Shown here piece after piece: positions 1 through 64,000 of a stretch of 64,000 nucleotides of DNA. The DNA is from Pelomyxa schiedti. Its lineage: Eukaryota > Protista > Evosea. The stretch lies in the NCBI GenBank assembly GCA_020536535.1, contig JAHLWZ010000187.1, positions 186,001-250,000 of the forward strand, given 5' to 3'. Numbering within the stretch: position 1 is the stretch's first letter; every line of letters starts with the position of its first letter. A program made the position numbers and the translations under genes. Below the pieces are notes generated by a model, which was not told the DNA's origin, made no database searches, and saw only the letters and a program-made list of their open reading frames with translations.

Positions 1-75
1 CTCTTCTGGGGAGATGATGGTGTCACACCCATGTTCTACATCTTCAAGGACGGTATTAAGGAGGAGAAGTATTGA
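1..75 (+). CDS. TPT1: 3' end of translationally controlled tumour protein (TCTP), partial
   Basis: Frame 1 reads LFWGDDGVTPMFYIFKDGIKEEKY*, matching the conserved TCTP C-terminus DGxTPxxxxFKDGLxEEK; the gene runs in from the left edge. Confidence 0.75.
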   Translation, partial: LFWGDDGVTPMFYIFKDGIKEEKY

Positions 76-284
76 AAAGAATATGCAAGAACCCAAAGAA
101 GTCATAAAATAAACTTCTTTTCCTATACAACTACACTGTGTTTCTTGTTTTTGCCCAACCAGTCCTTTTAGTTTTCGAAAAAGGGAATCGGGCCGATCGT
201 TCGTTAAGGCTTCCCCGAATTTTTTTCTCTTTCCTATGAGAATCGATGATTTTCTCACTTTTTCTTTCAACCAAAGTGTCTCAC

Positions 285-2146
285 ATGGCTTCCAGGGGCG
301 GTGGTAAGTTGGCAGTAATGCCCGGACAAAATGCCCAACACAATTTCGCTCTCCAAGGGTCCTAACTATCTTTTTTAGACTCAAAGAGCAGCCGTGAAGA
401 GCTGGATGTGGAAAATAGACAGTCTCGTGACATGCACCCATTTTTGAAGTTGATAATCCTTTCTGTATGTGTGCCTCTTTTCTCTATTTCGCTTCAGTTC
501 TGAATCCTGGGAATGTTGCTCATATAGGTTGGGTTTCTGACAGGTTTCTACGATTTTGTTGTGAGATTGTTCCTTATTTTGTTTGTTCTTTAGATGCGTA
601 TGAACTGTTTGTGATGGGTATCATCATTGTCATTCTTCATGAGGTCTACCATGGCTCACCGTGGGTCTATACCTAGACAATTTAATTAGTGTATCTTACC
701 CAATTTATCATACCCTCCAAAACAACGCAGAGGTCAGTCTTCATTTGTAGCCACATCTATACTTATGGGTGCTGCTGCTGGTCAATTGTTCTTTGGCACT
801 CTTGGTGATAAGGTGGGCCGCAAAGTCATGTTTGTGACCACCATGACGGTTATTGTGATATTCACCCTGTGTGCCGCTTGCAGTCCAACAACAAGCAATG
901 GACCTTACTTAGCCCTTTCAGTTTTCAATCTATGCTTGGGGTTTGGAATAGGAGGTATAGTTATGTCTATCTTGACGAACGCACGGTTCAGTAACTTTGC
1001 TTTGCCTTGCAGGGGAGTATCCTTTGTCAGCCACTCTAGCTTCAGAATCATCGCCTCCTGAAAAGAGAGGACGTAATATGTCTTTCGTATTTTCCATGCA
1101 GGGTGTTGGGAACTTACTTGCCCCAGTTATTGTATGAACACCCTCTTTTCAACAAAAATTGATTAGCTCAGGTGTCTCTCATCCTTCTTTTTCCTGTTGA
1201 TCTGGAATGGGTCTGGAGGATAGCTCTTGGGGTAGCGGCAATCCCTTGCGCTCTTTCAGCATATCACAGATTACGGCTCCAAGAATCATCACGTTACAAG
1301 AAAGCGCGCACTGACTCACTGTCATTAAGACAGACACTCCATTTACTGAACCAGTGTAAGCTCCATCTTCTTGGAACTGCCGGGACCTGGTTCTTGTTCG
1401 ATATAACATTTTACGGGAATGGACTATTCAAAGTTGGCATACTTACTCCTGATGTGCCTTCTAATGCCAAGCAGGAAACCGTGATTGAGCTACTGGGCTT
1501 ATCAGGCGGTGAAACTCCACACGACGTGGTGCAAAACACAGCATTGTCATCATTGGCGATCACTATAATTGCTTTACCTGGTTACTTTCTTGCAATACCC
1601 CTTACAGAAATTCTCGGGAGAAAAAAGATTCAGGTTCTCAATTCCTGTATGAGAGCAGTAACCTTATAGCGTAGTTAATAGGCTTTGCGATGGTGGCCAT
1701 ACTATTTGCCATTATGGCTGGTGCATACAATACCATCCTAGAATTACCTGCTTTATTTATAATCATTTATGGACTGACTTTCTTCTGGAGTAACCTTGGA
1801 CCCAATACAACTACGTTTGTTATCCCCGGAGAAGTATTTACCTCCGAAATAAGAGCCACCTGCCACGGCGTAAGTATCACTCCCACCCAACAGTCAGTAG
1901 TAAACAAGTAGTAACCCACGATAACTGTAGTTATCTGCTGCGGCAGGCAAAGTTGGAGCTATGCTAGGTACCATTGCCTTTGAACCAGTGTCTGAGGCCA
2001 CTAGTTACCGTGTCACCTTTGCAATATGCTCGGGCATTGCGATTTTGGGATTTTTGATGACCATAGCCTGTATACCAGAGACAATGGCCAAACGTGACGC
2101 CCAAGACGTATCTCCCCTTTTGAAGAAAGACAAAACGAAAGTGTAG
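285..2146 (+). CDS. MFS phosphate:H+ symporter (PHT1/Pho84 family), multi-exon
   Basis: Spliced motifs VGFLT-DAYELF, FFGTLGDKVGRK, GGEYPLSATLASE (PHT1 signature GGDYPLSATxxSE) and SNLGPNTTTFVIPGEVF..RATCHG. ATG at 285, stop at 2146. Confidence 0.9.
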
Positions 2147-2246
2147 AAATAAATTCAACAAGTTCGAAACCAAAAAAGGGTTGGTGAAAACGCATGCGTC
2201 CTGATGGCAGGTAGAATTGTACATAATAATTTGGTTTGTTTGCTTT

Positions 2247-4536
2247 TTAACAAATGAAGCAAGGCTTCTTCTTCCCCTTCTTCTTTTTCTTGGCATTCTG
2301 TGCTGCCCATAGGTCATCCCAATTTGGTTGCATCTTATGGGAGAAAGTAACCAGTACGAAGTGGATAAAAAGCCAAAGTGCCCCAATTCCAGCTGCAACT
2401 CCCCAATCAACTGCATCAATTGCCACGACTTTGTTTATAGCAATTCCAGATATGAGTGCACAGACTAATAACAGTCCTACAAGGTAGTACTTATCCATTA
2501 GGGTCAAATACTGGGTGCGGCACAAGGACATTTCAGCAGTAAATCTGAATGGCTTAGGGGTTTTACTGGTGAGGTACAACATACTTGGCAAAGACAACTG
2601 TACCAAGAACCATGAGTAATATACCTAAGCGGTTATCAAAGGAGCCAACAGGGTCTATCTCACAAAGGAACAGAAAACAAAGTCTGCAATTTCCGTTATT
2701 TTGGAAACTGGAGAGAAGGCTTACCCAACAATTCCAAAAAGAGGAAGCTTTTAGTGTGGGGAGAGCAAAGGGGAAGCGAGATTTAGCTAAATTCGATTAG
2801 AATAATTTTGGAAAGCTTACTGCTGCATTCATGCCATAATGCAAAAACCGCCTTTCAATAGCACCAGTAATAACAATCTTCTGAATATCTTTTTGACTCC
2901 CCTTATTTGTAACCATATCACTGCTTTGTTTGTCTTTGCCTTTTGCTTTTTCTACAACCTCCACCCAGGCTGCCATTGGCTTCCACTCTTCACTCAGTGA
3001 GAACAAGTAAAATAGTACGTTCTGGAGAGGGTTCTTCTCAGGCGCTTTAGGGACAACTCCCTTTGGGTTAGGTTTCTTAGCATTGTCTTGGTCTTGTTTC
3101 TTCTGCTCTTCCTCGGCTTTCTTAAGAGCATCTTGAAATCGCAGAATATATTGGCTGGTACTGATGGGTTCTAGAGGACGGGATTCCAACTCGCAACCAG
3201 GCAGAGTGAGAATGATATGAAGCAATTGGCGGTCTCGTGGAAAAGGTTCCAATTCACAGATCTTAAATTAAAATCTTAGCGGGCATACAAGGGAAATTCG
3301 AAATCACCTCACGGAATGTTCCAGCTATTTTTACATAATAATCCACTTTAGTCTGTTGTGTGCATAAAACAAAAGAGTAATACAATTGGTAGCACTCACT
3401 CTGCGAAATATTGGTCCTTTTACGGACTTCTGAGCTGCAGTAGTCTCACCACTGCTATGCCCAGTGGACTGAGGTGCAATAGCAAGTTCTTCGTTAGGAG
3501 CCAGGTTCCTGCATTGTATTGTGGGAAGGTACAGCGATGATGGCTCCACCGCTCCCTCTTTACTATGAGGCAGATCAGTGTGCCATGACAAACGTAATAG
3601 AACTTCAGCTCTGAACTTTGGAAACTGAGATGACAAAGTTGTTGTACAGGCACACCTGGTTTAAATCTTCCCATATTTTGACGAGGGTAACCTTGGCAGA
3701 TTCAATTTTTATATTAGATATGGCACTGCTAGGTGGCAGTGGTTGGTACGGGAGACCTTCCACCGCACACAGGAATTGATCTATCTCATGGGACTCAAGT
3801 CCCATATGCTTCAGATGGGCCCGCTCCAACCTTGGGAAAATGCCAATCGGTACCTATGAGTAAAAAGTCCATTAGCCAAGTACCTTGTGTTTGTTTTGTG
3901 TTTTTCGTTTTCCGTTGTTTTGAAGAACTCTGTATGTTTTTCTTTTCCAAAAGGGAACGGTGTCGCAATGAATTGAAACGCGAGGGGAACATAAAAAATA
4001 AAGAAAGAAAGTTCAAGCAAAGGTACCCTGTGCTCAGCGAATCTTGCAGCGCAAGACAGTCCGTTCCTGCGGACAAACTCCTCGGCCTGCCGTATGCCCA
4101 TCTCCTCCACGGCCTGCTCCTCCATCCGCTCCCTCCTCTTCTTCTCCTCTATCGACGCCATCACCGCCGCCTGGCCCCCCGTGATGCCCGCCGTCGCCGC
4201 CGCCAGCGACGCGTCCGCCCACGTCGCCGCGCTCGTCATCGTCGGCGTGGCGCACCCCGTCGCCGCCGCCCCCCCGCCGCCGCCGCCGCTGGTGGTCGTC
4301 GTCGTGGTCGTGGTGGTGGTGGTGGTTACGGTGTTCGCGGCCGTGGGGCCCGCCGCGGCGGAGGCGTGCCTGGTGCCGCCGTGCCGCATGGAGCCGGAGG
4401 AGGAGGTCGTGGGGGCGTGGCGGCCGGTGCCCGAGCTGGCCGAGGCCGGCGTGCCGCCCCTCGCCGCCGCCGCGGCCTGCCTCGTGGTCCCGGCCACCGT
4501 GGCCGCTCCCGCCGTCTGCGACATCCCCGATGACAT
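2247..4536 (-). CDS. Cys-less (Pro-loop) pentameric ligand-gated ion channel with N-terminal low-complexity region and SAM-like domain, and C-terminal polybasic-CaaX
   Basis: Manual splicing gives beta2 FRAEVLLRLSW, loop A LYLPTIQCRN, Pro-loop GTFREICELEPFPRDRQLLHIIL, pre-M1 IERR, M1 LPLFGIVGLCFLFL, M2 RLGILLMVLGTVVFAK, M2-M3 SLCRTQYLTLMDKY, M3, a short loop, M4, and the end KKKKKGKKKPCFIC*. Confidence 0.88.
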
Positions 4537-4806
4537 TCGTGGTACGAAGGAACTACACAAACAACGGTGGCCGCTTTCGTTATATTTTTAAGTTTTTGGT
4601 TTTCCTGAGAATCCCAGAATGCGAGTGTTAGTTCCATTCTCACTTTCACCCGCCACTTTGCACGCAAGGTATATGCGAAATTGCTGCACATCGTCGGTTG
4701 TTGTCTGTGACCTGTACTTGGACTCCAGAGTGTTCTCCAACTTGGGAGGAGGCCTGCCGATTTAGCGGTCACCGATCAGAAACAAAGTAAAAAACAAACG
4801 CAGGCG
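4537..4806. promoter_or_regulatory. Putative bidirectional promoter between the pLGIC and cullin genes
   Basis: 270 bp between divergent ATGs at 4536 (-) and 4807 (+); no specific element proven. Confidence 0.45.
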
Positions 4807-7800
4807 ATGGAGAGAGGGAAGAGCCCGGACGCGTGGGCGCGGCTGTGGGAGAACTTAGAACGCATTCTTATATATGCCGCCGAGGGCCTCACTCACAAAA
4901 TGTGGATGCGGTTGTACACGTGAGCACACACGCCTCCTTTTTTTTTTTCCCCCGTTGCAACAAGTTGTTAGAGATGCTTTTGATGCTTCTTCTGCTGGTC
5001 GTCCCAAGGAAATATTAGACGCCGCAGGTGAATTGATGAGAAGGAAGATACACGAGATTGTCGAGGTACTGCATCACGTCTGTTCTTGGTTCCAGAAATA
5101 ACCAATGACTGGGACATGTATAGAGCAATGCACATGAGCAGGGAACCATTGAAAATTCAGTCGATTTTTTGACCCTCTATGTTCAACACTTTCGCAAGTG
5201 GCATAGTGCCATAAAAATTGTGGAGCACATTTTAGCCTATCCGGTATGGCTAATGGCAATTATTTTCACTGTCTCACATTTTTAGCAACGAAGTTTAAAC
5301 CCCCCGCTATCAGTGACAGAGGTTAATTAATACACCCAGCTGACACTAATCAATATAAGGTGGGGGTGCAAGTCTGGAATAGCAGTCTACCACGAGAGAG
5401 TGTTGTGAAGGTGTTCAATATTATGATCCATATCATAATCAACGACTACTTAGCCCATATGCATGCTGAATTAATCCAACACTGCTTTTTGTCGTTTGGT
5501 TGTGTAAACCCCGCATTTATTTGTTACTTATTCCCACCAACAGACACCGAAACCTACACACTGTTTGAGGAATCCTTCCTTAAGGAAGTGGATCAGTACT
5601 ATCGATCGCTGTTTACCACCATTCTTCATGAAGAGCATTTCCCAACTTTCCTTGTAAAATGTTGTGAAATTCAATTGTGGTGCCCCAGTAATATAACTAG
5701 GTTTGTCAGTCATTGAGCAGGAAAAAGTGAAAGCTGACGTGTTCCCAAAAACCAAAGAAACTGGAAAAAAGGTATTATTTTCTTTATATGAAACATTATT
5801 GCTTACATTCATCAGTTTGTTGACTTTATTGACAACAGTGTAAAAGGTTACCAGGAGTACATTGAGGCTCATTTTGTGGAGGCACTAAGAACTAACTCTG
5901 AAGATGGTAAATCTTTTCTTTCAATCCTTTTTTTAAGGTTCTAAAGATTTACGACGGATGTTCCAGCTTCTGTCTCATACAGATGGCCTTGCCACAGTGA
6001 GTGCTCTTTTTGGGCGATATGCAAAAATGCATGCCATGTACTTCATTGAAGACAATCGAGATGCAGCCTCATCAGTATAACGCCTTCTTTTCTTCAACCT
6101 TCACCTTTTTCAGAGTCCGAAAGTGTTCATTGAACAAGTGCTAATCATATATAACCAATACAAGAGGCTCTTGTCATCAGTCTTTGAAGATAACACCCTT
6201 TTGTGGAAATCATTTCAAAATGTATACCTCCCTACCATTCCTTATCGTATGATTTCATTTACGATAGGCTTTTACCGACTTTATGAATAATAATGCCGTA
6301 ACCAAGCCGTCTCCAAACCAAGCTGTTGACAAGGCTCCTGAACTTATTGTTCAATATTTGTGTGATGTGGTCTTATTTCAGGTACATATGATATGCACTG
6401 TTTTAGTTAAGATTGTCTAGGGAAGAGATAATGTGCCAGAAGATATGGTGGAGAAAACTGTCATAGCAGTGGTGTGTATTTCACCACATTACGGCATTCG
6501 TTGAGTCTTGGTAGGTGCCTCTTTTCAAGACTACTCATGAGGAAACCCTTTTTTGGCTTCTTTCAAAGAAACTCTCTTCTTACTTGATGTTAGACAAACC
6601 TCGATTGCTTATAAATAACTTCCAGTATTTTGTGACACAACTAAAGGTTTCAACGGTGTTTATACTTTGCTGACTCCCTTTAATAACAGGAAATCAAATT
6701 TTCGTTTTGTGCTCAACTACAAAATATGATCTCTGATATTACGGTTTCTACATCCTTGAACGAAGAGTTTCTCCACCACACACCACTTCCATGTTTGCTG
6801 CTCGTATAGATCACTTTTTGAATTCTAAGAAATATTAGTTAAATGGAACCTCAATGTAGTACGCCATGGGTTATGGCATCTTTCGGTTCCAGGAACGACA
6901 GTGCAAGTTCCTGAGCAGGTTTTTATTCAAACACCCCTTTGTTAGTAATGTGTTGAAAGCTTCAAAGTGCCGTTGATCAATTTCAAACCTTCTATTCCAA
7001 CAAATTTACCGGTCGAAAGCTTCTGTTCCTCCTCAACTACTCTTCTGCTTTCACTATTATGAAAGGAGATCAAATTCTGAGGTTTTTCAATTCTTGTTGT
7101 GATCTACATGTAAAGAATGCACTAGGCTTAGTGCAACGGCGTACCAAACGATTATTCTACTACAACTTGAAAAAACGGAGCAAATGTCACTCAATGAGCT
7201 TATTACTAACACTTCTATCAGTATTGCTGAGCTCCAACATGACTTGCAGGTCTCGGACTTCCCTCCCTCTTTTTTTGGTCTTTGACCATGGAATGCTAAA
7301 TCAGCCACTGGTCAAGCTTCGAATCGTGCACTGTAAAACTCCCCAACCAGAATGGAATGAACAAACAGTCATAATGCTCTCTAACCAGAGAGTCCCGAAA
7401 TCATCAATTCAGTAAGAAGATTGCACATAATAAGAAGTACCAAGAATAAAATAGAGTGGGACACAGAGTGGACTGTAGGCAATTCTCGGATGCCAAGGCG
7501 GAAGCTTGCCCTGGCCGTCAAATGATGGATGACAGGAAGTTTCTTCTCAAGGTTTTTTACGTCTCTTATTTCCCCTTTCTTCTTACTCCTCTTTGCTTGC
7601 CGATTTCCCGTAGGCTACAATTGTACGGCTCATGAAAGCAAAGAAAAAATCTGGGCACGCCGAACTTATCCAGCAAACAATCGCCGAAGTTTCAAAGTTC
7701 CTTCTCGTTTTTTTTGTTTCCAACTCACTCAATCGACAAAAAACAAAAAAAAAAAAAGGATCTTCCAACCCAGTGAGGCAGCCATCAAACAAGCCATAGA

Positions 7801-7870
7801 ATCTCTCATTGAGCAGGAATACATTGCTCGATCCACAGACAAAACGTCCGAGTATGAATATGTATCTTAG
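4807..7870 (+). CDS. Cullin (CUL1-like), multi-exon
   Basis: N-terminus ..KMWMRLYT; C-terminal neddylation domain DDRKFLLK-ATIVRLMKAKK (acceptor Lys intact) and IKQAIESLIEQEYIAR..YEYVS*. Confidence 0.9.
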
Positions 7871-8096
7871 ATAGTCTGGGTTCTGGAACCCATAATCCCC
7901 CATTTCGGCACTGCCTGAGGCAGTGCCTTTCGCCGCGAATTCATTCACAGTTTTAGCCTTGTTGTTGCATGATGAATACAAACAAATGTTGAAAGTTTTA
8001 TGAACTCAGCAATGTTTAGACCCTTTTTCTGACTCCCACCATTTCTTTTTTTCGCCTCAACACCCCAATCTCCGAAAGAACAAACAGCACCAACAG

Positions 8097-9954
8097 ATGG
8101 ACGACGTTAGACATCACCCAACAGATCCCATGACAAGTAGTTCCCCAACAACTACCACTTCGTTGTCATCGTCATCATCATCATGTGCAGCCCCACCGAC
8201 CACGACTACAACAACAACGGCTACTACGAGTACAAGTTCTAGTGCGCTGTCAGTTGGTGAGGCAGAGACTGCGATTGCGACTGCGACTGGGACTGGGTGT
8301 TCGTCGGCTGCAGTTGCTTCTGCACTTACGTCATCGGGGTCGGGGATTGGCGTCGTGGTGGTGCCCCACCTCGTTTCTAGCGTGAGAAAGTCTATGCCCG
8401 TGGAAATTAAAACTGCGTTACATGTGAGTGAACGCTTGAACAAAAAAACCAAAAAACAAATGGATGAATTTGAAAAAAAAAAAATGGGGTAAGCTTATGT
8501 TGACCACGGCAGACCACGTATGCTAATCCGTGGGATACTTGGACAGGGCTCATTGATAGGGAAAAGGTATCTCTCTTCTCAATTCTCTATCAAAACAAAC
8601 TCGTAGATTATGGGCTGGATGTTTAAACCTCCAGTGAAACCCACTGAAGCTCAATTAGATGCAGTTCTCCCAGTTAAACCAGTGACAGCTGCAGAACTCA
8701 CAGCTCACGACTTCACTGTAAACTTAACTTTCTTTTGTGCTTTTCTAAGGGCAAAAGGTTTGTTGGATTGGACACTCAACGGTATTCTTGCGCATATTTG
8801 GTGTAAATATATTGACTGACCCATGTAAATCGCTTTGTTACCTAGTCTTCTTAATGCACCGCCAGTATTTGCACAACGCCTTGGATTGGATATTATAGGA
8901 GAATACAAAATTGGTCGGAAGAGGGCACGCCAACCGCCAATAAGCCTCAACAATCTACCTAAAATCGACATTGTTTTGGTATGAAGTAGAAGCGATTGTT
9001 AAATCTAAAACGGAATAGATATCACACAACCACCAAGATCACCTGGATTCTGGAAATGTTAGTACCTTAGCTGGCCTGTTTAATCCACTCTTTTTAGTGC
9101 CTCGGGTACGTTGTGGATTCAAACTTCTTTTCTCAGTATACATCTAGGGATTGACTTCTTGGTTTATGTCACTCAGAATCACTAATGTTACTCTTTTACC
9201 CCAATGGCAAAATTGTGACAGTAGTAGGTCCTAGAATTCAACTGGTGGAATTCTTACTACCATTCTGGAACACCTTTGAAAATAACGTTTGTTCCTGCAC
9301 AGCATTGGTCAGGTCGTGCCCTGGTTGATTACAATCTGGCACTTTGGGGTGGATGGGTATAGTATAGGTTAAGGCAAACATTTGCTCAATTAGCCAACAG
9401 GTTTTGTCGTCCAATACACATCCCGCCAAGGTGTATTATGCAGGCGATACTGGCTACTGTCCGTGTGTACAGAAATTCTCTTGAAAGCTTCTGAATATAT
9501 ATAGAGTGTTCCCTGAAATAGCATCCTTGGGTCCATTTGATTTGTCCTTGATCCCTATTGGTCCAAATGAACCCAGAGTGTTATATATCCTTATTCTAAT
9601 TTAAGATTAACGTTTTCAACAGGAGTATGAAAACACAACACGTGGGTTTTGAAGATGCTATAAAAATTCACGAGGAGGTGAATTCTCGGCAATCCGTTGG
9701 TGTTCACTGGGGTGCGCTTGCCTCCCCCTAAAATAATTACCTAGTCAACTTACATACTAAAAACTTACCACCCACAAAAACCTTTCCCCAAATTCCACAC
9801 CCAAAGTTTTCTTAATTACAACATAGGAACGTGGAGCATGGGGGCAGATTCACTAACACAGGTCAAGGCACAATTCGCAGCCGAGTGTGGGAGAAAGGGT
9901 GTGACCAATTTCACCACACTGGACATAGGCCAAGTCTGGCACTTCTACACTTGA
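8097..9954 (+). CDS. NAPEPLD: N-acyl-phosphatidylethanolamine phospholipase D (metallo-beta-lactamase fold) with Ser/Thr-rich N-terminus
   Basis: YANPWDTW, LPKIDIVL-ISHNHQDHLD (HxHxDH), YYAGDTGY, GPFDLSLIPIG, VGVHWG; last exon ends ..GQVWHFYT* at 9954. Confidence 0.85.
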
Positions 9955-10362
9955 ATCCTAACCTCAGGAGGAGGGCAGGGGAGCGTCTCAGGCAAGTTTT
10001 GCTTGCTGGGGATCTGGTCTCACTGTTCTTCTGGTCTCATCTCATATCTACTGGAGATTGAAGAAGAGGAAAAAAAAAGATCGGACTCTTTGTTTGTCTT
10101 CGACGTCGATGTTTTCCAAAGAAAAATCACCACTAAAACGTCCTGTGCTTCTTTTCTGAAGCCAAAAAAAAACCAACAAACCAAGAAAAAACGCTCGCGT
10201 TGCACGCGAACGAAACAGTGCGGATCTGCGACTTGTGTAGTGACGTGTCAGTGTAATAAATCAGGCTGTTGTGTCCGCAAGTCATATACTCTTGATCTAT
10301 CGTCGCGTACATCGTCGCTAAGAGAAGGAGAGCATCGCTTGGTGTTTGTGGCGAACGCGGAG

Positions 10363-12750
10363 ATGTCGGCTTGTACAACTACCAGTTACGATGAGATTGC
10401 GTCGCACGTGGCATCGACTACGTCAACGGCGAAGTGCGGCTTGGGGGCGAAGAGGTTGCCTTTCAACCCGTGCTTGGGCCCGAGGATAAAAGACATAAGA
10501 AACCAGCTGCAAGTGGCTGGTGTAAATGCCAATTCAAATGGTGGGGGCGGGGCCCTGTCTGCGGCAACAGCGACAAGCGCAACAGTGACGAGTGCTAGCA
10601 ACACACGCAACTACTCGGATGATGGTGGTGCTAAAGATGTATATAGCAGGCCCCCTTCGGAGGATCACAATGGCACAGCAACGCATCACAGCAATGAGAA
10701 TGACTTTTTTAAGACATATGGCTCTAGCGTTGCTGATAATGGAAAGAGTTGTAGCACTGGCAGCGACTGTGTGAGAGGAGACGATCTGTCAATCTGGAGT
10801 GGTGCAAAAACGCAGCCCATGCGTAACCGCTATGTAAAGAAACTAGAGCCACCACCGCTTTTTTTGTCATCGACTGATGGCACCACTATAAATGGTACCT
10901 CCGGCGGCAATCCCAACCCCAATCCGTCACTTTTTTTGATAACTTCACCTCGTGACAGTGTGTTTCACAATACTACATCCTCCACGGGAAGTACAGCATC
11001 CATAAATAGCAATGCAAGTGATCTTGGACAAGATCCTGCATTTAATTACAACTTCACACAAGCACCCCCTACGAACCGAGTCACTCACAAATCTTCACCT
11101 CCAAGCAACAGCATCCCCATTGCATCCATCCCAAGCTGCATATCACCAAGATCTAACTCGAGCAAGTCACTTCCACCCTCAACCCCACTTGAAATACTTT
11201 CGCAACAAGTAGGGTTTAATCATCCCACACAATGCATAAATCAAAACGATATCCCCGCAACAAGATCAAGAAGACCGTCATCTCCACTACCTCTGTCACA
11301 ACATAGTCCAGTCTCAACTGAGAGCAAGTCTCCATTCCATTCACCTCGAACATCCATTAACATTTCCACGTTAATGTCCATTAATTCACCGCCACTACCA
11401 GGATGCGCAATCCCTCCACAATCATACAATATAGCACCGCCTCCCCCTCCGCCGCCACCACCCCTGCTACGAAAAGTCCCTCACCCAGAATTAAAGCAAC
11501 ATGCCCGAAAAGTCTTCAGTGAAGAACAACAAGAAATTTCCGCCACCATTATTCACCATCTTCTACACGATATGCGAAACATTTCGCCAAAAAGCGGGGA
11601 TCCTCTTAAAACCGTAAGTACTATATTCCTTTTTTCTTAGCTGATCACATGTCCTAGTTTAAGTGTAGTGCCTATTTTCTTCTTGACGAGTTAATGCGGA
11701 GATTAAGACTCCTACACATTACCCCAATGTTTGAGGGAATTAGGTACAATTTCTTTCTCGAGGTAGTTCTCTCCTCACAGTACCCTCAAGATTGATTGGC
11801 AGCACAGCTGCACAGATAGTAGCAGGAACAGGCAGGGTTACCGTAAATGACTTGGATATAACCATTTATGTGGACTCACCATATCGGCGGTTTATGGATA
11901 TCCTTCAAGCTGAGGAAGAATTGATTGCCCAGCTGGCCTTCGACTCTTTGGGCATTTGTTTGAATCTTCCTGTATATATTTTATTGTTTCGGTCATGCTC
12001 CTCATTTCAAAAAGGAAGTTTATGATGTTTATTTCCGTGATTCCATCAAAGTAAACACAAGTTACAACAACAGCTGGTCCCTTATTACAGTGGGAGATGA
12101 CCAATTCACTATCGACATAAAGACTGTATTTGCGACTGTTAGATCATACGACTTTTCTGTCAATTCTTTTGAAATAGTTCTTGATCCATTTTTTTACAAT
12201 GACCAGGCATCTACACCACAGTAATTCCCCTCACCTAAACCCCTACACCTCTCAATAACGTAACTTACCTGAAGAGTGATAGCGGAGTCGACCTACGGCG
12301 ACATTGACGCTGCTCAGAACCACCTCAATACCCGAACACTAGTTACAGACCAACCTACTCTCATTCGGTAAGTTCTACATAGTAAAATCACACATCCTGA
12401 TTTTTTGATTAGACGGGGTCTCTTCCGGTATTGCCACGCACTGGCAAAGGGGTTCACCCCTCGGGACGACTTGCGGGACTCACTTCACAAGTAGTAAAAT
12501 CCTTTAACCTTGTCGTTCTAATTGGTACCTGCACAGTGCTTTTGTTGGTGACTTCTTGAAAGAGTTTTCCACTGACTATGAAGGATTCACGCGGGTTGTT
12601 ACCAAGTACTTCCAGCGGCATCAATCAGGAACAGAAGCCAAAGTTTACCTCCAATTCTTGAGAAGTGAACTGGAGCCACATGTGCACACCAGTTTTGTAG
12701 TATTTCTGGACTCTCTCTTGCAACAAGCACTAGGGGATGGTGACGAGTAA
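10363..12750 (+). CDS. TENT5/FAM46-family non-canonical poly(A) polymerase with long disordered N-terminus
   Basis: IGSTAAQIV..NDLDITIY (GS + DxD), YFRDSIKV..SWSLITV..TIDIK..RSYDFSVNSFEIVLD and RGLFRYC..KGF match FAM46 domain motifs. Confidence 0.85.
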
Positions 12751-13617
12751 AGGAGAGTGTAATTTTTCTTCCAATAAGCGAATCCCGATGATTGCAAGTT
12801 GGTTTAAAAATTCCGAGTCGGATTTTCGCCTTTGTGGGTCGGATTTTAAGGGCTTTAAAGGAGTGCCTGCTCTGTGGTGCAATGGTCTGAGGCGTGCGAA
12901 ATTGCATCCAGAAGGAGGTGTTCAAGTTGTTTCTGGGTTGGGCTAAGGTAGGGGGAGAAGGTGCCAAAGCAGGGTGGGAATGTTTGAAGTTGAGTTTGCA
13001 TTGGGTTAGACACCAAGGTAGTGTTTGACAAAGCAAAGGGAGGAATAGGTGTAGGCAAAGCAAAGGCAGAAGCTGACTGAGTGGTGCTCAATGACACAAT
13101 GTTGGGTAAAATAAGTGGAGGCAAAGCATTCAATGAGGCAGATGGAAGGAAGTAGAGAAGTGCTTGGTGGCACTGAGGTGGGTAACACAAATTGAGGCAA
13201 AGTTAAGTTGATTGGATGTGCTGGTTCTGTTGTTGGGTTGTTCTTTTTTGCTTTTTTTTGTTGTTGGACTTGATGCTGGGCTTTCAATTGGGCAAGAAGC
13301 TCTGCAGAAATGGATAGAAAACTGTCTTTACCCATTGAAATAGAATCTCTGTGCATCTTTTGGCAATCAGCTAAAGCGGAAACACTATGAACACGACCAA
13401 GCTTGAGCAAAAGAAATGTTGTGAAACTGAAAAACGTAAGTATGACACAAAGTAATAATTGACAACACTATGCAAAGCTAAAGCACAACCAAGAGGAGTG
13501 CTATTTATTTGAAACTCTGGTGGCACAACCAACGCTCTCACTTGCTCATCGGAATACTTCGTTCAGAGTCGGATTTTACCACAGATGCTTTTTAAAGAAA
13601 AATAGATGAGGCTGATG

Positions 13618-16600
13618 TTAGCTCGTCTGGGTGGGTTTCAATAGGGCCTGAGCAGCCAGACACCCCTCAGCAGCTGCCCGACGGTAAAAGGTGTTCGCTA
13701 CCCCAACATCCATCTTCACACCATTGCCGTATTTGTAACACGAACCAAGGTTGCACATTGCATCGGCACTTCCAGCATCAGCAGCCCTCCTGAAAAGTGA
13801 CACAGCCTCGTTCATGTCCTTCTCAACACCATTCCCATTGTGGTAACACCAACCAAGGTTGTTCATTGCTTTGGCACATCCAGCATCGGCAGCCTTCCTG
13901 AAAAGTGAAACAGCCTGGTTCATGTCCTTCTCAACACCATTGCCATTTTCGTAACACAAACCAAGGTTGTTCATTGCAAGGATATTTCCAGCATCAGCAG
14001 CCCTCCTGTAAAGTGACACAGCCTGGTTCATGTCCTTCTCAACACCATTGCCATTTTCGTAACACAAACCAAGGTTGTACATTGCAATGATATTTCCAGC
14101 ATCAGCAGCCTTCCTGTAAAGTGAAACAGCCTGGTTCATGTCCTTCTCAACACCATTGCCATTTTGGTAACACAAACCAAGGCTGTTCATTGCATTGGCA
14201 CTTCCAGCATCAGCAGCCTTCCTGAAAAGTGACACAGCCTCGTTCATGTCCTTGTCAACATCATTGCCATTTTTGTAACACAAACCAAGGTTGAACATTG
14301 CATCGGAATCTCCAGCATCAGCAGCCTTCCTGTAAAGTGACACAGCCTGGTTCATGTCCTTCTCAACACCATTGCCATTTTGGTAACACAAACCAAGGTT
14401 GTTCATTGCAGCGATACTTCTAGCATCGGCAGCCTTCCTGTAAAGTGACACAGCCTCGTTCATGTCCTTGTCAACACCATTGCCATTTTGGTAACACAAA
14501 CCAAGGTTTAACATTGCATCAGCACATCCAGCATCAACAGCCTTCCTGTAAAGTGACACAGCCTCGTCCAGGTCCTTCTCAACACCTTCACCATTTTCGT
14601 AACACACACCGAGGTTGTTCATTGAATCAGCAAATCCTGCATCAGCAGCCTTCCTGAAAAGTGACACAGCCTGGTTCATGTCCTTCTCAACACCATTGCC
14701 ATTGTAGTAACACAAACCAAGGTTGATCATTGCCTCGGCACATCCAGCATCAGCAGCCTTCCTGAAAAGTGACACAGCCTCGTTCATGTCCTTCTCAACA
14801 CCACTGCCATTTTTGTGACACCAACCAAGGCTGTTCATTGCAGAGGCATTGCCAGCATCGGAAGCCCTTCTGAAAAGTGATGCAGCTTTGCTGGTGTCCC
14901 TGTCCACAGCAGTTCCAGCAACAAAACATGCACCAACAAGTGACATTGTGGAAGCCCACCAGAGTGTGGTTGGTTCGTTGTGTGTCACACAACAGCCCAC
15001 GATCTGAGGGAGACCACATGATGTTGTCTTCTCCAAACAACAGCAGGCTGTCCACAAAGCAACAAAATATTGGCATGCCCCCTGTCTGCCCCACCCCTTT
15101 GCAGGGGGATCACCAAAATCACTCATGGCGGATACCAAGGCAATGAGTTCATCCCACTCTTGTGCAACACTCATCACCGTTTCCTCGGCTTTCTTCTCTT
15201 CGTGAACTTGTTGTGTTTGTGGCATCAGGGGTGGTGGTGTCACCAGCACACTGTTGGCAGCCAACAGCAGCACCCTTCGGCAATAGTCTCTCATTTCCGG
15301 AATGGAACTGGAGATCGCACGCGAAAATGCGGATGACAAGTTTGGGGGAATGAGTTGGTGCAACGCAACGTGATCATCTGCGAAAAAACGGAGGCCATAA
15401 AGAAACAGAAGGCCAGGAAGGTAACACAGCTCTTCCTGAACCTGAACCTGAATCCGTGATGCTGATGTTCCTTTTTTTTTTTTTTGGAATGGCATAGAGT
15501 TTGCATTTAGTGAGTGTGGAATTCATCCCCCCCCATTTGAAACAACACGCACTGTTGTTTGTGCGGCAACTCTCAAATTGTTTGAAAGCATCTGAGACAA
15601 GGTGGATGGCCGCCTCAATGTTGACTTGCTCAAACTCAAAAAGTGCCTCAAGCATAATCTTGCTTCTGGGAAATTCAAGTTGCTCATCTTTTTTTTTTAT
15701 GTTTGTATGTCTGCAGGATAATATTTAATTAAAATAACTTGATTTGAGGATACGGAGTTCATCTGGGGGGGTGGGGGGGGTGGGGGGTGGAATTGGTATT
15801 GCATACATGTGCAGATGGTGAGATGGTCACTCCACATTCGTTTGCAGCAGTCTTTTTCTGAACACGACTCGATGATGTTCCTCAAAAAATTGGATGCTGG
15901 AAATGATAGATCAGAAGATGATGGTGCCGATCGTTCTGGCCTTGTTGTTGTTGTCGTCACCTCCACAGAGGTGGTGGTGGTGGTGACCTTTCCTTGAATC
16001 AACCCCACACAGTCCTTGATTGCGTTGCTGTTGCTGCTGTCGTTGTCGTCGCCGTCAACACAGCCGATGTTGCAGATGTGCCTCATCCTGAGTGCAGTTA
16101 AAACCAATTCAGGGAGAGTTGTTCTGTGGCTCTGGTTGATGGCTCTCTCGAATTCTAAATCTGTGTGTGTGAACGAAGCCTTCCCTGAGACTGCTGCTCG
16201 TATTCCCTTTCTCGCCACACCACTTCCATGAACTGCAGATGCAGATGCACCAGAAGAAAGTAAATAATGAAGAATCAACAACGCTGGTGAGAACAACGGC
16301 TCAACATCGAGAGCTCTGTGGAGAGTGTCACAACAGTCCTTTGTCGAGTGGCCATGCAGAATCTGGCAAAGAGCCTTTGCCGTTAGTCTCCCTTTTTTTT
16401 TTTTGTTTTAAATTGGCATGACACACGCACACACATCAATTTTAACATCACAAAAGCTCGGAAACGCAACCTGGATCATCATTGTCTCTGTTTGCCATTG
16501 GTTCCAAGAGAGTGTAAAACGAGAGCTGTTCCTGAGGACTCGGATCGGGAACCACAGTTTCCAACAGTTTGGATGCATCCAAAAGGGGAATCCTTTTTGC

Positions 16601-18027
16601 GGGGTCACACTCAAGCAACCCGCGCACAATGTGGCACAACTCCCTCGGGAATTCCGGCGGTCTCATTGGAAACTGCTCCTCACTCTGAACTGAAAAGTCA
16701 ACCTGGCCGGTTGGACCATAAGCTGCCGGGTATCCTGGCAGTGGATGCTGACCACCCATTGCAAGTTCAAACAAAATGCATCCAAGTTCAAACGATGGTT
16801 GCTGGGGTTTTGGTTTTGGTTTTGGAAAGGTGAGAGGTGAGAGCGAGCGACGGAATCAGGGTGTGTGGTGTGTGAGAGAGTGTGTGTGGTTAAATCGCAC
16901 ACACCTTTCCACAAGGCAACCTTGGACAGCGATCTGGGTGCTGCGTGTAAAGTGCAATTCCGTTGAGAATTTCTGGTGCAAGGTGAGACTGATTCCCCAC
17001 TGTCCCAACAAAGCACCCTGTTTCCCTCTCAAGTGATCCGTTTGGGAATTTCTTTGCACATCCAAGGTCAATCACAATGACTTGTTCTTTGTTCTTTTGT
17101 TGTTGTTTTTTTTTTGTTAACCCCGATTGACGTACAGTTGGTTGGTTGGTTGATTGATTGAGGGTTGTTGTTGTTGGTTGTGTGTTGTGTTGACACAAGA
17201 CACACACCGAAGAGACAACGATGTTGTCCAACTTCATGTCAAAGTGGATGGTTCGGTTCCTGAAGAGATGAACAAGGGCTGCACAGATATCCCTCGAGTA
17301 CTTGTGAACAACACACCACGGTGTTGTTGTTGTTGTTGTTGCTGTTGTGAGAGCCTGCTGCTGTGTGCCAGTGGGTTGGTTGAGCTGTTTCAGGAAATGG
17401 TCAAGGGTCTCTGAGTGATACTCCAGGACAATCCACACACACGCGTGTATCCTTTGCCTCACTGGATCAAATGCCGACTCCTTTGGAACTGGTGGGAGCA
17501 GGTCAAAATACTCCTGAGGGGGCCTGTCGGTGAAGTGGCAGAAATACTGGTTCACATTTGGGTGTGCATCAAGAGTTGATGACACAAGGTATTCATTCTT
17601 CATCCAATGCGTCATAAATTGGGGGGATAAAAAAAAAAGGTGGAATTTTAAAGAACACACCTCAAATGCATTTGAGACTGAACTGGTGCGCACACCCCAA
17701 TAATTGAAGGGCACCTTGAGCACGTATGATTGATCCCTGAAGAACTCAGGGTGCCCTTCCCCAATGCACTTCGCCTCGTAAACGATCCCTTCCAGTCCAA
17801 GGTCAATTGTTGTTGACAACGAAACAACTGAAAATATGGTGGTGTGGTGGCGTACCGTTGCAACCGTGTGCGATCTTCCTCACCAGTTTGAAATTCCGAG
17901 CCACCACGACGCTCGTGGCCGCGTTGGGAACGTCCGACCGTTTGGCAGTTTCGGCCAACCGAGTGAAGAACGATGTGCGCTCGATCTGAACGCGTTGGAA
18001 GGCCTCGCGGCCCACCACGGAACTCAT
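13618..18027 (-). CDS. Protein kinase - helical linker - 12 Sel1-like repeats (one multi-exon gene)
   Basis: Kinase motifs IAHGCNG, VLKVPFNY, HPNV, HFDMKLDN, IDLGCA, GNQSHLAPE, FELG, LLECDPAKR. Exons join via DNDDP|GRLTAKALCQIL into the 15697-16296 ORF, then 15374-15655, then the SEL1 exon. The 5' end is uncertain. Confidence 0.75.
13650..14950 (-). repeat. Tandem 108-bp (36-aa) Sel1-like repeat array, 12 units, high DNA identity
   Basis: Unit AMxNLGLCYxNGNGVEKDMNxAVSLxRKAADAG, repeated without introns. Confidence 0.95.
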
Positions 18028-18169
18028 TGTTTTTCACAATGTAGTTTATGTCTATAACAGAGACACCAAGAGAGTTCACTGACAGTGCTCCCTCGGTTAA
18101 CCGTACCAACTCTACCCAAAAAACACAAGAAAATTCTGGATCTGGTACGGATGTCAAAATCATGTCGAA

Positions 18170-20350
18170 CCAGGGGGAGAAGGTACTGGGACTGAGGAAA
18201 CCCAAAAAGTGGCAGTAACCGGACAGGTGCCGGAAAAAAAAAGTTCCATGGACCAGATTGTATCATTCTCCTAAATTGATTACAAAAAACCTGTTTGATT
18301 GTGGGCAAACTGTTGTAGTATGTGGTAGTGCATAAGAAGTTGTGGCATGATGGTTTCGAGGTCTAACACACATCCCCAATCACCATTGTGTACTTCTGCA
18401 AAGTACACGAGCTCGGACTTCGGAGATTCAGACTCGATCTGAGAGATCGCAGGAGATCTTGATTGATTACCAGAACGGGACTCCGAGAGGAAACATCACA
18501 CCGGCAACACACCGGCCACACAAACAGTCCCACCAAGGCTTTCTTCTGAAAATTGGAACTCCACAAGGGGTAATCTCTTCTCTGGTGAAACAAGACCATA
18601 CATTTTATACATCAACTCAGAAAGAGAAGATTGAAGATTGTGCATGAATTGACTGAAGGTGTGCTCAGGGCAGTGCTAAAACCACCAAAAAAGGGTGGTA
18701 CCACAGTTTTTTTTTTGTTTTAACTGTTTATAGCATATCTGGGGATTTCTCATTTCTCTTCTGAATTGCTGGTGACATTACAAGCTGCACTGCATCTCAC
18801 TGACACAGACCTACAGCTTGCAGGAAAGTCATCTGCAAGTGCACGAAGGAAAGCCATCTCTGACTGGGCTGCAAAAACTGGAAACACGGAAACAACAAAA
18901 ACAGCTGTGGCTTCTATCAAAGAAAAGCAAGCACAAGCTGTTCCTCAGCAACAGCCACGCAAACACAGACCTTCAGCTTCACAAGTGGCACCCAATCCCA
19001 AGGAGACTGTATCTCTTGTACAGATCTGTTTGTCTTGGATGTTTCCTTGCCTCTCTGAAGCATTTGGTTGTGTACAGTTGTGGTCAAGGGAACTTGCATC
19101 CAAACTTGTAACAATTCAACGAGTGTGAGGGAATAAGTAGAATGTATGGCTTCCTAGATAGCACATTTGGGAGTGTTCTTGTTTTCAATCATGAGCTGAC
19201 AGGTATTAAAAACAACACTTTACAATGCGACTTTGCTGTTTCAGTACCTGCACCCCATGTTCTTGAACTGGGACCTCTTTCCTCATACCCAAAGCACTGC
19301 CAGGAGTGTGCAAAGCTGTATCGCATTGCTTATGATATCCATTGCTACCAACAGAGAAAAACTAGTGGGTCACTCTGCTGGATGAAAAAAACTATGACAG
19401 CAAGTCAGTGCCGGGTAGTCAATCTTTTAGAATCAGAAAAGCAACCACTACAAAAAAAGGTTAATGCATTGACAATGGAACTTGAACATACCCAGCTTGT
19501 CTTAGCAAACAGAACTTCAAAAGAGTGCCTTGTGCATGACTTACTTGCTGTGCTGAATTTGGAGTACCAACAGGGGTCCCTGAACTTTTGTGAGATACTA
19601 GTTAAGTCTTTACTTGAGTACCTGCAGTTGAAAGACAGAAGACAGATCCGGTATACAGCAGAGATGACTAATTGGGGTCAGGTTCTTTATACAATATGCG
19701 GAAAGACTGGATATGAACACATTCGCGGATATGTAACAGGAGGAAGTAGGGGTCACCCCACCATCAAAAGAGAAAATGGGCCTTCCTCTACCTTCAGTCA
19801 GTAGCCTACAAAAAGAATAACACCACCAAACTTCAGTACAAGTGATGCAGCAATAAGGGTGTAGTTCTTCCTGGTGGAATTAGCTTTGATGGTGTTGAAG
19901 TGCGGAAAGGGCTAGAGAGGGATATGTCATCACAGATGCTTATTGGGTCTACACAGGGAGGGATCCCTATTGAAAATATAAGCAACCTTCAAAAGGTGAA
20001 TGAAGATACCTTTTCATCAGAGGCTCCACACAGCAATAGCAGTTCAGAGATTAGCCTTGCCTCAGAGATACTGCAGGTTGCCTGGGTTGGGTGGAATGGC
20101 ACTGCACAAGAATGCATTTTCGAAATCCCTATTTGTGGAATGAGTAATAGAAAAATAAGGCAAGTTGTACTACAGATTTTGCAAGCACTAAAAGTGGCTG
20201 ATATACCAACACTGTGGGTCTCTAGTGATGGGTGGAATAAAGGAGCCTGTAACAATCTAATGGACCCACTGGTGAAAGCATTGCAGCAACATTAGAATTC
20301 GTCATGTTTCTCACATGGAGAAGCTCTTCCGGAACTACTTGCTAAATTAC
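18170..20350 (+). mobile_element. Degenerate P-element-like (THAP9/Tnp_P) DNA transposon with candidate left terminus
   Basis: Frameshifted ORFs contain LPLPSVSSLQK, GISFDGVEVRKGLERD..LIG (first catalytic D), WVSSDG (second D) and HVSHMEKLFRNYLLN (the P-family DxxHxxKxxRN-like motif). Segments 18185-18243 and 18697-18893 recur near 39.5-40.1 kb. Confidence 0.65.
19142..20340 (+). pseudogene. Frameshifted and truncated P-like transposase
   Basis: Motifs lie in three different frames with intervening stops at about 19800-19860 and 20295; the third catalytic residue was not found. Confidence 0.6.
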
Positions 20351-20686
20351 TTCGCCTGAAAACACACATGGAGTCTGAACATCACAGACCGTTCTCCTAC
20401 CCACCCCCGGCAGACCACTCGTGGAGTTACATTGAGCTTGAGGGTCGATTGGCACCGACGGTACAACACACAACCCTCTACAACCAGCCAAACGCCACAC
20501 AACCGCCGCACGGCTCGCCATCACCAGTGATTGGTTTTCTGTTTTGTTGGAGTTTGTTGATCAAACGTGTGGAAAAGGTATCAACCAGGCTTCTCTCTTT
20601 GGAACGTTGGAAAGCAAACCAAAATGGGATTCTTAGTAATAAAGGAAAAAGATATCGTGAGGCTCAGGAACATTGTCGGTTTTTTT

Positions 20687-23600
20687 ATGTCGCTCAAAGC
20701 GCCTCCTTCAGCGAACCAAAGAGCCGTTGTCGAACTTAGCAGCACCCCGGTGGGTCGGTACAATGTGATGCTTTTGGGTGACAACACTCCTGGAAGGGTA
20801 TGTGGTGCTTGTTGGTTTGTTTGTGTTGTTTGTTTGTTTTGTTGTTGATACTCGACACACCTTGTTAAGACATAGGCTATGTGTCTTTATTTTGTTGCGT
20901 TGTGACCACCAGCCACCAGATGGCTCTTGTTGAGGAGATGAAGGCACTACACATTGGGCCACTGCCAACTCCCAGGACTGAGGAGTATTCCGCACCGGGA
21001 GCACCTGGGTGTTCCTCATGGGACCTTTTATACCACTCTTGCGGTACGTTGGTATGTGTTGGCAGTGTATTTGTAATTTTGGACTCTGATATTCACGGAT
21101 GTTTTCCTATTTGAAAATAGAGGGGCTTCTGGTTGGAGTCACACTCAATGGTGAGACTTTCCACTTCCTCTGGGCATTTTTCATCAGTTTTCAAAAAAAC
21201 AAAGATGTGTCTAATATGTGGGGTGACTGGAACAGGCCGTACAAGTATGATTCAAAAGCTGATGCTGCAATTTTGTGTTTCTCATTGCGGAGCAATGACA
21301 CTCTGAACAGTGTCAGAAACAAGGTTATAAATCAATACTTCCACACTTTTTACCATGGGCATTTGAAACAGTGGTTTCCTGAAATATTCAACAACAAGCG
21401 TGGTGTCCCCTGCTTCCTTGTTGGACTGAATCATGATATCCCTACCTCTCCCTATTATAAACACACTCCAGTGACACATCAGCAAGGAATTCAAGTATTT
21501 TTGTTTCTATCTTCTTCCTTTTTGAAATGTCTCAAAAGGCAGCCCGTGATATTGGGGCTGTTTATTATTACGAAGTTGAGAATGCTTCTGCAGTTGTCAA
21601 ATCACTGATATCACGACTGGTTCACACTCTCCAGCACCCCATCTCATGCAACACTGATAAGTGGGAGAGCCTTGAGCTGTCCTATACCAGGTAATCTTGT
21701 GCAAAGGATGATTATTCTTTCTCACTGTTAAACTCCACAACGCAAACCAAGTTATGGGCACGTCTGCTCAGTGCATAACGATCACCTATACATTTTTGGA
21801 GGTGGCCCAAATAGTGCTCAAACAACCGAAGGTATCTCATTTGACCTGAATTCTAGAACTCGCACTTCCATGTCTGATCCACGTGGCGAGTGCACGAGAT
21901 TCCCTGCACACTGTGCATCAAGTGATGGGAGATATGTTTACTTTTATGGTGGAAGGAAATTCACAGTACCCGTAAACTCATTCAATGTTTTTGATGCCGA
22001 GAATCATTCGTGGAATAAATTGAATCCTCCCGTAGATCGCCCTGCCACCTATGGAGCAAGCCTTTGCTTGTGCGTTGTCTTATGTGATTTTACAGCCGTT
22101 TATGTCCTCCTGTTTTCGAACTAACTTCGCCCAAGGTTTCGCAACAGTCTCTTTCTTTTTGGTGGATCTCACGACCCCGGTGCCTCTAGTAGTCTCTATG
22201 GTAGTTATTCCTTTCCTGTCTGGAGAAGTGACTTATCTTCCATGTAAAACGGCAGTCTATAAGCTGGATACACAGACGTGGAGTGCAATTCCTCCCAGAA
22301 ATGCTGCCCCTGAACCTCGTTATCATCACAGTGCCTTTGTCAAGTGCCTTTTCCTCTCATTTATCATTGCTTTTTTAAACACCACAAAAGGGGAAACAAG
22401 ATGTTTATTCTATGTGGAATTGGGGAGAAAAATGTGAAATACAATGACGTTTGGACCACTAATCTCCTGGAAGCTTCTGCATTCGGCCGGGCAACTTGGG
22501 TGAAGGTCACATGCCAAGGGACGCCTCCCACGCCACAACGCGGACATGCAGGGTGCTTGTTGACTGAAGATATGTTTATGTTTGTTGGTTCAACAAACTC
22601 AAATCCCTCTGCCGAATTTTTCAAGTGAGTGAATCCCTGACTCACCCAAGTAATGATATTAATTCATACACCTCTGGTCAAATACTGATGATTAGCATTT
22701 TTCCGAGTAGTTCTATCCAATAATATCATACTAATAATTATTGTGATAATATCGAGTTACTGTGAATAACCACAGGTTTCAGATTTGACACAAACACATT
22801 CACATGGACGAAATTATTGCTTCCTTATTCACCACGCTCCAGAGAGGTTGAAATTCATTTTTACACACTCCCTCTCAAACATAACCAGTTTTTTGGGATT
22901 GCCTCATGGAGGCAGCATGTTATACTCATTGGTGGGATGATACGAGACACTTCATCTGCAGTTTTGTCTGATTGCCACATCTCATTCACACCATCGTTGT
23001 TTGCTACACCTCCAAAAACAAGTGCCTCTACTACCACAAATGGCGCATCACTTGTGTCATCATCACTTCCACAAGATCACTCTTCACCTGTTCAACTTCC
23101 ACAAGACTGTTGGGTACAAATTACATCCTACCTGGAACCAGAAACAATCTGCCTGCTGGGAGCTGTACTTCACACTTCCTGCTCAATCAACCTCACTCCC
23201 AGAAAAAGGTTTCACGAACTTTGTACAAGATTTGCGTCAGCGATTTGGTGTGGAGGAGGTTTTTGCCTGTTGAATTTCACTCTCAAACATGTCTGAAAAC
23301 CTTATGTATGTGTCCAGTCAAATTCCTTTTGCTAACCACAATGAAGGTATTCCCATGTGGAAAAATGCAACTCCATTGGCAGCTATGTATAATGTTCCAA
23401 GATACACCGTATGTCTTCACATTTTAAATTAAATGGTGATATCATTGTTATTTAATAACATTTACCAAAACAACAGGGACCTGAGTCACCGTCTTGTTTC
23501 CTTGGTGATGGACAAATTCTGATGGCTGATGGAACCACCAAGTCTAAAACATCCTCACCCAACTTCCGACTCACAGTTTCCAACAGACCAGTGAGGGACG

Positions 23601-24300
23601 TGGAGGAAGGAGATTGTGTCATGACAGAACTAATGCGTGGCCGAAAAGTGGAGCAAGTGAGGGCACATCATCGTTCCAATCCTCTGAGGCTTGTATTTTT
23701 GAATGGCGTTGGTCTGACAACAGGACACCCAATCTGGCAAGTAGGTCACCAACCGAATTGGCACACTGACGCAGGTTAGTTTTTGCTCTTCCGGAATTGC
23801 AACTATATCTCCTTGTGAACGCTGGGTGCCATTCACACACTCCCATCCCCCAAATATCAAGTTTTTACAACAAAATTCATGAGTACACAGGAGAGTGGGT
23901 GCGTGCTTGTGATTCCAAGTCAGCAGAGATGAGGGTTGTTGAAAACCCCATTCTTTATGACTTTGTTCTTGCTGGTGGTCCTGTGGTGTGTCTGTGGCTT
24001 TCATAATCCCCACTAAATGAATTAAGGGTAATACAAACGCACACCACAATAAACCAAATTATTAATTTGCCCACAGGAGCCTGACCACAGTGTCATCATC
24101 AACACCGTTATTGTATGTACACTTGGGAAAGACTGTGGGCCAAACTTCAGGAACAGGTTCCCAAAGTCTGACCTCATGTATGTGTAGTAGTATCTCTCTT
24201 TTTACGATTTTTGCTCTCCAACAAACAAGCAACTCACAGGTATGGCAGTGGCTTTTGGGCCTCCTATAGCAACAAACGCAGCATTGAAACAACAGAGTGA
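20687..24300 (+). CDS. Degenerate Rho-like GTPase domain - Kelch repeats - F-box - Vint-type Hint domain protein
   Basis: VMLLGDNTPGR, DAAILCFS..NSVRNK|WFPEI..VPCFLVG and ARDIGAVYYYE (Rho-like); YIFGG/YFYGG/LIGG kelch blades; F-box LPQDCWVQITSYL..VSRTLYKICVSDLVW; GPESPS-CFLGDGQILMADG..LTTGHPI..LYDFVL..HSVIINTVIVCTLG (Hint). The GTPase-kelch, kelch-F-box and F-box-Hint junction phases were checked and are compatible. Confidence 0.78.
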
Positions 24301-24449
24301 CTTCAACAACTAAAAGGTTCCTTGTTGTGCTTTACTATTGGGCAATTCTAAGAACAATTGTTGTTGATCGAACCTTTTCCCCCATCATTTTCGACCCGTC
24401 GCCCACAAAGAAAAACAAAAAAACAACAACAAAAAAAACAGAAACCCTC

Positions 24450-25349
24450 ATGCAAAGGACACTCGTGCTTCTCAAGTCGGACGCCGTCGTGAGGAAACAA
24501 GCAGGAGTCGAGGCCGTGCGGCGCCTCCTCTCGATGTGCGCCCCCCCCGCGACGCCGGCGGGCCCGACGGCGCCCACGGCCGCGGCCGCGGACGCGTGCC
24601 GCTTCGCTTGCTTCGCCGAGGTCGCGCACGTGCCGAGGGAGCTGGCGTGCCTGCACTACTACGAGCACGTCGCCCGGGGGTTCTACAGCTTCATCGTGGA
24701 GTACCTCGCGAGCCCCTACGGCGTCGTGGTGATGGTGCTCGAGGGCAACAACGTGGTCCAGAGGGTCAGGGACATGCTGGGGCCTACTTTCGTCGACAAG
24801 GCAATGCTGGAGGAAGGTGTGTTTCTTTGGAAAATTATCAATCAATGCTTGTGTAGTGTTGGGCTTTTTATTTGGTTTTGCTATGTATACGAGATACGCG
24901 TGTGCGCGCGTATATGTTTTCAGTATTTTAGTAACACAGCCATTTAATAACGAGATATGAATTTGTATCTTGGGATTCAATGTGCTCCCCTCACTAAACG
25001 ATTGATAGGATGCCTTCGCGGACAGCATGGTGTTATGGCCGGAATGAATTTGTGCCATGCATCTGACTCCCCAGCAAGTGGCGAGCGCGAGTGCTCATTG
25101 TGGCTTTCCGCACTGAGCCTGCAGTGCGATGTGGCCAATGCCGGCAAGCTTGCCGAGGCCTACGTTGCCAAGTGGGACGGGAAGCTCCCGATTATGTCGG
25201 CACAGTTCCATGAGGTGTGTGCTCCAATGCTTGACCAGGTGAGGAAGATGCGCGAGCTGTTCAAGGCTGAGGGTGGTGATGCCATCTCTGATGATGACGC
25301 TAAGGCCATGGTGAGGCTGGCTCTCTTGGCCCTAGTCAACAGGATGTGA
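24450..25349 (+). CDS. Nucleoside diphosphate kinase with Ala/Pro insert and ~70-aa C-terminal extension
   Basis: MQRTLVLLKSDAV, VVMVLEG, GCLRGQHG, NLCHASDS (catalytic His), EREC.LW; one intron. Confidence 0.88.
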
Positions 25350-25550
25350 CCTGAGAATTAAGAAGTAATTAGACATAGAAAAATGCTTGACTTTATTCCC
25401 CAATTACAATGGCCACCTTTTACATTTGGTTCCTTTTTGGAGCCAAAAAGGGAAAACAGATACAACAGAAAACGGTATTTTGGTGTTTCCTCATAAAATA
25501 ATTTTGTTAGGTTTTCCGTCACTTTTGTTTGTACAAATGGAATGAGTGAC

Positions 25551-28500
25551 CTAGTCCTCCTCCCTCTTGCTGCTTGTGGACTCATGGTGCCGGTGTTTGT
25601 GGCTCGAGGAGTGTTTGGTTTCTTTGCTTTTTGTGTGTGAGTGAGAGTGGTTGTCCGGATCTTCTTCCAGAACTTCTTTGTTGTCTGTGGTGATGCCCAC
25701 TGAAGGATTTTCAGGAGGCGGCTCCTCTAGAAGTTCTTCAGGCGGTTCGATTTTGGGGGTTTGTGCTTGCTGCAGTGGTGATGTTCTGTTCGAGCGGCGT
25801 TTCGGGTGGTGCGTGTGGTGCTGCTTTTGGCCGCGGGACAGAGTAAGATTCATTTCGGAAACTGACTTCCTCAACTGTGCTGGTACAATGACTTCGGACC
25901 GTGAGTGGTGGTGATGCTTCTTGTGGTGGTGTGGCTGCTTGAGGGTGCCTGAATCATCGCGGTTGCTGTCGTTCTCGGTGCTCAATGGTTGGTCGTCCTT
26001 GCTATTTTCTGCTTGGTCATCTTTGATACTTTCTGCTTGGTCGTCTGGTACTCCCATCTCTTTTTCGATTATGCTGAAGTTACTCTTTGGTCTTTCTTCT
26101 TGAGCCCGGGGTAAGGGCTCTTCTTTCTCGTCATGTGGGAGAGGAGAGTCTCTACTTAAGTCATTACTGTGGGTTTCCACCAATAAATCGCCTCCAGGGT
26201 GATTGTCATCAAATGGGGGAGGCCCTATATAATCGTCTGGGGGAGGCCCAATGAAATCTGAAGGCGGGCCAATTGAATCCAATTCGTCAATGGCACTAGG
26301 GTTCCTTAAATTGACAAAGGAATGAAAGCGATAATGGGATTCGAGTTCAGAGACGAAGGGAGAACCAGTGGACGATCTGTATTCCCCCACATCGCTCAAA
26401 TTTCCGGGAGTTTGACGGTGTACATCCTGTGGCGTATCATCAGAAGAACTGTCATAGTCGTCATCGGAATTAATCTCATGTGCAGGAACATTGTGTCGGA
26501 TTGGAAGCTTGTCACTTGTGGTGCTGGAGAGATCAAGAGTAAGTGGGCCTGAGGTATTAAGCGTTGAACTTCGTATAACTGTGGGAGCAAAATAAACCGT
26601 GGCTGGGGTAAACTCCACTGGATTGGGGGATTTAATATCTTGAGGTAGTGATGCGGTTGGTGTGGTTGTGCCTGTAGCTGTGGCTGTGGTAGTTGGAGGA
26701 TGAAAGCGATTGGTTGGACGGGTATGCCTGTATATTGGAAAAGAATGCAGAATCGTTTGCTTTGTGGGAAGTGCAGATGCTGTTGGGGGTGGTACACTTC
26801 CGAGCGTTGGTGAAGTTGCTTCAACTTCAGGGAGTGATGTTGGGGGAGGGATTGGTGCCGTAACCGATTTGGATACGGCGGAAAGGATTTCTGCTATTGG
26901 AGGTGCTGCAACAAGGGCGGAGCTGTGTGACGAAGGAGATGAGGATGGAGATGGGTGTTTATTCACCATGGAGTAGTATTTTTGTTCCAGTCCAACTATG
27001 GAGGAATGCTCGGGCTCTCTTTTAGGCAATACATGGCTTAACATGCGCTTCCGTAATAAACGAATGGCTTCTACGCGTACGTTACATGTGCACATAAGGA
27101 ATGCAGCCATACCACAAAAACACTCCGTTGTATTGACATTACTTTTGGCAGAGCATTCAAGATACTGAGCATGATGAGAACGGGAAATATTGAGCCCTTG
27201 AATACTTTGCTTGTGGGGCATATCAATCTTATTACAAACAATCAAAACTAGTATAATATTAGATTACACTGGAAACCCAGATTACATACTTGGCACACCA
27301 TCAGTGCGCATGATTCTTATAGTTTTTACAATTTGTGGTACAGTATCAAATGAAGAAGCATTATCAACTGCATAAACTACAATTACAACATGTGCAGAAG
27401 CGAGTCGCTCAGCTGCTACAGCATCAAACTAAGTAAGATTTTTTAGGGGGGGAAAAAAAAAGGTACTATGAAGACCTTATCAAACTCGTTTATAACGAGG
27501 GAGCATTCAATTCCATCAACGTTCAATTTCCTCTGGGAAACGTAAAAAAATTGAAACTGTGTTGTATGATAACCTTCAATGGGAAAAAGAACCCGTCATC
27601 CAATTGGAATGCCTATAGAAGGGAATAATGTAATTGAGACAATCTGTTAGAGTTACCTTCTGAATGAGATATGTCTTTCCAGAGGACATAACTCCACAAA
27701 CTACAATGTTTGCAACTACAAGTGTTGGAGATTGCATAAAACTCCTAGATATACCTCGAATAGAAGAGTATCTCCCTAAAGCTGGTGCTCTTGGCATATC
27801 TACATCAGTTCCACAGTCAACAACATGTTGGGGAAGTGATGGCGCTTCAAAAGGAGCCCACTGCCCAGTAGGAAGTGCCATCCACCTTGGAGTACCATGG
27901 TCATGTATTTTAGGGGACCACCAATCCTTTGTTAGAAAGAGTTGAATTGTCTCAGGCCTGTAATGTATAAGAATGATATAGAGTGAAAAGTTGAGAGGGA
28001 TTACATTAATAAATTCAATTTTCCTTCAGACACAAATTCAATCCTTGCTGGATATGCAAAGTTCTTTTTTAAATCGTTTGGCACGAATTTCGCCTCACTG
28101 GATTCAGATAATTTACTCTTCACTAGGGAAGGATGCGAGTCAATTACAGCATTGATAGGCATTATTTACATGGATGTAATACGGAACTGGATAATACAGG
28201 AGGATTGGGTGCTGATATAGTCAGAGGATTTATGTGTGGCTTTGGTTTCTCCACAAAAGACTTCATGGAGAAGATTTTCAATTCAGGTAAAGAGTCCTGT
28301 TTTTTTGGTCTGCCAAATGGATTTGCCTCTACAGGGTATTTCTTCCCTTTTCTTTGGAATTCTCTGTAGGAGACTTTACAAACACGTCAGCCAAAAGGTG
28401 TCAAAGAAAAAAACGTACCTGATAAAAGAAGGTCAGCCATTTGAGAGGGTGCATACAGTGGTACAAACCATGAGTGAGTCCTGCAGGAAGTTATCAAATG

Positions 28501-30804
28501 GGTGCCACAGAAACACTATTGGAGGGTGTGAAACCTTCTTGCCATTTCACTGAAAAATAACTTTGCATCAGGGGCTTCACTTGATTGAACGTGAGCAGCA
28601 TAAATTTTTACTCTCCACGACCGAAGGATGTGGAGTTCTTTTTGCCACGATATTTGTTGTGTTGTATATGAAGGTGGATGTGGATGAGAATCACCCACAA
28701 CAATCAGAATTTTCTTAGCTGAATCTGAGGACATGTGAATAAGAAAAAAATTAGTCCTGATTACTTCTCCATGAAAGTTTTGTGGCTTCCCGTAACATCA
28801 ACTCATAACTGTGAGATTGAGAAGGGTACAAAAGGAGAAAACTCATACGCTTCAGAGATATCACCACCAGAGGTTGGCTCAACAGAGTGCAGAAAGGCAC
28901 TCATTGATGGCACACTTTGCCCAAAGTCGTGTGTTTTCACAACATACAGCTTGTAATCACCTGGTACAAAGTAAGTGCCTAGGTGACTCTGTATGGAATT
29001 GGAAAGGAATACAATAATCTCCATGAACAAGCAGAGCAATTCTATGTTGAGGGTGAGTGCATTCAGTAAAAGTGGCTCACATACCTTAAACATGGAATAT
29101 CATTGAGCAAACGTGTAGCAACTCCTTCAAAACAAACTCGCAACGCTTTCCAGTAAGACAGCATGGATTCTGAATTATTTCAGAGAAGAAAAGGATGAAG
29201 TTGGGGGAAAACCAGTAGTATCAATACTTATTGCGAGGTCTATTTGAGTTGTATCTTTTTTTTCTCTTTTTGGACCTCTCCTGTTACAAAATTAATCCGT
29301 GAAAAAAAAACAAAATGATCAACCAAGCAAAGTTCCGCATATCACTCTCACTGTTGGAACCACTATCCTCACTGGAGGTATCCTCACAGCTCGATTTATC
29401 ACTTTGGCTATCGCTGCTACTGGCAGGACTCTCAGCTTCACTTTCGCTGCTAGAGGCAAGGAGAGGTATCTTGTTTTTTACCTTGTGGCTTGTGCTCTTG
29501 GATTTGTGAAGGCTAACAACAGGTAGGGTTGTTGTGGAATTGGAAGATCGAGACCTTCTCCTCATTCCGAAGTATCCAGAAAAATTTCTATTAGCAGTTG
29601 ATGTAGAAGCAGTGGTACTCGAAGTTGCTTTTAAGTTAGCTGGTGGATTGGATAGAGGTGCACTAGCTGTTGGTGCAGACGTGGATGCGGTTGTGGTTGC
29701 AGTTGTGGTTGTAGTAGTTGTTGAGGTGGTTGTGGTGGTCGTGGTTGTGGGAACAGCCAAAGCTGGTGCAGCTTGGGTTTCAGAATCGTTGGGCTTTTCT
29801 GTAATAGGATGTACCTCATCCAGAGGATGTTCGTTGGGCTTTTCCCTTGGTTTCTCAACATCCTCTGTCCCTGCATCCTTGTGCTTACTTTTATGTCCTA
29901 GAAAAGAGTCGCGTGCCATATCCGAGTGTGATGAAGAGTGCATGTGTCTGCTGACAGAATGTCTTGTCATAGTGGAAATTTTTTCTGTTGTCTTTCCTTT
30001 TGCATCAGCTTTTGCAGCTTCAACGTCAAAGTCATCAAGCCGTTCAATGCCAACATTTTCGTCATCGTTTTTGTGGTGCTTGGGCTTCCTTAGTGATAGC
30101 CATCGCACCTTAGTCCTTTTCTTGTGAGGTTTGTCCTCGTCGCTCAGCGCCCCGCTCCCAACCTCCAGGCCCTCGCCATCGCTAACCGCAGTCTTCGGCT
30201 TCCTTCTACTCACAGCGCCAACTAGTTTGGCAGCTCTGCTCGCCACGCCGCCTCCCTGCTTCCCGCCGTCGCTGTCTCCGCCATCGCCACTCGCTGCCAT
30301 TGTGACAGGAGTGCCCAGGCTGCTAGGCGTCATCGCCTCTTTCATGCCGCCAACGCTGGCAGGGATGTACGACGTCTCGGCGGTGTCGGCCGACGAAGAG
30401 CGGGAGGCAGAGCCCAGCGAGGTGGCGCGGACCACACTGTGCAGGAACGCGAGTGGCTTCATCGTGCTCTTGCCGGCCTTGGCGGACTCGGCCTCACCGG
30501 CGCCCTCCCGAAACGAAGATTCTCGTTTCGCACCGCTCAAGCTGGCGCCGCCGACTGCAGGAGGGGCGATTATGGGTGGCGTGGCTGGAACCGACGTAGT
30601 TGTAGTAGTGGCAGATGGTACGGCGGATGAAGGCTGAGTCGAAGATGAGGTAGATGTGGAGTCGCATTGTGACGACGGCTGAGATGCAGATTCCGCAGCC
30701 GGCGCTTTCGTGTCTGCCGTTATTGTTTCGTGTGAAGTGTGCTTACGTTTGCTGTACTTGGCGCGTGGTGACGACGATGAAGATCTAGATTTGGACGGCT
30801 TCAT
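25551..30804 (-). CDS. Large protein: Ser/Thr-rich N-terminus - VWA domain - atypical Ras-like GTPase domain - Pro/Ser/His-rich tail
   Basis: Spliced DLAISIDTT|ESM (MIDAS-like), GDY, GGDISEAYE and ILIVVGDSHPHPP (VWA); GVMSSGKT (G1), NKID (G4) and ECSAK (G5). Confidence 0.72.
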
Positions 30805-31549
30805 CTCCCCCAAATCGTTTTCTTTTTCGCTATGAAAAGTTTCGTTTTTCGAAAAAAAAAACCGAACAAACGGGCCAAGAAACATCACTATGAGATTGAT
30901 TGCAAGTAATTAAGGTAGTGTGTTGGTAACAAGTGGTTGACAAAACACACTCGTAATCTTTTGTTTTGTTTCTGTGAGTGCCAGGAGATCTATCTCAGTT
31001 TGCAGTCTTGGATAACCTGTTGGATGGATCTGTGGCCAGTGGTCGTGGTTGTAGCATTGGGCCTGCCGCTGGTCGGTTTCCCGGTTTCAACAAACGAAGT
31101 AGAACCGGGGCGGTGTAAACCAGGGTGAAAGTACAAATTCCCACAACTACGAAATAGTATATATCACGATGGTGAGAATGAGGGGAGGCGTACGTAGCAT
31201 GTAGACCACTGCGAGGTATCCAGATAGACATTTAGAAGAGACTCTGAATGTTGAATAAGAACGTAAGTAAGCTTGGTTTATGAATGGGGGAAAAAAAATG
31301 CCCACGGGAACGGAAGGATGTCTAACAACCACGCCAGAAAGATGCCGGCGCCCACGAAGGCACACACAGCAGTTCGTGTTGGAATGGTACTTCCTGCCAA
31401 ACACGTCACAGGGAAAAAAAGCAGGGAGTCAGTGGCAGGTATGGTAATACTCACGTTGTATGAACTTGTTGGGGTTCGTCGGCCTCAGCCCACCGTGCAA
31501 CATGAAGAAAAAGATGGAAACTTGTGATTTCATGGGTTTTCTCACCACC

Positions 31550-31649
31550 NNNNNNNNNNNNNNNNNNNNNNNNNNNNNNNNNNNNNNNNNNNNNNNNNNN
31601 NNNNNNNNNNNNNNNNNNNNNNNNNNNNNNNNNNNNNNNNNNNNNNNNN
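31550..31649. other. Assembly gap (100 N)
   Basis: Run of exactly 100 N. Confidence 1.
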
Positions 31650-32488
31650 GAGTCGTGACCGTGAGGGCATGCATACTGTGCGACACATTCTATTTGAGAC
31701 AGAGAGGTTCACTGACCCGGGGCGACCAGAAAACATAGCATTAAACACTCGAGGAATAATACTGCCCAGGTACGAGGAAGTATTCACATTCCTTGACAAG
31801 TTATCTTGATTCGAATCCGTCAGCCACAGAGACAACAGAGCCTATTACAATTGTAGAGAGATATTAGAACAGAATGATAGGGAGAGAATACCTTTTTCTT
31901 GCTGTCAGAAGAGAAGAACTGAACTGAACTTGCTGCTGAAATTGCTCTGCCCTCAGAGAACTCCACACACCACAACCCACTGAAGCATTGTAGTTTAATA
32001 ACGTGCCAAGCAAGAACAAGGAGCTCTGACAGTGGATACGATGATGCTTCCCATGCTAAAATCACGCCATTTTTATTGGAAATCCTCAATATATTATGCC
32101 CGGCATCATCGCCCGGTTTCATCAAATTGGAGAAGTGATTTGTCTTGTGATTGTGAAGGTTAATGCTGAGAGAGCAATACATTGGTGGTTAATGCTGAGA
32201 CTATTACATTAAGGAGTTGCTGTGTTGGACTTACGTCGGTTGGCAGAGAAAGAGTTTGGCTCCTTCCAATCTCTTTTTGTGTTTGAGCTTATTTAGATCT
32301 TTAGATTTTGTGAAATTTCATTCCACCTTACAACTGTGCAGGGGAGTGACGTAAACAACGGTCCAGTTGCAAAACGAATTGTATTTTCTGTGTTAATAAG
32401 CCTGCGGTTTGGCATTTCGCTCATTTTTTCCTACATTTTGTTTCGTGTGAGATCGCAAAGCATACAATACAACAAACATCGCCTTCAC

Positions 32489-34581
32489 ATGCAAACAACA
32501 GCAATGATGCAGTGGTTGTTGAACGAGGCGGTTTTACGAGTCGCGGTTTACGTGGCGTTGAGGCTTGCTATTTACGCGGTGGCGTGGTGGGTTGTGATGG
32601 CCTCGATGTTCCTCGTTCTTGGAGCCGCAAGGTTTGTGGTCGCGGTCATTTGTTCTTTTTTCTTACGATTTTTTCCTCTATTGAACACAGTCGGTTTGGA
32701 GTCATTAAATCCATGAGGCCTACGCTTGATCTGACCGTCTTCAGAAGGAGTCACTCCGCCGTTGCGGTATTAATTACTTCCGTTTTGCTTGTTGTTTGTC
32801 TATTTCTACTAAGTAAACAACTTGGACTTCTTCTCTTTCGTCCGTGTTGTTTGGGTGTTCTTGTCTGCTCAGATAGAGCTAACAACAACCTTTTTCTAAC
32901 ACACAGGACTGGGCCATGTTTATCGAAGAGTTGACCAGGTTCACCTACTCAACGGTTCTCGCAATATCACAAATTGCAGTTGGGAGGCGAGACCGCGCCG
33001 ACTTCGAGGAGTGGCGCATGGAAATTTGGGAGACGTTGCTACAGAACGCACTCAGCCACTTGGGGCTCGCTGACGAGAACTGGCCTGGTACCTCTACTTA
33101 CGACGATGCCGATGTCTACCCTGGCTCATCATCATGGTGGTCGCCATCCTCCTGGCGATGGCTTGATCTAAAGGAGCTCTTGTGGGACGTTGGGCGCATG
33201 GTTGAGTCGCTGGTCACATGCCTCACTCTTCTTGTTCCTTGCGCTTTCTTGGTGACCTTCCTTCTGATCGTCGGCACGGGATACGTCGTTTATCTTGCTG
33301 CAATGGAGCTTGTGGATATGTACCACCTCGGACGAGCTTATATTTCGCTGCTATCATCGTGGATTTCTTATGTTTACTCCGATGTGCGGAAGTCAGCATT
33401 GGATGTACGAGCGGACGTGGGCGCTGCAATGCATTGGGCGCATGGCTGCCGCGGTTATCCAACATTTCCTTTCAGTCCTTCGACCTCTCCACAATAATCC
33501 CGATGAACAACAACAGTACCAACTGTCTCTGATCCCATTTCAACGGTCATCAACTTCTGAGGGAAGTTACTATCATCAGCAAGACCACGACCAAGACCAT
33601 CTTATACCCCCATACAATCCTGATGAACCATCTCCACCAACAACACCCGAGGGAATTCACGTGCTGCTGTTTCGGGCGGAACTCGCAATAGTTGCTTCGG
33701 TATTCGACTGGAGGAGGCGTCATGCACAGTTTTGTGAGGAATTCTCACTGCCTGCCTCTAGATTCTGGTCAAGTAGGCCCAGATCTGGTGCTCATTCCAG
33801 TGGCGTGAATTGTCGTTCTTCCTCGCCCTCATCTTCGTCCCCATCCCCATCTACATCAACACAGCTGACAACACCGGTTCCAGCTGCACCAAGGGCAATA
33901 CCAACAGCAATCAGCGCCAGCAATGCGCAACAGCTATCATCTTCAACACAGTCACCGTCAGTTGGAGTGCTGGTGGTTCCAGGAGCCTGCATAACGCCGT
34001 CGCCGGCACCCGCGCCAACCACCAGCACACCCAGCATTCAAGCCGGTGCAGTAGTTGCCCCCAAACTCTCACCCACATCATCTCTTTCGACCTCAACGGC
34101 AGGAATGCCAACAACCCCAAGACCCACAGACAAGACATCATTGGGAGCACCGGCACCAACAACACCAGCCCCAGCACTCCAACCAATTCCACCGAAATCA
34201 CCTCTGCTTCCCCCATCGGTGGCATCAACCCCAACAGCAACAACTACATCAGGAGCAGTTCGAGCGGCAATGAAACCAACAGCCCCAGTAAACAAGAGGG
34301 TTAGAAGAATAATCCACTTCGTATCACGACCAGCTCCTCAAGGGACCCCAATACAAACCACAGCTGTTCCACCCACCCTTGCACCTCGAACGAGTACGAG
34401 TTCTACACCGAATGCGTCGTTTCCTAAGCCTTTGGAAAATACAATTCCACAGACAGTACGCCAAGTCCAAAAACTGGTAATTGCCTTTAATCTCCTTTCA
34501 CTTCTTGTTGCACTAACATATTTTCAGGATAACAAACCGATCACCGAAGCCCTTGCTGCCGCCGGTGGTGGCGCCAACTGA
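32489..34581 (+). CDS. Hypothetical membrane protein with Pro/Thr/Ser-rich tail; exon structure unresolved
   Basis: Hydrophobic ORFs at 32489-32716 and 32916-33497 are followed by a 428-aa ORF overlapping in another frame; no recognisable domain. Confidence 0.35.
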
Positions 34582-35108
34582 TGATGATGATCCCCTGTTG
34601 CGGGTACCGTCCCGGTGCTCTGGAGCACTTCGGTGTGTTTGCTGTTTGGTTGGTCACACTCCTCCCCAGCCCACTCTTGTGTCAGTCGGCCGTGGGGACC
34701 CGGGGTGCGGGCATTGGGACCGAGAGCCCACTCGGTTTCTTTGCCTGCACTCTGGTGCTCCCCTGTTGCTGACTCACGGGGGTGGGCCAGTGGGCATGGG
34801 GGGGGGTTTGTGGCTTTCCCGGCAACAACACATCAGCTGTCCACTGCCATTCATGCTTGTGATGTGGCATCAGCAGTTGTTGCTGTCTCTGCTGGTTATG
34901 GACACCCTAGTGGGTTGTTCAGAGCCACTGTTAATACAAAGCAAAGCACCTTTTGTAATTTTTTTCTTAGGGCATTTAGTTCACGCCATCTGGTTTTGTG
35001 TGTTACCCAAATGGAAGAGAGTTGTGGAAGAATCGGAAAATTGTGTGCCATGAATAGGGTTTTTCTTTATCGTATGGCAACGAAGACAGTTTTTTTTTTC
35101 TGGGGGCA

Positions 35109-38100
35109 TTATGAGGTGAGGAACTTTATCAAGGACCTGTCTTGTGAGACACTCCAAACGCCAAGTCTCTCGTAGTCACTGAGAGTGGCATCAATTTGTG
35201 GCTGGAGGAACCCCTTTCTGAGCAGTAAGGGCTGCACGTCAATCAGGTGTACGATCGGGTTGGCGTCCGCGTCGTCCATCGACACGTCGATTCCGCTGTT
35301 GATTTGTGGGGGTCGGTGTTGGAGGTAGAAGGTTTTGATAGTCTCGTAAATTTCGGATTTGTTGTCAAGTGGCCTGTGCGAGAATTAAGCTAAATGGCAC
35401 TGCCGGTGAGATACATACTGGAATCGTTTTTCTTTTTCACGCTGAACTGTTGCTTTGGAAGAATTCAGAAGTCGGATGGCTTCTTCGATGTCCTCTTGGG
35501 CAACTTCTGGTGACAGTCGTAGTCGTGCCTGAAGGGCGTCGTTATCCCAAAAAGGAGTGAAAATGTCAAATTAAAGTAAAATACATGTGCCAATGCCAGC
35601 CTCATTGTCCCAAGCAAAGTTCTGGCAGAGGTGTAGTAATATACATCTTGGGAGGCGTTGCCCACTTCCCCTTGTCTCACTTCAATATACTTATTAACAA
35701 GGTAGTCGGTCAGTTCTTTGGGAATCGTGGGGGTGATTAATTTGCACATGGCAATATAAGCACTTTGCGGTGAGGAAAAAAGGATACAACCAAGAATGAG
35801 GGAGGAAAAAGGTTAGAAAAATGAAGAAGTGCTGTAATTACCAACAGTTATTTACCGCAGTGAGTCGGGTCCCACATAATGCTGTCCTGTTGGAGCACTT
35901 TTTTCCAGATGAACATGGGTAATGTGCTCGGCCAGTCTCCTGAGGGGTGTAAACTTTCGAGGCAATTTCAAAAATTACCTGTCGCTTTCTGGGTCTGGTT
36001 TATCCAAGGTAATAAAAAGTATATCAAATCTAGAAAGCAAGGCAGCCGGCATGTTGATATTGTTGGAAGGCGATTTCTTCAAGTCATATCTTCCATAAGC
36101 AGGATTTGCTGCAGCTAAGACAGACGTGCGAGCATTAAGGTTGGTTGTTATTCCAGCCTGTAAACAGTGTTTAACTCACAGGAGAGTTGATGTTGAGCAC
36201 CTTAGCGACAGACACAGTTTGTTGCTCCATAACCTCATGAATTGAAGTTCGATCTGTTTCACTCATTTTGTCAAACTAAACAGAGTGGAGGAGAAGTTAA
36301 AAAATGTTGGACTTTGTTGGGCATTACTTCATCAATACAACAGATTCCCATATCAGCCAAAACCAAAGAGCCACCCTCTTTTGGAATTCAATACATTTGC
36401 TGGTTTGAGTAGATAAGTTACCAAGTAAAAATTCGTTTGTGATAGGATCTTTCAGAACCGCAGCTGTAAGGCCCACTCCACTCGCACCCTTGCCTGTTCC
36501 CATATTAATGGATACGAGAGTCATTAAATAGTTACAAACCAGTAGTGTAAACAGCTCTTGGAGCTACATTTGCAACGTATTTCAGTAACTGACTCTTAGC
36601 AACACCAGGGTCACCAATGATGATAACGTTAAGCTCTCCTTTGTAATATTATAACTGCAGTTCTTGGGGGAAAGAAATACCCCTAATTTTCATTCCATCT
36701 GGGAGGGTACGTGTGGGTGAACCAACCATCTGTAACAAAACAGCTTTTTTAATGTCGACATGCCCATAGATACCAGGAGCAATACTTGATGCCAGTAATT
36801 CATACAATTCTGGTTTGGAGTACTCTGCGAAAAAAATATCACCCAGAGAATGAAATTGTGTAGTGTACTCTCGCTTAATGATCGAATTTCATCCTCAGTG
36901 TCAGGTGCAACAGCGATATTGGAAAAGCTTTTTTTCTGAACCTCCAGGGTTTGTGCATCAAGAAACGTATCAGCTGTCAAACTTTTTCCTCCTGCAAAAA
37001 TTTACCAAAAGAAAAGTCTGAAATCAAGGGACAAACCAGAAGTTGAAGACGGAATGGGAAGAAATATCTGGAACAACAGTCACTAACAATCGATGGATAG
37101 GAGGAAGGAAAACGCTCTCACCCCGGAAACAGTTATGATATCTCCAGGTGTGCAGAGTTGCGTCAATTCGCCTTGAAGAAGGACAGTTAAAGATCTGGGT
37201 GTCTGTCCAGTTGGTACATGTTCCATCTGATGCCAGAGAGGATTCGTTAAAAAACAAAAGTACCGTCACTCTAAACTCAACCATCTCTTGTATTTTTATT
37301 TCCTGAAATTTGGTGAACTTCGAGCCTCGTGTTTCCATAGTAAGTAATCCAGGGTGTGCATTTCCTTGGCAAGCCTTGGATGTGCATTTTGTCAAAGGAA
37401 GAAAGGAACGACCACGAATCTAGAGAAACATGAACGCCAATCAAAGGATTATTGAGCATGTGTATACCACTTGGAACACTTCCTGTTGGCACTGCTCGCA
37501 TGTATACGTTGCGACTTTTAAAAATGGTTTTACCTTAGAGACAATTAAGAAAGAAAAGGGGAAGACTGGGTACTGACTTCATTCACACGTGTAACTATGG
37601 CTTGTGTTTGTACCAGATGACCAAGTAGACCTGCTCTCAATTCACGAAGGGGAAGTGTGGGTGTTGAGCTACTCGGAATAAAATGTGCCTCACTTGTTTT
37701 GGGTTTGAAAAGATCTTGTGTAACAAGATGAACATACTATCTGCGAACTAGCTCCGAGGGGAACTGTTGTTTGACAGAAGCGTCAGCTCCTGTGGTGTCA
37801 CTTGGTCCGAGGTTGTTTTGGGCCCGTACCATCCTAACAAAGAAAATGAATTACCCACAAGAGATGTAGACTCTACCTATGGGCTGTCAAAACATCGTGC
37901 ACATCTTTTCTGGCTTTTGGAACAGGTAGATTTAACTCCAGTAGAATGTTGTCAAGAACCTCCTGGCACAAATGGAGGTATCTTTGTGTGTTGGATGCTA
38001 TCTTTTCAGACAGTGTGTTATTGTCTGTATGCTAATAGGAAGAAAAACTGTAAGTAAAGATTGCAGATCAGAAAAAATTACAATAGAAATCTCATCAAGG

Positions 38101-38543
38101 GGTATGCCAATAGAAATTCTCTCTCTTTCAGCCAGTTCTTTCTTAAGATGATGTTAATTTGGAAAAAGAGCTAGAGATCATGCACTTCATACCACCATTT
38201 CCTTGAACTTAGGTACTTCAGTAAAAAATCTCCTCAGCTGATCTGGGAAAAACCTCGTTACCTTTTGTTGCGCATAGTATCCTACGCAGTAATAAAATGA
38301 AATGCAAGCGCGCAAACCTTTGTCCGCGTCGTAGCTCATCTCCACGCCTCTGCCGACATCCCCGCCAGCGCCTCTGCCTCGCCCCATTCCCCTACCTCTT
38401 CCTCGCGGCGCCCCAAATGCGCCCATTCCACCCGCGAAACGCGACCTCCCAAATGGGGTCGACGGAGCGCCAATGCTAGATCCCCCTTTAGAAAAAGCAC
38501 CGCGCGATATGGTCCAGGGGTTGGAGGTACCGCCCCCACTCAT
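35109..38543 (-). CDS. MCM7: DNA replication licensing factor MCM7 with N-terminal RGG-rich extension
   Basis: Walker [45 protein letters not shown], and winged-helix end [10 protein letters not shown]. Confidence 0.92.
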
Positions 38544-38686
38544 CTCGTGTTGTCTTTGGGTTTTTGTAGTATTATGCGAATAAAAAACCAAATAATAAAG
38601 GCGAAGCAGAAATTGGCAGGAGCGCAGGGAATTGCTGCCAAACCACACTTTTAAACACGGGTAGTTTTATACACAAAGTTTTGGGG

Positions 38687-39133
38687 TCAGTCGTCCTCCC
38701 TGCGTACAGATGATTTAGATTTGGTTCTATCGTCCCTGACCATATCCAATGATCCCTCGAGTTCCACGACGAGTTTCCTTTCCGGAGTCTTGGCGGGGAG
38801 TACGTAGTGGTTGTCACTACAAGTGCGCGTTAGGGATCGAAGGGAAACGTGATTATGGGTTGGCAGAGTGGAGGCCTTCACCACGAAAAAAAAACAAAAT
38901 GGCGATCAACACACAAGCGCGTACCAATGGGGACAGAACTCGTCGGTCTCGTCGAAGTCTCTCACGTCTTTTCGAAACACCTTCCTGCACTTTTTGCACG
39001 CCAGAACGATCTCGAAGGACTTCATCAAAGGGTGGTCGGGCGACTGCTCATTGTGGCACTCAGGGCAATCGAACCATTTTTTGCAGCACGCCGCCCTCAC
39101 CGACACCTGCGCGTTCAGAATGTGTTTGCACAT
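38687..39133 (-). CDS. CHY-type zinc finger protein
   Basis: MCKHILNAQVSVRAACCKKWFDCPECH..DH..ACKKCRKVFRKD..EFCPH|CDNHYVLPAKTP; one intron. Confidence 0.88.
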
Positions 39134-39499
39134 CAATTCAATTTCCGAAAACCGCCTCAGATCTGATACACCGAGCCATACAAAATCCAACCTCACATGC
39201 TCTGCCCTGCACAAAGTACCGTGACGCTAACGGCGTTTCACCTTGCAGACATTCTCTCAAAAAAAAGGGAAGAAAAGTTTTTTAATTCTACAACTTGGGA
39301 CCAAAAAGAAAAATCATAGCACAAGGCAAAGTTTGGTGACAATTTAATGCAAGCAGCACATCAAGTAGAGGAAAGGCACAGGAGATAAAAGAGCACCACC
39401 TATTCACAAACAGTCTACAGTGCCCAGTGCTATGGTGATGCAATGCTGATATCTCAATGCTGATCCAATGATTTTTCAATCAAATTTCACTCCTTGTGA

Positions 39500-40115
39500 C
39501 ACCACAACAGCCAAAAAAGGTACCACAGTTTTTTTTTTTGCCTTAACTGTTTATGCTCATTTCTCTTCTGAAAGTCATCTGCAAATCTCTGACTGCTGCA
39601 AAAACTGGAAACATGGAAACTCAAAAAATTGAAATGACAAAAACCAAGAAATGGAGTTATTTGACCCCCAACAATGGTAATAGTCACAAATGGTTCAGAG
39701 CACCTGTGGATTCTGCTCTGGTGCAGGCATTTCTTTGATCTATACATCCACAGTCACCATTGTCCCAAAATATGACATTGGCTCCATGATGTCAACAACA
39801 TCTTCTTCATTGGTACACAATTGATGCAAAAGACCAAAGTTCAAGGTTGGAAACTTGTTACATGAACAGTAATGAAATGAGATCCTTACCTATTGGTGAC
39901 AGACACAACAACATCATCCACACCAGAGAAAAGCACCATCCACATTGGGCAATCTTCCAACACATTCTAGAAGCAGATCTCCACCACTGGTGACAATGTT
40001 TTTTAAAGAGGAATTAAAAACAGTGGGGCCTGGAAAATTGTACTTTTTTTTCTGGCACCCATCTGGTTACCACCACTTTTTGGGTTTCCACAGTCCCAGT
40101 GCCTCCTTTTTCACT
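39500..40115 (+). mobile_element. Internally deleted, CpG-decayed relic of the same transposon family as 18170-20350
   Basis: 39519-39620 matches 18697-18893 (direct, with deletions); 40043-40100 is the reverse complement of 18185-18243 (candidate terminal inverted repeat). Confidence 0.65.
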
Positions 40116-40505
40116 GGGAACAAGGGAAACACTGCTGACAGCTGTGTAGTACCTTCTTCCCCTCATTCAACACAATTTTGACACCATCTGGACCTGAATT
40201 TCATTGTTACAGTGCCAAGGTGATTTCCCATGATAATCCTCAACCTGTGTGCAATTACATTTGAGAGCAGCAAACAGGAGACTTTTTTGAACCACTAAAA
40301 AGGTGTTGTGGCGTCCCCTGTTGTTAAGAATTCACCAGCCACCCCATAAATTCGAAGCAAGGATGTAACGCAAATTGTTGAATTACACACATTTGTGACA
40401 GCTTTGTCAAATCAAGTATTTCCCGGCCCTTTTTTTTTTGGAAAAGGAAACAGAACAAGAAGACGAATCTACGAATAAGAAAAAAAAAAAAGCAGGAGGG
40501 GCGGT

Positions 40506-43500
40506 ATGCGGGGAGAGGGGCGTACGTTGTGGCCGTTGCGGGTTCTTGTGTCGTTGTCGGTGGTGTTTTGTTCGTTGTTTGCAGCGAGATCTGTGCAGGC
40601 TGCGAAAGGCGATGAAACTTTCGCCCAGGTAATTATCGTCGTTCGCACAACGGCGTTGTCCTCATTGTCTTTTGTAAGGCATTTGATGCTGCAGTCGTGC
40701 GACTGCGGTCTGATGGGGAGTTGAGTGCCGTTAAACTCGGTGTAAATGCTGTACTGCTTGACTGCATTCCAACTCCGAAAGGGAAATACAGCTATGACTC
40801 GGATTTCAGTAGCACCTCTATGCAAACGAGAGTGGCAAGAGAAAGTGTCCCCTTTGAGGAGAACGACAGCCACAGTCATAGCATTCATAGCTATTCAGAG
40901 GACGACGGCCCAAATGAAAATCTCTATCAGGATGCAACCGATGCATATTTGTTTCCAAGTCGAGAATCCTTGTCAAACTATATAAAAGTGTTTCCCGATG
41001 CTCCGCGGGACAGGCAATACGTGGATACAGAGAATTTACTTGAAGAGATTCTTAGAACTCAGAAAGTGTATATTCCAGCTGGTGTGGGCTCCAATACAAC
41101 AGAAGCATTACGCGAAATTATCTATAAGTAGTTAAACTTCAAGATGTTATTCTTCTGAATGTTAACAGGATTAATGACTACTATGATACATCTATAGACA
41201 TAATTCGTGTGCCATCGAATTCTACAGAGTTGCACCTTCTCACTGATGAAGAGGTTGATGGTAACTTTATTCTTTCAAAATGGGGTCATTATCAATGCCC
41301 TGTAGCAACAGATTCGAGGCTTCTCATAGCCGGAATGGAGAAGGGCCGCAAGCGCTCTGTAGTTTGGCGCCCCTCTTGTAATGTATATGGTGAGAGATTG
41401 TTCCTTGTCTGTCGCCAAAACGGAGAGTTTGGAGCTACAAACTTCTCAAAGTATATAAATGAACTGGTAATGCTATCCAAGCCAGTACAGGTGTGTGCAA
41501 TAGTTTCCTTTTCTTTATTTCACTGCCTACAAGGGGTGTTGTACTTCATATGTACATGGGCAGCTACTGAAATTACTGTTCCCTGGTATATCAGTTGTTT
41601 TGCAGAAAACTAGAGAGCAGTGCCTCAACTACACCCTCTATAATGATACACTTACACTCTCCTATGGAACTCCCGAGGAGGTAAGGTTGTCAATGTAGCA
41701 CACAGTGCATTACAATAGCTGATTAGGTTGCAACCTACTCCCTATTTGGCTTGGAAACGGATAACTATTTCCCCACTGCATCCTTTTTTCGACGAGAAAT
41801 ACTTGAGGAAAATAAGATAAATGACTCTTATACTCCACAAACCCATGAAACTGGGAATGACCAACTCGGAGATCTCTATGATGCCGCCTTGATGAATTTT
41901 GTCAAAACTGGCTACTATAACTTACTCTTTGAGTATTGGGATATGAGCCACTACTTATACTTGGACTGCATCCCACAGGGGGCATATAACATTTGGACTT
42001 ATAGCGGTTCATTCCCCGTCTCGTTTGCATATCGGTAACAAACAATAGAGTGTGAAGGCACCGTCAAACATATTTTGGACACTGGAAAAGTTAAAATCGG
42101 CACTCTTATGTGGGAAGCGATGCCCCTTATACAACAACACGAGGCAGGGTTAGCAGAGGGCCTCCTTGCTACCCTGGAAAAGCAAATTTTCACCTGGTCC
42201 TTTCTCTTTGCACTACTTTTTATATTAATAGCTGCCAGGATTGGGGAGCAATTTGGAATAGAAACGATCGAGTTAGAATATGTACCGTTTCACACCTCGG
42301 ATGAAACTTTTTCCGCTCTCGAATCTGGGGTCATTGATGGTTTTGATTTTGCGATCTTGTTATTTACCTTGACGCAATCCAGTTACATCTATGTTTTTTT
42401 TCTCTGGTGCCTTCTATAGAAAGGACAATGACACACTACGCAGGAATGTTGGTAAACGCCAATAGCTTTTTATGATTTACACTGAGCCTATTGCATAGTA
42501 TTTAGACCTTCGTGTTCTACAGTTGGCGAGCCAATCAACTTTGTAGTAAAAAAAAATTCTGGATTCAAAAGCCTAGATGACTTACGAGCTCATATAGCAG
42601 GCGATGACCACTGCAGGGTTTCGTTTCCACACTTCCCTCAAAAAACGTTTCACACAACAAAAGGTTGCAGTACAAAATGAGGAGCTGGGGTGGATTGTAC
42701 AGTGGCTCCTTCGGGGTTTGAACTACTCACTTATCACTATTAGTAGCACTGTGGATATCTTTGTTGCCATCAACAGTTCGGAACATTGGGCAGCAGGTGT
42801 GCCAACAACGCCATTTGAGGTATGCACCCTCTTTATCACTCCAGACTGAAGTCCTTTTAGGGACATATCGCCGAATTTCAGCAGCTAACCTACTTTGATA
42901 GTAACACAATTATTCCCACAACAGCTTTCTTCAGGCGGGACAAGCAATTCCGTGTGTGAAACGCAAAATTCCACATCCCATAATAAAAACCTAGCCTGTG
43001 GGAACGGAGAACTAGAAAAGCAATATGGGGAACAGTGTGAAATTGGCACATATGGTTGTAATGCCAGCACCTGCAAATGCCAAACAAATTTTGTTGCTGA
43101 CACTTTTGGCTGTAAGGGTATGCTCAGACCTTTATGTTTCTCGAATTGTTATGAACAGGACTTTACAGACCAATCCAAAAAACTTCCTACGTTGACCATT
43201 GCCTTATGCACTATTATTGGGGGTCTTCTGCTCCTCATTTCCGTCTTGCTACTGGTTGTCCTTTTCAAGATGAATAGGAATAATCACTGGCGCAAGTTGA
43301 CTGATACTGGATATGTGCAATTTGATGAAGTGCCTGCATGTGGGGGTCTCAGGTGCGCTTCTTTTCATTGCACTATAAAGTATTGATTAGTTTTCTCACA
43401 GACGATATGCCAACACGTCAAGAGACACGGGAGTGCCATGCATTTTCAGTAAAGCAAAAATCGACTTCGGCACATCAGAATCACTCCTCCAGGTTGAAGC

Positions 43501-45017
43501 AGAAGGGAAAGACTCTGTTTCAGTCACTAACGTGGAAGATGAGCCAATAACTGTGAAAGTTGTTTGCCCTTCCAATGACAAGGTGGAACATAAATATTCG
43601 CTCCGAGTCTTTCCCTTATCAACAACAATTCCTCCGGTTTGCTTACTGTGGAGTATTCACCTTTTTACTATAAATTAGGATTCTTCAGTTGACATCAATC
43701 TTGTACTTATGCCTAAGTGTACATCTGATATTGCATTTGAGCTTGTGTTTGAGATTTCTGGCCTTAAATTTAACTTGGTTCTTCCTGTATCAGCAACCGT
43801 TCAACTCTCTACAAGACTTGATAGTGACGAAATAATGATTGGTATTTTCAAATTTTTATAGACTACTTCCTCACGACACCTCAAGGTGAAAAAATTGGAC
43901 AGGGCGCCTCTGGATGTGTCAGTACCCTCTTTTCAGTTTCTTTTAATATTTACATTTCCTCAGGTCTTCAAGGCCACGTGGCGAGGCTTAGAAGTTGCAG
44001 TGAAGGTGTGAAATGATAGTGTTCCCTACCCTTTCTCAATTTTCTAGACATTTCCTCCATATGTCTACAGCAACGAAGCCTATAGGTCCAATCTTGAGAG
44101 AGAAATAGACCTTTGTGTCCTACTGCGTTCTCCCAACATTGTGTATTTCCCTGGGCCCCTCATCTTCCTTAACTTTTGACTAGAGCTTTTTATGGTTCTT
44201 CGATTTCACCTACTTTGTGTTTTATTGTAATGGTATTTTATTTCCCCTCTTCCTCCCTTCACTCGACACTCTTACCAGGAATACATTCCTTTGGGGAATC
44301 TACAAGATAACCTTAAGAAACATCTTGACTGGGATCTTAAAGTCACCTTTGCAAGAGAAATTGCCCAAGGCATTTTCTTTTTACACAGGTTTTTATTTTT
44401 TTTTTTTGTTTTATATTTGACCCCTTCACAGCAATAAAGTTATACATAGAGACTTAAAGGTAGTTTTTCCCTGTATTCCTTCTTAACTTGGAATAGCCAG
44501 AAAATGTTCTAGTTGTAAGCTTGGTGAAGGAAGCGCCTCACCACGTCAAGCTTAGCGACTTTGGCTCCGCTAGACATGCTTCTTCAGTAGATAACCAACA
44601 GTACACTGGTTGTGTTGGGACACCACTATGTGAGCTTGATACCTCAAATATTTAGTACCTCTAAGCATTTGTAGACACCGCCCCAGAGACTCTCAGTGGG
44701 TCACGATACGCACAGAAAGCCGACGTGTACTCCTTCGGCATTCTTATGTGGACCATCCTAACACAAGAACTGCCGTTCCAAGATATAGAATCTATCTACG
44801 GTATGGCTTCCTTCCCTAATGCAATCAATCAGCAAAGAAAAACCCTTACAACACAAAAGCGGTCATCCAGTATGTTGGTGGTGGTGGCAGACCACACATA
44901 CCCCCATCCTCACCTCCATGGTACGGGGAGCTCATGAGCCATTGCTGGGCACATAATCCTGACGACAGGCCTGAGTCGGCAGAAGCCGTCACTGTTCTTA
45001 CCCAAAACTCCTCTTAA
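40506..45017 (+). CDS. Single-pass receptor kinase (TKL, Entamoeba TMK-like) with tandem solute-binding-protein-like ectodomain and Cys-rich repeat
   Basis: Signal peptide; LLEEILRTQKV and GTVKHILDTGKVKIG module starts; CGNGELE..GEQCE Cys-rich repeat; TM LTIALCTIIGGLLLLISVLLLVVLF; TMK-like juxtamembrane KIDFG..KYSLRVFP; GQGASG, VAVK, HRDLKPEN, DFG, APE, DVYSFG, CW..PDDRP. Confidence 0.82.
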
Positions 45018-45122
45018 TGTTGTATATCATGTGCCAACAATACCATAAATTAAAGTCATTTTTGGAAGAAACTTAAGAAACAACAAGTTAATTTAAGGGG
45101 GTTGTTTTTTTTACTCTTCTTT

Positions 45123-47684
45123 CTAGTTGGCCAACAAATCCACCTTGGTGAGAGCCAACAAGTCCAAAGCAAGAGTGAGAGGCTCAGCTGACCAGAATGG
45201 GAAAACTTGTACCTTATCGTGTGAGAACAAGCGAAGACCAACAACTACATACATCATTGTAGCTCTGGAATTCCACGGGTGTATTAAAGGCATCTAGGGG
45301 AATTGTTGGGTGAATGAACAATTACAAGCCAAATGTATACCAAAATGAACTTCCTCCACCATTGCCTGGTAGTCAGCGGAGCTAAGTACTCCTTTCATGC
45401 CAATGATCAAATCAGTGGTTACATCGTCAGTGTCGGGGTTTGGTGGCAAGGCAGTACCATTGATGTATTCCAAGTAGTTGGCAGGATAACTAGTGGAGCC
45501 GGGAATTAGGAAGGTTTTTGAAAAAGGATATTACGCGTAAGGCAGAGTGCTCTCTCCTTTGACTGATCCACTGAAGAAAGCATTGTAGTACAAGGCATCT
45601 GAACTCACCGCAGTGCGGTTGACATAGTCTGCAGCTGCTCTTACAATACCTTTTCCTCCCTTTAACAAATAATAAGAGAAAGGAACTGTTGTACTTTTCA
45701 CTGAGGAGGGAGTAGACGATTTCCAGTAGAGTTTGTTGTCAGTGCCTTTATCTGTCCAAATGTTGATTAAGTCAACTATTGCCGCCCCTGTAGTAAAGAG
45801 TCGATCGTCCGGGTGTGGTGAGGGCCTATGACCTGGTCAATAAGTTGTGAGTACCAAACAACTGCACACTCTCCATTCTCGTCTTTATCAGCTGCTCCAA
45901 GCCACTGCTCCCAATATACCTGGTTACCATGTCATAAATAGGGTATAGAAGTTAAAAAAATACATCAGAAGTGTTTGTGGCTGTGGAAATGAGAAATTCT
46001 GTGGCTGCACCCTGAAGGGCTGTTCCTAGTCTTTGCTGAGCATAGCTCTTTCCACTGATTAGTTGATACGGAGAGTAAAACCGAAAGATACCACTTCGGC
46101 AGGCATCTTTGCAAGTACATCGGGGTTAAGCTCACTGAGGAGTCTCTGCGTGCGAGAAACAAACCACAGGAACGCGTATGGATCCGGGTAGTAAAGTAAT
46201 CCAATATCGGGGCGAGTCGAAAACGCTTGTGACTCAATGGTCCACTGCGGATTGAAGTGAGATATGCATTCGAGAGAAGGGGGACACACAGAAATGTAGT
46301 TGGTTGTATTCAAATACAGCTGTTGCAAGTCGGTGGTGAACCAAGAGAAGTCAGGATACAATAGTACAACTTGAGAAGTAAGACCAAACAGGACATTGGC
46401 AGCAACACTTGCATCCACATTGTTGACGTCTATGGCATTTATACTAAGGTTAAATTTGCACAAGAAAAGACAACATACTGAAGGGCATTACGATTCCCTT
46501 ATAGAAATCCACGCGTGACTGGTCGATGTTTGTTATCCAAGTGGCTACCAAAATTAGAAAAAGAAGTAAAAACTGCTTGCCAATACTTGGTAGCATAAAG
46601 GGTTCGTCTTTGGGAAGCTGCTCAAGATACTCATGTGCAAAATAGTATGTCCGAGGATCAATTGTGTTCAGATTAAGATCAGCTGAAAATGGTTGGTAAC
46701 TGTAGGTAACAACATCCTCCCAAAGACTCTCAGGATTGGCGTTGGCATTTGCCCACGTTTTGTATGCCTAACCAAATATACAATGGTCAGTGAAATGTGG
46801 CATTTAACAGTAGGCAATAACATTTGGGAAATCTGCGCTCAAGTAGGTCAGAATGCTCCCAAATCCAACATTTGTATAGGAATCATCAAAATCCGGTGGA
46901 ATGGGGAAAGATTCTTGAAAATTCTCAATCATTCCCAGCATGTACTCGGTAATTGCTTGTAAAAGAGGCAATGCGTCAAGATCCTCCAAAACTTTGAGAA
47001 CCTGCCATGGATTCAGCATTCACAGGCACAAAGATGTTGAATAGAAAGCCTACAAATTCTCCCATAAGGAGCATGTCTTCACACATGCCCTCCACGTTAT
47101 CAGGGTATGCAGACCATGTCCCGTTTTCCTGTTTTTGTGGCCAGAAAGACTGTCTCATTAATGTCGGGGCATTTTTATCCCTAAATGAAGTGAGCACATG
47201 ATACAATTGGGAGGTCCGTAAGACTTGTAGTCAACAATGCCTGTGGTTGCTTCAGACGTAACAGTCGAATCCAGGGTTATGCCACCCAATGCGTGGGCAT
47301 CCAGGAGAGCATTCATCACCCATAGTGTTACAAATTCGTTTATGTCAGGCGTTACAAGTGCATATCTCACGGCAGTCAAACCTTCCAGTTAGTTTTGCGT
47401 CAGTAAAAGCAAATAAGCCTTTGGAAGTTACTGACCTGGTGGACCATGAAAATTAAAAAGAACATCACTCTTAAAAATTCCCTTTTGTTCTGCCCAGGAA
47501 AAAGGTTTCCAAAAAGGCCTTGAAGTGCCTAAGTCAAAGAAAAAACGGTGCACAATATGCACTTGTTTTGGGTCATTTGGTCAGCAACAACTTTTGTATA
47601 CAACGACCGAATTGTGGCTTCGTAGTCACCAGCCACTACGCCAAAAACCAAACAAGCAACAACCAGCAATGACACCCCCCTCAT
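45123..47684 (-). CDS. Uncharacterised secreted protein, multi-exon
   Basis: Signal peptide MRGVSLLVVACLVFGVVAG; coherent coding exons (NEFVTLWV, PPDFDDSY, NNVDASVAANVLFG, LYYPDPYAFLWFVSR); ends FPFWSAEPLTLALDLLAL..AN*. Confidence 0.6.
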
Positions 47685-47915
47685 CGTTCCTGAGAAACTA
47701 GGTCTATTTGTTTAAAAAAAATGAAAACCTACACACATCCCTTACACCAAAAAGGGTGCAGGGGAATACTGCCAAAACTAACATTTAACGAATGATTGTT
47801 GCCAAAAGTCGCAACTTTGATTCTTGGAATCCACCAAGAAAGAGAACAAGGCAATAAATTTCATTGATTGCTGTTTCTCCATAAATACAATTTAGACACT
47901 CCATGTCTGGAGACT

Positions 47916-50900
47916 TCATCCCACCCGCCTTCTTTTGGTTATGGGATTGTTAGAAGAGCCAGGAAGGGGGCCGGTGATTCCTGTGGAATTGTGTTGCTGT
48001 TGTAGTTGTAGTTGCTGTTGGTGGTGGTGCTGCTGTTGCTGTTGTTGTTGCTGTGATAGGTGTTGCGGAATGCCCTGTTGTTGTTGTGATAGTGTTAGTG
48101 TGTGTTGTGAGTGGTGTGAGTGTGTGCTGTGTGATGGAAGCGGTGATGTGCTGTAGGTGAGCGGATGTGATATGGTTACTTGCGGAGGTGCCATTGGCAT
48201 TGAGGGCACTGTGGGGGCAAGCACCGCTGAGCCGCTTGATGACGGCAGGCGCTGCTGGTAGTTGTGAAGTGTTGCGGGGAGTGGTTGAGGCTGCAGGCCA
48301 CGTTCCAAACGTGCTCTGGCTGGGTATGTCATGGTGCATCTCGGTAGGCGCACGGCACCGAGAAGTGTGGGGGATATGGAGTCGGTTCCTTCCTGTAAGC
48401 TCCATTCCGAGATGTCTTTGTTGCTTATTTTGGATTCCATGGAGGCAACATTGGCTGCACTATTGGATGAACTCAGCGGGGGCACCTCATCGACGGAGCA
48501 GCAGTGTGAGTTCCTATGGTTGTAGAAGCATGGCTTATGATAGTACGGGTGTGGGTAAGGGCTTTGATGAGGATGACGATGTGAAAAACACTGAAGTGAG
48601 GTGGATGAACACAGGAAAGGTAACTCTGCCTCAATTCTAGCACGGTGGTAACTATTCAATATGCGAATGTACTTTGAATGCCACTCCTTTGGTATTTTAG
48701 TGAAGAAAAGAAGGAGTTGTTCTAACATTGAGGAGGGTTCTTTTCACTGAAGTTGGGTCCACTCTAGGTTGGGCTGTCCCACACTTGTCAGTGTCAACAT
48801 TCTGGGTTGTTATAACCGTAAGTAGACGCATACACCATGGCACAACATCATCTTTCGTGGCTGTTGCATTGGATAGCTAAAAGAATTTGGAATGCATTTA
48901 GTATCGACCTGAAAAATTTGGGCATACTGGTGAACAAAGGATTGAGAGAACGCAGCTGGCAAATGATCCCAACAATGAAGACATGGGAGTTGCCTGAGCA
49001 GCACTCTCCACAGTGCCACTTCCTGTTTCTCTCAAGGCAGGAATTATTCCCTCAAGAAGTTGAAGTCTAAGGATAATTGATATCTGGGAATTGTTAACAC
49101 TACGAATGCCATGGTAGTGAACCTGAAGTTCATCACTTGTCTGACCGAACTTAGTCAATTCTTGCAGTTGCCTCAGAAGGTTTTGCACGAAAAGGTGACC
49201 AGATTTCTTGGCAGATATTACAATGACAAAAGAAATTAGAGATATGCAACTTGAAATGCACGGAGAGTGCTGGTTGCTGAATTGGTGCCAGAGCTGGAAA
49301 GAGATTGCTTGAGGCAGGGAAGTGTCAACATAAGTACAATCTCGGAAATGGTTGCATCAACGGAATTTAGCCTGTTTGTAGAAGCAGACAAGCGTGATTC
49401 CAGGGAGGGATTGACTTCACCAAGTCTAAGGAAAAATTGAGTTTTGTGCAGGAAATAATACTAGGCTTACGCTCGGATAAAAGAATTAAAGAGTGAGTGA
49501 ATCATTGGCTGTGATGAAAATTGACCAGATAATTGTGAAGATACCTGGGACAGCAATGCAGACTAAAAAGAATGAGGTACAAGGGACAAAAAGTAAAAAC
49601 AGTATTTAAACCTGTGAAGCAGGACCTAAAAGAGTAATGAGTTGCAGCAAATTTGTGCCCATTACTGAATATGGGTAGTTAGGCGGTTGTGTGGCGGCCA
49701 CTACCATCTTTGTTCCCCACCACCACAATTAGACCTGGAATTGGGGGAAAAAGAAGCATACTTGACATAGAACTTGCTCAATAAATTTGCCATTCCCCTT
49801 GGGTTCAGAATCTATGTAATGCCGCATGCAAAGGTAGGCTTTTTTGATCATCCATTTACCTTGAAAGAGACATTACACCACAAGAATCTCCAGAATGTAG
49901 CATCTCAGTTACCAGAATGGGGATTTTCAGTGAGAGATCGAAGTACACTGGTAAGGGGGTGATTTCCTGGATTTGAAGGTTCGAATTCACAAAAACAATG
50001 AACCAAGTTCCACATGACTTCAGGCTGCTTCTGAGTCTTTTCAATTGTTTTAGTGGGACCCGTAGGAAGAAAAGGAACCTTTTTAACGTGCTCGTATAAA
50101 GTCCTGCAGTGAGTGGTAGCTGAGGCAGACAACAAAGGATCAGCAAGAAGTTGTTTCAACGATTCATGTCCTGCAGGATAGATCTGGAACAGAATGTTAA
50201 GTCATGCAAATCAAAGGGGGGTGTATGCTCACTACTGCCAAGTGTTCAAACAACGAAACGAAGTGCTCAACAGTGATTTGGTTCCTGAGAAGTAAACGTT
50301 CCTTAAGGAGTGTAAGATTATGCGTGAAGTGCAGCAGGCAACAACAAACCTGAGCATTGAAAAATGAGATTGGCTCTTCCTCAGAGTGGAACTGCCCAAA
50401 ATATACCTGTACCCATTTACAGAGGTTCTGTAACTTATCAGGATCCTGAGGGAAGTTACGACTTCTAACCAAATTCTAACTTATTGCTTTTGGAGATTAT
50501 AAATATACATTACGAAGAGTATCTTACAGGTCTAAATACACTGAGCAGAGGAAACAGAAAACTCTTTAGAAGATCCTTCACAGAGATAATCCCACTGAGT
50601 AACATTTGTGCAATCAACCAAAAGTGAGTCTCCTCAAGCTTCTCCAGAGCGAATAAAGAACTCAGCAATTTCTTTTTTCCAATGTATTAGTTTAGAATTA
50701 TCATGCCGGCTGGAATTAAGCCCACCTGGCTGATATGTTCAAATTTGCCTCGTGCCACCTCTGTGTGGCTTATAAAGAAGGAAAGATTGCGCAAAATTGT
50801 AACACGCTGAATCCAGGGCTTATATTTCAAATCTTCTAAAACTCTCACAGTGATGTCGTGTATAAAGGAGAAGAGCAAGGTAACATCCACCGCTTGTATT

Positions 50901-53900
50901 AATTCACTCAATGAAAGTGACGAAAACATGGCCTGGGCGGACAGAAGAAATGACGCAGTATGGACCTTTTGCTCCTCCAAAATGCTGGAGTCACTCATGT
51001 CGTGGAACAGCTAAATTTGGAGCGTTTTAGAAGATATAAAATTGCTTGTGTTGTTTATACCATTCCATTGGAGGATTCAACGGCCGAGGGTTTCAATGAG
51101 GTGATATATGACATGATATATCGGCTACAGTAGGCATCAAGTGGATTTTGTCGTAACCGCTCAGCTAGTAATGATAGAACATTCTCCCACTTGCTGGTGA
51201 AGCTGAAAAGCGCTTCATGGCGCCTTATCGCACGCAATATAGCGGGCAGTATTTCTAGTGGGCATGCAATTTGTTGTGAAGAACTAATGGACTGAAGCAA
51301 GAACTGTAACAAAGAAGTAATGCCATGATGATTTGACACCAGCTCTAATACAAACAAAACAATGGTGAACTGCGAGACAGTGATCCTACACCAACAAAAG
51401 GCTGGTGACTGGGCATGTGAATGTTCTTGGACCTGGGGTGATTGTTGTTGCAGGAATTGTGCAACAAGCCATTCACTAATATCCAACTGATCATGGTAGC
51501 ACAGACTAAACAGTGTCTGTGATATTTTGTTGAAATCAGGGTCGCTGGACATAAGGGACTCCCTGATAACAGATTGCACCATATCCAGGGATTCCTGTGC
51601 TTGGGGATGAGGAAGTCATATGGTTTTTGTTGTGGCTATAATGTATGCACACCCTGGTAACACTGATGCCAACATCTGTCAAAACCGATCTCCTTTGATT
51701 TCTCTGATCCCCTGTTGTAGGAAAATTTTGCAAATACGCCAGGTGCCTCTGTCCCATCTTAAGGTAAAAATTATAAAAAGGAAAAATCACACTTGAAAAC
51801 AATTACTTTTACCTCATGGAGAACAGCAGGAGTATGGGTTAAGAACACACCCGTGGACACGAGGCGGCGAACATACCTTTTACTCTAAAAAAAAAGAACA
51901 AACACATAATGAAGCTATACATGTCATGAGAGAATAGACTCAAGCGGATGAGCTCAGAAAATAGTAGGTACATATTTGTCATTTCTGGGAGGTGTAAATA
52001 AAGTCAATATACTAAATTTAAACAAGAAACCAGACGCTGCTGCAGGGTAAAAGTCAAGAAATCTCATCAATACTGACTGGAATGGATAATCTCTTTGCTG
52101 TTGGATTCCACCAAACCCTCGCATGCTGTCCCCATCAATAGCAGGACCTTGGGGAATTGTGCTCTTATGGGATCCAAGAGTGGGGAGCCATTTACTCAAC
52201 AATGCACTTACTGCATATACTCGACCAGGTACATGGCATCTGTGGTGCGTGACTGCCCATTCACACATGAAAGGTACAGTTACTTCCTAATTGACTTGTT
52301 ATTAACGTTTTTACTAATCAGTATTGATAACATGCATACATACATATGGAATGTCAAGGGACAAAACGTCCAGACAAAGCTTGTTTATATCCAAATGAAC
52401 GGAGAAAGTGTCACAAATCTGCAAAATGGAAGATAAAATAAGGTGCAGTTTCTTGGAGACAAATAACACACAGAAACAAGTGGTTCTATGTTACGAGTAA
52501 CCTGTTTCAGAGCAGGCATTGACAATATGCTTGGAGTACCACTATTGAAAGTGTTACTGCAAGTAGTAATGAGTGGAAACAAATATGAAGGGGTGAAGTC
52601 ACTCCCACATGGAGTTGCAGGTGGGGATTTTGGTGTCAGGCACTGAAAGTTGCTGGCCCAATTATTATTTTGCTGTGGTGTGGTGAGATGTGAGTGGTGA
52701 TGTTGGTTATGCTGTTGCAGAAGGTTCGATAGTGGTGGGGCAGAGTCACCAATAGACGGTGTTAAAGAGCACACAAGATCGGGGCAATGATATGCAATGT
52801 ATTGGAAGACCTCAGACCACATATTATAGGTGTGGCCTTTTCCAGCTTGGGCAGATATCTTCAGAAAGCAATCAGAAAACAAGACAGTGTGAAGGAGGTC
52901 CACCTTACTAAGGAAATCTACACTCAAAATCAGGAGCTTTTTTGTGGGTTCAAGTGCTGTAGAGGAAGAGGACACGATAACTCCCAAGAAATGGACCAGT
53001 ACACAGGAGTATATAGCTAACTGTTCTTTGTTGAATGTAGAGACATCAACAAGCTGAAGGGGGAAAATGAGCAATGACAAGAGCCGGAAATAGGGAAACA
53101 CACATGGCTTGCGACATGGGAACAGTTGATAATAGACTCCTCCACTGAATAGGAAAGCAACATTGTAAGGTACCTCAGCTTGTCCAACTTGTCTCTATCT
53201 TGCAAGCTACATTGGCATTCAGAAATCTCTTTCTTTATGGCACTAACCATAGCTTTGGCCCAGTCTTCAGGTTTTCCTTCTTTTTTATTACGAGGTCCCT
53301 GAAACAAGATTACATATAAAAAAAATAAAAGAGTGCACACTGTTGTTGCTACAAATATAACTTTCACAACCCACAAGGCCCTTAACAGAGGAACTCTGTG
53401 GGGCCAAAGATAGTCCAAAAGTTTGGTCCTGGAACTACCTTTTTTCTTAGGAGGGAAAACGATTTCTTTGAAGTACAAACATGGCTGGGGTGCTGCTAAA
53501 GTTACTCAGGGGTTCAGATGAGCCCAGGCGATGCATAAATTTTGCAATCTCATCACTTCCCGCTGACGGATTCTTTTGTTGGTTGTGAGACAACAAATAA
53601 TAATTAACAAGGGAAAAAATTCATCCACCTGTTCAGGGACAGACCGACATTGCCCTCGTCTGCCTTCACCAATGGGCATGCTTGATGAAGTCACTGTGTG
53701 AATGGTTTCAGTCCCTCTTTGGAACAAAGACCGCCGCCAGCTTATATCATACATGATCTGCAGCATTTGTGGCAGTTTGTTCCAGATTTGGTTCACTCTG
53801 GCTTCCTCCAAGAAACTTGCATGTTCCTCCTAAAATCACAAAATGGAAATTGTAAGGAGGGCCCAGAAATAGCATTTACTACCTTGAGAATGTATGACAC

Positions 53901-54641
53901 AGAATAACCGCTAGTGCACGTTTGGTCAGTTAATCTGCATTCCTCATCCACTTTTTTATTTCTTTTGCTTGTATCTAAAATGGTTTTTGGTTACCAAAGG
54001 TAGGGACAAGAGAAAAAAACCCAGGAAGGAGGTGTACATGAAGACCACGGATAGAAGCCAGGTGGCCCAAGTGTGTCACTGAGGTCCACAACATGGCCAG
54101 GTTTTTCAAGGTTATACTTGTTCAGCCCACTCCCAATTCCAGACTGTGCACCCCCCTGATTCGAATGTGAAGCCAAAGCGTTCTGCGAATGTGATGCATG
54201 CAAACCACCAGAGGACAGCGAAGATTGCGATTGAGGAATTTGCATGTGTTGTTGATGTGAATCCTGTTGGTGTTGTTGTTGCTGCAGAGAGGCCAATCCT
54301 GGGATTCCCATAACTCCGCCGCCTGGTTGTTGTTGGCCAACGACTACAACAGACGGGAGTGACGTCATCACGCCAATGTTGGCGCCGCCGGCGGGACCCA
54401 TAATCATGGAACCGCCGGGGCCCTGGAGCGAGGGCAAAGAGTTGGCCGAGTTGGGCTGCATCGAGGAGCCCCCTCCCATAATTGCGGACATCCCCGGCAT
54501 CATGGAAGAAGCCGCCGACGAGGACGATATCGGCGGCAGCTGGGACGAATTCGAAGACGAGCCGAACGACAAGTGGGCATTCACGTGTTGCGAAATGTGT
54601 TGGTGTTGCTGCTGCTTGTTCCCTATCCCGCCGTGCATCAT
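47916..54641 (-). CDS. MED12: Mediator subunit MED12, Gln-rich at both termini
   Basis: LGPPGFYP and PPKKKGSSRTKLLDYLWPHRVPLLRALWVVK match the Med12 N-terminal domain; helical exons follow, then a polyQ tail. Continuity of the middle exons was not fully checked. Confidence 0.72.
47985..48095 (-). repeat. CAA/CAG-rich trinucleotide tract encoding polyQ/His
   Basis: tgt tgc tgt tgt agt tgt... on the + strand, translating to QQQQQQQQHHHQQQLQLQQQH. Confidence 0.8.
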
Positions 54642-54898
54642 CTCCCAAGACTCTTTTTTTTTTTTCCTTTTCTTTTCAGGACCATTTCGCCTCGGATTCC
54701 ACAGCAGATCGGTATCGAATCATGAGCAGAAAGCGAAGTGCTGTACTCGAGGGGACGAACCCCCCAGTCATATTGCGTGGGAGTCGATTCTTCAGGGTGA
54801 TTGATTGGGGGGATTTCGTAGAAGTGGGGGTGTGTAATTTCAAACAGGAAAAAAGCACTGCACAACATAAACCGTAACGCAACCGTAGATCTCGTAAG
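54642..54898. promoter_or_regulatory. Putative bidirectional promoter MED12/Rab
   Basis: 257 bp between divergent ATGs at 54641 (-) and 54899 (+). Confidence 0.45.
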
Positions 54899-56072
54899 AT
54901 GAGTTTGACGGACGAGGATCAGCAGCAGTACGCACCGGCCCCCGTTTTTTTTGTTTTGAGTTGATGGAGCCTCTAACGTGGTCGGCAGTGATTACTTTTT
55001 CAAAATACTCCTCATTGGCGATTCTGGGGTTGGAAAGAGTACGTTCTTTTCCCTGTTTTTCCCCCACTTTCTCCCTTTAACTTTATTGATCAAATGTAGG
55101 CTGTTTATTGCTCCGCTTTGTGGTGTGGTTTTTTTTTTTTTTTTTTTTTTTTAATCCAACTTCTCACTACGTTGCGCCACAGGAGGAATCATTTTCGGAA
55201 GAGCATATTGCAACTATAGGCGTAGATTTTGTATTTTCCCTTCGTTCCTCTTTAGGGTGTTCATCCACAACAGAAAATTAAGACTATACTCTGTGAAGGA
55301 AAGCTGATCAAACTCCAAATCGTATTCCCCCCCTTCATTCTTGGTACTGACTGCTAACATAACATAACTTTCCCTTCCACAGTGGGACACTGCTGGACAG
55401 GTACCTCCAAAGCTCCACATTTTATTGTTTCACAAACACATTAGGAAAGGTTCAGAACAATCACCAGTAAACAACTTCTCTACTAAGTGAAAAGTAACTC
55501 CCGCAAGGTTCATATTACAGAGGAGCTCAGGGCATAATCCTTGTTTTTGATTGCTCAGGTAATTATAGTTATCTTTTTTTCCTCCCAAAAAAAAAAAAGA
55601 TGCTGAGACATTCAACAATGTAAAGCAGTGGTTGGTGGAGATTGATAGATATGCCTGTGAAGATGTAGATAAGGTTTCATTGTTTTATCTGATGCATTCA
55701 GCAATTCTAAATGGCTCTATAGCTCCTTGTTGCAAACAAAGTTGACCTTGCGTCAAAGAGAGTTGTTACCCGGGAAGCGGCCGAGGTTTTTTTTTTTTCA
55801 GCACGGCTGTGCATTTTTTAACAATGCCGTTCAGGAACTGGCCAATTCAATGGAACTTCCATACCTTGAAGCTTCTGCAAAGGACAATATCAATGTACAA
55901 GATATTTTCATCATGATGGCAAAAGCAATCAAAGAAAGGTTCTCTCCTCAAAACTCCTTTCTTGTACTTACCCGTTTGAAGGTTACAGGCATCAAACCGA
56001 GAAAATGGGGATTCCCTGACCTTGCAAGACGACTCCAAAAAACCAGTCAAAAAACGGGGCTGTTGTGATTAG
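54899..56072 (+). CDS. RAB1: Rab1-like small GTPase
   Basis: DYFFKILLIGDSGVGKS, TIGVDF, WDTAGQERFRTIT, NKVD, EASAK; C-terminal KKRGCCD* (di-Cys prenylation). The subfamily call is moderate. Confidence 0.85.
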
Positions 56073-56353
56073 CATCTTTAAGATTTTGTAAACTATCTTT
56101 TCACCACTATCAGTTATACTTAGAGAAGAGAGCAAAATAAACACCACCTTCAAAAGTGCGCAATACACAAGTCCATTGCCACCATTTGATTCGAATTCGG
56201 GTTTCTGGGAAGTTCCCCCCACACCGGTGATCGTTTATTTTTTCTCCCAATTGGGCCATTTGCGACGCTTGTCATGTGGCCCAGTACCTGTGTGAGTGGG
56301 TTTGCCCTATGGCTTGGCAAATGCTGAGATTAAAAACAGGCTGCAGTGGGTTC

Positions 56354-57523
56354 TCAATTATTTATTGTGAGAGTTGCCAGTTGTGTGCCTGTGATTGTGT
56401 AATGAACACAACATGTGGTTACAGCAACAGCGTCATCTGGTCTTCTGACAACATAAATTTCCTTTGATGAGGATCCGCAGCCATCACAATTCAGCAGTGG
56501 GTTGCCCTGATAGCTGCAGCAGGGCTTCATCATCATGTCAGAAGATGAAGAAGCATGATACACTTCGCACATTGCCAAATCCCTTCTGAACCAAACAATG
56601 TGCTCACTCGAGACAGTCACAAGGTCATAAGTGGAAGGGAACGTGCACATCAGTTGGCCAGTAGCGGCGTTGTAAACCCTGTGGCCATCATCACTTGCAT
56701 CCCAGTGCAGAGTGAGGATAGTGTCTGGTGAGCACCAGACCAATTCGAGTGGATTCGGCTCCTGTAGCAAGACGCTCTCCCTGGCCTTCACGGTGACTCC
56801 AGCAGCGACGCTCTTCTCCAGGTCAACAAACGAAAGGAGAGGCACCCTTGGCTCATCCGAGCAAGGAATGGTGCTTCCAACAAAAACCAGCTGATCGCCA
56901 CGAGGGTCGTCGAACGGAGAGAACCTCGCGCCGCGCCCACCGAGTGGAACCGTGCGCTCCACGCGGACGCCGTTGGACGACGCGGGCGCGCCGTCTCGCG
57001 CCAGCCTCCACACAACCAGGTTTTTTGATGTCTGCTCGAACTTGACAAGCCACTTGCTGTTGCTCCTCCAGAATAAGCCCGACGACCCGTCGATCGTGGC
57101 CACCACGTTGCCGTTGTTGTCGACGACGTGCGTGTCGCCCCACGAGGGGCACACGAACTTGCCGTCGCCCACCCTCGCCTCGACGGACCCGAACACCAAA
57201 CAGTCGTCGTCGTGGTCCAGGGCTCGGCACCACACCGCGCCCAGTGTCGCGCTCAGACCAATGAAAGCACAAACATGCACTTTGGCTGGTCCATCACTAT
57301 CATCATGGGCCTTAGTTGCCACAGTGATCGTTGTGCCCAGCTGCCTGCAACAACTGACGACCCAGTTGCGGCCGAAGAACTCGCACAAGGCACGGTTGTG
57401 GGACAGACTCTTGGCTGGACTGTAAACACCGCACCTCTCAAGCCCCGAACTCGCAAACGCAACGAACTGTGATCGTGCGTCGATTATGGGTTCAATGGTC
57501 GTGCGTCGTTGTGCCGTCGCCAT
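56354..57523 (-). CDS. Intronless orphan-family protein (probable beta-propeller-like)
   Basis: Open 389-aa reading frame with coding-like GC; a paralogous fragment lies adjacent. Confidence 0.7.
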   Translation of the reverse strand: MATAQRRTTIEPIIDARSQFVAFASSGLERCGVYSPAKSLSHNRALCEFFGRNWVVSCCRQLGTTITVATKAHDDSDGPAKVHVCAFIGLSATLGAVWCRALDHDDDCLVFGSVEARVGDGKFVCPSWGDTHVVDNNGNVVATIDGSSGLFWRSNSKWLVKFEQTSKNLVVWRLARDGAPASSNGVRVERTVPLGGRGARFSPFDDPRGDQLVFVGSTIPCSDEPRVPLLSFVDLEKSVAAGVTVKARESVLLQEPNPLELVWCSPDTILTLHWDASDDGHRVYNAATGQLMCTFPSTYDLVTVSSEHIVWFRRDLAMCEVYHASSSSDMMMKPCCSYQGNPLLNCDGCGSSSKEIYVVRRPDDAVAVTTCCVHYTITGTQLATLTINN

Positions 57524-57559
57524 CAATTTGTTTTTTATGATTCAGCCAAAACAAGAGAT

Positions 57560-58420
57560 CACAAGTCGTGCATCACGAAAGTGGAGGGGTGCGTGGGCGA
57601 TGACAGGTTCTCTGGGCCCTGGAGCATCGTTGACAGGAAGGGCGATGTTGGGCGGCTCCCCTGTCCGTCTTTGTGCTGGAGGGGCAACCGCAAGTGGCTT
57701 CTCGGCGTCGAAAACGGCGTCAGCTTGGTTGTGTGGGAGATGAGCGAGGGTGTGCCTGTGTCGCCCAACGGCGTTGCTGTGGAATGCACAGTTCCATTCA
57801 GTGGGGGCGGGGTGAGGTTGAGGTTCTCTCAGTTTGACCCTTGTGTGGTGATGAATTGGTTTTTTGTTGGGAGCACAGAGCGGTGCGATGAGTCGAAGGA
57901 ACCTCCCGCTTCATTTCTTGCACATCTCATTTCGTTTGTTGATATGGAGAAGAGCGTTGCTGCTGGGGTCACAGTGGAGGCCAGGCACCCACACCCAATC
58001 CCTTTGACTTGTTTTGGTATTCACCAACCACAATCCTCACTGTGTATGTGGTGGCTGTACAGTCTTTAACACAACAACGGGTCAACTGTTTCTATTCCCT
58101 GCAGATTACCCCTCGTTCTGTGTTTCACCTTCACTTAGGGACTTCGTTTGGAGGAAGGTCTGGGTGAACCCTGCTCACCCAGAGCGCACTGAGGCATATC
58201 TATCCTGTAATGACATGTGGCGACCAGTGTTCCTGCACACCACACATACAGGCCACCTTTAAGAAAATTGTGGCTTTGGTTCATCATCATCGGCTGAAAT
58301 CTTTGCTGTCATAATGGTGGCTGATTCCACACCACCACATGAGGTTCATGCTATCACAACCACTTGTTGTCTTCATTACACTGTCACAGCCACACAACTG
58401 GTGTTTCTGACAATTAAACT
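57560..58420 (+). pseudogene. 5'-truncated, frameshifted paralog of 56354-57523 in inverted orientation
   Basis: Shares VE..VGD, NxKWL, LVVW, NGVxVExTVP, RFSxFD and SFVDxEKSVAAGVTV; frameshifts near 57845-57870 and 58010-58060. Confidence 0.75.
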
Positions 58421-58624
58421 AAGTAAAAAACTATGAATGAGCCATGGGGTAGACAGCTCAGAAGCACTGTGGAAACTCAGAAAATCTCTCTCGTCACTCC
58501 CAATACCTGTTATAGAAACACTCCTACTCGAAATTCTTTCCAAGAACAAAATCATGGAGGAATTGGACTGTTTTATTACTTATTCGCAACGTTGTGGCGG
58601 ACAGAGGATATTTATTTTAGTGTA

Positions 58625-60830
58625 ATGGCAGGCACAACGGTGAACGCTGTTATAGAGACGGTTGTTGGTTACTCGTTGTTTAGTGTCACAGACCTTGGGG
58701 ACTCTTACAGGTTGGGTTTAACGCTTGATTGCCTCCAATTCTAACGTACAGCAACAAAACCAAAAAATTAAAAAAAATAAATCACAGGGTCGACTTGCTG
58801 GGTACCCATAACTTTGCTGATGACGAAGAGGTGTTGGTTGAGTTGAAGAGCGTGACCGAGGGAGAGCTGGGGCCGTCGTTGAGGAGCTTCTTGTCAAGTG
58901 TTGCCGCTCCTGCGTGCCGAGAGACTGGCGCTCCGATGTCTGTGAGTGGGGCTTCTCTCGCTCACTTTGTGTCTTCTGAGCTGGGCATCACTTGTGCTTC
59001 ATCGGCCGTGTCTCTGGAAGTGGAAAGGTGTGTGACTTAATTTTTTTTCGGTTTTTTTTTTCCTCCCCCTTTGCATTGGGTTGGTTGATTTGTGTCCTTG
59101 GTTTGATTTGTTCACTCCCCTCTTTTGGGACTTAACTGTTCTGTCAGGAGTATTCGGCAGTCACTAGACCAGTTGCTTCCTGAAAGTTGCAGTGTTTCTA
59201 GAGTTGTATCTCTGGCTGTCAAGTTGTACAGTGAACTGCTTGATCGCTACCCAGCGGCAGAAGAAGAAAACTCTGAGAGTGAGCCTAACCACGAAGAGGA
59301 ACGGGAGAATGATGGCCTCCAGTGGGGAGAAAATGCAGAGGGAGATGAATGGCAGGAAGGTGCAGATGAATTTGATTGGTACGAGGACATCGAAGAAGAG
59401 CAGGAAGGGGAGTGCGCGCAATATGAAACTCTCTGCGGTCTGAATTTCCAGTGTAGTGATGGACACACCACAACCGCTTCCTCGGTCAATGATCCTTGCA
59501 CAGAAGAACTGAAAGATATACACACCCTACCATCATTAGAACAGGAGCCACTGCCCTGTGCCCTCATTCTTTTTGAAACCTCTGCAGGTTACGCATTATT
59601 TGATGTGGCTAGCAAGGAAGGCGAACTGGCTATGTGAGTGTTTTAAATTTCACACTTTATGCTGAGATCCTTCCAGAATATCCTTGAACTCTTTGCGTGA
59701 ATTCCCAAGTTTGGAAGTAGCGTTGGAAGAATTCTGCTCTATTGAGAAGGGGGAAATTGGAGCCCTGTTGCTTCAGTTTATAAATGATACTGTGATTCCC
59801 AGCGCCAAGCTGCTTGACCGACCGGTTGGTGTTGCAGAGTACAAGCTGGCTACAGCTCTCCGAGGACTTGGGTTGGACTGCTACTGTACCTGTGCTGTGG
59901 CTGAAATGTGCAGGTAAAAGCAAGCCATTTTTGAGAAGGGAGCATTACCATTTTTGTAATTAGGGAGATACGAGAACAACTTAGCAAATTCATCCCACAG
60001 TTCAAAGATACGACATTGGCCCTCTCACATGCAGCAGCTACAGCAAAAATCATCACTTTACCAAGGAATGAATGTGAAGAAACCCTTAGTTTGTCGAAGC
60101 ACCCACTACTTCTATTTGTGACCTTTTTCCCCAAGAAAAAATTGAGTCTTTGGAGCAAAGTATTTCATCAGAGTTTTCATCCCTAGTTGATATGTCCTGG
60201 GATTACTTCCCAGAGCTCATTTACATCATTTCTGATCCTGAACTTTTCTGCAATGTTCTTAAGCGCCTTGGTATAGCAACATTCATTTCTTTTTCCTTTC
60301 TAACTTGTTTCAGACTTCCAAGATGACATTTCTGAAATTGATTTGTCAGATATTCTGAACCCCGACTTGGAGGCCTACGTCAAGGAGGCAGCTTTCTTCA
60401 GTGATGGATGTGCTTTTCTTCCAGCCAGTAGAGGGGAATGCCTGGCCAATATTGATTCAATTTTAAGCCTCATCACCACAAAGTAATACTGATATCCCGC
60501 CGATTGACTGACCATATCAAAAAGGAGGGAGTTACAACAACGTGTGGAATTGGCACAACAACACGCCGGACCAGTGAAAAAAGGTTTTTCCTTTGTTTCC
60601 AACAATCCCTCACAAACCAAACAGCACTAGACACTGAGGCAATTCTGGCAGCAGAAAAAGCCTTGTTTGCTGCCCTGAAAAGAAATCCAGAAAGGTCTGT
60701 CTCACAAAGTTTTTATTCGTTTTAATTGTGAAACACAAAGTGCCGGATTGGAGTTTTCCAAGCTTACTGGCTTCACGGAAAATATGGACTTATCTTAACC
60801 CTGTTTGAAACAAGGGAAGATAAAGAAAAA
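58625..60830 (+). CDS. Divergent Nop56/Nop58-like protein with two NOP5NT domains and a truncated Nop domain
   Basis: AVIETVVGYSLF..ELGITC..ERSIRQ and LILFETSAGYALF..LGLDC..EIRE (two N-terminal domains); DYFPEL, DLSDIL..VKEAA, ILAAEKALFAALK, KYGLI. The 3' end is uncertain. Confidence 0.65.
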
Positions 60831-60955
60831 GAATATTTCCCTTTTTTCCTTTTTGCTGTAACAAAGAGACATATTGTCCGGGGTTTTAATTTTGTTGTAT
60901 TTGGTGGCATCTGTGTTGCCCACCACCACATTCCATTATTTTACCAGCACAACGT

Positions 60956-62030
60956 ATGGTAAGATCTGGCTGTGCGTTTGTGGGGGTGTTACGGGACTGT
61001 GTGTGGTGGGTTGGTGACAATCTCGTGAAGCCACTTTTTGTGAGAGGATTGTACATTTCCACACAGACATCGAGGGCGAGATTGGTTGCTTTGTTGGCGT
61101 GTGTGGCATTGTTTGCGGGGGGTCTGTCGGCATTTGTCACGTGCTTCTCGCCCGAGAGCGATTTCAGTTCAGCAGCACTCAGCAGCTGCGGTTTCGTCAA
61201 CAGCGGAAACAGCACCAGCGAGTCGCTGAATCACACCAGTAATAGCCGTACAAACTGCGGAAATAGCCGGGAAGAGAAGTACGAGTGGTGGCACTGGATG
61301 ACTGGAGGGTGGGTGAAAGGCGCGTGCATGGCGGGTACGTGGGCATGGAGTATTGCACTCTTTGTGTTCTCATTGGAGAAGCCACTGTGGAAATGTGCAA
61401 CCTGTTTCAGGCAGTGCGTTGTGTGCCTCGGAACGCCTTACTATCATTCCCGCGATCAAGATATTGACTTGGAACTTACAGACCAGGATGGTGGGTGTTT
61501 GCTTCTTTCTAATACATAGATGCAGCAGGCTCAAGGCTAAACGCGAACAGATGAATACAGTGTGCAAGAAATTTCCAGACGCGTTGGTAGAACTAAGGCG
61601 GTACTATACACACTTTGTGCACTGCCTTTGATCATGGAGTGGTCAACGCTGCTAGGAGGCATACTGCTTGTCTTGTCTGCCGGTATGACTTCTGTCCTCG
61701 CTTCCACTTGTTGACTTCGATACTTGCACATAGTGTTGAGGTTCGTTCATCCACTGAGGCACTGACAGGCTGTAATTATCACCCCTGTTACTCCAATAGA
61801 CTATTTTGCTAAATGCCATTCGACCAGTAATTCTACATCACTTCCTGTGGTAGTAGATGCTGCACAAATATCAACGTGGGCAGGTAAATTTGGCTAGACA
61901 GGTGACTCTAACGAGTAGTTACGACACACATGGCACCATGAAAAATGGGTCACTGTGAACGCCATTGTACACCCGAAAAACACGTTGTGCGGTTTGTAAG
62001 GAGGCACCGTCGTGTCCAGGTTGGTTCCTC
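60956..62030 (+). CDS. Hypothetical membrane protein with Cys motifs (possibly RING-like)
   Basis: 187-aa ORF with hydrophobic segments; downstream CLVC and RCAVCK motifs in other frames; splicing unresolved. Confidence 0.3.
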
Positions 62031-62143
62031 AGTCCAAAAAACTCTGGGAAGTCCCCAGATTACCGCATAGTTGTGGCGAGTGCGTTGTTGCTGCTGCTGC
62101 ATTGGCGTTGGCACAGGGCGGTGAATAGGAGTTCAGTAAGTAC

Positions 62144-62631
62144 TTCAGCCAACTATTAATTTACACTCACTTTTGCTTTTGATATCTAGGCCGTTTCCAG
62201 AGCACTCTCAATCCCAGCGGGGGATAAAATGGGGAATGAGCCTCTTGTGCTCAGCACCACCCTCACTGAGTGAGGGTGATTGTGAGGGCGATTCCCTTTC
62301 AAAAGCCAAAATCCAACTAGTATATTTGGCCGGGCAGCAAAGGCATTATTATTGAGTGCAAAGCATGCAAGGTTCAAGAAGTGACTTGGAGTGTGGGTGA
62401 CTTGGAGTGTGGTGAGGTCAGCGACTCTGAGGGATGGATGGATGGGAAAAGATTTGGGAAGCTCGGGATTCAATTCAAGCACTCAATTACAGCAAAAATC
62501 GGGCAGCAGTCTTCAAACCCAGTAGGTTCAGCCAACTATTAATTTACACTCACTTTTGCTTTTGATATCTAGGCCGTTTCCAGAGCACTCTCAATCCCAG
62601 CGGGGGATAAAATGGGGAATGAGCCTCTTGT
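62144..62631 (+). repeat. Perfect 105-bp direct repeat (62144-62248 and 62527-62631)
   Basis: Both copies read ttcagccaactattaatttacactcac...ggggaatgagcctcttgt with no mismatch on inspection. Confidence 0.92.
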
Positions 62632-63462
62632 TTGGTGTGGCTTGAAAGCACGTGGCGCCTTCGGCTGCTTGCCGATGAAAAAAAAAGAAAATAGATTTTT
62701 TCCCCTCCTTTTAGTCTATCAGTGTGGTGTATTTTCGGGTCTGGGTTGTGACTTACGGAATGGCTAGAATAGAGAAGCGGTGTAGAAACGAATGAATACA
62801 TGGATACTGTGTTGTGACTGGTGATGTGTCGAGATAATATGTATCAGTGAGATACTAGTAACCGTGCGACATTTCTCTTCTGGAACAAGATAGTCTCAAA
62901 GAAACTCGAAATAGCATAAAATTGTGCTCAGTTGCACTGCCGTGGCTGATTGTATCACTGGTATTATTGATTGAACCTCCCCGAGTACCAGGGAATTAAT
63001 TTATGACGTACCACTTCGCTGAGGAAGAGTTAAGCAGCCTGAGGTTTGTCAATGGCAAAGAGTAGGTAGTAATAATCATATATCGCGTGTCTAGTGCCGA
63101 TGGAAAAGAGATACCCATTGAAAATCCGAGGGTTGAAGTAGGGAAAACCACACAAACGAAAACAGGACGTAGGAACAGTTGATGGTTCTTACGTGGGGAA
63201 TTGTTTCGTTGAGGACTAAGGAGTGCACACAAACCCATTTATGAAGATTTGCCTTTCAAATGAAACTGCCTCTCTCGTCATGCCAAAGGCATGGGGGTGC
63301 TGTGTCGCGCTCATTTTGTTTGTAGTTGCCAGCATTTCTCGGTGTTACTGTTGATCCATACTTTCTCATCGTCGTGGCACAAAATGACAGGAACCACACG
63401 CCCACCAAGAGGGGTGTTTCGAATTTCTGGTTGCAACGGGCATAAAAAAAAACAAGCGAAAA

Positions 63463-64000
63463 TTATTCACACATTTTCAACAAGGATTTTCCACCAGATG
63501 GACTGAGGTGGGGACTTGGCTTTGCTCTTGAGTATGATGTCGAGGAAAGGCCGGTACCTGTGTGAGCTTGGTTTAGCAACAGTGGTGGCACAGAGGGAGA
63601 AATGAGGGCATACGATGTAACCAGTGGAGATACAAACACGGGAATACCCACGGGGGGGTTACAAGCCTGACACACCATGTTTCTTGCTGTCGTGTTGAGC
63701 TGCTGTACAGACCCTCGCTCGGGGTTGGTGTTTCCAACATAAACTATCTCTTGCTGTTGGCCTGCCCACAATCCACGCACACTCTCGCGGTTGAATTTCA
63801 CAAGCTACATTTTGTCAGTTTGGTGAATTGCAACTTATTTAAAAAGTAGACTGGGTATTGTAGTGCTGATTGGTGTTTTTATGTTGTGGGAAGGAAGAAG
63901 GAACAAACCCGGAATTTCACGTATCTGTACTGAAGCATAACAATGCTGAAGTCAATTGCGCTTGTGTCAGCATCCACATGCTTCCGCAGTGATAGCAGCT
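63463..64000 (-). CDS. PCNX: 3' part of a pecanex-like protein (runs off the window)
   Basis: LLSLRKH..IVML and KFNRESVRGLWAGQQQEIVYVGNTNPERGSVQ..RNMVCQACNPPVGIPVFVSPLVTSY match the Pecanex_C motif VRGLWAGQQQE..NPERGSIQ..RNM..DQPIGYPIYVSPLTTSY. Confidence 0.85.

Follow-up and report, generated by a model that had tools for sequence, protein, structure and literature searches.

A transcribed, very divergent pentameric ligand-gated channel homologue in Pelomyxa schiedti with a polybasic-CaaX tail and a possibly inverted membrane topology

Results

The window analysed here is a stretch of 64,000 nucleotides of Pelomyxa schiedti DNA (assembly GCA_020536535.1, contig JAHLWZ010000187.1, positions 186,001 to 250,000), and all coordinates refer to it. 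On its minus strand lies an eight-exon gene for a protein of 609 aa that combines a low-complexity N-terminal region, a SAM-like segment, a homologue of the ligand-binding domain of pLGICs (pentameric, ligand-gated ion channels), four hydrophobic segments, and a polybasic tail ending in a CaaX box (Table 1). A divergent cullin gene begins at 4807 on the opposite strand, with the two start codons 270 bp apart. A six-frame profile scan of the whole window did not find a second pLGIC gene.

Table 1. Coordinates of the gene and of the features of its predicted protein
Feature	Window position	Strand	Basis and remarks
Whole coding region (8 exons, 609 aa)	2247..4536	(-)	RNA splice joints and open frame from ATG 4536 to TAA 2249-2247
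E1-E3	4536(ATG)-4027, 3853-3656, 3615-3400	(-)	RNA contigs; predicted start
E3b-E5	3352-3308, 3261-2821 (E4), 2747-2725 (E5)	(-)	RNA contigs
E6, E7	2683-2585, 2544-2247	(-)	RNA contigs; stop 2249-2247
45-nt exon E3b (TKVDYYVKIAGTFRE)	3308..3352	(-)	Joints 3261>3308 and 3352>3400 in 3/3 RNA runs
Low-complexity N-terminal region, aa 1-125	4162..4536	(-)	GC-rich, beyond RNA contigs
SAM-like segment, aa 143-205	3749..4110	(-)	Pattern-level resemblance only (hydrophobic pattern)
Ligand-binding-domain homologue (beta-sandwich), aa 216-461	2848..3718	(-)	hmmsearch and global hhalign
Lys-rich insertions	aa 365-400 (3031-3138), aa 426-450 (2881-2955)	(-)	Reported in the sequence-only reading and located here
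Pro-loop F330-P331-R332-D333	3232..3243	(-)	Aligned to FPFD of profile
Pre-M1 arginine R460	2851..2853	(-)	Aligned to profile pre-M1 Arg (family 94%)
M1, aa 462-485, with Pro472	2662..2847	(-)	Hydropathy peak 2.28; spread over three exons including 23-nt microexon
M2, aa 495-511	2544..2634 (M2 + linker)	(-)	Ungapped profile alignment R496-D528; donor 2585 from RNA
M3, aa 527-548	2433..2498	(-)	Hydropathy peak 2.37; aligned to profile M3
M4, aa 557-578	2343..2408	(-)	Hydropathy peak 2.17; aligned to profile M4 (global hhalign)
Polybasic run KKKKKGKKK, aa 596-604	2265..2291	(-)	Sequence and RNA contigs X1, X2, X3
CaaX box C606-F-I-C609	2250..2261	(-)	DNA and RNA contigs; stop immediately after

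The splice joints were placed with RNA contigs from three transcriptome runs on single cells (X1-X3). The gene is transcribed and spliced, and its frame is intact across the exons. All seven introns have the form GT[AG]..AG; six are 40-73 nt long and one is 173 nt. The joints of the 23-nt microexon were found in runs X1 and X2. E3b encodes the strand preceding the Pro-loop and matches the profile columns immediately before that loop. An earlier exon reconstruction, made from the sequence alone (the sequence-only reading), was right about the gene and its span; in exon details it needed three corrections from the RNA contigs. A motif-guided splice model with a 22-nt intron was superseded by the RNA-based model. 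Compared with the RNA, it omitted E3b, began E3 9 nt early, and stretched E6 18 nt too far. These 18 nt would encode YVVPHQ, containing the only M2-M3 proline, and are intronic in all three runs.

RNA contig coverage ends at 4062, with 4063-4536 outside the contigs. We infer the start at ATG 4536 and the coding status of 4162-4536 from the open frame, the sole basis for both; this frame is weak evidence of coding at the 5' end because the GC-rich stretch is open in several frames. Read from the sequence, an in-frame TAA lies 5' of the ATG at 4590-4588.

The low-complexity start that had been described as Ala/Thr/Gly-rich and about 170 aa long is present and measures 125 aa. It is 81% A/T/G/S/P, includes homopolymer runs (T12, G6), and has five Arg, three His, and one acidic residue; Asp and Glu are absent from aa 1-107 and the first acidic residue is aa 108. 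The neighbouring gene 8097+ opens with a comparable tract, which therefore looks like a habit of this genome. The SAM-like segment is interrupted by the 173-nt intron 1 (4026-3854), and the joint between exons 1 and 2 occurs in one X1 RNA contig. When its two halves were searched separately, there was no Pfam SAM match at E up to 10 and no PDB match.

For the comparison with known channels, a reference profile was built from 58 bacterial pLGICs, a set that carries Pfam PF02931/PF02932. A general DNA-level pattern (D-F-R-x-[FY]-P-F-D-x-Q) gave 119 bacterial loci, and a narrower GLIC-specific DNA pattern gave zero matches. In hmmsearch the bacterial profile scored 30-32 bits against the spliced protein (E 1.3e-11, aligned aa 305-551). 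The best scores among shuffled controls were 6.5 bits (3000 global shuffles) and 19.4 bits (3000 local shuffles), and none of the 6000 reached the real score. Global hhalign against the profile gave 92% probability (E 8.6e-8) and a collinear alignment from beta1 to M4 (aa 206-594) with 15% identity to the profile consensus. Judged by these profile comparisons, the spliced protein is a real, very divergent pLGIC. Mixed MAFFT alignments of bacterial pLGICs with exon pieces misplaced the pieces and were discarded; a search seeded with one of them returned bacterial pLGICs only.

The profile alignment pairs FPRD, W416, R460, P472, R496, and YLTLMD with their family counterparts. Both canonical Cys-loop positions are without Cys. 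In the superfamily the beta6-beta7 loop has the motif [F/Y]-P-x-D at its tip, with Pro 100% and Asp 93% conserved (PMC4795631 Table 1). W416 aligns to the profile Trp and supplies the buried aromatic of beta9 (Trp in 71% of the family). R460 and P472 are 12 residues apart, the same spacing as R192-P204 of GLIC, and the M1 Pro is conserved in 77% of the family. The Lys-rich insertions occupy the usual places of loop F and loop C. The Cys-less scaffold put forward in the sequence-only reading, with its FPRD Pro-loop, pre-M1 Arg, Lys-rich insertions, M1-M4, and YLTLMDKY motif, recurs in the RNA-based protein and has gained statistical backing from the profile score, shuffles, and hhalign.

Searches by single exons brought up no relative. 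Pfam, queried exon by exon, returned no Neur_chan or SAM match; phmmer with exon 4 had 0 matches among 1.84 billion representative proteins; and tblastn with exon 4 against plasmids found nothing. The PDB sequence search with exons 2, 3, 4, and 7 gave chance matches only (SLU7, TALE repeats, OTOP2). Look-alikes of exons 4 and 7 in the ESM Atlas scored 0.61-0.73 and were uninformative, and metagenome contigs searched with the same two exons gave pattern matches with no confirmed relative. Relevant papers linking pLGICs to SAM, CaaX, amoebae, or inverted topology did not turn up in the literature search. Pfam or BLAST, run exon by exon, cannot see divergent, intron-rich genes of this kind.

The spliced protein has exactly four hydrophobic segments. 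Once the RNA-supported donor is used, the spacing from M2 to M3 equals that of the profile without a gap. In M2, D494 falls at -2', R496 at 0', G505 at 9', F509 at 13', and F512 at 16'. The basic residue at 0' (79% of the family) is thus kept, and the Leu/Phe at 9' (88%) is replaced by Gly. The column of the M2-M3 Pro, which is 88% conserved, holds Cys519, so this family feature is absent. At its start M3 keeps Tyr and Asp, and the M3-M4 loop has about 8 residues. Given Asp at -2' and Glu at 19', the predicted pore may be cation-selective. Channel function is uncertain because of Cys519 at the M2-M3 Pro position and Gly505 at 9'.

The sequence signals that bear on membrane orientation all point the reverse way. 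Residues 1-460 contain neither a signal peptide nor an additional transmembrane segment (KD15 peaks at 1.15), and the KD12 value for the first 60 aa is 0.57. By comparison, a stretch with KD15 of at least 2.0 occurs 5' of the Pro-loop in 46 of 59 bacterial reference ORFs. The M1-M2 (EIDPVGSFDNR) and M3-M4 (NKVVAIDAVD) loops are acidic, and the flank before M1 is richer in basic residues than the flank after it. Together these two loops have two K+R, versus 10 in the M2-M3 loop plus tail, a difference of -8. In bacterial pLGICs the same difference is +3 to +9 (58 references) or +4 to +10 (120 further ones). The sequon N-x-S/T is absent from the ligand-binding domain and from the whole protein.

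At the other end of the protein (...KKKKKGKKKPCFIC), the RNA contigs are unspliced from 2544 to 2210 and retain CFIC. This end fits the definition of C-a-a-X with an aliphatic a2 (PMC11152559). Among the 120 bacterial pLGIC matches, none has a CaaX-like C-terminal box. At a1, the more tolerant position of the box, stands Phe, a non-aliphatic and non-canonical residue. Few prenylated polytopic membrane proteins are known. With regard to the lack of a signal peptide, the acidic loops, the sequon-free ligand-binding domain, and the CFIC end, the earlier reading has held.

The cullin start, only 270 bp upstream, leaves little space for an unseen signal-peptide exon, and no usable one was found between ATG 4536 and the cullin gene. 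The sole signal-peptide-like upstream ORF begins with an ATG and spans 4865-4779 on the minus strand, antisense within the first coding exon of cullin. It terminates in a stop and offers GTT donors only, in contrast to the GT[AG] of all seven real introns.

Discussion

The pLGICs are textbook receptors for extracellular transmitters, and in every characterised member we know of the ligand-binding domain is extracellular or periplasmic. Sequence prediction for the Pelomyxa protein departs from this canonical topology, in which a signal peptide puts the ligand-binding domain and the C-terminus outside; the protein is leader-free, its K+R bias is -8, and its tail is of the polybasic-CaaX kind. 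We lean slightly towards an inverted topology, with the ligand-binding domain predicted to lie inside the cell. Prenylation demands a cytosolic C-terminus and, because there are four transmembrane helices, the ligand-binding domain would then be cytosolic also. M1 would insert with the N-terminus in because there is no leader or anchor, the pre-M1 flank is the more basic one, and 10 of the 12 K+R of the loops and tail are on the canonically 'outer' side. Of the inside-out channel that the sequence-only reading had proposed, the pLGIC homology and the polybasic-CaaX end in the mRNA are shown, and all sequence-level tests agree with the proposed orientation; topology, prenylation, SAM fold, ligand gating, and transcription start are predicted.

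With the inverted topology, M1 would enter the membrane with its N-terminus in the cytosol, where the N-terminal part of about 460 aa (disordered region, SAM-like module, and beta-sandwich domain) would remain. The M1-M2 and M3-M4 loops, both short and acidic, would point outside or to a lumen. The tail after M4 would be back in the cytosol, where farnesyltransferase could modify Cys606, and the Lys run could then keep the tail on the acidic inner leaflet, beside the interface of the ligand-binding and transmembrane domains. The protein would likely form a pentameric channel, with gating exerted from the cytosolic side through an intracellular ligand or condition, and the SAM-like module may serve clustering or scaffolding. 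More speculatively, and with clear reservation, we suggest that the beta-sandwich domain of such flipped pLGICs could be a cytosolic sensor of a metabolite, ion, or second messenger. The gating interface would be fixed at the acidic inner leaflet by a farnesyl-polybasic tail, and the SAM-like module would mediate clustering. In that case these channels would be the first branch of the Cys-loop/Pro-loop superfamily gated by an intracellular ligand.

The protein could also be a pLGIC of canonical topology whose signal peptide is encoded by a 5' exon or start that we did not see. Its SAM-like module and ligand-binding domain would then be extracellular or lumenal, and its tail would be outside and never prenylated. 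All known pLGICs have this orientation, the SAM domain of STIM1 is a precedent for a lumenal one, the 5' end is open where RNA coverage stops at 4062, exon 1 is GC-rich and open in several frames, and the ORF at 4865-4779 resembles a signal peptide. However, this ORF is antisense to a cullin exon, stop-terminated, and limited to GTT donors, and the start codons of the two genes are close together. The canonical arrangement would also have to accommodate a K+R bias of -8, where 178 references have +3 to +10, and a protein free of sequons, and would waste nine Lys and a CaaX box outside the cell. We regard it as unlikely.

Another reading, which we consider distinctly unlikely, concerns function and could leave the topology inverted: the protein would derive from a pLGIC and no longer be ligand-gated, acting, for example, as a scaffold in the membrane or as a constitutive leak. 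This would suit the changes of the M2-M3 proline to Cys and of the 9' Leu to Gly, the long Lys-rich insertions in the loop F and C places, the low identity to the profile consensus, and the lack of relatives in the databases searched. It fits less well with the residues that couple binding to gating, which are preserved at exact spacing (FPxD, pre-M1 Arg, M1 Pro, 0' Arg, and the Tyr/Asp at the start of M3), and with a gene that is transcribed, spliced, and intact in frame over eight exons, one of them a 23-nt microexon. It is very improbable, in our estimation, that the protein is an organellar channel in which the first ~107 aa serve as a transit sequence, mitochondrial or other, and the CaaX-like end arose by chance. 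An acid-free composition rich in Ala/Thr/Ser/Arg is typical of presequences, and the acid-free aa 1-107 and the five Arg and three His in aa 1-125 agree with this. But 107-125 aa far exceeds the usual length of a presequence, the homopolymer runs are typical of expanded low-complexity coding, the tract of gene 8097+ points to a genome habit, and a polybasic run placed right before a C-terminal C-a-a-X is very improbable by chance.

If the inverted topology is correct, the pLGIC fold would be insertable in either direction. Such a protein would open the way to looking for agonists of a pLGIC domain in the cytosol. Because the lipidated tail would adjoin the coupling interface, it would also provide a natural test of the effects of M4, tail, and lipids on gating. 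It would likewise bear on what pLGICs do biologically in unicellular organisms, a matter that a 2016 survey named as an open question (PMC4795631).

The closest known architecture is that of the GLIC/ELIC-type Cys-less pLGICs (PF02931 + PF02932). The Pelomyxa protein shares with them a beta-sandwich followed by four transmembrane helices, a Cys-free FPxD, an Arg-Pro spacing of 12, a basic 0' residue, a very short M3-M4 loop, and collinearity from beta1 to M4. By contrast, it lacks a signal peptide, has an N-terminal extension of about 215 aa of predicted cytosolic type, carries Lys-rich insertions in its ligand-binding domain, inverts the K+R bias (-8 versus +3 to +10), replaces the M2-M3 Pro with Cys and the 9' Leu with Gly, and continues after M4 for 31 aa as a polybasic-CaaX tail, where the references have 0-16 aa. 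Like the protist Cys-less Pro-loop receptors (Jaiteh, Taly and Henin 2016, PMC4795631), it comes from a unicellular eukaryote, is Cys-less, and has the core residues of the superfamily. That survey covers stramenopiles, chlorophytes, opisthokonts, and alveolates; Amoebozoa, SAM fusions, signal-peptide loss, and CaaX tails are absent from it.

Bacterial pLGICs of the DeCLIC type also have an extra domain fused N-terminally to the ligand-binding domain (as described in PMC9897478), and many of the 119 bacterial loci (L001-L119) have 300-500 extra residues. In these the added domains lie in the periplasm, behind a signal peptide or anchor, whereas the Pelomyxa extension is low-complexity plus SAM-like with no hydrophobic leader. 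The tail resembles the anchor of K-Ras4B in having a lysine run directly before a C-terminal Cys-a-a-X with an aliphatic a2. It differs in that a1 is Phe and X is Cys, and in that the predicted prenylation would be on a polytopic membrane protein rather than a soluble GTPase. We know of no pLGIC whose ligand-binding domain is on a side other than the outer or periplasmic one. For a putative cytosolic ligand-binding domain that would control a transmembrane pore, the likeness is to the IP3/ryanodine receptors and the CNG/HCN channels, whose folds and families are unrelated to those of pLGICs and which are analogous in function only.

Gene structure and expression

The channel gene is expressed, as seen from spliced RNA contigs in public runs of single-cell transcriptomes that carry the label 'protist metagenome'. 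The sequence-only reading had a spliced gene and this was upheld, but its exon model was not. RNA adds a 45-nt exon, TKVDYYVKIAGTFRE (E3b), and shifts two splice sites: the acceptor of exon 3 moves 9 nt, and the donor of exon 6 moves 18 nt, which removes YVVPHQ from the protein. A motif-guided splice model with an open frame required a 22-nt intron and was superseded by the RNA joints. The spliced product is 609 residues long. All seven introns start with GT[AG] and end with AG; six are 40–73 nt and intron 1 is 173 nt. RNA contigs are unspliced across 2544–2210, in the 3' part of the gene, and therefore the C-terminus read earlier, ending in KKKKKGKKKPCFIC and a stop codon, is present in the mRNA.

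The 23-nt microexon (E5) lies within M1 and is used in two of the runs with spliced contigs, X1 and X2. In the third, X3, the intron that precedes it in the transcript (2748–2820, 73 nt) is retained, and the protein would stop after MNAA with VSFPKLF. At position 2377, one X1 contig (depth 2.8) has T instead of A on the plus strand, which changes codon 567 from CTT to CAT and Leu to His in M4; an allele, an error and editing are all possible explanations. In a fourth public run, the entire stretch is present as a single near-identical DNA piece, and the assembly may derive from this run.

RNA coverage stops at about 4062, within exon 1. The start codon and the GC-rich codons 1–125 are putative assignments from the open frame, and several additional frames are also open in this GC-rich start of exon 1. 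The Pelomyxa genome seems to be prone to GC-rich, low-complexity coding extensions.

Exons of the channel gene and other features of the window
Feature	Position	Strand	Basis or remarks
E1	4536–4027	minus	3' bound from RNA joint; start (ATG 4536) from open frame
E2	3853–3656	minus	RNA joints
E3	3615–3400	minus	RNA joints
E3b	3352–3308	minus	RNA joints
E4	3261–2821	minus	RNA joints
E5	2747–2725	minus	RNA joints
E6	2683–2585	minus	RNA joints
E7	2544–2247	minus	RNA joints
MFS-type transporter gene	1172–2146	plus	Sugar_tr, weak match; convergent with channel gene, stop codons about 100 nt apart
Signal-peptide-like ORF	4865–4779	minus	MRSKFSHSRAHASGLFPLSIACVCFLLCF, then stop; antisense to first coding exon of cullin
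Cullin gene	4807–7870	plus	Multi-exon; C-terminal exon matches Cullin_Nedd8 (1e-8)
ORF	8097–8492	plus	Opens with Thr/Ser/Ala homopolymer-rich tract, like channel N-terminus
Sel1-repeat ORF	13621–15495	minus	Intron-free, 625 aa, 11 Sel1 repeats (Pfam E 2e-127); unusual here, as other window genes examined are split by tiny introns
ORF	25554–27245	minus	564 aa; starts with C-terminal third of Ras-family domain (weak, E 4e-4)
GC-rich bins	30–31, 33–35, 54–55, 56–58 kb		0.52–0.62 vs about 0.43 elsewhere; several overlap long ORFs without Pfam match

Homology to pentameric ligand-gated channels

The encoded protein has a complete scaffold of a pentameric ligand-gated channel (pLGIC), with the coupling interface intact. 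For comparison, reference pLGICs were fetched with a degenerate DNA pattern encoding D-F-R-x-[FY]-P-F-D-x-Q, which gave 119 bacterial and archaeal loci. The reference proteins are Neur_chan_LBD/Neur_chan_memb in Pfam, and nearly all loci encode three or four hydrophobic segments C-terminal to the motif. Several loci (L022, L052 and L087) were missed by Pfam at E 0.001, and most of the bacterial genes have 300–640 additional residues N-terminal to the channel core (e.g. L007:1224-3116, L011:370-2631, L066:3516-6110). Against a profile HMM built from 58 non-identical cores of these pLGICs, the spliced channel protein scored 30–32 bits (E 1.3e-11, single-sequence search), a score attained by 0/3000 global shuffles (maximum 6.5 bits) and 0/3000 local 15-residue shuffles (maximum 19.4 bits). 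Global hhalign against the profile gave 92% probability (E 8.6e-8), collinear from beta1 to M4 (aa 206–594).

Among the superfamily core residues tabulated by Jaiteh et al. (PMC4795631), the channel aligns with F330-P331-x-D333, W416 (beta9), R460 (pre-M1 Arg), P472 (M1) and R496 (M2 0'), and its M3 opens with the core-aligned YLTLMD. The FPRD Pro-loop and pre-M1 Arg noticed earlier are thus placed by the profile alignment. Spacing between R460 and P472 is 12 residues, the same as R192–P204 in the bacterial pLGIC GLIC. With the RNA-supported exon 6 donor, the alignment is gap-free from M2 0' to M3, which is an internal check of splice site and homology alike. Two conserved positions differ in the channel: Cys519 replaces the M2–M3 proline, and M2 9' is Gly505. 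The description 'Cys-less' is apt, since neither canonical Cys-loop position holds cysteine, and the Lys-rich insertions reported in the ligand-binding domain (LBD) are present and large, between beta8 and beta9 and in the beta9–beta10 hairpin. Residues 143–205, split by intron 1, resemble a SAM domain at the pattern level; Pfam and PDB searches with the two halves gave no match.

With separate exons of the gene, Pfam gave no match, the PDB sequence search gave chance matches only and the ESM Atlas comparison was uninformative. Exon 4 had 0 matches among 1.84 billion representative proteins, a plasmid search with exon 4 found nothing, and no relative was confirmed in the metagenome contigs searched. 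Across representative proteins, PDB, plasmids and metagenome contigs, no relative in another organism was found.

Topology signals

Hydropathy analysis of the channel gave M1–M4 only (aa 462–485, 495–511, 527–548 and 557–578). The maximum over aa 1–460 was 1.29 for KD19 and 1.15 for KD15, and KD12 peaked at 0.57 in the first 60 residues, so the 609-aa model, in line with the sequence-only reading, has neither a signal peptide nor a fifth transmembrane (TM) segment before M1. Of the bacterial reference ORFs, 46/59 have a stretch of at least 2.0 upstream of the Pro-loop. We also counted K+R in profile-defined loops, first for the M1–M2 and M3–M4 loops together, then for the M2–M3 loop together with the post-M4 tail, and subtracted the second count from the first. 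The 58 bacterial references have 5–10 and 0–3, a difference of +3 to +9, and 120 further bacterial pLGICs have differences of +4 to +10; the channel protein has 2 and 10, a difference of −8. Its M1 is preceded by a net positive flank and followed by a net negative one. The N-x-S/T sequon, earlier said to be missing from the LBD, is missing from the whole 609-aa protein.

The tail has 8 Lys in 9 residues, then Pro, then C-F-I-C directly before the stop; this polybasic plus CaaX end is RNA-supported. C-F-I-C matches the CaaX definition, with a2 aliphatic (PMC11152559). A CaaX-like ending was found in 0/120 bacterial pLGIC hits. CaaX prenyltransferases are cytosolic enzymes. If the C-terminus is cytosolic, four TM helices place the N-terminal domain on the cytosolic side as well. 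By the established rules of membrane-protein insertion, an N-terminal domain of 460 residues that lacks a signal peptide should not be translocated, and we infer that this holds here.

Proposed orientation and alternatives

These signals suggest an N-in, C-in orientation with four TM segments, in which the LBD and SAM-like module would be in the cytosol. Because Cys at X of the CaaX motif favours farnesyltransferase, the tail would be farnesylated and held on the acidic inner leaflet next to the interface of LBD and transmembrane domain. Gating would be by an intracellular ligand.

Canonical topology with a leader not yet seen appears unlikely. The reading frame of the channel is closed by a TAA 54 nt before its ATG, and the start codon of the divergently transcribed cullin gene is 270 bp away. 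Only one ATG ORF with a signal-peptide-like hydrophobic run occurs on the minus strand in 4063–6000; it is stop-terminated and offers GTT donors only, vs GT[AG] in the seven verified introns. We judged it to be due to chance, yet it is the sole place where a hidden leader exon could lie. Downstream starts at Met126, 137 or 146 do not create a leader either. Together, these points make a hidden leader unlikely, and the search for an upstream signal-peptide exon, which would have gone against the sequence-only reading, gave no usable candidate in this interval.

A degenerate protein that has lost gating is a rather improbable explanation. Cys519 and Gly505 at the two conserved positions speak for it; the residues that couple binding to gating, all kept at exact spacing, speak against it. 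It is very improbable that the protein is organellar, with its acid-free N-terminus, part of the putative 5' coding region, as a presequence.

Comparison with known channels

Full-text literature searches gave no paper in which pLGICs are linked with SAM domains, CaaX/prenylation, amoebae or inverted topology, and none of these comes up in a survey of protist pLGICs from 2016 (PMC4795631). The pLGIC family is already known; what would be new is the predicted orientation and the combination of domains and lipid anchor, as read from sequence. The channel is possibly cation-selective, since its −2' residue is Asp and its 19' residue is Glu, by analogy with E222 and E243 of GLIC.

Follow-up and report, generated by a model that had tools for sequence, protein, structure and literature searches.

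F-box/Kelch proteins of Pelomyxa schiedti end in a Vint-type Hint domain with a predicted autoprocessing site

We found that a single transcribed + strand gene of the anaerobic amoeba Pelomyxa schiedti (GCA_020536535.1) encodes, from the N-terminus, a GTPase-like domain, then Kelch propeller, F-box and linker, and lastly a Hint domain of the Vint type with a conserved tail, an architecture that we regard as close to certain. Judging from the residues kept in the Hint domain, the protein fairly probably processes itself by cleavage between Ser648 and Cys649, and the formation of a defined adduct in this reaction appears improbable. The gene lies in a 64,000-nucleotide window (contig JAHLWZ010000187.1, positions 186,001 to 250,000, the whole stretch analysed) and comprises 19 exons encoding 811 aa if translation starts at ATG 20624, or 790 aa if it starts at ATG 20687; the exons are separated by introns that are all GT..AG and 41-158 nt long. 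Its features, numbered within the window, are as follows.

20624..24300, + strand: the whole gene
20624-20797, 20920-21043, 21121-21150, 21205-21323, 21372-21494, 21539-21690 and 21752-22069, + strand: exons 1-7
22136-22200, 22256-22343, 22391-22624, 22783-22846, 22889-23164 and 23209-23305, + strand: exons 8-13
23347-23408, 23477-23541, 23587-23774, 23891-23985, 24077-24177 and 24240-24300, + strand: exons 14-19
21151-21204, 21324-21371, 22847-22888, 23165-23208 and 23542-23586, + strand: tiny introns that the original prediction had read as coding
20759..21671, + strand: degenerate Ras-superfamily GTPase-like domain, aa ~46-235 (Pfam Ras, paralogue alignment)
21752..22981, + strand: Kelch beta-propeller, aa ~241-528 (Pfam; RNA joints 22343>22391 and 22846>22889 inside)
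23093..23262, + strand: F-box, aa 566-607 (Pfam), split by the 44-nt intron 23165-23208 (RNA joint 23164>23209)
23263..23494, + strand: linker of ~41 aa (aa 608-648), crossed by RNA joints 23305>23347 and 23408>23477 and ending at the predicted scissile Ser648
23495..24127, + strand: Vint-type Hint domain, aa 649-775, in four exons (Pfam, profile and structure; joints 23541>23587, 23774>23891 and 23985>24077)
23495..23497, + strand: codon of Cys649, Hint residue 1 and predicted nucleophile
23717-23719 and 23726-23728, + strand: block B residues Thr708 and His711, within G-L-T-T-G-H-P
exon 18, + strand: D761-H762-S763 and the closing V-C-T-L-G
24128..24300, + strand: family-specific tail KDCG...P..D..YG.G.W, aa 776-811 (alignment A1; RNA joint 24177>24240)

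The rebuilt model follows the deposited protein (P0001) as far as ...LAGGPV and takes its C-terminus from RNA; the nine 3' introns are RNA joints, and the 5' ones come from P0001 and paralogue alignment. The RNA contigs stem from three single-cell libraries, all from one sample. Two of them (1043 and 1040 nt), continuous from 22887 and ending at 24327-24359, contain GT..AG joints at 22846>22889, 23164>23209, 23305>23347 and 23408>23477 and, further downstream, at 23541>23587, 23774>23891, 23985>24077 and 24177>24240. These junctions connect the complete set of Hint exons with the F-box and the final Kelch blade, so that F-box and Hint share one spliced RNA with a frame open to TGA 24298-24300. 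The original prediction of a single gene carrying both domains was therefore upheld by the two joints that bridge them (23305>23347 and 23408>23477), which rule against a separate Hint transcript, and the motifs it had quoted (GPESPS directly followed by CFLGDGQILMADG, then LTTGHPI, LYDFVL and HSVIINTVIVCTLG, and then the tail) were all located in this + strand gene. The 5' half is covered by one spliced RNA joint only (22343>22391). An unspliced RNA contig was also observed at 20863-21207, and another unspliced contig crosses intron 17.

The first splice models, that of the original prediction included, were dropped, since the RNA joints revealed additional tiny introns and the deposited model two more. 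What stood of that earlier model is the one splice-compatible gene; its exon map did not, with five tiny introns retained as coding and one intron misplaced (true position 23306-23346). True splicing yields a better F-box (LPQDCWVQITSYLEPETICLLGAVSRTLYKICVSDLVWRRF) and a more canonical Hint N-terminus (CFLGDGQILMADGTTKPVRDVEEGDCV). The public annotation also required correction: the deposited C-terminus of P0001 (...GGPVVCLWLS) reads through donor 23985 of intron 17 and loses the real end, whereas in the RNA and in all complete paralogues the sequence continues as ...DHSVIIN...TLGKDCG....

Assignment of the C-terminal domain to the Vint type rests on sequence profiles and on predicted structure. 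Pfam Vint, the best-scoring Pfam Hint model, reached 31.9 bits (cut-off 27) on the shortened P0001 and 46-69 bits on complete paralogues; Pfam Hint (PF01079) gave 13.6 bits on this protein, below its cut-off of 29.7. Searching the PDB with the family profile returned 8r2c as the best match (E 2.8e-12). The fold was examined by AlphaFold in the closest complete paralogue (P0003, residues 600-780; its identity with the present protein is 65% across the main Hint exon), and the resulting model (pLDDT 85) had Hint domains as all of its top PDB matches (Foldseek, VIA-align). Its closest counterpart was 8R2C, the crystal structure of a Tetrahymena Vint domain (Z 15.9, rmsd 2.7, 136 residues), followed by BIL2 (Z 14.3), with Hedgehog at Z 12.7 and BIL domains, inteins and Hedgehog together ranging about 12-14. 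The Hint fold that had been proposed from the letters alone is thus predicted for the paralogue and matches a known Vint structure. In the structural alignments, the cysteine of the CFLG motif coincides with intein residue 1 and with Cys258 of Hedgehog (1AT0).

Conservation was assessed in alignment A1, which contains 14 domains with P0003 as reference, the 13 others being 39-51% identical to it except P0002 (83%). Its invariant positions are Cys1-F-L-G, G-D, G-L-T-x-x-H-P, W, D-H-S-x-I-x-N, T-L-G and G-x-G-x-W, a pattern expected of a working rather than a decaying active site. Cys1 is present in all 14 domains of A1 and in 12 of 12 in alignment A2, and the block B Thr and His are likewise invariant in both; these three residues were kept in every member examined, distant WWE-type and environmental relatives included. 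Across the aligned paralogues, Cys1, T-x-x-H, D-H-S and the helical tail are invariant or nearly so. A search of the ESM Atlas returned only weak leads (score 0.72): these were Vint clusters whose labels point to giant viruses, and an F-box was present in none of them.

Beyond the active site, the domain ends neither as an intein nor as a canonical Vint domain. The fold closes with V-C-T-L-G-K, followed by a tail of ~35 aa and the stop, and the (His-)Asn plus Cys/Ser/Thr of an intein C-terminus is missing. This agrees with the earlier description of a Vint-type Hint C-terminus that has Cys1 and T-x-x-H and is without a terminal His-Asn. The Pfam Vint match stops at profile positions 116-123 (of 166) in eight proteins with a complete C-terminus, and at 70 in the shortened P0001; the canonical Vint end (profile positions ~120-166) is absent and a different conserved tail stands in its place. 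This tail, whose invariants in A1 are G, P and G-x-G-x-W, is predicted to fold into three short helices (positions 156-179 of the P0003:600-780 model). It may correspond to the region by which other Hint proteins recognise an adduct or a sterol, and most likely it either governs the reaction or determines which nucleophile takes part.

On the other side of Cys1, the linker carries a conserved W-[KR]-N-x-x-P motif, in which W is nearly invariant and N and P are invariant in the paralogue alignments. The equivalent stretch of P0003 has pLDDT <50 and is predicted to be disordered, which fits the expectation of an accessible scissile bond. The residue preceding Cys1 varies among S, G, E and A, which means that conservation does not extend to the junction itself.

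The N-terminal part of the protein combines a propeller and an F-box with a degenerate GTPase-like region. Pfam scores for the propeller were high on P0001 (Kelch, 168 bits; Kelch_KLHDC2_KLHL20_DRC7, E 2.6e-49; Beta-prop_ATRN-LZTR1, E 5.9e-32; several single-blade Kelch models), and the claimed F-box exceeded its thresholds with both F-box-like (36.6 bits, cut-off 24.3) and F-box (22.8 bits, cut-off 20.5). In the P0003 model, the F-box region forms four short helices (pLDDT 70-83). F-box proteins usually place the F-box first; here, a separate substrate-binding domain, the Kelch propeller, lies N-terminal to it. Together, the Kelch and F-box parts would act as an SCF-type substrate receptor. 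The Pfam Ras match on P0001 (31.9 bits, cut-off 21.6) covers profile positions 68-158 only, and in place of GxxxxGK[ST] and NKxD this copy has LLGDNTPGR (G-D-N-T-P-G-R-M) at the P-loop and LNHD (L-N-H-D) at G4. Because both motifs are degenerate, the GTPase part of this copy is probably a pseudo-GTPase. Aligned with it, paralogues P0012 and P0014 retain GxxxxGK[ST] and TKLD, and P0012, in which the GTPase part is best kept, is closest to Rab5/Rab11 and then to Rho, which makes the earlier label 'Rho-like' too specific for what is a degenerate member of the Ras superfamily. A P-loop lookalike in frame 2 (GVTGTGRTS, ~21204-21260) was set aside as a chance string, since part of it falls inside intron 3 and it overlaps the true reading frame.

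The gene had been treated as a lone oddity; it proved to belong to a lineage-specific multigene family. At least 17 related proteins, that of this gene among them, were found in P. schiedti, and 11 full-length paralogues encoded on different contigs share its architecture. The constant part of the family consists of the F-box, linker, Vint domain and tail, and the N-terminal heads change: the F-box-like region and Vint domain are preceded by WWE in Mastigella eilhardi, where a transcriptome ORF joins the two, and by Fic-Ras-Kelch in P0013. Further relatives occur in unidentified environmental eukaryotes. No VWA or Vwaint domain was detected at E <= 0.1 in nine proteins, or at E <= 0.001 in P0021, P0023 and P0013:1-420, in line with the VWA absence noted at the outset. 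Two phmmer matches (P0004, 5298 aa; P0006, 2284 aa) are repeat-rich, are without a Hint domain and were rejected as spurious.

In the mechanism that we propose, Cys649 would attack the carbonyl of Ser648 in an N-to-S acyl shift, the first Hint reaction, assisted by Thr708 and His711, and the thioester would then be resolved by water or another nucleophile. The products would be a 648-aa receptor ending ~41 residues past the F-box and a C-terminal piece of ~18 kDa (163 aa), both arising from what we take to be a cytosolic multidomain protein. Since there is neither a C-terminal Asn with a downstream nucleophile nor a C-extein, the reaction would resemble that of Hedgehog and go no further than cleavage or transfer of the N-terminal part, without splicing. 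Transfer in the full Hedgehog sense, the stronger claim of the original prediction, would mean that the tail binds a specific nucleophile, which could be lipid- or sterol-like, a metabolite or the side chain of a protein, and that this nucleophile attacks the Ser648 thioester, so that the SCF receptor becomes covalently tagged or anchored. We consider this outcome possible but unlikely. The tail, with its invariant G, P and G-x-G-x-W, equals the active site in conservation and sits where Hedgehog and Vint proteins have a sterol- or adduct-recognition region, and the D-H-S triad is invariant; in Hedgehog, an Asp activates the hydroxyl of the incoming cholesterol. However, the tail is only ~35 aa long, has no detectable similarity to known recognition regions and begins after the Pfam Vint match has ended. 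Moreover, the protein is cytosolic and lacks a signal peptide (its N-terminus, read by eye, has no hydrophobic signal-like stretch), and the conservation of the tail would be explained equally well by a contribution to folding or to the regulation of cleavage.

The Vint domain could instead never cleave and serve as a stable binding or regulatory module on the intact 811-aa protein, for example by masking the F-box or recruiting a partner. The variable residue at position -1 would then reflect an absence of selection on the junction, and Hint-like domains that do not cleave occur in other families. A pure binding module, however, needs no exact catalytic set, and the invariance of Cys1 and of the block B Thr and His in all members examined leaves this reading with a low probability. 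It is very improbable that the model merges an F-box/Kelch gene with a neighbouring stand-alone Hint gene: although the deposited annotation was demonstrably imperfect at the C-terminus and RNA contigs can in principle span adjacent genes, joints 23305>23347 and 23408>23477 splice F-box exons to Hint exons without any break in the frame, neither a stop nor a plausible start lies between the domains, and the fusion recurs in the 11 full-length paralogues on different contigs and in the Mastigella F-box-like-Vint ORF. The chance that the domain is a splicing intein or bacterial-intein-like element is negligible: inteins and BIL domains do appear among the structural matches, but the domain is C-terminal, has no C-extein, terminal His-Asn plus Cys/Ser/Thr or homing endonuclease, and finds its best sequence and structure matches in Vint.

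Several known systems resemble these proteins, for which self-cleavage at Ser648-Cys649 is the reading we favour. To our knowledge, Vint domains have been described to date only behind VWA, and in the literature searched on Vint, on Hint with F-box and on Pelomyxa schiedti F-box proteins, the F-box/Kelch-Vint combination was not found described. Burglin (2008, PMC2362128) defined Vint genes with VWA and Vwaint upstream, argued that Vint proteins are processed intracellularly and noted U-box-VWA-Vint proteins, four carrying the ubiquitin-ligase U-box, through which Vint had already been connected with ubiquitin ligases. Like the VWA-Vwaint-Vint proteins (PF14623), the present ones are cytosolic and have Cys1, T-x-x-H and a C-terminal Hint domain; unlike them, they carry Kelch plus F-box or WWE plus F-box-like cargo without VWA/Vwaint, have the last third of the Vint profile replaced by the KDCG...YG.G.W tail and share only ~22% identity with the Tetrahymena domain. 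For that domain (8R2C), ligand-regulated cleavage via an adduct-recognition region has reportedly been proposed.

Hint domains release or lipidate signalling ligands (Hedgehog), splice proteins (inteins) and free toxins. With Hedgehog/Hog (1AT0), the family shares the fold, a closing strand of the V-x-x-C type followed by an extra C-terminal region and, by inference, the logic of freeing an N-terminal cargo by an N-S acyl shift without splicing. It differs in having no evident signal peptide and a tail that is shorter than, and unrelated to, the sterol-recognition region, and we know of no link to cholesterol. Tetrahymena BUBL (6TMM, 6Y75), the second-best structural match, also ties Hint chemistry to the ubiquitin system; there, however, BIL Hint domains end in Asn and flank the ubiquitin-like modifier itself, whereas here the Hint domain comes after an E3 adaptor, the F-box. 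The resemblance to cullin adaptors of the RhoBTB/LZTR1 type is one of architecture only: they likewise fuse a small-GTPase-like domain and/or Kelch repeats to a cullin-adaptor module, but theirs is BTB (Cul3) rather than F-box, and they have no Hint domain.

As a more speculative idea, to which we attach little probability, the F-box, Vint domain and tail might form a self-conjugating module, in which the thioester would couple the C-terminus of the SCF receptor covalently to a specific nucleophile, be it a metabolite, a partner protein or a lipid of the membrane, and thereby tether or arm the ligase with no need for E1/E2 chemistry; the expansion of the family with swappable sensor heads (GTPase-Kelch, Fic-GTPase-Kelch and WWE) might then represent a pelomyxid-specific conflict or signalling system. 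If the Vint domain is active, these proteins would be, as far as we have found, the first E3 substrate receptors whose maturation or modification is carried out by an autoprocessing domain of their own, and they would offer a compact, soluble system for learning what Vint domains do.

We joined GT..AG-compatible pieces from a three-frame reading and found a multi-exon eukaryotic gene at 20624-24300 (+), hereafter the F-box/Vint gene, in which all motifs quoted in the original prediction lie on one open frame. Its 19 exons, in the merged model, encode 811 aa, or 790 aa if translation starts at ATG 20687; this second start aligns with that of P0003, the closest complete paralogue. Public runs carrying this DNA were three single-cell RNA libraries, all from one 'protist metagenome' sample, and one DNA-like run (X4). 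Compared with 20600-24400, RNA contigs of 1043 and 1040 nt were unbroken from 22887 to about 24330, and a separate RNA contig supplied a further joint.

GT..AG joints read from RNA contigs
22343>22391, + strand, separate RNA contig
22846>22889, + strand, 1043/1040-nt RNA contigs
23164>23209, + strand, 1043/1040-nt RNA contigs
23305>23347, + strand, 1043/1040-nt RNA contigs
23408>23477, + strand, 1043/1040-nt RNA contigs
23541>23587, + strand, 1043/1040-nt RNA contigs
23774>23891, + strand, 1043/1040-nt RNA contigs
23985>24077, + strand, 1043/1040-nt RNA contigs
24177>24240, + strand, 1043/1040-nt RNA contigs

Given these contiguous joints, a single spliced RNA carries every Hint exon together with the F-box and the final Kelch blade, and its frame stays open as far as TGA 24298-24300; the F-box-Hint junction, for which RT-PCR had been proposed, is thus joined in RNA. 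The exon map first drawn did not survive, as the RNA joints and P0001, the deposited protein, showed that five tiny introns had been retained as coding and a sixth misplaced. Two of the retained introns, 22847-22888 (42 nt) and 23542-23586 (45 nt), are stop-free multiples of three whose retention would preserve the frame, which accounts for the error. The 5' half has just one spliced RNA joint; its extra introns (21151-21204 and 21324-21371) are visible from P0001 and both backed by P0003. Unspliced RNA contigs span introns 2 and 3 (20863-21207) and intron 17 (23957-24105). The latter contig may derive from pre-mRNA, from DNA carry-over or from a genuine isoform; a protein translated from it would have a truncated Hint, presumably dead.

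P0001 (764 aa, 100% identity) was recovered by phmmer with the Hint exon as query against 1.84 billion representative proteins, and its genomic position is on contig JAHLWZ010000187.1 of Pelomyxa schiedti GCA_020536535.1. Its C-terminus (...VVCLWLS) was rejected as false: the GenBank model reads through the donor at 23985 into intron 17 and stops at 24004-24006 (positions 23986-24300 affected), whereas RNA and all complete paralogues continue as EPDHSVIINTVIVCTLGKDCG...YGSGFW.... P0001 is therefore missing the conserved tail and the final two strands of Hint. Contigs of X4 break or diverge at 20616-20660 (loose end at 20616), a stretch that lies at the alternative start ATG 20624 or immediately 5' of it; allelic or assembly variation may be the cause. 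The adjacent downstream gene, at 24450-25349 (+), is a nucleoside-diphosphate-kinase homologue (Pfam NDK, precomputed list), the first exon of which is markedly higher in GC than its surroundings.

Single-exon Pfam scans had indicated Ras, Kelch, F-box-like and Vint before the gene model was corrected, with the Hint exon alone matching Vint positions 1-70 (E 8.6e-4). P0001 passed Pfam's gathering thresholds with Kelch at 168 bits, F-box-like at 36.6, F-box at 22.8, and both Ras and Vint at 31.9, but the Hog-type Hint profile, at 13.6 bits, stayed below its cut-off of 29.7. Correct splicing gives the F-box sequence LPQDCWVQITSYLEPETICLLGAVSRTLYKICVSDLVWRRF. The N-terminal domain, originally called Rho-like, is not specifically so, because the GTPase part of paralogue P0012 is nearest to Rab5/Rab11, with Rho next. 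P0012 and another paralogue, P0014, retain GxxxxGK[ST] and NKxD in the paralogue alignment; the F-box/Vint gene has G-D-N-T-P-G-R-M and L-N-H-D in their places, so that its GTPase-like domain is probably a pseudo-GTPase.

The family profile matched 8r2c, a Tetrahymena Vint domain, best in the PDB (E 2.8e-12), followed by the VMA intein, a BIL2 domain and Sonic hedgehog. We modelled P0003:600-780, which shares 65% identity with the F-box/Vint gene over the main Hint exon, with AlphaFold (pLDDT 85, pTM 0.79). Foldseek matches were exclusively Hint domains, and VIA-align gave Z scores of 15.9 (8r2c), 14.3 (BIL2) and 12.7 (Hedgehog 1AT0); together with the Pfam score, the similarity to 8r2c upholds the predicted Vint-type Hint domain. 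On superposition, the CFLG cysteine (Cys1) falls on intein residue 1 and Hedgehog Cys258, and the fold is complete at C-T-L-G, the end point of inteins, with three short helices C-terminal to it. A longer P0003 model has a helical F-box and a disordered segment preceding Cys1. Neighbours in AlphaFold DB were Vint, VWFA and U-box proteins; the nearest clusters to P0003:535-780 in ESM Atlas were short Vint proteins labelled Nucleocytoviricota (score 0.72), a lead only.

The gene is real, but not the single oddity it first seemed: sequence searches found at least 17 P. schiedti GenBank proteins with the same Vint type. Eleven are full-length (P0001, P0003, P0007, P0009, P0010, P0012-P0016 and P0023), in the order Kelch-F-box-Vint, most starting with a GTPase-like domain; P0013 (1075 aa) adds a Fic/DOC domain (Pfam 50.8 bits) N-terminal to the GTPase-Kelch-F-box-Vint body. 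P0005, P0021 and P0026 have other N-termini, then a weak F-box-like motif and Vint. A second architecture, with Vint and tail in common, comprises P0005 (no WWE match), P0011 and P0019 from the Mastigella eilhardi transcriptome (WWE, F-box-like and Vint, with an inserted Cys-rich loop in the F-box-like region of P0011), and a related gene at 3089-4200 of L004, the 50-kb environmental contig ERZ21831265 from an unidentified eukaryote. Other members are encoded on short contigs of unidentified environmental origin. P0002 (Pelo_9435, 443 aa) duplicates the last Kelch blade and F-box region before a single Vint, and is apparently a fragment of a close P0003 paralogue, mis-assembled or mis-predicted. 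At 23699-23731, RNA and DNA contigs share only a 33-nt block (GVGLTTGHP codons) and then diverge; the following letters, hand-translated as V-F-V-H-G-Q-W-V-R-S, equal P0007 (Pelo_3025) after GHP, so transcripts of this paralogue are apparently present in these cells too.

The constant unit of the family is F-box, W-[KR]-N-x-x-P linker, Vint and tail. In the Vint alignment, identity to P0003 was 39-51% (83% for P0002), with C-F-L-G, G-D, G-L-T-x-x-H-P, W, F-x-L-x-G-G, D-H-S-x-I-x-N and T-L-G invariant in Vint, and G, P and G-x-G-x-W in the tail. The gene departs from the Vint of Burglin 2008 (PMC2362128), as neither VWA nor Vwaint was found on P0001 by Pfam, and from the Pfam Vint profile, whose last third is replaced by the family's own tail. 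The literature searched contained no description of an F-box joined with a Hint domain, and the proteins are already public under other names ('hypothetical', 'galactose oxidase', 'Kelch-type beta propeller').

The Hint N-S acyl shift requires Cys1 and the block B T-x-x-H, and for protein splicing an Asn at the C-terminus and a nucleophile downstream are needed as well. The family has the Cys1/T-x-x-H pair, invariant throughout, and lacks the splicing set, from which we infer self-cleavage at Ser648|Cys649. The main alternatives are that Vint is a non-cleaving binding module, or that it performs a Hedgehog-like transfer to a specific adduct. Self-cleavage would separate a 648-aa GTPase-like/Kelch/F-box receptor from a C-terminal piece of 163 aa, made up of Vint and tail; either water or a nucleophile could resolve the thioester. 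Conservation of the tail equals that of the active site, suggesting that the tail regulates the reaction or selects the nucleophile.
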